From IMG/VR virus record IMGVR_UViG_2671180770_000025: a DNA stretch of 41,019 nucleotides; one strand, written 5' to 3'. The translations under genes and the position numbers were made by a program. Of the stretch, positions 1-41,019 are shown in pieces. Each line of letters begins with the position of its first letter. The stretch's first letter is position 1. The notes below the pieces were generated by a model that was given only the letters and a program-made list of their open reading frames with translations, searched no databases and was not told the origin of the DNA. Source of the DNA: a virus. Lineage: Duplodnaviria; Heunggongvirae; Uroviricota; Caudoviricetes.

Positions 1-1164
1 TTACACATCATTAGTACCTTCCTTATTTTTTGACTGGGACAAATTTGGGACCGATGGGTTTAGGATCGAGTCTATTTGCCGTGCGTGTTCGGTAAGGTGA
101 TTAGGTGCAAGGTGAGCATATCGACGAACCATTTCGATAGACTCCCAGCCTCCCATTTCCTGTAACACTGACAACGGGACTCCGGCTTGAACCAGCCAAC
201 TTGCCCAGGTGTGTCTCAAGTCGTGAAATCTGAAATCATCAATACCAGCCCGTCTCAGCGCCGCTTTCCAGGCTGTGTTTGCGTCATACCGCATCTTCCT
301 GACTGTTGGCGCTTTCGTTCCGTCTGGTTTGGTACAGCTTTCCTTGTACACAAATACCCAACGGTGATGATTCCCGATTTGTTTTTTCAATACGCGACAT
401 GCAGTATCATTCAGCGCAACGCCAATTGCGCGGTTTGATTTACTCTCTTCCGGGTTTATCCATGCCACCCGGCGCTGCATATCTATTTGTTGCCATTCAA
501 GGTTGATGATGTTCGAGCGTCTTAGGCCTGTTGCCAGTGCAAATTCAACAACAGACTTTAATGGCTCCGGACATTCATCAATCAGCCTTTGTGCTTCATG
601 GGGCTCCAGCCAGCGGATCCGTTTATTCTTTGGTTGGGGCACTTTAATAATTGGTGCCTTATCCAGCATTTTCCATTCACGCTCTGCGGCTCTTAGTAGG
701 GCCTTTATAAATGAAAGATGCGTAGCCTTCGTTGCAACGGACGCTGGTTTTGGCGTGTATTCTGGAACAGGTTTCCCTTTTTTTCTGCATGCTTCTGCCC
801 TGAGTTTCCAGTTTTCCTCATGACGCCGGTTCGTCATTTTCTGCATTGCTGAATAAATTTTTGATTCAGTAATGTCTCTTAGTTGCATTCCTGCGAAATG
901 TTGAAGCCAGAATCCGATCCGGCTTTTGTCATCGTCCAGTGATTTTTTATGTGCTTTCTCTTCAAGCCACCTGACACACGCTTCCTCGAACGTTATATCA
1001 GGTATTTCACCAAGTTTGCTGACCCGCCATGCTTCAGCCTTTAGCTTGTCATGGAGTTCTGTCGCCTGCCTTTTGTCCTTTGTTCCAAGAGACTGTTTAA
1101 ATCTTTTACCGTTCGGCAATGTGAAACTGGCGTACCATATTTCACCTCTGCGGAAGAGTGACAT
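1..1164 (-). CDS. int: Tyrosine integrase, P22 Int-like (387 aa)
   Basis: C-terminal tyrosine-recombinase motif [39 protein letters not shown]; N-terminus [14 protein letters not shown] resembles P22 Int as recalled; SD GAGGAAAG upstream of ATG at 1164. Confidence 0.9.
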
Positions 1165-1391
1165 TTTCTTTCCTCTGTTATGCCATCACCCGCGCTCACC
1201 TGGACAGTATGCAGCGGAGACTGAAGAGCCGCAATGCAGGCTTGTCGTGTTGTGAGGTAAGGAGATTTATTCTTAGTGGGATCTTTGCGTGTTGCCTGAA
1301 GACGCCCTGTGCGTATCCAGTTAATGGCAGTCGGTCTGGATATCTTGAGAAAATGACAGGCCTCATCGAGTGTGAGGCTGTATGGCTCCAT
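1041..1391 (-). CDS. xis: Excisionase / AlpA-type DNA-binding protein (116 aa), overlaps int 5' end by 124 nt in another frame
   Basis: N-terminus [31 protein letters not shown] is an Xis/AlpA-like HTH; ATG at 1391 overlaps the stop of the upstream gene (TAATG); size matches P22 Xis (116 aa). Confidence 0.6.
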
Positions 1392-1696
1392 TATTTCACC
1401 TCTTGCTGTGACATTGTTGAAAAATGGATACCAGCTCGTTGCTGCCAGACGATCCAACCGAGAGTCATATCCCATGCCATGTATTCGTTATCGCCGTTTT
1501 TTGCTCTCCGACGATCTACTAAGTCACCGAAACGCTTTTCCATGAATAATTCATAAGCTTCGCGTTCATCTGGTTCTACTTCCAGAGATAGGAGTGCGAT
1601 TTCATAAGCACGGCGCTCAATATCGTCTCGCACGTCAAGGCTGCTGATACGCTCTTTAATTTCTTTAATCAGTTCTTTGTCGGTAAAAGTGGTCAT
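1391..1696 (-). CDS. yfdT: Early-left hypothetical protein, 101 aa (YfdT-like by size and position)
   Basis: ORF coupled to neighbours (start overlaps the upstream stop); length and order match the CPS-53 yfdPQRST block; sequence family not independently recognised. Confidence 0.45.
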   Translation of the reverse strand: MTTFTDKELIKEIKERISSLDVRDDIERRAYEIALLSLEVEPDEREAYELFMEKRFGDLVDRRRAKNGDNEYMAWDMTLGWIVWQQRAGIHFSTMSQQEVK

Positions 1697-2058
1697 TATG
1701 CTCCAGCCTCCGGTGCTTTTGGCATTACTGCCCAGTGAGTGATATTGACGTTTTCAAGGTCCCCGACCTGAAATGTCCACTGCCATTCTCCGGTTTCTTT
1801 TTGTCCCCAGGTGTACCAGAGAGAACGCCAGCCAATTAGCCAGCCTTCTCCGTTAGCATCGAATAACAAAACACTTTCATTTGCTGGTGGCAGTTCAGTT
1901 GACACTGGTATTACTTTGTTTTCCTGTGCTGCACATTTAGCTTCAAGCGCATCGAATTTACGCACTAGGTATTCAGCATCTGTTTCATTTACTTTCAGAT
2001 CTCGCGGTACACATCTCCCACGAAGAAACCCTTCCATTTCGAAAACATTCATGCGCAT
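1696..2058 (-). CDS. yfdS: Early-left hypothetical protein, 120 aa (YfdS-like by size and position)
   Basis: ORF in the leftward operon, overlapping neighbours; length and order match CPS-53 yfdS. Confidence 0.45.
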   Translation of the reverse strand: MRMNVFEMEGFLRGRCVPRDLKVNETDAEYLVRKFDALEAKCAAQENKVIPVSTELPPANESVLLFDANGEGWLIGWRSLWYTWGQKETGEWQWTFQVGDLENVNITHWAVMPKAPEAGA

Positions 2059-2585
2059 TTGCGTAACTCCGATAACTCGTTAAAGCGTTCCATAAACATC
2101 CCGTAGGCATGGCCCGGTGCCAGTGGAATCACGTTGAACATCTCTGTTGCCGGGATACCTTCCAGTACAGGCCAGAAAGAGCCATCATCAAGCCCGAGAT
2201 CGCGGCGTTCGGTTGCCAGCATGATGAGATCGGCATATTTCACGGGCGTACTCATAACTGGGGGTAACCCGTATTTCTCACGGATTACGGCGTCGATTTT
2301 TTCTTCCATTTGTTTATAGTCAGGAAGAAGGCGTTTCAGTGGTGCGGGAATGTCCTGGCAATACGCTTCTGTTGCATCATGCATTAACGCTTCAAAAGCA
2401 AATTCCTGCGGCACCAGCTGGCTGCAAAGAACCGCATGTTGGGCGACGCTGTAGAAGTGCGAAAGATGACCGGCAAAGCGACAGATATTTGAAAGGGAAA
2501 CCGCGATATCGTTAATATCGATGTCGTCTTTATTTATCCTGTCATAATAAAAATGCTTCCCGGAAAAAGTTTTAATAAATGACAT
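2049..2585 (-). CDS. yfdR: HD-domain phosphohydrolase (5'-deoxynucleotidase-like), 178 aa
   Basis: H..HD metal-binding signature (LSHFYSVAQHAV ... ALMHDATEAY); start at ATG 2585 (MSFIKTF) with SD GGAGAA; length matches YfdR. Confidence 0.65.
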   Translation of the reverse strand: MSFIKTFSGKHFYYDRINKDDIDINDIAVSLSNICRFAGHLSHFYSVAQHAVLCSQLVPQEFAFEALMHDATEAYCQDIPAPLKRLLPDYKQMEEKIDAVIREKYGLPPVMSTPVKYADLIMLATERRDLGLDDGSFWPVLEGIPATEMFNVIPLAPGHAYGMFMERFNELSELRKCA

Positions 2586-2712
2586 TTTGTTCTCCACGTA
2601 TATGCGCTGCACCGCGCTGAATTCTGGTAAAAAGAATCCCTCACCATCCGGCGATTATTGAGTAAATTACGTTTCCATAAATGCCCCCGCAGGGGCATTT
2701 GCAGTAATGAAA

Positions 2713-3537
2713 TCAGGCGGTGAAAGTACCAATAAAGGTTTCTACTTTGCTGTCCTTGAATTTCTCAACAAGCAGATCACGAAATTCGTTAGCCATTTCT
2801 TCCTGCACCGCCTCCAGCTGAATAATGCGCAGAACCAGTACAGGACGATCGCCAGTGATAATACTGAGGCGTAATTTAAACGGACGTTCTTTCAGACCTT
2901 CAAACGGAACGCATTTAAATTCAAATGCCACTGGCATAATGTCTTTGGTCTTCGCTTCGACAGACTCCATCAGGGAGCGTTTGCCGCTGAAGTCATTATC
3001 TTCAAAATCAGCGGTCTGGTTTGCTTCAATCGTGATTTTACGGACAGCCGCAGCCGCTTTTGTTGCCTGAATAGCGTCACCATTAGCATCAAAGCCCACA
3101 AGATAGTCGGCCCAGTCTTCAATCCATTCTGCTAGTGACTTCTGGGAGTTACGCTCGCCGTTAACAGACAACAGAGCAGAGAACGGTGCTGTCTTTTTCA
3201 GTTTGAGTGTGGCGGTGTTATCTGCGTGACCTGGTTCATCAATAGTACCCAGGTTAAGCACACTGACGGCACGCATATTATCAGCATCGATAAAGCAGCG
3301 GGTGCCTTCATCTGCAAGATCTTTAGAATAACGGGTAAAGTCATCGATGCTGGCAGTGGAAAGCGCACCACGGAAACGGAAGCGATTTAAATTAAATTTT
3401 TCCAGATCATGAATGCGGAAATTCTCAGGCAATGCCACAGCATCGGCACCAATCTTACTGATAATTTCATTAACACCCTGAGCAGAAATAAGGGCATGGA
3501 TTTGATTAATTGCGGTTGCGTCTAAGTTCTGAGACAT
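2713..3537 (-). CDS. yfdQ: DUF2303-family prophage protein (YfdQ-like), 274 aa
   Basis: 274-aa ORF; length and position match CPS-53 YfdQ; DUF2303 assignment from recall. Confidence 0.55.
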
Positions 3538-3602
3538 AATAAGTCCTCACTATATAAAGATATTCAGTGATGAGATAAATAATCAGTTAATTAAAAACGA
3601 TA

Positions 3603-3965
3603 TTAACGACCTGCTGCGCGGAGTTTTCCGTCAGGTTCACCGGCAAGAGTCAGTAACTGTCCCTGGTCTTCCTGCAGAATAGTCAGGCGACCACCGCGAT
3701 TGACATACATCGGCGTTTCGGTGGTGTCTTCTTCGGAAATTTTCCCGCGGTTAGTCGGGCGAACATATGAGAGTTTGTGTTTGATTTTCACTCGGTTCTC
3801 ATCAAACGGTTCGATTTCCAGGTTGAGCGAGACCTTACCTTTGGTTTTCGTGTTCATCACACCGGAAGCGACTTCACTGAGAACTGCGCCGATTTTGGTT
3901 TCAAATACGCCGCCGTCCAGCTCCCCGATAAATGCCTGCACATCAGTACTGCGTTCGCTAGCCAT
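3603..3965 (-). CDS. yfdP: Early-left hypothetical protein, 120 aa (YfdP-like by size and position)
   Basis: Real start placed at internal ATG 3965 (MASERSTDVQ); the track ORF N-terminal extension runs through GC-rich non-coding sequence. Confidence 0.45.
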   Translation of the reverse strand: MASERSTDVQAFIGELDGGVFETKIGAVLSEVASGVMNTKTKGKVSLNLEIEPFDENRVKIKHKLSYVRPTNRGKISEEDTTETPMYVNRGGRLTILQEDQGQLLTLAGEPDGKLRAAGR

Positions 3966-4433
3966 TTTGCTGCTCCTCATCATATCGACCCTGCAAGGTC
4001 GGTTAGTTTCTCCACAAAACAGAGAAGAACACCTGCGGTGACTGCCGCCCGGATGGATTGGGTTATGAGCCCGTCGTCCGGTGATGCTCTTCTCTGTTTT
4101 GTAAAAAGGACGGTACCAGCCGGAAGCAAGGGTACAAGCTGGTACCGCCAAGACTACACACAGCATAAAGTTGTGGTGCCGGGTGCCTCCCGGTGCCTGG
4201 CGAAGGTTGCACACCAGGCGGGTGGGTATCCACAGAAGGTCGACTGTCAGCCTCAACCTTAACCCGCGTGCGCTGAGCCGCATTCACCACAACGCTAAGG
4301 ATTCTCTCTGGTTGAAAATACTTAGCTGTTATGTGCCTGCTTTTAGCCACATCAGGCGAGGTGGACCTAGTTATTCCCCAACAACAAGGATTCGGTTAAT
4401 CTGGTTATCCCCAACAACGCAAAAGGAAAAGAA

Positions 4434-4868
4434 ATGTCCGGTAATATCTATACGCTGTACAAATCCCACTGTGAAAATGTTGGAAAGTATCGGGGCATTG
4501 AAATCAGTGGGGTAGTGTCATCAGTCGAAATAAGCAAAGTTGAATCAAGGGCAACATTACTTACTCTTTTGGACCTTGTCTTACATGAGCACCGGAAGAA
4601 ATTCGGCACTCCCTATAATCAGTTGAATGGGAAAAAGGCTCTGGTTCACCTTATTCTGATGAAGCATCACTGGATGCCAAAACAGATTAATGAGATGAAA
4701 TTTGATGAACTTCTTCTTTCAATTCAGGATGAACTCACACTTGATAAAATAAGCGTAACCGCCCAGAAATTTTTAGATTATCGAGACTGGAGATCACAAA
4801 TTCATCACTTTGATGATTTTGACGAAAATGAATGGGATCCTAATTTGTCTGCACAATATCTAAAGTAA
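4434..4868 (+). CDS. Hypothetical 144-aa protein, AT-rich moron on the strand opposite the PL operon
   Basis: SD AAGGAA 8 nt upstream of ATG 4434; AT-rich versus flanks; direct repeats upstream; no recognisable domain. Confidence 0.5.
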   Translation: MSGNIYTLYKSHCENVGKYRGIEISGVVSSVEISKVESRATLLTLLDLVLHEHRKKFGTPYNQLNGKKALVHLILMKHHWMPKQINEMKFDELLLSIQDELTLDKISVTAQKFLDYRDWRSQIHHFDDFDENEWDPNLSAQYLK

Positions 4869-5046
4869 CATCCTGTGATAAAACCGTGATTTCCTGATCC
4901 AGTTTTTTTAAGGAGTCTATTGTTTCCTGTCGATAAGACAGCACTTCACGAAGCTGGTTTATAGCTGCCAGCTTCTTTGTCATCCACTCATAAATTTCCT
5001 CATCTGTGTAGCCAGGCGCGACGATTTTGGGTTCTGTTTTGTGCAT
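4840..5046 (-). CDS. Hypothetical 68-aa protein, first gene downstream of PL (N position but not N-like)
   Basis: ATG at 5046 with strong SD GAGGAG 8 nt upstream; no Arg-rich motif; 3' end overlaps the convergent gene 4434..4868 by 29 nt. Confidence 0.5.
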   Translation of the reverse strand: MHKTEPKIVAPGYTDEEIYEWMTKKLAAINQLREVLSYRQETIDSLKKLDQEITVLSQDVTLDIVQTN

Positions 5047-5105
5047 TTCACATCTCCTCAAGTTATCAGTTACTTGTTGATGGGGACCAGATTGTTAAAG
5101 AGCTA

Positions 5106-5128
5106 AGCGTCCTGTAGGGCGCTTTTTT
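5106..5128 (+). terminator. Intrinsic terminator on the plus strand (7-bp stem, tgta loop, T6)
   Basis: agcgtcc-tgta-gggcgct followed by tttttt. Confidence 0.5.
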
Positions 5129-5204
5129 GTTGCTAACGAATCATCCTGGACTTCATATGCCCCAGGCGGCTACTTCGTGGGCGTCCTGCCTGTTCGTTGT
5201 TTCT

Positions 5205-5241
5205 CTTGGGTACATTATGTATCTCAAAGGTACATTGTCAA
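5205..5241 (-). promoter_or_regulatory. PL-like leftward promoter with overlapping operator half-sites
   Basis: Minus strand reads TTGACA, 17-nt spacer, ATAATG; GGTACA half-sites at 5209..5214 and 5229..5234 match the OR palindrome half-site. Confidence 0.55.
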
Positions 5242-5244
5242 GTA

Positions 5245-5268
5245 TAAAAAAACCTGCCGAAGCAGGTT
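5245..5268 (-). terminator. Intrinsic terminator downstream of the cI stop
   Basis: Perfect 7-bp stem aacctgc/gcaggtt with 4-nt loop, followed by a U-run on the minus strand (A6 at 5245..5250 on plus). Confidence 0.6.
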
Positions 5269-5280
5269 CATAAACATTGA

Positions 5281-5955
5281 TTAGGCTTTGATTTTGTATC
5301 TTCTTGGTTTTCCTGAGAAAATCACTGTACCAATTATAGAGCAATTACCGTTGATCTTAATGTAAGGCTCAGGCCAGTTTGGGTTTAACGCTTTGAGATA
5401 ACGCTGTGTCCCATCTTCTATTAACCTTTTGAAGGTGGTTTCACCTGTATCGTGCATCAATGCAATAACGTCGTCACCGTGGCAGGCAGGTACTTCAGGA
5501 TCGACAAAAATCATGTCTCCCGGGCGGTACTCATCAATCATTGAATCACCTATCACCCGCAAGATATAAGTCATTTCCCCACAGGGTACAGGGCAGGGAT
5601 ACGTTTCTGCTGTGCTCAAATCAACCTCAGAATATCCAACTTCTTTCCATGCTCCGGCCTGTACCCATGATATGACAGGGACTAATGTGATTTGTTTATT
5701 AGTGATTGAAACATCAGGTTTTTTTGTGATGTTCGTTGTCTGGTGTTCTTGATCGAGCCATCCGACAGGTAGGTCGAAACATTTTTCGATGTGTCGTGCC
5801 ATGCTGTCACCGATATTTTTAGTAGCACCATCTCCCATAAACCTGCTGGTCTGGGTTGGCTCGCGATCAATCATAGTGGCAAAGGAAGAATTCCCGCCAA
5901 CACCATCTCTCAGTTTTCTGGCGTTAGACCGCCGGATGTCATGGATTGTTTTCAT
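5281..5955 (-). CDS. cI: CI-type prophage repressor with C-terminal S24 (LexA-like) autopeptidase domain
   Basis: C-terminal S24 signature (VIGDSM, TFKRL; LKALNPNWPEPYIKINGNCSIIG resembles the P22 C2 / lambda CI C-terminus); divergent from cro across an operator palindrome. Confidence 0.8.
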   Translation of the reverse strand: MKTIHDIRRSNARKLRDGVGGNSSFATMIDREPTQTSRFMGDGATKNIGDSMARHIEKCFDLPVGWLDQEHQTTNITKKPDVSITNKQITLVPVISWVQAGAWKEVGYSEVDLSTAETYPCPVPCGEMTYILRVIGDSMIDEYRPGDMIFVDPEVPACHGDDVIALMHDTGETTFKRLIEDGTQRYLKALNPNWPEPYIKINGNCSIIGTVIFSGKPRRYKIKA

Positions 5956-5970
5956 AACGAAATTAAAACC

Positions 5971-6042
5971 CTTGTACCGTTAAGGTACAAGTATCTTGAA
6001 GGTTCATTTCAATCATGTAATATGTGCACCGGAGGTACATAT
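5971..6042. promoter_or_regulatory. OR region: operator palindromes plus PR promoter
   Basis: Perfect 21-bp palindrome cttgtacc-gttaa-ggtacaag (5971..5991); second imperfect site tgtgcacc-gga-ggtacat (6022..6042); PR -35 TTGAAG (5996..6001), 16-nt spacer, -10 TAATAT (6018..6023); cro SD GGAGGT. Confidence 0.65.
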
Positions 6043-6045
6043 TGT

Positions 6046-6246
6046 ATGAAAGCGTATTGGGACTCTTTAACCAAAGAACAGCAGGGCGAGTTGGCCGGAA
6101 AAGTTGGCTCAACACCTGGCTACTTACGGCTGGTTTTCAATGGCTATAAAAAAGCCAGTTTTGTGCTGGCTAAAAAACTTGAGCAATGCACGTCAGGTGC
6201 AATTACGAAATCTGACTTAAGACCGGATATCTATCCGAAAGATTAG
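6046..6246 (+). CDS. cro: Cro-like HTH regulator (66 aa)
   Basis: Small basic HTH protein immediately right of OR, divergent from cI; SD GGAGGT 9 nt upstream. Confidence 0.7.
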   Translation: MKAYWDSLTKEQQGELAGKVGSTPGYLRLVFNGYKKASFVLAKKLEQCTSGAITKSDLRPDIYPKD

Positions 6247-6277
6247 CAGAACACTTTCAATTTTTAACCACAGAACG

Positions 6278-6841
6278 ATGAGGCTAATCGTGGGTAAGCA
6301 TCACTGGAAAATAGAAAAACAGCCTGAGTGGTACGTGAAAGCTGTCAGAAAAACTATCGCAAAGTTGCCGGGTGGTTACGCTGAAGCAGCTGACTGGCTG
6401 GATGTAACAGAGAACGCATTATTTAACCGCCTTCGTGCCGATGGCGATCAGATTTTCCCGCTGGGATGGGCAATGATTTTGCAACGTGCTGGTGGAACTC
6501 ACTTCATTGCTGACGCTGTGGCGCAGTCTGCAAATGGCGTCTTTGTGTCTCTTCCTGACGTCGAGGATGTGGACAACGCCGATATTAACCAGCGCCTGCT
6601 GGAAGTCATTGAACAGATCGGCAGTTATTCAAAACAGATTCGTTCAGCAATTGAAGACGGTGTAGTGGAACCGCATGAGAAGACAGCAATTAACGACGAG
6701 CTGTACCTCTCAATTTCGAAGCTGCAGGAGCATGCAGCACTGGTCTACAAAATTTTTTGCATTTCAGAAAGTAATGACGCCCGCGAGTGTGCAGCTCCGG
6801 GCGCCGTGGCGTGTCGTGACTGTGGAGAAACTAACGCATGA
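6278..6841 (+). CDS. Regulatory protein in the CII position (possibly YdaT-like), 187 aa
   Basis: Position directly after cro; family assignment uncertain. Confidence 0.35.
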
Positions 6842-7176
6842 ACAGTTTAACAACACACTACCGTCGCTCGCAACTGATTGCGCTTCCTGTACCGGGTGGA
6901 AAAGCGAAGGTGGAGTATTGCTATGCAGTAAATGTACCAGGTGACAGGGAAATTGTAACCCACAGCTTTGCAGAGTGGGCTGTGGGTGATTTCAACCGGC
7001 AGAAGGAGACAGTCCTTTGCGACAAGTTAACCGCTGGTTCAAAGATCACTACGGAGTGCCCGTCAGAGTCATTCGTTGGGAGCCGGAAACACAACGGGTT
7101 ATCTACCTCCGCGAAGGTTATGAGCATGAGTGCTTCAGCCCGCTCGAACAGTTTCGTCGTAAATTCAGGGAAATAG
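6838..7176 (+). CDS. Hypothetical protein (112 aa); reading frame uncertain
   Basis: ATG overlaps the upstream stop (ATGA) and the ORF ends 9 nt before the replication gene; an alternative open frame (TTG 7017 to TAA 7196) also reads as plausible protein. Confidence 0.3.
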
Positions 7177-7185
7177 AGGTCGGTC

Positions 7186-8127
7186 ATGAGCACTAAATTA
7201 ACCGGCTATGTATGGGATGGTTGCGCTGCATCAGGCATGAAATTATCCAGCGTGGCAATTATGGCCCGCCTGGCTGATTTCAGTAATGACGAAGGTGTGT
7301 GCTGGCCATCAATTGAAACCATTGCCCGCCAGATTGGCGCGGGAATGAGTACCGTCAGAACGGCTATCGCACGGCTGGAAGCAGAAGGCTGGTTAACGCG
7401 TAAGGCGCGTCGCCAGGGTAACCGCAATGCGTCGAATGTTTATCAGCTTAACGTTGCGAAGCTTCAGGCAGCGGCATTTTCTCAACTGTCAGATTCTGAC
7501 CCGTCAAAATCTGACGCATCAAAATCTGACCCGTCAAAATTTGATGCGTCGAAATCTGGCAAAAAAGCGGGTTTTCACCCGTCAGAATCTGGCGGGGATC
7601 CGTCAGTAAAATCAAAACATGATCCGTCAGATAAAAAACCTTCTCGTCCGGACGCTTCGCAACCGGACACGCAGACGGATGAACAGGATTTTTTAACTCG
7701 CCATCCTGATGCGGTTGTATTCAGCCCTAAAAAGCGCCAGTGGGGAACGCAGGATGATTTGACCTGCGCACAGTGGCTCTGGAAAAAAATCATCGCCCTG
7801 TACGAGCAAGCCGCCGAATGTGACGGCGAGGTGGTTCGTCCCAAAGAACCGAACTGGACAGCCTGGGCAAACGAAATTCGCCTGATGTGTGTGCAGGATG
7901 GTCGTACTCACAAACAAATCTGCGAGATGTACAGCCGCGTCAGCCGCGATCCGTTCTGGTGCCGTAACGTGCTCAGCCCGTCGAAGTTGCGGGAAAAATG
8001 GGATGAGCTTTCCCTGCGCTTATCACCGTCCGTTAGCACGTACACCGAAAAACGCGAAGACCCGTACTTCAAATCCAGTTACGACAACGTGGACTACAGC
8101 CAGATCCCGGCAGGATTCAGGGGGTGA
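7186..8127 (+). CDS. Replication initiator (O-like): N-terminal winged-helix domain, C-terminal DnaT-like domain, ori iterons embedded
   Basis: N-terminal wHTH (SIETIARQIGAGMSTVRTAIARLEAEGWL); internal repeat peptide SDSDPSKSDASKSDPSKFDASKSG encoded by tandem DNA iterons; C-terminal W/KLREKWDEL region. Confidence 0.6.
   Translation: MSTKLTGYVWDGCAASGMKLSSVAIMARLADFSNDEGVCWPSIETIARQIGAGMSTVRTAIARLEAEGWLTRKARRQGNRNASNVYQLNVAKLQAAAFSQLSDSDPSKSDASKSDPSKFDASKSGKKAGFHPSESGGDPSVKSKHDPSDKKPSRPDASQPDTQTDEQDFLTRHPDAVVFSPKKRQWGTQDDLTCAQWLWKKIIALYEQAAECDGEVVRPKEPNWTAWANEIRLMCVQDGRTHKQICEMYSRVSRDPFWCRNVLSPSKLREKWDELSLRLSPSVSTYTEKREDPYFKSSYDNVDYSQIPAGFRG
7487..7640. repeat. Candidate origin of replication: five tandem 14-15-bp iterons, then degenerate copies and an A-rich tract
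   Basis: tgtcagattctgac / ccgtcaaaatctgac / gcatcaaaatctgac / ccgtcaaaatttgat / gcgtcgaaatctggc, then ccgtcagaatctgg, ccgtcagtaaaatc, ccgtcagataaaaaa. Confidence 0.6.
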
Positions 8128-8129
8128 TC

Positions 8130-8618
8130 ATGAGTCTTTTGAATGACGTTCAGAAATTCATTGAAGCCCATCCGGGGTGTACTTCCGGAGACATTGCGGA
8201 TGCTTTTGCAGGTTACTCACGACAGCGCGTTCTGCAGTCAGCAAGCAAGTTACGTCAGAGTGGGCGTGTGGCTCACCGTTGTGAAGGGGATACACGCAGA
8301 CATTTCCCGCGGCTGACTGAGATACCGCAGGAGCCGGAACCGCAACCAGTTCGTGAATCCAGACCTGTGCGCAATTTCTATGTCGGCACTAACGATCCCC
8401 GGGTGATTTTGTGCCTGACCCGCCAGGCGGAAGAACTGGAGTCCAGGGGCTTATACCGTCGTGCTGCAACGGTGTGGATGGCGGCATTCCGTGAAAGCCA
8501 CTCCCAGCAAGAGCGAAACAATTTTCTTGCGCGTCGTGAACGGTGTTTACGGAAAAGCAGTAAGCAGGCTGCATCAGGTGAAGAGTGGTATCTCTCAGGG
8601 AATTACGTGGGGGCTTAA
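8130..8618 (+). CDS. Hypothetical regulator, possibly PerC-family
   Basis: C-terminal LESRGLYRRAATVWMAAFRESHSQQERNNFLARRERC resembles the PerC conserved region as recalled; N-terminal winged-helix-like segment. Confidence 0.35.
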   Translation: MSLLNDVQKFIEAHPGCTSGDIADAFAGYSRQRVLQSASKLRQSGRVAHRCEGDTRRHFPRLTEIPQEPEPQPVRESRPVRNFYVGTNDPRVILCLTRQAEELESRGLYRRAATVWMAAFRESHSQQERNNFLARRERCLRKSSKQAASGEEWYLSGNYVGA

Positions 8619-9271
8619 TGAGTAATAAATATTGCCAGGCGCTGGCGGAACTGCGGAACAAACCAGCCCATGAACTGAAGGAAGTGGGCGATCAGTGGCG
8701 CACGCCGGACAACATTTTCTGGGGAATTAACACCCTGTTTGGCCCGTTTGTTCTGGATCTGTTCACTGACGGTGATAACGCCAAATGTGCTGCGTATTAC
8801 ACGGCGGAAGACAACGCGCTGGCGCATGACTGGTCAGAACGCCTTGCGGAGCTTAAAGGTGCTGCCTTTGGTAATCCCCCATACAGCCGCGCCAGTCAGC
8901 ATGAGGGGCAATACATTACCGGCATGCGTTACATCATGAAGCATGCCAGTGCCATGCGTGATAAAGGCGGGCGCTATGTTTTCCTGATCAAAGCTGCCAC
9001 CAGCGAAGTGTGGTGGCCGGAAGATGCAGATCATATTGCTTTTATTCGCGGGCGTATTGGTTTTGAACTGCCTGCCTGGTTTATCCCGAAGGATGAGAAG
9101 CAGGTGCCGACAGGCGCTTTCTTCGCTGGTGCTATTGCTGTTTTCGACAAGACCTGGAAGGGACCGGCAATCAGCTACATCGGGCGCGATGAACTTGAGG
9201 CATGTGGTGAGGCCTTTCTGGCGCAGGTTCGCCAGCAGGCAGAAAAACTGGTCAGGGAGATGGCGGCATGA
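8618..9271 (+). CDS. dam: Phage DNA N6-adenine methyltransferase (Dam-like)
   Basis: Catalytic motif FGNPPYS (DPPY-type); ATG overlaps the upstream stop (TAATG). Confidence 0.75.
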   Translation: MSNKYCQALAELRNKPAHELKEVGDQWRTPDNIFWGINTLFGPFVLDLFTDGDNAKCAAYYTAEDNALAHDWSERLAELKGAAFGNPPYSRASQHEGQYITGMRYIMKHASAMRDKGGRYVFLIKAATSEVWWPEDADHIAFIRGRIGFELPAWFIPKDEKQVPTGAFFAGAIAVFDKTWKGPAISYIGRDELEACGEAFLAQVRQQAEKLVREMAA

Positions 9272-9594
9272 CGACGTTAACTCAATGCCAGCAGCAGGTG
9301 CTGGATATGCTGATTTCTTATCAGAAAGAACGTGGCTTCCCGCCAACCAATCAGGAGGTGGCAACCATGCTGGGATACCGTTCAGTGAATGCAGCGGTGG
9401 AGCATCTTCGCGCACTGGAGAAAAAAGGCGTCATCACGATAAAGCGTGGCGTGGCCCGGGGCATCACGCTTCATACCGCGGTGAAGGACGACGACAGCGA
9501 GGCGGTCGGGATTATCCGCTCACTGCTTGCCGGTGAGGAAAACGCAAGGCTGCGTGCAACCCACTGGTTACATGAGAGGGGCCTGAAAGTATGA
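9268..9594 (+). CDS. LexA N-terminal DNA-binding domain protein lacking the S24 peptidase domain (108 aa)
   Basis: MTTLTQCQQQVLDMLISYQKERGFPPTNQEVATMLGYRSVNAAVEHLRALEKKGVITI aligns to the E. coli LexA N-terminus; no Ser-Lys peptidase domain follows. Confidence 0.7.
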   Translation: MTTLTQCQQQVLDMLISYQKERGFPPTNQEVATMLGYRSVNAAVEHLRALEKKGVITIKRGVARGITLHTAVKDDDSEAVGIIRSLLAGEENARLRATHWLHERGLKV

Positions 9595-9980
9595 AGCTGA
9601 TCCTGCCTTTTCCACCCAGCGTGAACACGTACTGGCGACACCCCAACAAAGGGGCGTTTGCTGGTAAGAGCCTGATAAGCGCGGCGGGGCGAAAATTCCA
9701 GAGCGCGGCGTGTGCAGCAATAGTTGAGCAGTTACGTCGTCTGCCGAAACCAACGTCGGCACCTGCTTCAGTGGAGATCGTGTTGTTTCCTCCGGATAAC
9801 AGGATCCGCGATCTGGACAACTATAACAAGGCGCTGTTTGACGCCCTGACCCACGCGGGGGTGTGGGAAGACGACAGTCAGGTGAAAAGAATGCTGGTGG
9901 AGTGGGGATCGGTTATCCCGGAAGGGAAGGTCGAGATCACTATCAGTAAGTACGAGAAAACGGCGGGTGCAGCCGCCTGA
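9591..9980 (+). CDS. rusA: RusA Holliday-junction resolvase
   Basis: N-terminal LPFPPSVNTYWR motif and conserved acidic residues (DLDNYNKALFDAL); ATG overlaps the upstream stop. Confidence 0.8.
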   Translation: MKLILPFPPSVNTYWRHPNKGAFAGKSLISAAGRKFQSAACAAIVEQLRRLPKPTSAPASVEIVLFPPDNRIRDLDNYNKALFDALTHAGVWEDDSQVKRMLVEWGSVIPEGKVEITISKYEKTAGAAA

Positions 9981-9999
9981 TCAAGAGGAGAAACGAAGT

Positions 10000-10809
10000 A
10001 TGAATAATCTGATGGTCATTGATGGTATTGAAGTTCGTTGTGATGCTTATGGGCGTTACAGCCTGAACGATCTGCATCGCGCAGCAGTAGCATCTGGTGC
10101 AAATGCCAGAACCAAGGAGCCAGGAAAGTTTCTTTCCAGCCAACAAACTGTTGAGCTTGTTCATGAATTGACCAACACCCAGAATTTGGGTGTTGACCCG
10201 GTGAGTGTGATTCATGGGGGCAATGAACGGGGAACGTATGTCTGCAAAGAACTGGTGTATGCCTATGCAATGTGGATCAGTCCGTCATTCCATCTGAAGG
10301 TGATCCGTACTTTCGATATGGTAACCAGCGCACCGGAAAAATTATCCGGGCAGGCTGCTGACAAGATGCAGGCTGGTGTGATTCTGCTGGACTTTATGCG
10401 TCGGGAGTTAAACCTGTCTAACTCATCTGTGCTTGGTGCCTGTCAGAAACTCCAGGAGGCTGTTGGCTTACCGAATCTGGCACCGCGCTATGCCATTGAG
10501 GCTCCTGCTGACGCGCCTGATGGCTCAAGTCGCCCCACGCTGTCGCTGAGTGCACTGCTGAAACAGTATGGTATCCGCCTGACGGCTAATCAGGCATATC
10601 ACCAGATGGTGAAGCTGGGGATCGTCGAGCAGCGCGAACGATACAGCCGTACCGCGATTAACAACATCAAAAAATTCTGGTCGCTGACAGCGAAAGGCTG
10701 CATGTTCGGCAAGAACATCACCAGTCCCGCAAATCCGCGCGAGACGCAGCCGCATTTCTTCGAATCCCGATTCCCAGAGCTGTTAAAGCTGCTCGATACC
10801 GTTCATTGA
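10000..10809 (+). CDS. KilA-N domain protein (antirepressor-like)
   Basis: N-terminal KilA-N signature (MVIDGIEVRCDAYGRYSLNDLHRAA ... YAMWISPSFHLKVIRTFD); SD AGAGGAG upstream of ATG 10000. Confidence 0.65.
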   Translation: MNNLMVIDGIEVRCDAYGRYSLNDLHRAAVASGANARTKEPGKFLSSQQTVELVHELTNTQNLGVDPVSVIHGGNERGTYVCKELVYAYAMWISPSFHLKVIRTFDMVTSAPEKLSGQAADKMQAGVILLDFMRRELNLSNSSVLGACQKLQEAVGLPNLAPRYAIEAPADAPDGSSRPTLSLSALLKQYGIRLTANQAYHQMVKLGIVEQRERYSRTAINNIKKFWSLTAKGCMFGKNITSPANPRETQPHFFESRFPELLKLLDTVH

Positions 10810-10810
10810 G

Positions 10811-11806
10811 GTGACCGTGAGAGCACTACTGACCCCTGAAATTGCCCCGCGTATGGGGATCGTATTGTTCAGGCCAGGTTCAGAGCTGATGCCCTTGTTT
10901 ATGCAGGGGCGTGTCCTGCTGGAGCCTGAGCCGGAACGTTATTCATCTTTCGCCAGTGGTGCCGTTCCCGCGGCATCACAACCGCTGGCGGATGATCCTG
11001 CCGTTCGGGCCGTGTTCCGCAATGAGGCAGTGATCCGTCGTGCTGGTGGCGTGGAATGTCTTGAAAGCTGGTTACTTCGTGAAAAAGGCTGCCAGTGGCT
11101 TCATTCCGACTGGCACAGCGAGAACATGACAACAATGCGACACGCTCCGGGCGCAATCCGTCTGTGCTGGCACTGCGATAACCAGCTGCGCGATCAGTTC
11201 ACGGAACGGCTGGAATCAATGGCAACGGATAACTGTGCCCGCTGGGTGTTGTCTGTTGTGCGTCGGGATCTCGGTTTTGATGACAGTCACGTTGTGACAA
11301 TGCCGGAACTGTGCTGGTGGCTGATTCGTAATGACCTGGCGGACGCCTTACCGGAAAGTGCAGCCCGTAAGGCACTGAGATTACCGAAGCCTGTTGTGCC
11401 GTCTGTCACCCGGGAAAGTGACCTTGTGCCTTCGGTTCCTGCCACCAGCATCATCCAGGATAAGGCGAAAAAGGTGCTGGCGCTGAAAGTGGATCCGGAG
11501 TCGCCGGAGTCTTTTATGTTACGCCCAAAACGTCGCCGCTGGGTTAATGAAAAGTACACGCGCTGGGTTAAGACACAGCCGTGTGCATGTTGTGGAAAGC
11601 CTGCTGATGATCCCCACCACCTGATAGGTCACGGTCAGGGTGGAATGGGAACAAAAGGGCATGACCTCTTTGTGTTGCCTTTGTGCAGAAAGCATCACGA
11701 CGAGCTGCATGCGGATACCGTGGCATTTGAAGAGAAGTATGGCTCCCAGCTGGAGCTGATATTTCGTTTTATCGATCGTGCGCTGGCAATAGGTGTACTG
11801 GCGTAA
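10811..11806 (+). CDS. DUF968-family protein with C-terminal Cys/His HNH-like motif; start uncertain
   Basis: C-terminal CACCGKPADDPHHLIGHGQGGMGTKGHDLFVLPLCRKHHDELH; typical nin-region position. Confidence 0.55.
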   Translation: MTVRALLTPEIAPRMGIVLFRPGSELMPLFMQGRVLLEPEPERYSSFASGAVPAASQPLADDPAVRAVFRNEAVIRRAGGVECLESWLLREKGCQWLHSDWHSENMTTMRHAPGAIRLCWHCDNQLRDQFTERLESMATDNCARWVLSVVRRDLGFDDSHVVTMPELCWWLIRNDLADALPESAARKALRLPKPVVPSVTRESDLVPSVPATSIIQDKAKKVLALKVDPESPESFMLRPKRRRWVNEKYTRWVKTQPCACCGKPADDPHHLIGHGQGGMGTKGHDLFVLPLCRKHHDELHADTVAFEEKYGSQLELIFRFIDRALAIGVLA

Positions 11807-11819
11807 GTGGAGAACGAGC

Positions 11820-12572
11820 ATGAACCTTGAAGCCTTACCGAAATATTACTCCCCAAAATCTCCAAAATTGAGCGATGACGCACCGGCGACAGGCTCTGGT
11901 GGTTTAACAATTACGGATGTGATGGCTGCGCAGGGGATGGTGCAGTCGAAAGCACCGCTTGGGTTTGCCTTATTCCTGGCAAAAGTTGGTGTTCAGGATC
12001 CTCAGTTTGCGATTGAAGGTCTGCTCAATTACGCGATGGCACTGGATAACCCGACATTGAATAAATTGAGTGAAGAAACCCGGCTACAGATTATTCCTTA
12101 CCTTGTGAATTTTGCCTTTGCTGATTATTCCAGGTCTGCGGCAAGTAAGGCTCGCTGTGAGCATTGTGCTGGTACTGGATTTCATAATGTATTGCGCGAA
12201 GTGGTGAAACACTCCAGAAGCGGGGAATCTGTTATCAAGGAAGAGTGGGTGAAGGAACTATGTCAGCATTGTCATGGTAAGGGAGAAGTCAGCACAGCGT
12301 GCAGAGGGTGTAAGGGTAAAGGTATTGTCCTGGATGAAAAAAGGACCCGGCTTCATGGCACGCCTGTTTATAAGATTTGTGGGCGTTGCAATGGAAATCG
12401 GTTTAGCCGTTTACCAACCACACTGGCGCGGCATCATGTCCAGAAGCTGGTACCAGACCTGACGGATTATCAGTGGTACAAAGGATATGCAGATGTCATT
12501 GATAAACTGGTGACAAAGTGCTGGCAGGAAGAAGCATATGCTGAGGCGCAATTAAGAAAAGTGACGAGATAA
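11820..12572 (+). CDS. Q: Late-gene antiterminator Q
   Basis: Cys-rich zinc-finger region (CEHCAGTG ... CQHCHGKG ... CRGCKGKG ... CGRCNG) in a lambdoid Q-like protein directly upstream of a strong promoter and terminator; SD GTGGAGAA. Confidence 0.7.
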   Translation: MNLEALPKYYSPKSPKLSDDAPATGSGGLTITDVMAAQGMVQSKAPLGFALFLAKVGVQDPQFAIEGLLNYAMALDNPTLNKLSEETRLQIIPYLVNFAFADYSRSAASKARCEHCAGTGFHNVLREVVKHSRSGESVIKEEWVKELCQHCHGKGEVSTACRGCKGKGIVLDEKRTRLHGTPVYKICGRCNGNRFSRLPTTLARHHVQKLVPDLTDYQWYKGYADVIDKLVTKCWQEEAYAEAQLRKVTR

Positions 12573-12603
12573 ATGATTTTCGCCGAAGATGGCGACATGA
12601 TTC

Positions 12604-12632
12604 TTGCATTTTTCAAAAAATTTGGTTAGGAT
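12604..12632 (+). promoter_or_regulatory. Candidate late promoter PR' (Q action site expected here)
   Basis: -35 TTGCAT (12604..12609), 17-nt spacer, -10 TAGGAT (12627..12632), about 30 nt after the Q stop. Confidence 0.5.
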
Positions 12633-12678
12633 TCTCCTAACGATGGGCTTTGTGTGTCTACCGTTGATAATCTTCAAG

Positions 12679-12702
12679 AAACCGCCACCGAGCGGTTTTT
12701 TA
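12679..12702 (+). terminator. tR'-like intrinsic terminator about 40 nt after the PR' start
   Basis: aaaccgc-caccga-gcggttt followed by a T-run. Confidence 0.55.
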
Positions 12703-12860
12703 TTGATGTCAATTGTGTTTTTAAGGCTCTCCTTCCTTAAAGTGTGTTGTACAAAAAACTGGCAGCCAGCTACGCTCATTTTGAAAAAGTGACACCCTTC
12801 AATGTTTCTTTTGAATGGAATTGCTACCCATAAATCTCTATCAAAAACAGGAGAGCATAT

Positions 12861-13103
12861 ATGGTGGAGCGTTGTTCTGTTTGTGAGCAGTCATTAAGTT
12901 ATTCACGAGAAGTTGAACAAGATGGCGTTGAATATAAATCTTGCCCAAAATGTTCTGCTGATGCCGGAGTGCACGTTTTTTATAAAACAATAGACTTTGG
13001 TTATAGGGATATGGGAGACGGAAGGCATATCGTTCAGTCATGGTGTCCGGCTTGTCGTTCTGGTGAAAAACCTTCTATACCACCAGCATTTAAATGTTGT
13101 TAA
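12861..13103 (+). CDS. Hypothetical 80-aa Cys-rich (zinc-ribbon-like) protein, moron between Q and the holin
   Basis: SD CAGGAGAG 5 nt upstream; CxxC pairs (CSVCEQ, CPKCS, CPACRS); AT-rich; own terminator downstream. Confidence 0.5.
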   Translation: MVERCSVCEQSLSYSREVEQDGVEYKSCPKCSADAGVHVFYKTIDFGYRDMGDGRHIVQSWCPACRSGEKPSIPPAFKCC

Positions 13104-13123
13104 CTCAATGAATTATAAAAAGA

Positions 13124-13147
13124 GGCTGCCTGTGGGCGGCCTTTTTT
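13124..13147 (+). terminator. Intrinsic terminator after the Cys-rich moron
   Basis: ggctgcc-tgtg-ggcggcc stem-loop followed by tttttt. Confidence 0.55.
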
Positions 13148-13234
13148 GTGCACTACGCAACTTTTGCGACTCAGCGCTATAACCAGCTTCTTTCCCTTCA
13201 CTCGTTGCACTTCCGATAACCGGAGGTGGGAATT

Positions 13235-13576
13235 ATGAAAATGCATAACGATCCTCATTCCTGGTCTGACTTACTTGAATTGTTACAGAGCTGGTGGCGT
13301 GGAGACACACCGCTGGGCGCAGTAATTATGTCGATCGTTATGGCTGGCTTGCGCATTGCCTATTTTGGCGGTGGTGGTGGCTGGAAGCGAAAAACGCTCG
13401 AGATTTTGCTCTGCGGCGCTCTGACGCTGACTTTTGCATCCGCTCTTGAGTATGTCGGATGGCCTAAATCGCTTTCTGTTGCCATTGGTGGTGGCGTTGG
13501 GTTGATCGGTGTCGATGCTATTCGTGGGGCTGCAATGAGAGTAATCGGTAACAAGTTTGGTGGCTCTAAGGAGTAA
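13235..13576 (+). CDS. S: Holin, lambda S-like with dual-start motif (Met-Lys-Met)
   Basis: ATG-AAA-ATG start preceded by SD GGAGG; predicted transmembrane segments; directly upstream of the endolysin. Confidence 0.6.
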   Translation: MKMHNDPHSWSDLLELLQSWWRGDTPLGAVIMSIVMAGLRIAYFGGGGGWKRKTLEILLCGALTLTFASALEYVGWPKSLSVAIGGGVGLIGVDAIRGAAMRVIGNKFGGSKE

Positions 13577-13579
13577 TTT

Positions 13580-14056
13580 ATGCAGGTACTAAATTCCCAG
13601 CGTAAAGCTTTCCTGGATATGGTTGCATGGTCAGAAGGAACGGATAACGGGCGACAACCGACACGTAACCACGGTTATGATGTTATTGTCGGTGGTGAAA
13701 TGTTTACTGATTACTCCGATCACCCTCGCAAACTTGTCACGCTAAACCCCAAACTCAAATCAACAGCCGCCGGACGTTACCAGCTTCTTTCCCGTTGGTG
13801 GGATGCCTACCGTAATCAGCTTGGCCTGAAAGACTTCTCTCCCAAAAGTCAGGACGCTGTGGCATTGCAACAGATTAAAGAGCGTGGCGCTTTGCCGATG
13901 ATTGATCGCGGTGATATCCGTCAGGCAATCGACCGTTGCAGCAATATCTGGGCTTCATTGCCGGGTGCTGGTTACGGTCAGTATGAACATAAAATCGGTG
14001 ATCTGATTGCCCGGTTTAAAGAGGCTGGTGGGGTGGTAAATGAAGTTGAGCTATAA
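13580..14056 (+). CDS. R: Endolysin, lambda R-like lytic transglycosylase (158 aa)
   Basis: Close match to lambda R as recalled (NQRKAFLDMVAWSEGTDNGRQ.TRNHGYDVIVGGE.FTDYSDHPRKLVTLNPKLKSTAAGRYQLLSRWWDAY). Confidence 0.85.
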   Translation: MQVLNSQRKAFLDMVAWSEGTDNGRQPTRNHGYDVIVGGEMFTDYSDHPRKLVTLNPKLKSTAAGRYQLLSRWWDAYRNQLGLKDFSPKSQDAVALQQIKERGALPMIDRGDIRQAIDRCSNIWASLPGAGYGQYEHKIGDLIARFKEAGGVVNEVEL

Positions 14057-14432
14057 GTTGGTTATCGCTGCATTCTTCTTTACTGTCATCGGTTCTTTCA
14101 TCTGGTCTGCCAACCACTACTACAGCAAATATCAGCACGAAAAGAAACGTGCTGATGAGGCTGTACAAAATGCCAAATCGGCAACTGTCATTACCAATAA
14201 CGTCCTGCAATCACTGCAAATCGTCAATACAGTTCTGGAGGCTAACCAGCATGCAAAACAGCAGATCGCACTGGGGTCACAGAGAACCCAGGAAGATATC
14301 AAAATGGCTGTTGCGGATGATGATTGTGCTTCACGTGCTGTGCCTGCTGCCGCTGCTGACCGGTTGCGGAAGTACGCGGACAGTTTACGTGAGCGTTCCG
14401 GTGGCACCACTGCCACCCAGCCTGACTTCTGA
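14040..14432 (+). CDS. Rz: i-spanin (Rz-like)
   Basis: N-terminal transmembrane segment (LVIAAFFFTVIGSFIW) then a charged helical periplasmic region; start overlaps the R 3' end. Confidence 0.6.
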   Translation: MKLSYKLVIAAFFFTVIGSFIWSANHYYSKYQHEKKRADEAVQNAKSATVITNNVLQSLQIVNTVLEANQHAKQQIALGSQRTQEDIKMAVADDDCASRAVPAAAADRLRKYADSLRERSGGTTATQPDF

Positions 14433-14574
14433 TACTCCTGTACCGTTTATACCTAATCCGCTGACGTATGGTGCCAGTCTGGAGCTGAATGTGAGTCTGA
14501 TGGGGGCGCTGGGAATGTGTAACAGGGATAAAGAAGATATTAGAACGATTGAGCAATCACGATCCTCGCAATAG
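14317..14574 (+). CDS. Rz1: o-spanin (Rz1-like lipoprotein), overlapped architecture
   Basis: Starts inside Rz in another frame; lipoprotein signal with lipobox LLTGC; proline-rich mature part; extends past the Rz stop. Confidence 0.6.
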   Translation: MMIVLHVLCLLPLLTGCGSTRTVYVSVPVAPLPPSLTSDTPVPFIPNPLTYGASLELNVSLMGALGMCNRDKEDIRTIEQSRSSQ

Positions 14575-14603
14575 TGGGGTTTTTTAACAACTGAGGAATG
14601 AGC

Positions 14604-14801
14604 ATGACAGTAGTTCTTACAGCAAAACAGATTGAAGACCTGTCAGCCTTCGCAAAAGAAGATGGCCAGCCCAAGTACACCATCACCACCGGGACAATCC
14701 CGAAATTCGAAGCAGAAGATGGCGAGATTATCCCTGAATACACAGGACTGATCGCCTACTCAGAGTCACTTGAGCGCGGTGTGTTGCAACTCGACGACTA
14801 G
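14604..14801 (+). CDS. Hypothetical 65-aa protein after the lysis cassette
   Basis: SD GAGGAA 7 nt upstream of ATG 14604. Confidence 0.4.
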   Translation: MTVVLTAKQIEDLSAFAKEDGQPKYTITTGTIPKFEAEDGEIIPEYTGLIAYSESLERGVLQLDD

Positions 14802-14869
14802 CGGCATTACAGCAGTCATTCACTGAGTGTATGAGATATAGCAAATTTGTATAGTATCGGAAGCGAGCA

Positions 14870-14905
14870 TTTGACATGGCTAACAATCTCAAAAGCCATG
14901 TCAAA
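14870..14905. promoter_or_regulatory. Perfect 11-bp inverted repeat with 14-nt loop between convergent genes (possible terminator or binding site)
   Basis: tttgacatggc ... gccatgtcaaa. Confidence 0.35.
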
Positions 14906-14912
14906 GCTAATC

Positions 14913-15263
14913 TTATTTATTGAAGATCTGAAATAGAAGGCTACATATCGTAGCAATATTTGCCCCATAAGATAGGTATTTTGTAAACCCTATTCTATCA
15001 AATACAGTTAGCTGCTCTTGTTCAGTAGTAGCTTTGCTACTTACCAGCTCTTCATATGCCTGCTTTAGTTGTTCCAGAGGCGTTTCAGCTCTAATTCCTG
15101 CTGCATGAAGAGCCTGGATATTATCTTTATAGTTGACTCCGTGTCCTTCATTTTCAGAGATATCAGTACCTATTATGACTAAATCTAAAGGATTACCGGC
15201 CTCGACTCTAATGCCATCACCGCCATTACCTTTAATACGGCCACCAATTAATGTTAATGTCAT
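14913..15263 (-). CDS. Hypothetical 116-aa protein, AT-rich moron on the minus strand
   Basis: SD AAGGAAAG 8 nt upstream of ATG 15263; GNGGDGIRVEAGNPLDLVIIGTDISENEGHGV looks beta-helix-repeat-like; no lipobox. Confidence 0.5.
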   Translation of the reverse strand: MTLTLIGGRIKGNGGDGIRVEAGNPLDLVIIGTDISENEGHGVNYKDNIQALHAAGIRAETPLEQLKQAYEELVSSKATTEQEQLTVFDRIGFTKYLSYGANIATICSLLFQIFNK

Positions 15264-15521
15264 TAATACTTTCCTTTATCAGATGAAAAATAAATTCTAT
15301 TTTATATCACTAGCCACGTAAAAATATAAAGAATATTTCCAGAATTGTTGTGGCTCACATTTTCTATAACTAAATACTATATCGCTGTCGTCTTTGAGTA
15401 AATGCTACTTAATCTGTCTACAAGCATTTTTATAGTCATCACAATGGGCGGATCCATCGTAATGGCTTAACATGAGCACTACTATGCTCCCTGCAAAAAA
15501 CACATAACAGAAGGGCGGACA

Positions 15522-15872
15522 ATGCCACCACGCACACCAAAGGCTTGCAGAGCAAGAGGCTGCCGCAACACGACAACCGATTCATCAGGCTACTGCGAGC
15601 TACACAAAAGCGAAGGCTGGAAGCAATACAAGCCAGGTCAGTCCCGTCATCAGCGCGGTTATGGTTCGAAGTGGGATGTTATCCGCGTGCGTGTGCTGAA
15701 GCGTGACAAAGGCCTGTGTCAGTTATGTCTGCGTGCTGGTGTGGTGCGTGAGGCGAAAACCGTTGACCACATCATCGCTAAAGCGCATGGCGGCACTGAT
15801 GCCGACTGCAATCTGCAGAGTTTGTGCTGGCCGTGTCATAAGGCGAAGACGGCCCGTGAACGGCTGAAGTAA
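15522..15872 (+). CDS. HNH endonuclease (packaging-associated)
   Basis: Cys-rich HNH core (CQLCLRAG ... VDHIIAKAHGG ... NLQSLCWPCHKAK); immediately upstream of terS. Confidence 0.8.
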   Translation: MPPRTPKACRARGCRNTTTDSSGYCELHKSEGWKQYKPGQSRHQRGYGSKWDVIRVRVLKRDKGLCQLCLRAGVVREAKTVDHIIAKAHGGTDADCNLQSLCWPCHKAKTARERLK

Positions 15873-15997
15873 GAACCAGTTCCCACTGCCAGAGGGGAGG
15901 GGCGGGTCAAATACCTGTGACCTGACGTCTTCCGGACTGCCCGCCCCATCGTTTTTTTATACCCGCGAAAAATGAAATTTAACCAGGAGTGCCGCAT

Positions 15998-16492
15998 ATG
16001 GCTGGAACGGCGGGGCGTTCCGGGCGTCGCCCCAAGCCAACGGCGCGCAAGGCGCTGGCCGGAAACCCCGGCAAGCGAGCCCTGAATAAAGATGAACCTG
16101 TTTTTACGCCCATCAAAGGTGTTGAGCCACCGGAGTGGTTCGCTGAAGAAGATCTCCCTCTCGCTACGATCATGTGGCAACTGACAACTAAAGAACTCTG
16201 CGGTCAGGGGCTGCTGTGCGTGACTGACCTCGCGGTGCTTGAGCGGTGGTGCGTGGCCTACGAGTTCTGGCGACGTGCCGTGAAAAATATTGCCAGACAG
16301 GGCAATACCATCACCGGTGCAATGGGCGGTATGGTCAAAAATCCGGAGCTGACCGCCAAAAAAGAACAGGAGTCCGAGATGAGCAGTACGGGGGCAATGC
16401 TCGGACTCGACCCCAGCAGCCGCCAGCGTCTGATTGGCCTGGCGGGGCAGAAGAAAGCCACTAACCCGTTTCTGAAAATTATCGAATCATGA
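15998..16492 (+). CDS. terS: Terminase small subunit (P27-family-like)
   Basis: Position between HNH and TerL; SD AGGAG 8 nt upstream of ATG 15998; 3' end overlaps the terL start. Confidence 0.6.
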
Positions 16493-18222
16493 GCCGGAAA
16501 TCTTACCCCAACGTAAATGCTGCCAATCAGTATGCCCGGGATGTCGTGCGCGGAAAGATTGTGGCCTGCCAGTTTGTGATTCAGGCCTGCCAGCGCCATC
16601 TTGATGACCTGATGGCGGAAAAAAGTAAGTCGTTTCGTTACCGCTTCGACAAGGACCTGGCTGAACGGGCCGCCAAATTTATTCAGCTGTTGCCGCATAC
16701 CAAGGGTGAGTGGGCATTTAAACGGATGCCCATCACGCTGGAGCCGTGGCAGCTCTTTGTGATCTGCTGTGCGTTTGGCTGGGTCAATAAAGGCACCCGG
16801 TTGCGCCGCTTCCGGGAGGTGTATACCGAAATTCCCCGTAAGAACGGCAAATCGGCAATCTCTGCCGGTGTTGCCCTGTATTGTTTTGCCTGTGATAACG
16901 AGTTCGGTGCGGAAGTGTATTCCGGTGCCACGACGGAGAAACAGGCATGGGAAGTCTTTCGTCCGGCACGACTGATGTGTAAACGCACACCCATGCTGAC
17001 GGAAGCGTTCGGGATTGAGGTTAACGCCTCAAACATGAACCGTCCGGAGGATGGTGCGCGGTTTGAACCGCTGATCGGTAACCCCGGTGATGGTTCATCA
17101 CCCCACTGTGCCGTGGTGGATGAATATCACGAGCACGCCACAGATGCGCTTTACACCACGATGCTTACCGGGATGGGGGCGCGACGCCAGCCACTGATGT
17201 GGGCCATTACCACCGCCGGGTACAACATTGAGGGGCCGTGCTACGACAAACGGCGGGAAGTCATCGAGATGCTCAACGGCTCGGTGCCCAACGATGAACT
17301 GTTCGGGATCATCTATACCGTTGACGAAGGCGACGACTGGACCGACCCGCAGGTACTTGAAAAAGCTAACCCGAATATCGGTGTGTCGGTTTATCGCGAG
17401 TTTTTGTTAAGCCAGCAGCAACGTGCGAAAAATAACGCCCGTCTGGCAAACGTCTTTAAAACAAAACACCTCAATATCTGGGTGTCGGCGCGTTCGGCGT
17501 ATTTCAACCTGGTGAGCTGGCAGAGCTGCGAGGATAAATCACTGACTCTTGAGCAGTTCGAGGGGCAGCCGTGCATTCTGGCCTTTGACCTGGCGCGTAA
17601 GCTGGATATGAACAGCATGGCGCGACTTTATACCCGCGAGATTGACGGTAAAACGCATTACTACAGTGTGGCCCCGCGTTTCTGGGTACCGTATGACACG
17701 GTGTATAGCGTCGAGAAAAATGAAGATCGCCGGACAGCCGAACGCTTTCAGAAATGGGTGGAAATGGGCGTTCTGACCGTTACCGATGGTGCAGAGGTGG
17801 ATTATCGCTACATCCTCGAAGAGGCCAAAGCGGCGAACAAAATCAGCCCGGTCAGTGAGTCACCCATCGACCCTTTCGGAGCGACCGGGCTGTCACATGA
17901 CCTTGCTGATGAAGACCTGAATCCCGTTACTATCGTCCAGAACTTCGCCAATATGTCCGACCCGATGAAAGAGCTGGAGGCAGCGATTGAATCGGGACGC
18001 TTTCATCATGACGGCAATCCCATCATGACCTGGTGTATCGGCAACGTGGTCGGCAAAAACATGCCAGGTAACGATGATTTAGTGAAGCCCGTCAAAGAGC
18101 AGGCGGAAAACAAAATCGATGGTGCAGTTGCGCTGATTATGACGGTTGGCAGAGCCATGCTGTACGAGAAAGAAGACACGCTGTCTGACCACATTGAGTC
18201 CTATGGGATCCGCTCGCTTTAA
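16489..18222 (+). CDS. terL: Terminase large subunit
   Basis: 577 aa with ATPase and nuclease regions (VVDEYHEH Walker-B-like; C-terminal acidic nuclease residues); coupled to terS. Confidence 0.85.
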
Positions 18223-18233
18223 CTGAGGTAATT

Positions 18234-18416
18234 ATGATCATGCTGATTCTCGCGCCTCTGGTGGGCGTGCTGGGGGCGCTTTTGCTGGCGTATGGTGCCT
18301 GGCTGATTTATCCCCCGGCGGGGTTTGTTGTTGCCGGGGCGTTGTGCCTGTTCTGGTCGTGGCTGGTGGCGCGATATCTCGACCGTACACAGTCGTCTGT
18401 CGGCGGAGGTAAATAG
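18234..18416 (+). CDS. Small predicted membrane protein (60 aa) between terL and portal
   Basis: SD GAGG upstream; two hydrophobic segments; stop overlaps the portal start. Confidence 0.4.
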
Positions 18417-19657
18417 TGTTCTTTTCGGGATTATTTCAACGAAAAAGTGACGCACCGGTGACCACGCCAGCAGAGCTGGCGGATGCTATCGGGTTGTCCT
18501 ACGACACCTATACCGGAAAGCAGATCAGCAGCCAGCGGGCCATGCGACTGACGGCGGTTTTTTCCTGCGTCAGGGTGCTGGCAGAGTCGGTCGGGATGTT
18601 GCCCTGCAATCTGTATCACCTGAACGGCAGCCTGAAACAGAGAGCCACCGGCGAGCGTCTGCATAAGCTGATCTCCACGCATCCCAATGGCTATATGACG
18701 CCGCAGGAGTTCTGGGAGCTGGTGGTCACCTGTCTGTGCCTGCGGGGAAACTTTTACGCCTACAAAGTGAAAGCATTTGGCGAAGTGGCTGAACTGCTGC
18801 CCGTCGATCCCGGCTGTGTGGTACCGAAGCTTAACAGTAGCTGGGAGCCGGTCTATCAGGTCACATTCCCGGACGGCTCCACGGATGTACTGAGCCAGGA
18901 GGATATCTGGCATGTGCGCACGCTGACGCTGGACGGTCTGGTGGGACTGAATCCCATCGCCTATGCCCGCGAGGCAATATCGCTGGCAGCTGCGACCGAA
19001 GAGCACGGGGCCAGACTGTTCAGCAATGGTGCGGTGACGTCCGGTGTGTTGCGTACAGAGCAGACGCTGTCGGATCAGGCTTATGAGCGCCTGAAGAAAG
19101 ATTTTGAGGAGCGTCACACCGGGCTTGGCAATGCTCACCGCCCGATGATCCTTGAGATGGGGCTGGACTGGAAGTCGATGGCGCTGAACGCCGAGGACAG
19201 CCAGTTCCTGGAAACCCGCAAGTTTCAGCTTGAAGAAATCTGTCGTCTGTTCCGGGTGCCGTTGCACATGGTGCAGAACACCGATCGCGCCACCTTCAAC
19301 AATATCGAAGAGCTGGGGCTGGGATTTATCAACTATTCACTGGTGCCGTATCTGACCCGCATCGAACAGCGGATCAACACCGGACTGGTACGAAAAAGTA
19401 AGCAGGGCGTTTATTACGCCAAATTTAACGCCGGGGCGTTACTGCGCGGGGATATGAAGTCCCGTTTTGAAGCCTACGCCACCGGGATCAACTGGGGAAT
19501 TTACTCTCCCAATGACTGCCGCGACCTGGAAGATATGAATCCACGTCCCGGTGGTGATGTCTATCTCACACCGATGAACATGACCACGAAACCCTCCGAT
19601 GGCAGTAAAGCCGGTAAGCAGAAGGATAACGCCAATGCAGACGAAATAACGTCTTGA
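18416..19657 (+). CDS. Portal protein, HK97 family (GTG start)
   Basis: 413 aa downstream of terL; GTG start overlaps the upstream stop. Confidence 0.8.
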   Translation: MFFSGLFQRKSDAPVTTPAELADAIGLSYDTYTGKQISSQRAMRLTAVFSCVRVLAESVGMLPCNLYHLNGSLKQRATGERLHKLISTHPNGYMTPQEFWELVVTCLCLRGNFYAYKVKAFGEVAELLPVDPGCVVPKLNSSWEPVYQVTFPDGSTDVLSQEDIWHVRTLTLDGLVGLNPIAYAREAISLAAATEEHGARLFSNGAVTSGVLRTEQTLSDQAYERLKKDFEERHTGLGNAHRPMILEMGLDWKSMALNAEDSQFLETRKFQLEEICRLFRVPLHMVQNTDRATFNNIEELGLGFINYSLVPYLTRIEQRINTGLVRKSKQGVYYAKFNAGALLRGDMKSRFEAYATGINWGIYSPNDCRDLEDMNPRPGGDVYLTPMNMTTKPSDGSKAGKQKDNANADEITS

Positions 19658-19745
19658 TGTACCGCTGAGTCTGAAATCTGTCAGTGACTCCGGTGAGTTT
19701 GAAGGGTATGGCTCCGTCTTTGGTGTAAAGGACAGCCACGATGAT

Positions 19746-20285
19746 GTGGTGATGTCCGGGGCATTTGCTGCTTCCCTGCGGGTGTGGAGTGACAGAAAAG
19801 CGTTACCTGCGCTGCTCTGGCAGCACCGCATGGATGAGCCCATCGGTGTTTACACCGAAATGAAGGAAGACGATGTCGGGCTTTACGTCAGGGGACGGTT
19901 GCTCATTGATGATGATCCCCTGGCAAAACGCGCACATGCACACATGAAGGCCGGTTCGTTAACCGGCCTTTCTATTGGGTACGTCCTGAAGGACTGGGAA
20001 TACGACCGGACGAAAGAAGCCTTTCTGCTGAAAGAAATCGACCTCTGGGAAGTCAGCCTGGTGACATTCCCGTCTAACGACGAGGCGCGGATCAGCGACG
20101 TCAAGAACGCACTGGCCCGCGGGGAAATCCCCGAACAGAAAAAAATCGAAAGAGTCCTGCGTGATGTCGGACTCTCCCGTACCCAGGCCAAAGCATTCAT
20201 GGCCGGGGGCTATGGCGCACTGTCCCTGCGCGATGCTGAGGATGTGGGCTCTGCACTGAATGCACTGAAAAATCTGAACTTCTAA
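19746..20285 (+). CDS. Prohead protease, HK97 family; true start probably upstream (frame open from 19650) at a non-canonical codon
   Basis: Position between portal and capsid; conserved-looking N-terminal motif GEFEGYGSVFGVKDSHDDVV is encoded in-frame upstream of the first GTG/ATG. Confidence 0.65.
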   Translation: MVMSGAFAASLRVWSDRKALPALLWQHRMDEPIGVYTEMKEDDVGLYVRGRLLIDDDPLAKRAHAHMKAGSLTGLSIGYVLKDWEYDRTKEAFLLKEIDLWEVSLVTFPSNDEARISDVKNALARGEIPEQKKIERVLRDVGLSRTQAKAFMAGGYGALSLRDAEDVGSALNALKNLNF

Positions 20286-20299
20286 TCAGGAGAAATACG

Positions 20300-21505
20300 A
20301 TGGCGGTTGATATTAAAGATGTCGAACAGGTCGCGCAGGAGCTGCAGCAGAAGTTTGACGACTTCAAAGCAAAGAACGACAAGCGCGTTGAGGCGATTGA
20401 GCAGGAAAAAGGCAAACTTGCCGGGCAGGTGGAAACCCTGAACGGAAAACTCAGCGAGCTGGAAAATCTCAAAAGCGACCTTGAAAAAGAGCTGCTTGAG
20501 CTGAAACGTCCGGCAGGTGGTGCGCAAAATAAACTGGCCACCGAGCATAAAGAAGCGTTTGTGGGCTTCCTGCGTAAAGGCCGTGAAGATGGTCTGCGCG
20601 ATCTGGAGCGCAAGGCATTACAGGTGGGCACCGATGAAGACGGTGGCTATGCCGTGCCGGAAGCGCTGGATCGCAACATTCTGACCTTGCTGAAAGATGA
20701 AGTGGTGATGCGTCAGGAAGCCACGGTGATCACCGTTGGTGGTTCCGACTACAAAAAACTGGTGAATCTGGGCGGCACGGCTTCCGGATGGGTTGGCGAG
20801 ACTGACGCGCGCTCCCAGACTGCCACCTCAAAACTGGGGCTGATTGAACCTTTCATGGGGGAAATCTACGGTAACCCGCAGGCCACCCAGAAAATGCTGG
20901 ATGATGCCTTTTTCAACGTGGAGGCCTGGATCAACAGCGAGCTGGCAACCGAATTTGCCGAACAGGAAGAAATTGCCTTTACCACCGGTGATGGTACCAA
21001 GAAGCCGAAAGGGTTCCTGGCGTATGAATCCACGGATGAAACCGATAAGGTCCGGGCGTTCGGCAAACTTCAGCATATTGTATCCGGCGACGCGACGGCG
21101 GTGACCGCAGACGCCATTATCAAACTGATTTACACGCTGCGTAAGGCACACCGCACAGGCGCGAAGTTCATGATGAACAACAATAGCCTGTTTGCCATCC
21201 GTCTGCTGAAAGACAGCGAGGGTAACTATCTGTGGCGTCCGGGGCTGGAGCTGGGGCAGCCGTCCTCTCTGGCGGGTTACGGTATCGCTGAAAACGAACA
21301 GATGCCGGATATCGCCGCTGATGCGAAAGCCATTGCATTTGGTAACTTCAAACGGGGTTACACCATCGTTGACCGTATCGGCACCCGCATTCTGCGTGAC
21401 CCGTACACCAATAAACCGTTTGTCGGTTTTTATACCACCAAACGCACCGGCGGCATGCTGGTCGATTCGCAGGCCATCAAACTGCTGAAGATTGCAGTGG
21501 CGTAA
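20300..21505 (+). CDS. Major capsid protein, HK97 fold, with N-terminal coiled-coil delta (scaffold) domain
   Basis: 401 aa; N-terminal roughly 100 aa charged coiled coil; SD AGGAGA upstream. Confidence 0.8.
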   Translation: MAVDIKDVEQVAQELQQKFDDFKAKNDKRVEAIEQEKGKLAGQVETLNGKLSELENLKSDLEKELLELKRPAGGAQNKLATEHKEAFVGFLRKGREDGLRDLERKALQVGTDEDGGYAVPEALDRNILTLLKDEVVMRQEATVITVGGSDYKKLVNLGGTASGWVGETDARSQTATSKLGLIEPFMGEIYGNPQATQKMLDDAFFNVEAWINSELATEFAEQEEIAFTTGDGTKKPKGFLAYESTDETDKVRAFGKLQHIVSGDATAVTADAIIKLIYTLRKAHRTGAKFMMNNNSLFAIRLLKDSEGNYLWRPGLELGQPSSLAGYGIAENEQMPDIAADAKAIAFGNFKRGYTIVDRIGTRILRDPYTNKPFVGFYTTKRTGGMLVDSQAIKLLKIAVA

Positions 21506-21553
21506 TCACTCAGGGGCGCGGAACCGCGCCCCTGTTCTGACGGGTGAAGAATC

Positions 21554-21754
21554 ATGATCCTGAAACAAGATCTGAAATGGTCACCGGACGGTATGCGTGT
21601 TGAGGTCATTCGGGCCGGTGAGTATGACGACGGGGCGCTTCCTGCCCGGGCGCAGGAGATTGCACTTCAGGCCGGGTTAGCAGAGCGCGGAACCAGTGCA
21701 AAAAGCAGTAAAGCGACAAAAGAGAAAAAAGCCACGACCAGTAAAGAGGGCTGA
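21554..21754 (+). CDS. Small head-associated hypothetical protein (66 aa)
   Basis: ORF between capsid and connector genes, Lys/Ala-rich C-terminus. Confidence 0.35.
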   Translation: MILKQDLKWSPDGMRVEVIRAGEYDDGALPARAQEIALQAGLAERGTSAKSSKATKEKKATTSKEG

Positions 21755-21756
21755 GT

Positions 21757-22080
21757 ATGCTTCTGACAATGGAAGAGATTAAAGCCCAACTCCGGCTGGA
21801 TGAGGATTTCGATACTGATGACCGCCATCTGCAACTGCTGGCCTGTGCGGCACAAAAGCGGACGGAAACGTATCTGAACCGGACGCTCTATGCACCGGAT
21901 GAAACCATTCCGGACAGCGATCCGGACGGTCTGCACCTGCCGGATGATATTCGTCTGGGGATGCTGATGCTTATCAGCCATTTTTACGAAAACCGCTCGT
22001 CGGTTACGGAAGTGGAGAAACTCGACATGCCGCAGAGTTTTGGCTGGCTTGTTGGCCCGTACAGGTACTTTCCGCAATGA
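21757..22080 (+). CDS. Head-tail connector protein (gp6-like)
   Basis: 107-aa protein directly after the capsid genes. Confidence 0.5.
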   Translation: MLLTMEEIKAQLRLDEDFDTDDRHLQLLACAAQKRTETYLNRTLYAPDETIPDSDPDGLHLPDDIRLGMLMLISHFYENRSSVTEVEKLDMPQSFGWLVGPYRYFPQ

Positions 22081-22487
22081 AAATTCGTCAGGCGCAGACC
22101 AGCGCAACCTACATTCTGCCGGACCCCGGCGAACTGAATAAACGCGTCCTGATCCGCCAGCGGGTGGATATGCCCGCGGATAACTTTGGCGTGGAGCCTC
22201 AATACCCGGTTACGTTCCGGACATGGGCGAAGGTTATCCAGACCAGTGCCACCACCTGGCAGGAAACCGCGCAGACCGGGGACGCCATCACCCATTACAT
22301 CACCATTCGTTACCGCCGGGGGATCACCGCTGATTATGAGGTGGTCTGCGGTGACAGTGTGTACCGGGTGAAACGTCAGCGCGATCTGAACGGGGCGCGG
22401 CGCTTTCTGCTGCTGGAGTGTACGGAGCTGGGCGAGTTTACGCAGAGTCACGGAGGCAGCAATGGCGACTCCCTTTTTTCACGTTGA
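22077..22487 (+). CDS. Head closure / head-tail adaptor protein
   Basis: Coupled ORF in the head-tail joining block. Confidence 0.45.
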   Translation: MKIRQAQTSATYILPDPGELNKRVLIRQRVDMPADNFGVEPQYPVTFRTWAKVIQTSATTWQETAQTGDAITHYITIRYRRGITADYEVVCGDSVYRVKRQRDLNGARRFLLLECTELGEFTQSHGGSNGDSLFSR

Positions 22488-22968
22488 TGTTCAGCAGCCC
22501 GCGGAAATGCGCTTTAACCGCGCCCGTGTCCGGCGGGCGTTTATCACGATTGGGCAGCGTCATATGCGTGATGCCCGTCGGCTGGTGATGCGCCGTGCGC
22601 GGTCGGCACCGGGTGAAAACCCCGGTTATCAGACCGGACGCCTGGCTCGTTCGATTGGTTACATGGTGCCGAGAGCCAGTAAAAAGCGAGCCGGTTTTAT
22701 GACACGCATTGCCCCTAACCAGCACAACGGGAAGGGGAACCGGATGATCTCTGGTGACTTCTATCCGGCGTTTCTGTTTTTTGGTGTCCGGGGAGGAGCA
22801 AAACGTCGTCGTAGTCATCATCGTGGTGCATCCGGTGGCAGCGGCTGGCGACTGGCTCCACGTAATAATTTCATGGTGGAAACTCTTGAAAAGAACCGCA
22901 GCTGGACACGCTATTTTCTGGCGCGGGAATTGCGTAAATCACTGAAGCCGGAGCGACGACACAGATGA
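22462..22968 (+). CDS. Tail component, HK97 gp10-like
   Basis: Position and size; basic C-terminus. Confidence 0.4.
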   Translation: MATPFFHVDVQQPAEMRFNRARVRRAFITIGQRHMRDARRLVMRRARSAPGENPGYQTGRLARSIGYMVPRASKKRAGFMTRIAPNQHNGKGNRMISGDFYPAFLFFGVRGGAKRRRSHHRGASGGSGWRLAPRNNFMVETLEKNRSWTRYFLARELRKSLKPERRHR

Positions 22969-23525
22969 AACTGACTCCTGTTATTGCTGCGCTGCGTGCC
23001 CGCTGTCCGTATTTTGAAAACCGGGTGGCAGGCGCGGCCCAGTTCAAAAATCTGCCGGAGGTCGGAAAGCTGAAGCTCCCGGCGGCATATGTGGTACCGG
23101 GTGATGACTCTCCGGGAGAAAACAAAAGCCAGACCGACTACTGGCAGGAGCTGAAAGAGGGCTTCTCCGTGGTTGTCATACTGAGTAACGGGCGTGATGA
23201 GCGCGGTCAGTTTGCCTCGTATGATGTGGTGGACGATGTCCGGCAGATGCTCTTTAAGGCTCTGCTGGGCTGGAACCCGGAAGCGTGTGGTAACCCGATT
23301 ACCTATGACGGCGGCACGCTGCTGGATCTGAATCGTCATGAGCTGATTTATCAGTTCGATTTTTCGGTCATCAGCGAGCTGACCGAAGACGATACCCGCC
23401 AGCAGGATGACCTGAACAGTCTGGATGAACTGCGAACGCTGGCGATTGATGTTGATTATCTCGATCCCGGTAACGGGCCTGACGGCGATATCGAACATCA
23501 CACCGAAATAACCCTTCCTTCCTGA
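22965..23525 (+). CDS. Virion structural protein (tail completion/neck candidate), 186 aa
   Basis: Coupled ORF immediately upstream of the tail sheath block. Confidence 0.35.
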   Translation: MKLTPVIAALRARCPYFENRVAGAAQFKNLPEVGKLKLPAAYVVPGDDSPGENKSQTDYWQELKEGFSVVVILSNGRDERGQFASYDVVDDVRQMLFKALLGWNPEACGNPITYDGGTLLDLNRHELIYQFDFSVISELTEDDTRQQDDLNSLDELRTLAIDVDYLDPGNGPDGDIEHHTEITLPS

Positions 23526-23533
23526 GAATCTTC

Positions 23534-23704
23534 ATGTTTGTGAAACCTGTTAAAGGGCGGTCAGTGCCTGACCCTGCCCGCGGTGACCTTTTGCCCGCCG
23601 AAGGGCGAAATGTTGACGAGAACAACTACTGGCTGCGCCGTGAAGCAGCGGGTGATATCCGGCGCGTGAATAAAAAGGTGAACACCGATGACGATAAGCT
23701 TTAA
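23534..23704 (+). CDS. Small hypothetical protein (56 aa) upstream of and overlapping the sheath start
   Basis: ATG 23534 to TAA 23702..23704; below the track cutoff; assignment tentative. Confidence 0.3.
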   Translation: MFVKPVKGRSVPDPARGDLLPAEGRNVDENNYWLRREAAGDIRRVNKKVNTDDDKL

Positions 23705-25183
23705 CACCATTCCGTCGAATACGCTGGTTCCGCTGTTTTATGCGGAAATGGATAACTCGGCGGCGAATACTGCACAGGACAGCGGGGCATCGTTGCTGAT
23801 TGGTCACGCCAATAACGGTGCAGAGATTGTTGCCAACAGTCTGGTGCTGATGCCGTCGGCAGACTATGCACGCCAGATTTGTGGTGCGGGAAGTCAGCTG
23901 GCGCGTATGGTCGAGGCTTATCGCCAGACCGACCCGTTTGGCGAGCTGTATGTGATTGCCGTTCCGGAAGCCACAGGCGCGGCGGCAACGGTTACGCTGA
24001 CGGTGACCGGAGCAGCAACCGAAACCGGCACGGTGAATGTGTATGTGGGACGTACCCGCGTGCAGGCACCGGTGACCAACGGCGATAACGTCACGACGAT
24101 TGCCAGCAGTATCAAAGATGCCATCAATGCCGTTCCGGCCCTGCCGTTTACGGCCTCATCTTCGGCAGGCGTGGTCACACTGACCGCGCGTCATAAGGGG
24201 CTTTGCGGGAATGAAATTCCTGTCAGCCTCAATTACTACGGCTTTGGTGGGGGCGAAGTGCTGCCAGCGGGTGTACAGATTGCCGTGGCGACGGGGACCG
24301 CCGGAACGGGCGCTCCGGTTCTCACCGGTGCGGTGGCTGCAATGGCGGATGAGCCGTTTGATTATATCGGTCTGCCGTTCAACGACACGGCCTCCGTTAA
24401 CACGCTGGTGACCGAGATGAACGATACCAGCGGTCGCTGGAGCTATGCGCGTCAGCTGTATGGTCATGTGTATACGGCAAAGATCGGCACGCTGTCAGAA
24501 CTGGTGACCGCAGGTGACCAGTTTAACCAGCAGCACATCACCCTGGCGGGGTACGAAAAAGAGACCCAGACGCCTGCCGACGAGCTGGCGGCAAGCCGTA
24601 CCGCCCGCGCAGCGGTGTTTATCCGCAACGATCCGGCACGTCCCACGCAGACCGGTGAGCTGGTGGGTATGCTGCCTGCGCCGAAGGGGAAACGGTTCAC
24701 GATGACCGAGCAGCAGACCCTGCTGTCTCATGGCGTGGCAACGGCGTATGTCGAAAGCGGGGTGCTGCGCATTCAGCGTGATGTCACCACGTACAGGAAA
24801 AATGCTTACGGGGTTGCGGATAACAGCTACCTCGACAGCGAGACGCTGCATACCAGTGCGTATGTACTGCGCAAACTGAAATCCGTCATTACCAGTAAGT
24901 ACGGGCGTCACAAGCTTGCCTGTGACGGTACCCGCTTTGGCCCGGTCAGGCGATTGTCACCCCGGCGGTGATCAAAGGGGAACTGCTGGCAACCTACCGT
25001 CAGCTCGAGCGTGCGGGGATCGTGGAAAACTACGAACTGTTCAAGCAGTACCTGGTTGTGGAGCGTGATGCCAGCGATCCGAACCGCCTGAACACGCTGT
25101 TCCCGCCTGACTATGTTAACCAGTTGCGTGTCTTTGCCGTGGTTAACCAGTTCCGTCTTCAGTATTCAGAGGAGTCTGCATAA
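23688..25183 (+). pseudogene. Tail sheath gene (Mu gpL-like) interrupted by a -1 frameshift near 24942..24946
   Basis: Frame 0 ORF 23688..24971 (427 aa) and frame -1 ORF ending 25183 (71 aa) read as one continuous sheath protein if one G is added in ggcccg(g)gtcagg; the downstream ORF stop overlaps the tube start (TAATG). Confidence 0.65.
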
Positions 25184-25539
25184 TGGCCCGTATCGGGGGA
25201 ACCTGTTATTTCAAAATTGACGGTCAGCAGCTATCGCTGACCGGCGGCATTGAGGTGCCCATGAACAGGACGGTCAATGATGACATCATCGGCCTGGACG
25301 GTTCAGTGGACCGCAAGGAAACTCACCGTGCGCCTTATGTCAAAGGGACCTTCAAGGTGCCGAAGAATTTTCCGGTGAGCAAAATCACCTCGTCTGATGA
25401 GATGACCATCACTGCCGAGCTGGCGAACGGTCAGGTCTATGTACTGTCGTCTGCCTGGCTGCACGGCGAAGCGAACCATAATGCCGAAGAAGGCACGGTC
25501 GATCTTGAGTTCCACGGTGAAGAAGGGGATTACCAGTAA
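25183..25539 (+). CDS. Tail tube protein (Mu gpM-like)
   Basis: 118 aa directly after the sheath; SD GAGGAG upstream. Confidence 0.6.
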   Translation: MARIGGTCYFKIDGQQLSLTGGIEVPMNRTVNDDIIGLDGSVDRKETHRAPYVKGTFKVPKNFPVSKITSSDEMTITAELANGQVYVLSSAWLHGEANHNAEEGTVDLEFHGEEGDYQ

Positions 25540-25808
25540 TGAAAGAGCTTGAGTTAAAGAAACCGATTACCGCTCATGGCGAGACACTCTCCGTACTGGA
25601 GTTTGATGAGCCCACCGGGAAAGATGTCCGCGAGCTGGGGTATCCCTACCAGATGAATCAGGATGAGTCCGTCAGACTTCTGGCGCATGTGGTATCGAAA
25701 TATATTGTGCGGCTGGCGAAAGTGCCGCAAAGCTCTGTCGACCAGATGTCTCCGGCAGACCTGAATGCAGCGGCGTGGCTTGTGGCTGGTTTTTTCCTCC
25801 AGGCCTGA
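25539..25808 (+). CDS. Tail assembly chaperone, short form
   Basis: 89-aa ORF between tube and tape measure; slippery heptamer T_TTT_TTC at 25790..25796 near its 3' end. Confidence 0.65.
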   Translation: MKELELKKPITAHGETLSVLEFDEPTGKDVRELGYPYQMNQDESVRLLAHVVSKYIVRLAKVPQSSVDQMSPADLNAAAWLVAGFFLQA

Positions 25809-25957
25809 CGGCTGAATACCTTACTGATCGCTTCTTTGATTGCGCCAGCTACTGGCGCATTAATCCCTTCGAATTGCTGAATATGCCGATCAGTGAAATT
25901 CCCTTGCTGGTCAGTCAGGCAAACAGGATAGAGCAGGAGAAACGCACACATGGCTGA
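25539..25957 (+). CDS. Tail assembly chaperone, extended form via programmed -1 frameshift at 25790..25796
   Basis: The -1 frame stays open from the slippery site to 25957 (FFPPGLTAEYLTDRFFDCASYWRINPFELL...) and ends overlapping the tape measure start. Confidence 0.55.
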
Positions 25958-27782
25958 ATTTGAGCTTAAGGCGTTGATCACCGGTGTCGACAGGCTTTCT
26001 CCCGCGCTGTCGAAAATGCAAAAGAAAATCCGGGGATTTAAACGCCAGGCGGAAGAAGCGTCACAGGGTGGGCTGGCGCTTGGTGGCGGACTGGCAGCGG
26101 GTCTGACGCTTTCCCTGAAATCTTATGCCGATCAGGAAAACGCCGCCACCGGGCTGAAAGTCGCCATGATGGATGCGAATGGCGAGGTTGGAAAGAGCTT
26201 TCAGGACATCAATAAACTGGCTATTGGCCTGGGTAACCAGCTACCCGGTACAACGGCTGATTTCCAGAACATGATGCAGATGCTGGTGCGTCAGGGGATC
26301 CCGGCAGAAAACATTCTTGGCGGTGTGGGTAAAGCGACAGCTTATCTTGCGGTACAACTGAAAAAAACACCGGAAGCGGCTGCTGAGTTTGCTGCAAAGA
26401 TGCAGGATGCTACCGGAACGGCGTCAGAAGACATGATGGGGCTGTTCGACACTATCCAGAAGGCGTTTTATCTGGGCGTTGACGATACCAACATGTTGTC
26501 CTTCTTCACTAAAACCAGTTCTGTTCTGAAGATGGTGAACAAGGACGGTCTTCAGGCTGCACAGAGCCTTGCCCCCATCAGCGTCATGATGGATCAGATG
26601 GGGATGAACGGGGAGTCGGCAGGTAATGCCCTGCGAAAAGTTATCCAGTCCGGATTAAGCGTTAAGAAAATCAGGGACGTCAATAAAATCATGGCCCGCC
26701 AGAAACTCGGGGTACAGCTCGATTTTACTGACGGCAAAGGAAGTTTTGGCGGTCTTGATAACATGTTCAGGCAACTGGCAAAGCTGCGAAAACTGACCGA
26801 CGTTAAGCGAACAGGTGTACTTAAGGCAATATTTGGTGATGATGCCGAAACCCTTCAGGTGGTCAATGCACTAATCGATAAAGGAAAGGATGGCTACGAT
26901 CAGATCCAGCAGAAGATGAATAAACAGGCCAGCCTGAATAAACGTGTTCAGGCCCAGCTTGGTACGCTGTCCAACCTGTGGGAGGCAATGACGGGGACCG
27001 CAACTAACGGCCTTGCGGCTATTGGCGGCGCATTTTCTGGTGACGCCAAAAATATCACGCAATGGCTGGGGGAGTTGGGGGAGAAATTCACGAGGTTTGC
27101 GGATGAAAATCCCCGGGTTATTCGCGGCGTCGTCGGGCTTGCTGCCGGTCTTGCGATTCTGAAACTGGGATTGATGGGCGTGGGCAGTGCCATCAGTATC
27201 GTCAGCAGGATCATGTCGATGACGCCGATTGGCATGATTGCGACGGCGATTGCCCTGGCTGCGGGATTAATTATCACTAACTGGGATGTTGTCGGACCTT
27301 ATTTTAAGAAACTCTGGGAAACCATTAGTCCTTATTTTGAGGCTGGCTGGGAACTTCTGAAGAAGGTTTTTGCCTGGTCGCCGCTGGGGATGGTGATCAA
27401 TAACTGGGGACCGGTTGTTAAGTGGTTTCAGGATATGTGGGATAAGCTGAAGCCGATTATTGAATGGTTTACCGACAGTTCCGGTGACACGGTCGATGCC
27501 ATTAACTCGGCGCAGTGGGGCGCGGGTGCTTATGATGCTTATGGGACGGGAATACCGGCACGGGGATACACTCCTTATCCGGCGGTGGATCCGGCTCAGG
27601 CAAACAACGCCTCCGATGCCACAGGCTCGAATCCCTTCATGATTAATAAAGCTACCGCGCCAAAAGTTGATGGTGAGATCAAGGTATCATTTATAAATAT
27701 GCCACCAGATATGCGGGTTACGGAAACACGCTCCAGTGGCATTGATATAAATCACGATGTTGGCTATACCCGATTTTGGTAG
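25950..27782 (+). CDS. Tail tape measure protein
   Basis: 610 aa, helical with Gly-rich hydrophobic stretches; follows the chaperone frameshift pair. Confidence 0.75.
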   Translation: MAEFELKALITGVDRLSPALSKMQKKIRGFKRQAEEASQGGLALGGGLAAGLTLSLKSYADQENAATGLKVAMMDANGEVGKSFQDINKLAIGLGNQLPGTTADFQNMMQMLVRQGIPAENILGGVGKATAYLAVQLKKTPEAAAEFAAKMQDATGTASEDMMGLFDTIQKAFYLGVDDTNMLSFFTKTSSVLKMVNKDGLQAAQSLAPISVMMDQMGMNGESAGNALRKVIQSGLSVKKIRDVNKIMARQKLGVQLDFTDGKGSFGGLDNMFRQLAKLRKLTDVKRTGVLKAIFGDDAETLQVVNALIDKGKDGYDQIQQKMNKQASLNKRVQAQLGTLSNLWEAMTGTATNGLAAIGGAFSGDAKNITQWLGELGEKFTRFADENPRVIRGVVGLAAGLAILKLGLMGVGSAISIVSRIMSMTPIGMIATAIALAAGLIITNWDVVGPYFKKLWETISPYFEAGWELLKKVFAWSPLGMVINNWGPVVKWFQDMWDKLKPIIEWFTDSSGDTVDAINSAQWGAGAYDAYGTGIPARGYTPYPAVDPAQANNASDATGSNPFMINKATAPKVDGEIKVSFINMPPDMRVTETRSSGIDINHDVGYTRFW

Positions 27783-27810
27783 CCAGGATTCCCCTCACAG
27801 GTATTGCTGG

Positions 27811-27838
27811 TTGTAAGTCATAAATAGAGTGATAGAAT
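27811..27838 (+). promoter_or_regulatory. Candidate sigma70 promoter for the tail-module moron
   Basis: -35 TTGTAA (27811..27816), 16-nt spacer, -10 TAGAAT (27833..27838). Confidence 0.4.
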
Positions 27839-27873
27839 TAATGCACATTTAGAAAAATGTTAATAGGCGAAAA

Positions 27874-28404
27874 ATGAAAGGCTATATCACAGCAAGTGTA
27901 ATTCTTGGAGCAGCGGCTATTTTTTCATCTCTCATAATCTCTGGCAACATCTCCTTTAAAGATGAACATATTATTCAGTTATCTGGAGGAGCCATAAAAC
28001 TTGGTGATGTTTATAAAGAAAATAAATTGATAAGTGCAAAGATTATTTTTCCAGATAATCAGGGTGAACAGATTCTTGTTGTCGACGGCAATCCTGAAAA
28101 CTTTAAGGAGGATTTTCAGGAGAAATTAAATAAAGTAATAAAAACTTTAAATGCGTCAAAGAAAAAAGATGAAGAGAAAGTTAGCCTGGATAATTTAAGT
28201 GTTATTGAAGAGTCTAAACTAGAGCTCGTTTCTGCGGTGCGTTACTCTGCTCAGTATGTTCCTATGTTTACTCTGACGCTGGACAAAAAAGAAATTACCA
28301 TGCCTAAAAATACTGTAATATTTCCATTTGCCAGCGATGAAACAGCTAAGTATTTAAATGAACAACAGCAAAAGTATAAAGATTCGTTGTTTCTGACTCG
28401 CTAA
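27874..28404 (+). CDS. Hypothetical 176-aa membrane-anchored or secreted protein, AT-rich moron inside the tail operon
   Basis: N-terminal hydrophobic segment (ITASVILGAAAIFSSLIISG); Lys/Glu-rich body; AT-rich versus GC-rich flanks; own promoter-like and terminator signals. Confidence 0.55.
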   Translation: MKGYITASVILGAAAIFSSLIISGNISFKDEHIIQLSGGAIKLGDVYKENKLISAKIIFPDNQGEQILVVDGNPENFKEDFQEKLNKVIKTLNASKKKDEEKVSLDNLSVIEESKLELVSAVRYSAQYVPMFTLTLDKKEITMPKNTVIFPFASDETAKYLNEQQQKYKDSLFLTR

Positions 28405-28423
28405 TTAATAAAATTCATTACAA

Positions 28424-28454
28424 GGCCACCTTCTAATAGGTGGCTTTTTTATTT
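28424..28454 (+). terminator. Intrinsic terminator after the tail-module moron
   Basis: gccacc-ttctaata-ggtggc stem-loop followed by tttttt. Confidence 0.6.
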
Positions 28455-28465
28455 TCGGAGTGTAT

Positions 28466-29794
28466 ATGACGTGGAAAGACAGGCTTCAGGATGCGTCATT
28501 TCGAGGTGTGCCGTTTAAGGTTGAAGAAGAAAGTGCGGGAACCGGTCGCCGTGTGGAAACACATGAATACCCGAACCGCGACAAGCCCTATACCGAAGAT
28601 CTGGGAAAAGTCACTTTCCGCCCGTCCATCACAGCTTATGTGGTGGGAGATGACTGCTTTGACCAGCGCGATCGCCTGATTGAAGCGCTGAATAAACCAG
28701 GTCCCGGCACGCTTGTCCACCCGACATATGGTGAGCTGAAAGTCTGTGTTGACGGGGAAGTTCGGGTCAGCACATCGAAAAGTGAAGGGCGTATTGTCCG
28801 CTTTGACCTGAAGTTTGTCGAAGCAGGAGAACTCTCTTACCCCACATCAGGTGCGGCGACGGCGCAGACGCTGATGTCATCCTGTTCTGCACTGGATGAC
28901 TGCATCAGTGACAGCTTCAGCGGTTTCAGTATCGATGGTGTGGCGGATTTCGTGCAGAACGACGTTATCGGTAATGCCAGCATAATGCTGGGGTATGTTT
29001 CTGATGCGATGAAAGTGGTGGATTCTGCCGTATCGGATGCCGCCAGGCTGTTGCAGGGGGATATCTCGGTACTTCTGCCGCCGCCATCGTCAGGCAAAAA
29101 TTTCGTTGAGCAGGTGCAGAAAATGTGGCGTACCGGGAAACGCCTTTATGGTAACGCCAGCGACCTGGTCACCATGATCAAAACGCTTTCTGGTGTCAGC
29201 CTCGGCAGCGATTTGCAACCGCGCGGCGTCTGGAAAACGGACAGTAAAACCACCGCCACAGCGACGCAGCAGCGTAACATGGTTGCCAGCACCCTTCGTA
29301 CGACTGCAATCAGCGAAGCGGCGTATGCCGTTACCCGATTGCCTGCGCCAACAACTTCTGCGGTGATGCAGAATGCCGCAGTGGGGCAGTCAACAACACC
29401 CGCGCAGAGCTCCGGCTGGCCTTCCGTCACGCATCCGGCACTGAACAATGCACCGGCGGTGAAAAACACGGTTGACCTGCCAACGTGGGAAGAACTGACC
29501 GACATTCGCGACACACTGAATACGGCAATTGATAAGGAGTTGTCCCGTACAACCAGTGATGCGCTGTTTCTGGCGCTGCGCCGGGTGAAAGCAGATCTGA
29601 ATGCGGATATCAACACGCGCCTTGAACAGTCTGCTCGGATCATTCAGCGCACACCGGATGAGGTTTTACCCGCGCTGGTGCTGGCGGCGACCTGGTTTGA
29701 TAACGCGGCGCGTGACGCGGACATTATCCGGCGTAATGCCATTACGCATCCCGGCTTTGTGCCGGTGATCCCTCTGAAGGTGCCAGTGCAATGA
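28466..29794 (+). CDS. DNA circulation protein (Mu gpN-like)
   Basis: 442 aa after the tape measure; SD GGAG 7 nt upstream of ATG 28466. Confidence 0.55.
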   Translation: MTWKDRLQDASFRGVPFKVEEESAGTGRRVETHEYPNRDKPYTEDLGKVTFRPSITAYVVGDDCFDQRDRLIEALNKPGPGTLVHPTYGELKVCVDGEVRVSTSKSEGRIVRFDLKFVEAGELSYPTSGAATAQTLMSSCSALDDCISDSFSGFSIDGVADFVQNDVIGNASIMLGYVSDAMKVVDSAVSDAARLLQGDISVLLPPPSSGKNFVEQVQKMWRTGKRLYGNASDLVTMIKTLSGVSLGSDLQPRGVWKTDSKTTATATQQRNMVASTLRTTAISEAAYAVTRLPAPTTSAVMQNAAVGQSTTPAQSSGWPSVTHPALNNAPAVKNTVDLPTWEELTDIRDTLNTAIDKELSRTTSDALFLALRRVKADLNADINTRLEQSARIIQRTPDEVLPALVLAATWFDNAARDADIIRRNAITHPGFVPVIPLKVPVQ

Positions 29795-30870
29795 ACGACA
29801 ATGTCACGCTACGGGTAAATGGCCGGGAGTGGAATGGCTGGACATCGGTGCGCATCGGTGCCGGTATTGAACGGCTGGCGCGGGATTTCAGTGTGGAGAT
29901 CACCCGCCAGTGGCCGGGTGATGAGGGTATCACCACGCTTCAGCCGCGCATTAAAAACGGTTCAAAAGTGGAGGTGCTGATTGGTGATGAGCTGGTGATC
30001 ACCGGCTGGGTGGAGGCGACGCCCGTTCGTTACGATGCCCGTTCGGTCAGCACCGGTATTGCCGGACGCAGTCTGACCGCTGACCTGATTGACTGTGCAG
30101 CCGAACCGACACAGTTTAACGGACGATCACTGGTACAGATTGCGCAGGCGCTTGCTGCGCCCTTCGGCATTGAGGTGGTGAACAGCGGTGCGCCGTCGGG
30201 TGTTATTCCTGATGTCCAGCCTGATCACGGTGAAACGGTGATCGAGGTGATTAACAAAATACTCGGTCAGCAGCAGGCGCTGGCTTATGACGACCCGCAC
30301 GGCAGGCTGGTGATTGGCGGTATTGGCTCAACGCGGGCACATACCGCGCTGGTACTTGGGGAAAACATCCTTTCCTGCGATACGGAGAAGAGTATCCGGG
30401 AGCGGTTTTCTGTTTACCAGGTGGCGGGGCAGCGTGCCGGAAACGACGATGATTTCGGTGAGGCCACCACCACCGCGCTGCGGGCCCGCACAGAGGACGC
30501 ATTTATTGCCCGTTACCGTCCGATGTATATCAGGCAGACAGGGCAGGCTACGGGGGCAGGCTGTATTGCGCGTGCTGACTTTGAAGCCCGACAACGGGCG
30601 GCGCGGACGGATGAAACCACCTATGTGGTGCAGGGCTGGCGACAGGGTAACGGTACGCTGTGGCAGCCCAACCAGCGGGTGATTGTCTTCGATCCGGTCT
30701 GTGGTTTCGACAATACCGAACTGCTTGTCTCGGAAGTCACGTTTACTCAGGACCAGAACGGCACCCTGACGGAAATCCGTGTCGGCCCACCTGATGCTTA
30801 TCTGCCTGAACCCGAAGCCCCCGGCGCGCGGAAAAAGAAAAAAGCCAGAGTACAGGAGGACCCGTTCTGA
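29791..30870 (+). CDS. Baseplate hub / tail protein (Mu gpP-like)
   Basis: 359 aa, coupled (ATGA overlap). Confidence 0.55.
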   Translation: MNDNVTLRVNGREWNGWTSVRIGAGIERLARDFSVEITRQWPGDEGITTLQPRIKNGSKVEVLIGDELVITGWVEATPVRYDARSVSTGIAGRSLTADLIDCAAEPTQFNGRSLVQIAQALAAPFGIEVVNSGAPSGVIPDVQPDHGETVIEVINKILGQQQALAYDDPHGRLVIGGIGSTRAHTALVLGENILSCDTEKSIRERFSVYQVAGQRAGNDDDFGEATTTALRARTEDAFIARYRPMYIRQTGQATGAGCIARADFEARQRAARTDETTYVVQGWRQGNGTLWQPNQRVIVFDPVCGFDNTELLVSEVTFTQDQNGTLTEIRVGPPDAYLPEPEAPGARKKKKARVQEDPF

Positions 30871-31418
30871 TGAGGACGATTGAAGCCATGCAGCGACAAC
30901 TCCTCGGCCTGATTGGGCGGGCAGTGGTGAAAAGTATCAGTGCCGCCACGAAATGTCAGACCGTGGATGTGTCCCTGATTGCCGGTGAACCCAAAGCCGG
31001 GGTTGAACATCTTGAACCCTACGGTTTTACCGCAAGGGCAAACAGCGGTGCGGAAGCGGTGGTGTTGTTTCCGGATGGCGACCGTTCTCATGCGGTGGTT
31101 GTTACGGTGTCGGACCGGCGCTACCGCCTGAAAGGGCTGCAGACGGGTGAGGTGGCTGTCTATGACGATCAGGGGCAGTCCGTGACGCTGACCCGGGAGG
31201 GGATTGTGGTGGACGGTGCAGGTAAAACGATCACGTTTCGCAATGCACCTGAAGCACGTTTTGAAATGGACCTTGAAGTGACCGGACAGGTGAAAGACCT
31301 GTGCGACTCCGGCGGCACCACCATGTCAGCGATGCGGCTTGCCTATAACGGGCATCGTCACAGAGAGAACGGTCAGGGCAGTAACACCGACAAACCTGAT
31401 AAAGCGATGGAGGCATGA
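30870..31418 (+). CDS. Baseplate assembly protein V-like (spike), Mu gp45-like
   Basis: 182 aa, coupled; position in the Mu-like baseplate block. Confidence 0.5.
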   Translation: MRTIEAMQRQLLGLIGRAVVKSISAATKCQTVDVSLIAGEPKAGVEHLEPYGFTARANSGAEAVVLFPDGDRSHAVVVTVSDRRYRLKGLQTGEVAVYDDQGQSVTLTREGIVVDGAGKTITFRNAPEARFEMDLEVTGQVKDLCDSGGTTMSAMRLAYNGHRHRENGQGSNTDKPDKAMEA

Positions 31419-31843
31419 TGGAACTGTGGCTGACGGTGAACGGTAAACGCACCTGCGCCAGCGCACCGCTGGATCCGCTGACCCGCGCCGTGGTGATTTC
31501 CCTGTTTACCTGGCGGCGGGCGGAGCCTGATGACAACGCCGGCGTCCCGATGGGATGGTGGGGGGATACCTGGCCTGCGGTACAGAATGACCGTTACGGC
31601 TCCCGACTGTGGCTGCTTCAGCGCAGCAAACTGACCAATCAGCTGGTGCAGACGGTAAGGGGGTATATCCGCGAATGCCTGCAATGGATGATTGATGATG
31701 GCGTGGTGTCCCGTATTGATCTGGATATCCGCCGCACCGGGATTAATGAACTGGGTAACAGTATCACTCTCTGGCGTCGTGACGGACCGGTAATGATTTC
31801 TTTTGATGATCTGTGGAGTGCGATAACGCATGGCGGACAGTGA
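31415..31843 (+). CDS. Baseplate protein, Mu gp46-like
   Basis: 142 aa, coupled. Confidence 0.5.
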   Translation: MMELWLTVNGKRTCASAPLDPLTRAVVISLFTWRRAEPDDNAGVPMGWWGDTWPAVQNDRYGSRLWLLQRSKLTNQLVQTVRGYIRECLQWMIDDGVVSRIDLDIRRTGINELGNSITLWRRDGPVMISFDDLWSAITHGGQ

Positions 31844-32888
31844 ATTTCAGCGCCCGACGCTGGCAGAAAATATCAGTATGCTCCGTAACGATTTATTCGC
31901 CTGGCTGGACGTCAGCGACACGCTCCGGCGCATGGATGAAGACGTGCGGGCAAAGGTGTATGCGGCGGCGCTGCATACGGTTTACGGGTACATCGATTAT
32001 CTGGCAATGAACATGCTGCCTGACTTGTGCGATGAGTCCTGGCTGGCGCGACATGCTGCGATGAAACGATGTCCGCGCAAGGGGGCCACGGCTGCCAGCG
32101 GGTATATGCGCTGGGAAGGTGTCAGCGATGGCCTGAAGGTGACCGCCGGGAGTGTTATTCAGCGCGATGACCTGGTGCAGTACACGGCAACTGCCGATGC
32201 AATCAGCTCCGGTGGTGTCCTGCGCGTGCCGATCGCCTGCTCAAGTGCAGGCGCGGTCGGTAACGCTGACGACGGTACGTCATTAATCCTGGTCACGCCG
32301 GTGAATGGTCTGCCGTCTTCCGGCGTGGCAGATACACTGACAGGTGGATTTGATACTGAAGAGCTGGAAACGTGGCGCGCCCGCGTCATTGAGCGGTATT
32401 ACTGGACGCCTCAGGGCGGGGCTGACGGGGACTATGTCGTCTGGGCTAAAGAAGTTCCCGGCATTACCCGCGCATGGACATACCGACACTGGATGGGAAC
32501 GGGGACTGTCGGTGTGATGATTGCCAGCAGCGACCTGATTAATCCCATTCCGGAAGAATCAACGGAAACGGCGGCAAGGCTGCATATCGAGCCACTGGCC
32601 CCGGTGGCAGGCTCTGATTTGTATGTGTTCAGGCCGGTGGCGCATACGGTGGATTTTCATATCCGTGTGACGCCGGATACACCAGAAATACGGGCTGCCA
32701 TCACCGCCGAGTTGCGTTCGTTCCTGCTGCGTGATGGTTATCCGCAGGGAGAACTGAAGGTGTCGCGTATCAGTGAAGCGATTTCCGGTGCGAACGGGGA
32801 ATACAGCCATCAGTTGCTTGCACCGGCAGACAATATCTCCATTGCAAAAAATGAACTGGCGGTACTGGGGACGATTTCATGGACGTGA
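31830..32888 (+). CDS. Baseplate J-like protein (Mu gp47-like)
   Basis: 352 aa, coupled. Confidence 0.6.
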
Positions 32889-33463
32889 CAAACGATGATT
32901 ACATCCGTCTGTTGTCGGCACTGTTGCCCCCCGGTCCGGCGTGGTCAGCCAGCGATCCGGCGATTGCCGGTGCGGCACCGTCATTAACCCGCGTTCATCA
33001 GCGTGCGGATGCCCTGATGCGGGAGCTGGATCCGCGCACCACCACTGAACTGATAAACCGCTGGGAGCGTCTGTGCGGCCTGCCGGATGAATGTATTCCG
33101 GCGGGAACGCAGACCCTTCGCCAGCGTCAGCAACGGCTGGATGCGAAGGTTAATCTGGCGGGCGGCATCAATGAGGATTTTTACCTTGCACAGCTTGCTG
33201 CCCTGGGCAGACCGGATGCCACCATCACGCGATACGATAAAAGCACTTTCACCTGCTCATCTGCCTGTACTGACGCGGTGAATGCGCCGGAATGGCGGTA
33301 TTACTGGCAGGTCAACATGCCAGCCGCCACCAACACCACCTGGATGACATGTGGCGATCCCTGTGATTCCGCGCTGCGTGTCTGGGGCGACACCGTCGTC
33401 GAATGTGTGCTTAACAAACTCTGCCCGTCGCATACCTACGTAATTTTTAAATATCCGGAGTAA
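32879..33463 (+). CDS. Baseplate/tail protein, Mu gp48-like (YmfQ/DUF2313-like)
   Basis: 194 aa, directly upstream of the tail fibre gene. Confidence 0.5.
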
Positions 33464-33466
33464 TCC

Positions 33467-34252
33467 ATGCATCGTATAGACACGAAAACCGCGCAGAAGG
33501 ATAAGTTCGGCGCGGGTAAGAACGGTTTTACCCGTGGTAACCCCCAGACAGGCACGCCTGCCACCGATCTGGATGATGACTACTTTGACATGTTGCAGGA
33601 GGAGCTTTGCAGCGTGGTGGAGGCATCCGGTGCCAGCCTGGAGAAGGGGCGGCACGACCAGTTGCTTACCGCGCTTCGTGCGCTGCTGTTAAGCCGCAAG
33701 AATCCGTTTGGCGATATCAAATCGGATGGCACGGTGAAAACGGCTCTCGAAAACCTTGGTTTGGGAGAAGGCTCTGCATTACCGGTTGGGGTGCCTGTTC
33801 CGTGGCCTTCAGCCACTCCGCCAACAGGCTGGTTGAAATGCAATGGTGCGGCTTTTTCTGCTGAAGAATACCCGGAACTGGCAAAGGCTTACCCGACCAA
33901 TAAATTGCCTGATTTACGTGGTGAGTTTATTCGTGGCTGGGATGATGAACGTGGTGTGGATAGTGGGCGAACTCTGCTTTCAGCGCAAGGAGATGCTATT
34001 CGAAACATTACTGGCGGTTTTGGTCAGTTGCGCGTAAACAGCGAAATTAATGCAATTGTCGATGTTCAAAGTGTGAGTGGGGCTTTTTACGGAGGTACCT
34101 CAGTCAGGAATAACATCAATGTATCTATGACATACGCTAATGACCGAAAAATCCGACAAGATGTTCACTTCTCGGCGGCAAATGTTGTTCCAACAGCAAA
34201 TGAAAATCGTCCACGTAACATCGCCTTTAATTATATTGTGAGGGCCGCATGA
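33467..34252 (+). CDS. Tail fibre protein: constant N-terminal part plus currently expressed variable C-terminal part
   Basis: 261 aa; GC content drops sharply after about 33900; recombination site inside the gene at 33744..33769. Confidence 0.7.
33744..33769. promoter_or_regulatory. Left crossover site of the invertible segment (hix/gix-like 26-bp site)
   Basis: ctctcgaaaaccttggtttgggagaa resembles hixL TTCTTGAAAACCAAGGTTTTTGATAA as recalled; inverted partner at 35628..35653. Confidence 0.6.
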
Positions 34253-34854
34253 TGAATAAAGCTGTATTGAATAGCGAACTCATTGCCATAAAAGCGGGAG
34301 ACATTATCATTTATAATTATGATGGTGAAACGCGGGAATATATTTCTACATCAACTGAATATCTCGCTGTCGGCGTCGGTATCCCGGCATGTTCCTGTTT
34401 GGATGCACCAGGTACACATAAAGCTGGTTATGCAATCTGTCGCTCTGTAGATTTAAATTCATGGGAATATGTGCCAGACCATCGCGGTGAAGTTGTCTAT
34501 AGTACCGAAACGGGAGATACCAAAGAAATCGCAGTTCCGGGTGATTATCCTGAAAATACAACCACTATCGCCCCGTTAACGCCATATGATAAATGGGATG
34601 GTGAGAAATGGGTGACGGATACTGAGGCACAGCATAGTGCCGCAGTAGACGCGGCAGAAGCACAGCGCCAGTCACTGATTGATGCAGCAATGGCTTCCAT
34701 TAGTCTGATTCAGCTGAAATTACAGGCCGGACGGAAGTTGACGCAGGCAGAAACAACCCGACTTAACGCCGTGCTGGATTACACTGACGCGGTGACGGCA
34801 ACAGATACCAGCACCGCGCCGGATGTCATCTGGCCTGAACTGCCGGAGGCGTAG
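34249..34854 (+). CDS. tfa: Tail fibre assembly protein (Tfa/U-like)
   Basis: 201 aa directly after the fibre gene (ATGA overlap). Confidence 0.7.
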
Positions 34855-35266
34855 GCCATTCAATATCTGGCGCACTGGAAGTATCGACCAGTTCCAGTGC
34901 GTCCAGATAATCCAGCCACAGATTATATTGCGCCAGATCCTCGCCTTTCAGACGACCAATAGCGGCTTTACCGGGCCATTGTTTACTGTTCATGTATTCA
35001 TTGGCCTGGCTAATTAACTGCTGTTTTTTAGTTTCAGCAATATCCATAACCATTTTTTTATCTGGCGGAGATATTAATATCCATGCAGGTCTCCCCTGAG
35101 AGGTGGCACCTAATATAAAACCATCAGGAGGAATTTGCGTATATTTATTCCATTCATCATCTGATATTTCGATAGCATCATCTGGCCATCCAATACCGTT
35201 GTGATATTCTTCTTTGCGAGTTTCATCATAAAACCACAATGTTGATGCACTGAAAAAAATTCTCAT
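34826..35266 (-). CDS. Alternative tail fibre assembly protein (Tfa') in the inverted orientation
   Basis: 146 aa on the opposite strand; C-terminus [14 protein letters not shown] parallels the Tfa C-terminus [14 protein letters not shown]. Confidence 0.6.
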   Translation of the reverse strand: MRIFFSASTLWFYDETRKEEYHNGIGWPDDAIEISDDEWNKYTQIPPDGFILGATSQGRPAWILISPPDKKMVMDIAETKKQQLISQANEYMNSKQWPGKAAIGRLKGEDLAQYNLWLDYLDALELVDTSSAPDIEWPTPPAVQAR

Positions 35267-35267
35267 T

Positions 35268-35641
35268 CTAATATCCTATCGCAAACCACGAGAAAGAAAG
35301 TTCTCTGGAATTGGCTGTTGGTGGCTGACCAATGCCCCCACGATAAAACGCCAGAGTTAATCCTCCTGCTTTGCGTGATGTTGTTTGAGCAAATACATAG
35401 TCATTTGTGTTCTCTTCCGCACTTAAAGCTCCTCCGGCAATACAGTCATTAGGGAATGCTGCAGGGAAATTAATCCAGATACTGGACTGCGTTGTCAGCT
35501 TTCCATACCCGGCTTTCAGAATTAATCCTCCTGGTAACTCAAAATTAAGAGGATTGTTTTTTGTAAATGGAAAGTTGGAGATATCCGGTATCTGATTTTC
35601 CCCTGTCCCCACATCCCGTTTTGCCGCTTCTCCCAAACCAA
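35268..35641 (-). CDS. Alternative tail fibre variable C-terminal cassette (no own start; expressed only after inversion)
   Basis: Open frame on the minus strand from the right crossover site; encodes NVGLGEA matching NLGLGEG at the left site. Confidence 0.55.
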
Positions 35642-35653
35642 CGTTTATGAAAA
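35628..35653. promoter_or_regulatory. Right crossover site of the invertible segment (inverted copy of the left site)
   Basis: Reverse complement ttttcataaacgttggtttgggagaa shares AAAC.TTGGTTTGGGAGAA with the left site. Confidence 0.6.
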
Positions 35654-35707
35654 TGCAGAAATAACGAGCAAATGGCATCATTCCTGCTTTTGTCAGGGGG
35701 AGCTACC

Positions 35708-35836
35708 ATGCTTATTGGCTATGTACGCGTATCAACAAATGACCAGAACACCGATCTACAACGTAATGCGTTGAGCTGTGCAGGATGCGAGCTGATTTTT
35801 GAAGACAAGATAAGCGGTACAAAGTCCGAAACCTAG
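35708..35836 (+). pseudogene. pin: Pin/Gin/Hin-family serine invertase, truncated after 42 codons
   Basis: MLIGYVRVSTNDQNTDLQRNALSCAGCELIFEDKISGTKSE matches the invertase N-terminus with catalytic Ser in VSTNDQ; in-frame TAG at 35834, then unrelated AT-rich DNA. Confidence 0.8.
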
Positions 35837-35931
35837 GGCTGACACTGCTGTTCTTGTTGCAAATTAAAGGATTTAATAGTGAGTAGCGGCCTTACTAATG
35901 TAAAGCCGCTATAATCATTTTATTAATTGCA

Positions 35932-37821
35932 TTAATCGTGTTTTGGCCATACTTTCAATGCAATTTCCCCCAACTTTTTACCCCGCTCCAGGATTTCATC
36001 CTCATCCCATTTATCCTTAACTATAAGTGGAATGTTCAGTCGTAGATTGGTGTGGACGATGAGAGCATCACGTTTTTTCAGAAATACAGCATTCTGAACA
36101 GAACGGTTTACGCTAAGGTTAAGCAAAGTTAGATTTCCCAACGTAGCTATCGCTTGTTGCCGTTTCCTTACCAGTAGCTGTTCAGGGGTAAGATCGGTTC
36201 CAGACAGAACAATTTGGTTCAATACCGTAGCATCTGAATTTGTCACCATATGACCATTTTCGAGAGGCCAACAGGAATACCAACTTTGAGGCATAAGATG
36301 ATCGATATCGAGGTTAGAAAGATTTGGAACATCAGGCTTCTCTGTCTTCACTTGGCGACAAAGTTCTCTTTCAAGTTCCGTTAACATTGAGCGCATTTTC
36401 GGTGCGTCGAGCCTGCCAGGATAAAGTGGAGCATTGATGCAAGCGTTGAGAAATTCTGAGTCCCCAGGCCAACGTGAGGCTTCGCCATTTAAGCTATTGA
36501 GGATATTACGTAACTCAACACTGGAAATTTCCGTTTTAGACAAGTGCCGCAATACATTCATAAATACATTGTTGTAATTCTTTGGCGTCAGGCCACATAC
36601 GGCTCTTCGTACTACGTAGGAGACAAGATCATTATACATGGCTGCTTTCTCATCATCGGCGATGTTAGCTATCGAAATGAACAAAGCAAGCGGATAAAGT
36701 GTCGTCACATCATAGGCTGCGATGCGATGTCCAAAGTGTGAGATGGGGGTTGTGCCAAAACCACCAACCAATTCTTTATATTGTGATGCATATTGTTTGA
36801 GGCGCTTTACTTGCAGATCTGCTCGTTGTGAAGGCAAGTCCTTACTTACATAATCACGATACTCATTGTAAAGACGAGACAGATCGATTTCACGTTGCCT
36901 TTCTGATTGCAATGTCGCATGCACTAGCCACTCCATGCGTGGTTTATTAATACGACCACGACGTTGTCTTTCTGACCAGTACGTATCTTCAAAGATCTTC
37001 CACTCATTCTCATATAATTCAACAGCATTAATATTTTCATGTTCAGCGCACATAAAAATATAATTGCGAATAAGATCTGTGGCATGAAGTTCCGCACCTC
37101 TGCCATTTAATGTTTCAAAAATTATTTGAGCGTCATCTTCAGCCTCGAGAAATATGCTTACTAGTTTCAGATCCGTCAAGACAGCCTCAATTAATGCTAC
37201 AGCATTTTCTCGTGGTGAGTGATTTTCTATTTTAATCCACTTTATAAAGGCTTCAGTAAAAAAACATAATGCTTCTAGTGATGGCGGGTGATTAAAATGC
37301 TTACGCAACGTACCATGCTGCGTGAAACTATCAGAGAATACATTCCGGATATCGTCAATATTTTCAACATTAAAACTTTGAATAAAATGAGTTTGATCCC
37401 GAAAAGTTGGCCACAGTTTGAAGCGCTCTACTTCTTTATTTCGCATTGTGTCTTCGTTTGAGTTTTTCAGGCAAGACGAAATGAGAGGCTCTAAGTTGGA
37501 AAGATCTGTCGCACGTAATGCTAATCGGATGGATGCCAGAACATATTGAAGAGTGGTCAATCGTTGCTGACCATCAATAATATGTATGGAATCTACACCT
37601 AATAATCCTTTTTTTGGTTGAGGTTCCAGTACCACTGCACCAAGGAAATGGGGAGTTGGTTTTGTACCCGAGAGCCGGGATTGTGCTTTCTCTAGGATAT
37701 CCTCCAGTAGAGCTGACCATTGGTTTCGCTGAGTCCATACATAGGCACGTTGATAGAATGGAACGCAGTATTGTCGGCGGTCTTGAAAAAGTTGTTGGAC
37801 AGTTAGCGTCTCGGATTTCAT
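35932..37821 (-). CDS. DUF262/DUF1524 two-domain nuclease (GmrSD-like, candidate type IV restriction / anti-phage enzyme); start may be 37881
   Basis: N-terminal DUF262 motifs (VPFYQRAYVWT, IIDGQQRLTTL); C-terminal DUF1524-like His-Me motif (NLDIDHLMPQSW); about 40% GC cargo. Confidence 0.7.
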   Translation of the reverse strand: MKSETLTVQQLFQDRRQYCVPFYQRAYVWTQRNQWSALLEDILEKAQSRLSGTKPTPHFLGAVVLEPQPKKGLLGVDSIHIIDGQQRLTTLQYVLASIRLALRATDLSNLEPLISSCLKNSNEDTMRNKEVERFKLWPTFRDQTHFIQSFNVENIDDIRNVFSDSFTQHGTLRKHFNHPPSLEALCFFTEAFIKWIKIENHSPRENAVALIEAVLTDLKLVSIFLEAEDDAQIIFETLNGRGAELHATDLIRNYIFMCAEHENINAVELYENEWKIFEDTYWSERQRRGRINKPRMEWLVHATLQSERQREIDLSRLYNEYRDYVSKDLPSQRADLQVKRLKQYASQYKELVGGFGTTPISHFGHRIAAYDVTTLYPLALFISIANIADDEKAAMYNDLVSYVVRRAVCGLTPKNYNNVFMNVLRHLSKTEISSVELRNILNSLNGEASRWPGDSEFLNACINAPLYPGRLDAPKMRSMLTELERELCRQVKTEKPDVPNLSNLDIDHLMPQSWYSCWPLENGHMVTNSDATVLNQIVLSGTDLTPEQLLVRKRQQAIATLGNLTLLNLSVNRSVQNAVFLKKRDALIVHTNLRLNIPLIVKDKWDEDEILERGKKLGEIALKVWPKHD

Positions 37822-38554
37822 GGTATACCTGTAAGCGACATTGTACAAAAGTGAGGAGTTAATCTGATTTAGAACAATCATTTTATGTTGCTATGATACA
37901 ACGTATTTGTTACCGGTTAAGTAAAAAACGCGTCTGAACGCTGACGTTTTAGGGCTTTACTAGTTATTCTTTCTTATCTCTTCATCATCCCATCGGCATC
38001 CTGTCGAGGTTGTTGACTTGTTGTTATTTATTTTGTTTAGGCGCTGTTTAATTATTATTGATGGGACTGGTGGTGAGAGGTGATTGAAACCGCAGACAGG
38101 TCGTATGCAAGACGTGCTGCGGTTGGCTGGTAAATGTTAGATAGTGCGAGTATTGAATGATTTCTAGCCGTTATTGATTTTACGTATTTTTGTATGAGAG
38201 GATTTGCATCTCCTGCCACCGACCCTCCATGACTTTACGCCACTGTCTCTAGGGCTGCTATGTGCCAAAAGCGGAAGTTGAGGGGGGATGGCAAGCACTC
38301 GTATCGTGGCAAAATTTTGGCTACCGCTTCTCCCGGTCGCAACCGATTTAGTTGACTATGGCGCGTGTGTTAATCAACGGGGAGGAAGTTAGAGGAAACA
38401 ATAAATAAAGACATAACCGTCTGTTTTTATTTAAATTATTGACTGATGCGAGGAGTTGAACTTCCGATACCCCATGATATCTTACTTAGATAGTGAGATG
38501 ATCTAAGATACACTATATAAGTTACAATCTAGCCGGAGATGTAGGAGGGAGTAT

Positions 38555-39358
38555 ATGGGGTATGATTATAAAGAGCATATTAGCAATGCTAAGAGGCTCT
38601 ATGAAATTGGGGATAACGCTTCTTTAAGATACTGTGCATTGGAATTGAGATTTGCAATTGAGTGCCATGTATATATTCAATTAAGAGCAGGGCTAGGAAC
38701 AATTCCAGAGACGGTAATTAACACATGGCAACCACCTCAAGCAATAAAATCTTTATGCATGTTTGAGGAAACAGCAGATCAGGATTTAAAAGTAACTATA
38801 ACTTGTGATGACTCTAATGAGATAACAGCAAACTATAAAAATATTAAGTATAAGGACCTTAATAAATGGTATAATACCCTTGGGAGTTTTTTACATCAAC
38901 CAACCATAAAAAAGCAAGAATTTCAAGTAGATAAAGATAAACTAAATTCGATATTATCGAATTTAGCTGAACTGTGCGATCATCAGCTCATAACATTTCA
39001 TCGTGGTTATGAGAAAATAAAATGTGAAAAATGTAAAAAGGAAATTATTTTTACTAAAAATTACGTGAAAAAAAATAATAAAATAGATTGCCAAAATGCT
39101 GGTTGCCATAATTATGTTATTATTAGACTTGCCCCGGATGGTACATATGAATCACTCCAATCTGCTGTAGTAGCTTGCTTTATATGTGGTGAAAAAAACC
39201 ACATCTCATTATGCGACATGGAGGATGGAGCAGAGTTATATTGCAAGACGTGTAAAAATAAACATGTAATTAAAAAAGCTATTTTCTCCCAAGACAAAGT
39301 TGTTCCCATACCTGAATTTACTTTCGAAAACTCATTGTTGGTTGAGGACAAAGAGTAA
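38555..39358 (+). CDS. Hypothetical 267-aa protein: helical N-terminal region with R-x5-H motif, C-terminal double zinc-ribbon-like region
   Basis: Very AT-rich; ELRFAIECH fits Rx4-6H; CEKCKK...CQNAGCH and CFICGE...CKTCKNKH Cys clusters; no recognised family. Confidence 0.5.
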   Translation: MGYDYKEHISNAKRLYEIGDNASLRYCALELRFAIECHVYIQLRAGLGTIPETVINTWQPPQAIKSLCMFEETADQDLKVTITCDDSNEITANYKNIKYKDLNKWYNTLGSFLHQPTIKKQEFQVDKDKLNSILSNLAELCDHQLITFHRGYEKIKCEKCKKEIIFTKNYVKKNNKIDCQNAGCHNYVIIRLAPDGTYESLQSAVVACFICGEKNHISLCDMEDGAELYCKTCKNKHVIKKAIFSQDKVVPIPEFTFENSLLVEDKE

Positions 39359-39586
39359 CATCAAGTTGTTTGTAGAGCTTGCTTGACCTGCTCCCCGTTG
39401 ATTAATACATATTTCTGCTGGTCATATCATTATTTTGAGCCTGACGGCTTGATCAACTCAGTCCGCTGTTCGCTCATAGCGGACCTTACAACCACCTGAT
39501 TGGTCCGTTCCGTGTCAGGAGCGGATACCGTAAGCATTTTATCCTCTGGAGGGGCATCCCTTTCAAGAAATGCATCCGTTGTGGAT

Positions 39587-40018
39587 TTATGCAACACCTG
39601 AAGCTACTAACAAAGAACAATTTGTCTGACCAAAGGCATTTTTTAGCAGCGGGAAAAGAGGGGGAAGTTCCGTTAGCGATTTTAGAGGCTTGAGGCTCTT
39701 AAGTGATTTAAGTGATGGCAAATTAGGTGTGGTAACCATGTCTTTTACTGCACAGGCAACATAGCCATCGTGATCAATCAACATACCATTAGTAAACCAG
39801 CCTAAATGATTCCCATTGAATCCATAAACATCAAACTCATTGTTCTGGTTATGTTTAAGGTAGGCGCTTGGTTCACCCTCCCAACTATATAAAGTCAACT
39901 CGTCATCAAGTGAAATATAAACGACGGCGTTGCCTTGATTATCATATAGATCTAGGTCATTACTCGCAGTAACACAAGCTGAGAAAAGAAACATAACTAG
40001 CACGAGTGATTTTTTCAT
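39587..40018 (-). CDS. Secreted hypothetical protein with C-terminal LKS repeat (143 aa)
   Basis: N-terminal signal peptide MKKSLVLVMFLFSACVTA; C-terminal PSLKSLKSLKPLKSL repeat encoded by a short tandem DNA repeat. Confidence 0.45.
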   Translation of the reverse strand: MKKSLVLVMFLFSACVTASNDLDLYDNQGNAVVYISLDDELTLYSWEGEPSAYLKHNQNNEFDVYGFNGNHLGWFTNGMLIDHDGYVACAVKDMVTTPNLPSLKSLKSLKPLKSLTELPPLFPLLKNAFGQTNCSLLVASGVA

Positions 40019-40353
40019 AACTTCTCAAGTTTCTTAGAAAGGAAAAGTTCGAACATTCTATCAAAATTATGAGGACACTAACTTCCGATTTTCGCTCATA
40101 ACAGACATTCACTACAGTTATGGTAGAAGGTATGCATGCTGGGTGGGGAAAGTATGAAGGAAAAGAAGACTGCTGCGCCGTTTGTCGTCACGTTTATCTT
40201 CATTGGCTATGCAAGTCGTAATACAAGGTGGGACAAAACTGAGACACATAAGGCCTCGCAATGGCTTGCAAGGCTTTACATGTTTTGATGTGGTGGGACG
40301 TGTGAGCGCAGTGTTGATGGGGTAATGCTTTGAATTAGAAGCGGATTCTTATA

Positions 40354-40399
40354 ATTCGTAATGCGAAGGTCGTAGGTTCGACTCCTATTATCGGCACCA
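40354..40399 (+). other. attR: 46-nt 3' partial copy of tRNA-Thr (thrW-like, anticodon CGU) from anticodon loop to CCA
   Basis: attcgtaatgcgaaggtcgtaggttcgactcctattatcggcacca matches the 3' portion of E. coli thrW as recalled; the 5' half of the tRNA is absent here. Confidence 0.7.
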
Positions 40400-40563
40400 T
40401 CCCCACTTCTTCAAACGTCCGTATTTGTCCATAAGCATACTGTTTTATAAAAGATTTTTTGTTATCGTTGTCCGTGTTAGTCCATAACCTTCCAGTAGAA
40501 TCCAGTACTAAATGTGTATAGGATTATGTATATGTTCCTGTTCGATTTTGGAATTCTATACAC

Positions 40564-41019
40564 ATGCCCCTAAATGATATGCAGATTCGCCGTGCTAAAC
40601 CTGAAGCTAAAGCCTATACACTTGGGGATGGGCAAGGGTTGTCTTTACTTGTAGAGCCAAATGGAAGTAAAAGCTGGCGATTTCGTTATCGCTATGCAGG
40701 TAAACCTAAAATGATCTCGCTTGGTGTTTATCCAACGATCACACTTGCTGAAGCTCGCGCCCGCCGTGATGAGGCCAGAAAAATAGTGGCCGAGGGAAAA
40801 AATCCTAGTGAGGTTCGAAAAGAACAAAAATTAGCATTACGAATTCAATCTGAGAACGCATTCGAAAAGATTGCCAGAGAGTGGCATCAGATGAAGTCGG
40901 CAAAATGGTCTGCTGGGTATGCCTCAGATATTATTGAGGCGTTCCAAAATGATATTTTTCCGTATGTAGGGACGAGGCCTGTAGGGGAAATTAAACCGCT
41001 AGAAGGCTTTGTTGAATAA
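40564..41019 (+). CDS. P4-type tyrosine integrase, N-terminal part (runs off the window end)
   Basis: MPLNDMQIRRAKPEAKAYTLGDGQGLSLLVEPNGSKSWRFRYRYAGKPK is a typical P4-like integrase N-terminus; just downstream of the tRNA fragment. Confidence 0.75.
   Translation: MPLNDMQIRRAKPEAKAYTLGDGQGLSLLVEPNGSKSWRFRYRYAGKPKMISLGVYPTITLAEARARRDEARKIVAEGKNPSEVRKEQKLALRIQSENAFEKIAREWHQMKSAKWSAGYASDIIEAFQNDIFPYVGTRPVGEIKPLEGFVE

Follow-up and report, generated by a model that had tools for sequence, protein, structure and literature searches.

The phages SfI, SfII, SfV, SfX and P22 have an identical attachment core, and its 46 letters are printed as the attL/attR core in the SfI genome paper (PMC3636060). 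P4-like satellites are defined by a gene set (de Sousa and Rocha, 2021, PMC8628076), and the element Sp2 has been classed as P4-like (PMC2669165). The left inverted repeat (IRL) of the insertion sequence IS903B has likewise been published (PMC10569121). Each component has been described before, from the phage family and its att core to the IS and the tandem arrangement involving P4-like satellites, and the layout is common in Escherichia coli.

Here we analyse a stretch of phage DNA of 41,019 nucleotides, referred to throughout as the window. Its right end is very probably a composite junction at the thrW hotspot downstream of proA in an E. coli-type chromosome, at which a satellite, then IS903B and then an SfV/SfIV-type phage inserted. 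The window contains no attL and just the first 15 nt of the IS, so for the left repeat and the satellite body we rely on relatives.

An orphan tRNA-Thr fragment marks attR

Window positions 40354-40399 (plus strand, ATTCGTAATGCGAAGGTCGTAGGTTCGACTCCTATTATCGGCACCA) agree at 46/46 positions with the 3′ end (positions 31-76) of thrW, an intact 76-nt tRNA-Thr(CGT) gene. ARAGORN calls this intact gene at positions 9761-9836 of contig L004 and in other related contigs, prophage-free relatives included. The base before the fragment, 40353, is A where the tRNA has C, so the match is exactly 46 nt long. The fragment is also letter for letter the 46-nt core of PMC3636060. An exact match of this length cannot have arisen by chance.

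No intact tRNA is called by ARAGORN across the whole 41-kb window, and Rfam gives no match at E≤1 in 39000-41019. Both empty results are expected for the fragment because the piece is only 46 nt long. The first-pass annotation had read it as a tRNA-Thr 3′ end without its 5′ half and as the attR of a P22-type integration. Both parts of that reading hold: ARAGORN finds no full-length tRNA at this position, and the published core is joined by an SfV-like attP arm on its left, an attB-like flank on its right and a cognate integrase. The segment 40354-40399 is thus the att core of the attR of an SfV-type prophage. Its last ~19 nt double as the integrase-proximal att repeat of the P4-like element that follows. 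The right prophage boundary is now base-exact, and the main value of this result is for annotation.

The two flanks of the core have different sources

We aligned five sequences across the junction: the window, SfV attP, the prophage arms of EC19 and O157:H7 TR01, and the unoccupied site. Left of the core, the window is nearly identical to SfV attP from about 40230 and matches the EC19 and TR01 arms from about 40079. The core itself is invariant in 5/5 sequences. Right of the core, the window (TCCCCACTTCTTCAAACGTCC...) has the sequence of the unoccupied chromosomal site and not that of SfV attP (TTTAAATCAATAAG...). This pattern shows the signature that site-specific recombination would leave.

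The left flank, 40079-40353 (plus strand), is the phage-derived arm of attR, that is, the attP arm on the cargo side, and is conserved in E. coli prophages that have the same integrase. When window positions 40020-41019 are used as the query, most matches in E. coli genomes start at query position 58-75. Matches to phages extend to window position 40400. One assembly has a 50-aa gene called within this arm (L003 9573-9725), which we rejected as meaningless.

The right flank, 40400-40563 (plus strand), is the integrase-proximal arm and leader of the P4-like element; the same sequence directly follows the intact thrW gene in prophage-free strains. It contains two direct repeats that are 78% identical (40417-40443, GTCCGTATTTGTCCATAAGC; 40470-40496, GTCCGTGTTAGTCCATAACC). 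A 14-nt inverted repeat (40512-40525, ATGTGTATAGGATT; 40552-40565, AATTCTATACACAT) has a right arm that ends on the integrase ATG. These repeats in 40417-40565 are candidate sites at which the integrase or a regulator of the P4-like element might bind, either arm-type or autoregulatory. A promoter scan of 39500-41019 gave fewer matches than the shuffled sequence.

The prophage is of the SfV/P22 type and its left end lies at the window edge

The window opens with a 387-aa integrase gene (1-1164, minus strand) of the SfIV/P22 type, which matches Pfam Phage_integrase (E 3.2e-48). By tblastn, the product is 100% identical to SfIV Int and 89.9% identical to P22 Int. This gene defines the left prophage end; its stop codon forms the opening triplet of the window. 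Further to the right, positions 15500-40400 show ~97% identity to SfII, SfI, SfIV and SfV over 54-70% of the length of this segment.

In SfV, attP sits in the 261-nt gap between gtrA and int. Within the window, no further copy of the core of at least 12 nt was found, and attL is absent, because the window opens with the int stop codon. The attL of the source genome therefore has to be drawn from relatives, and it would lie outside the window. Six loci encode an identical 387-aa Int, and we ran ARAGORN on three of them (L009-L011). In all three, an intact tRNA-Thr gene ends 14 nt from the int stop codon and is followed by proA and proB. In lysogens with an identical Int, attL consists of the intact thrW followed by TTTAAATCAATAAG and then by TTACACATCATTAG..., the first bases of the window.

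A complete genome gives the same picture. E. coli A27 has the order proB, proA, thrW (76 nt), int, SfV-type prophage, 46-nt fragment and P4-type int, and its fragment lies 38.8 kb downstream of the intact tRNA. The tRNA-derived repeat that the first-pass annotation expected at the left end of the prophage is thus present in A27 and in the lysogens with identical Int that we examined, as an intact thrW 14 nt past the edge.

Both edges of the window are stop codons, that of int at 1-3 (minus strand) and an IS-derived TAA at 41017-41019. The window was apparently trimmed to the ends of genes, so that attL and the body of the IS fall outside it.

Between the tail genes and attR lies a cargo region (35932-40018). 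It encodes a GmrSD-type type IV restriction enzyme (35932-37881, minus strand; Pfam GmrSD_N and GmrSD_C, and a full-length PADLOC mREase_IV match), an uncharacterised 267-aa protein (open reading frame 38555-39358, plus strand) that has no Pfam or PADLOC match, and a 4-fold beta flower protein (39587-40018, minus strand; Pfam Bflower). This region adjoins attR and occupies the slot of gtrABC in SfV-type phages; the SfV annotation places gtrV-gtrB-gtrA in that slot, beside attP. The A27 prophage carries the same three cargo genes as the window.

Next to the cargo region, at window positions ~35708-35836 (L003 5145-5273), is a 42-aa stump of a Resolvase domain, which the A27 annotation describes as an incomplete recombinase. 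Oppositely oriented tail-fibre and tail-fibre-assembly genes (34826-35681) stand beside it, and EC19 and O157 TR01 have a full pinE in its place. Positions 34826-35836 look like a Pin-type invertible tail-fibre segment with a truncated invertase.

The second integrase gene is cut short by IS903B

An open reading frame with an ATG start begins at 40564, 165 nt past the last tRNA base and on the same strand. It matches Pfam Arm-DNA-bind_3 (PF13356, E 4.5e-28, residues 3-88), positions 1-46 of the 96 in Phage_int_M (PF22022) and positions 7-151 of the 413 in NCBIfam PRK09692. The frame has 151 codons, made up of 147 integrase codons, then GFVE and a TAA stop. Residues 1-147 are identical to the N-terminus of a 401-aa integrase of EC19, and similarity to all intact integrase genes ends at 41004. 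Positions 40564-41004 (plus strand) are therefore the first 147 codons of a P4-type (Arm-DNA-bind_3) tyrosine integrase, as assigned from the Pfam and NCBIfam matches and the EC19 identity. The full-length EC19 homologue matches PRK09692 over residues 2-387 and tyrosine-recombinase (Xer-type) models over residues 118-371. The C-terminal catalytic domain (PF00589), with the active-site tyrosine, is absent from the window frame.

The sequence from 41005 on (GGCTTTGTTGAATAA) belongs to an insertion sequence. Positions 41005-41019 (plus strand) are the first 15 nt of an IS903B-type (IS5 family) left inverted repeat, agree with the terminal inverted repeat GGCTTTGTTGAATAAATC at 15/15 positions and supply the codons for GFVE and the TAA stop (41017-41019). 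A longer view comes from contig L003 (NCBI GCA_001277695.1), which matches the final 10,456 nt of the window without a difference and runs 100 nt into the IS. These 100 nt are identical (100/100) to a multicopy element that carries the annotation IS5-family transposase, and the first 50 nt agree (50/50) with the published IS903B IRL. One annotated copy of the element has 1056 bp, terminal inverted repeats and a 9-bp target duplication, and its transposase matches NCBIfam transpos_IS5_2.

The frame at 40564 is, on these comparisons, a truncated pseudogene that arose through IS903B and encodes no functional second recombinase. Since the catalytic domain is missing, the P4-type integrase cannot function, and since IS903B truncates its integrase, the second element is immobilised at best. 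The first-pass annotation had placed a P4-like integrase gene 165 nt downstream of the tRNA fragment in the same orientation. Its start, spacing, strand and family were correct; what follows is not a whole gene, as it consists of 147 codons and then IS sequence.

The 151-aa product is encoded on 18 contigs. Every contig that carries the int/IS junction ends inside the IS, and the junction occurs in no complete E. coli genome. Exact-pattern scans of two public collections, one of metagenomes and one of species-representative genomes, found neither the left int/IS junction nor the predicted right junction, in which the IS end would be followed by the 9-bp duplication CCGCTAGAA and the rest of int.

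Intact relatives of the truncated gene head P4-like satellites

In EC19, the arm and the integrase N-terminus are 100% identical to the window (605/605 nt), and TR01 and A27 show 87-97% identity over the stretch from attR to int. Downstream of the full EC19 integrase gene come a HEPN-domain gene, psu, an ogr/delta-like gene, a helix-turn-helix gene and an Icd-like gene. More generally, the intact integrase in EC19, A27 and O157:H7 TR01 heads an element with int, psu, delta and an Icd-like gene and with variable, defence-like cargo placed between int and psu, and A27 and TR01 also carry an alpha-type primase-helicase gene. Because int, cargo, psu, delta and alpha are present, these integrase-led elements count by gene content as P4-like satellites, each in tandem with a thrW prophage. 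A prophage with a P22-type arm stands between thrW and the satellite in 3/3 of these genomes.

The far end of the satellite can be placed in two relatives. In A27 and TR01, the element ends in a degenerate repeat of the final 18 tRNA nt that lacks one G (~12.6 kb downstream in A27). This repeat is followed by TTTAAATCAA in TR01 (L018 27170-27200) and by TTAAAATCAA in A27 (L017 13425-13455). Both TTTAAATCAA and TTAAAATCAA resemble TTTAAATCAATAAG, which comes after the core in attL as well as in SfV attP, and on the basis of this resemblance the phage arm beside int may mimic the ancestral chromosomal flank of thrW.

The stack in A27 continues beyond the P4-like element (L017 13800-27900). Next come a CP4-6-like block (ykfI, yafW, antirestriction genes and others) and, behind it, genes that the annotation assigns to a heat-resistance island (psiE-GI, kefB-GI, trx-GI), so that thrW carries a stack of at least three or four elements in this strain.

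At least 322 of the 5426 complete E. coli genomes show the phage arm, the core and a P4-type integrase. The count comprises genomes that cover at least 80% of window positions 40020-41019, a coverage that requires all three parts. The first-pass annotation had also proposed a second integrative element in tandem at the same tRNA gene. This is upheld by EC19, A27 and O157:H7, where intact versions of the integrase head P4-like satellites; the copy in the window is truncated. Stacked elements at thrW are often merged or mis-delimited by prophage callers.

The same broken integrase occurs beside an empty thrW

Four independent contigs (L004, L005, L006 and L008) have proA, an intact thrW, the same truncated int and then the IS, with no prophage. 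L004 is identical to window positions 40354-41019 at 666/666 positions, and all four prophage-free contigs have 0 mismatches. These contigs provide the empty site in related strains for which a comparison had been suggested, and the comparison sets the junction precisely at the edge of the 46 nt.

In a fifth contig, L007, a different phage flanks the same IS-broken int on its left. There, the tRNA fragment consists of only the last 19 nt (ACTCCTATTATCGGCACCA), which suggests that a third type of integrase uses a shorter core in thrW. In this part of the contig (L007 6041-7480), a gene for a 425-aa integrase (DUF6538 and Phage_integrase) abuts the junction and belongs to an unrelated phage at thrW.

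Since the same broken int sits both beside an empty thrW and beside the different phage of L007, the comparison speaks for the IS-bearing satellite as the older state that these contigs share. These contigs probably form, though with less assurance than the composite junction itself, a natural series within one lineage, in which the broken int lies next to an empty thrW, an SfV-type prophage or a phage with a 425-aa integrase. The dead satellite would then leave thrW usable by at least two integrase families, and the integrations could be dated against the IS insertion. If this is true, both the order and the rate of thrW integrations become datable relative to that event.

Proposed order of events at the junction

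We infer the following order. A P4-like satellite would have integrated into thrW through approximately the last 19 nt of the gene, an event that would have put its integrase gene 165 nt from the tRNA. IS903B would then have inserted after codon 147 of the satellite integrase and cut the catalytic domain off from the reading frame. Finally, the attP of an SfV/SfIV-type temperate phage, with an HK97-like head, a Mu-like contractile tail and P22-type Int and Xis, would have recombined with the still intact thrW via the 46-nt core. The 46 nt of the phage would complete the tRNA at attL, just beyond the left edge of the window. The displaced chromosomal 46 nt would be the orphan at 40354-40399 (attR), with the phage arm on its left and the P4-like arm and broken integrase on its right. 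The prophage may still be able to excise, and the part of the satellite beyond the IS may survive.

The same final layout would also result if the SfV-type prophage had come first and the P4-like element had then entered the orphan 46-nt fragment as a secondary attB. The fragment includes the entire ~19-nt stretch that is repeated at the far ends of P4-like elements, integration into the attR of a resident prophage is documented for Sp10 and Rac (PMC2669165), and the prophage-free strains could be cured derivatives. However, the arm, the truncated int and the IS junction are found, at 666/666, beside a prophage-free intact thrW in four contigs and beside a different phage in the fifth, and in each of them the prophage would have had to be lost or replaced precisely once the IS was in place. 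The reverse order is unlikely in our view, as one and the same IS-marked stump is seen both at an empty thrW and beside another phage. Far less probable still, and rejected here, is that thrW was deleted or rearranged and left the tRNA fragment behind as a relic, with no role for site-specific integration. We found nothing that speaks for such a relic, and the boundary of the fragment agrees to the base with the published 46-nt core, its left flank is a phage attP arm and its right flank that of attB, a cognate integrase is present, and in complete genomes the opposite prophage end carries the matching intact tRNA.

A separate question is how much of the satellite is left. IS903B, or recombination between IS copies, may have deleted the rest of the P4-like element and left only the integrase stump. 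The ends of all junction contigs inside the IS, the failure to find the right junction with CCGCTAGAA that a simple insertion predicts in the two public collections, and the lack of the junction in complete E. coli genomes are consistent with such a deletion. Yet contig breaks at a multicopy IS are normal for short-read assemblies, and IS903-type elements usually make simple insertions with 9-bp duplications. The scanned collections also hold few E. coli of this lineage, so the absence says little. We regard the loss of the remaining satellite as possible, if doubtful.

Comparison with known systems

The junction resembles the attR of SfI, SfII, SfIV, SfV, SfX and P22 at thrW near proA, with the same 46-nt core, an Int that equals SfIV Int and an SfV-like arm. 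The prophage also has the gene order of the Sf phages (attL, int, xis ... tail genes, cargo, attR), and its virion genes are ~97% identical to theirs. It differs in its cargo: the Sf phages carry gtrABC, whereas the window has the GmrSD enzyme, the 267-aa protein and the beta-flower protein. The sequence right of attR differs as well, as it is the yaiC (adrA) side in Shigella flexneri and a P4-like element here.

The second element shares with P4-type integrases the N-terminal Arm-DNA-bind_3 domain and the position of int beside a tRNA 3′ end (PMC8628076). Of the ~401 codons of the integrase gene, the window retains 147, and the satellite core genes (psu, delta, sid, alpA, epsilon and alpha) are not visible within it. 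The IS has the same IRL as the published IS903B, with only its first 15 nt inside the window.

The closest described tandem is that of O157:H7, whose layout is shared with A27 and EC19 and which has the same stacking as the window. TR01 has the order proA, thrW, P22-type int, prophage remnant, 46-nt fragment, P4-type int, cargo, delta, psu and alpha. We take this tandem to be Sp1 and Sp2 of strain Sakai, or CP-933H and CP-933I of strain EDL933. The state of the two elements is reversed between the two cases: in O157:H7 the first prophage is decayed and the P4-like integrase is intact, whereas in the window it is the P4-type integrase that is broken, by IS903B, beside a first prophage that looks complete.
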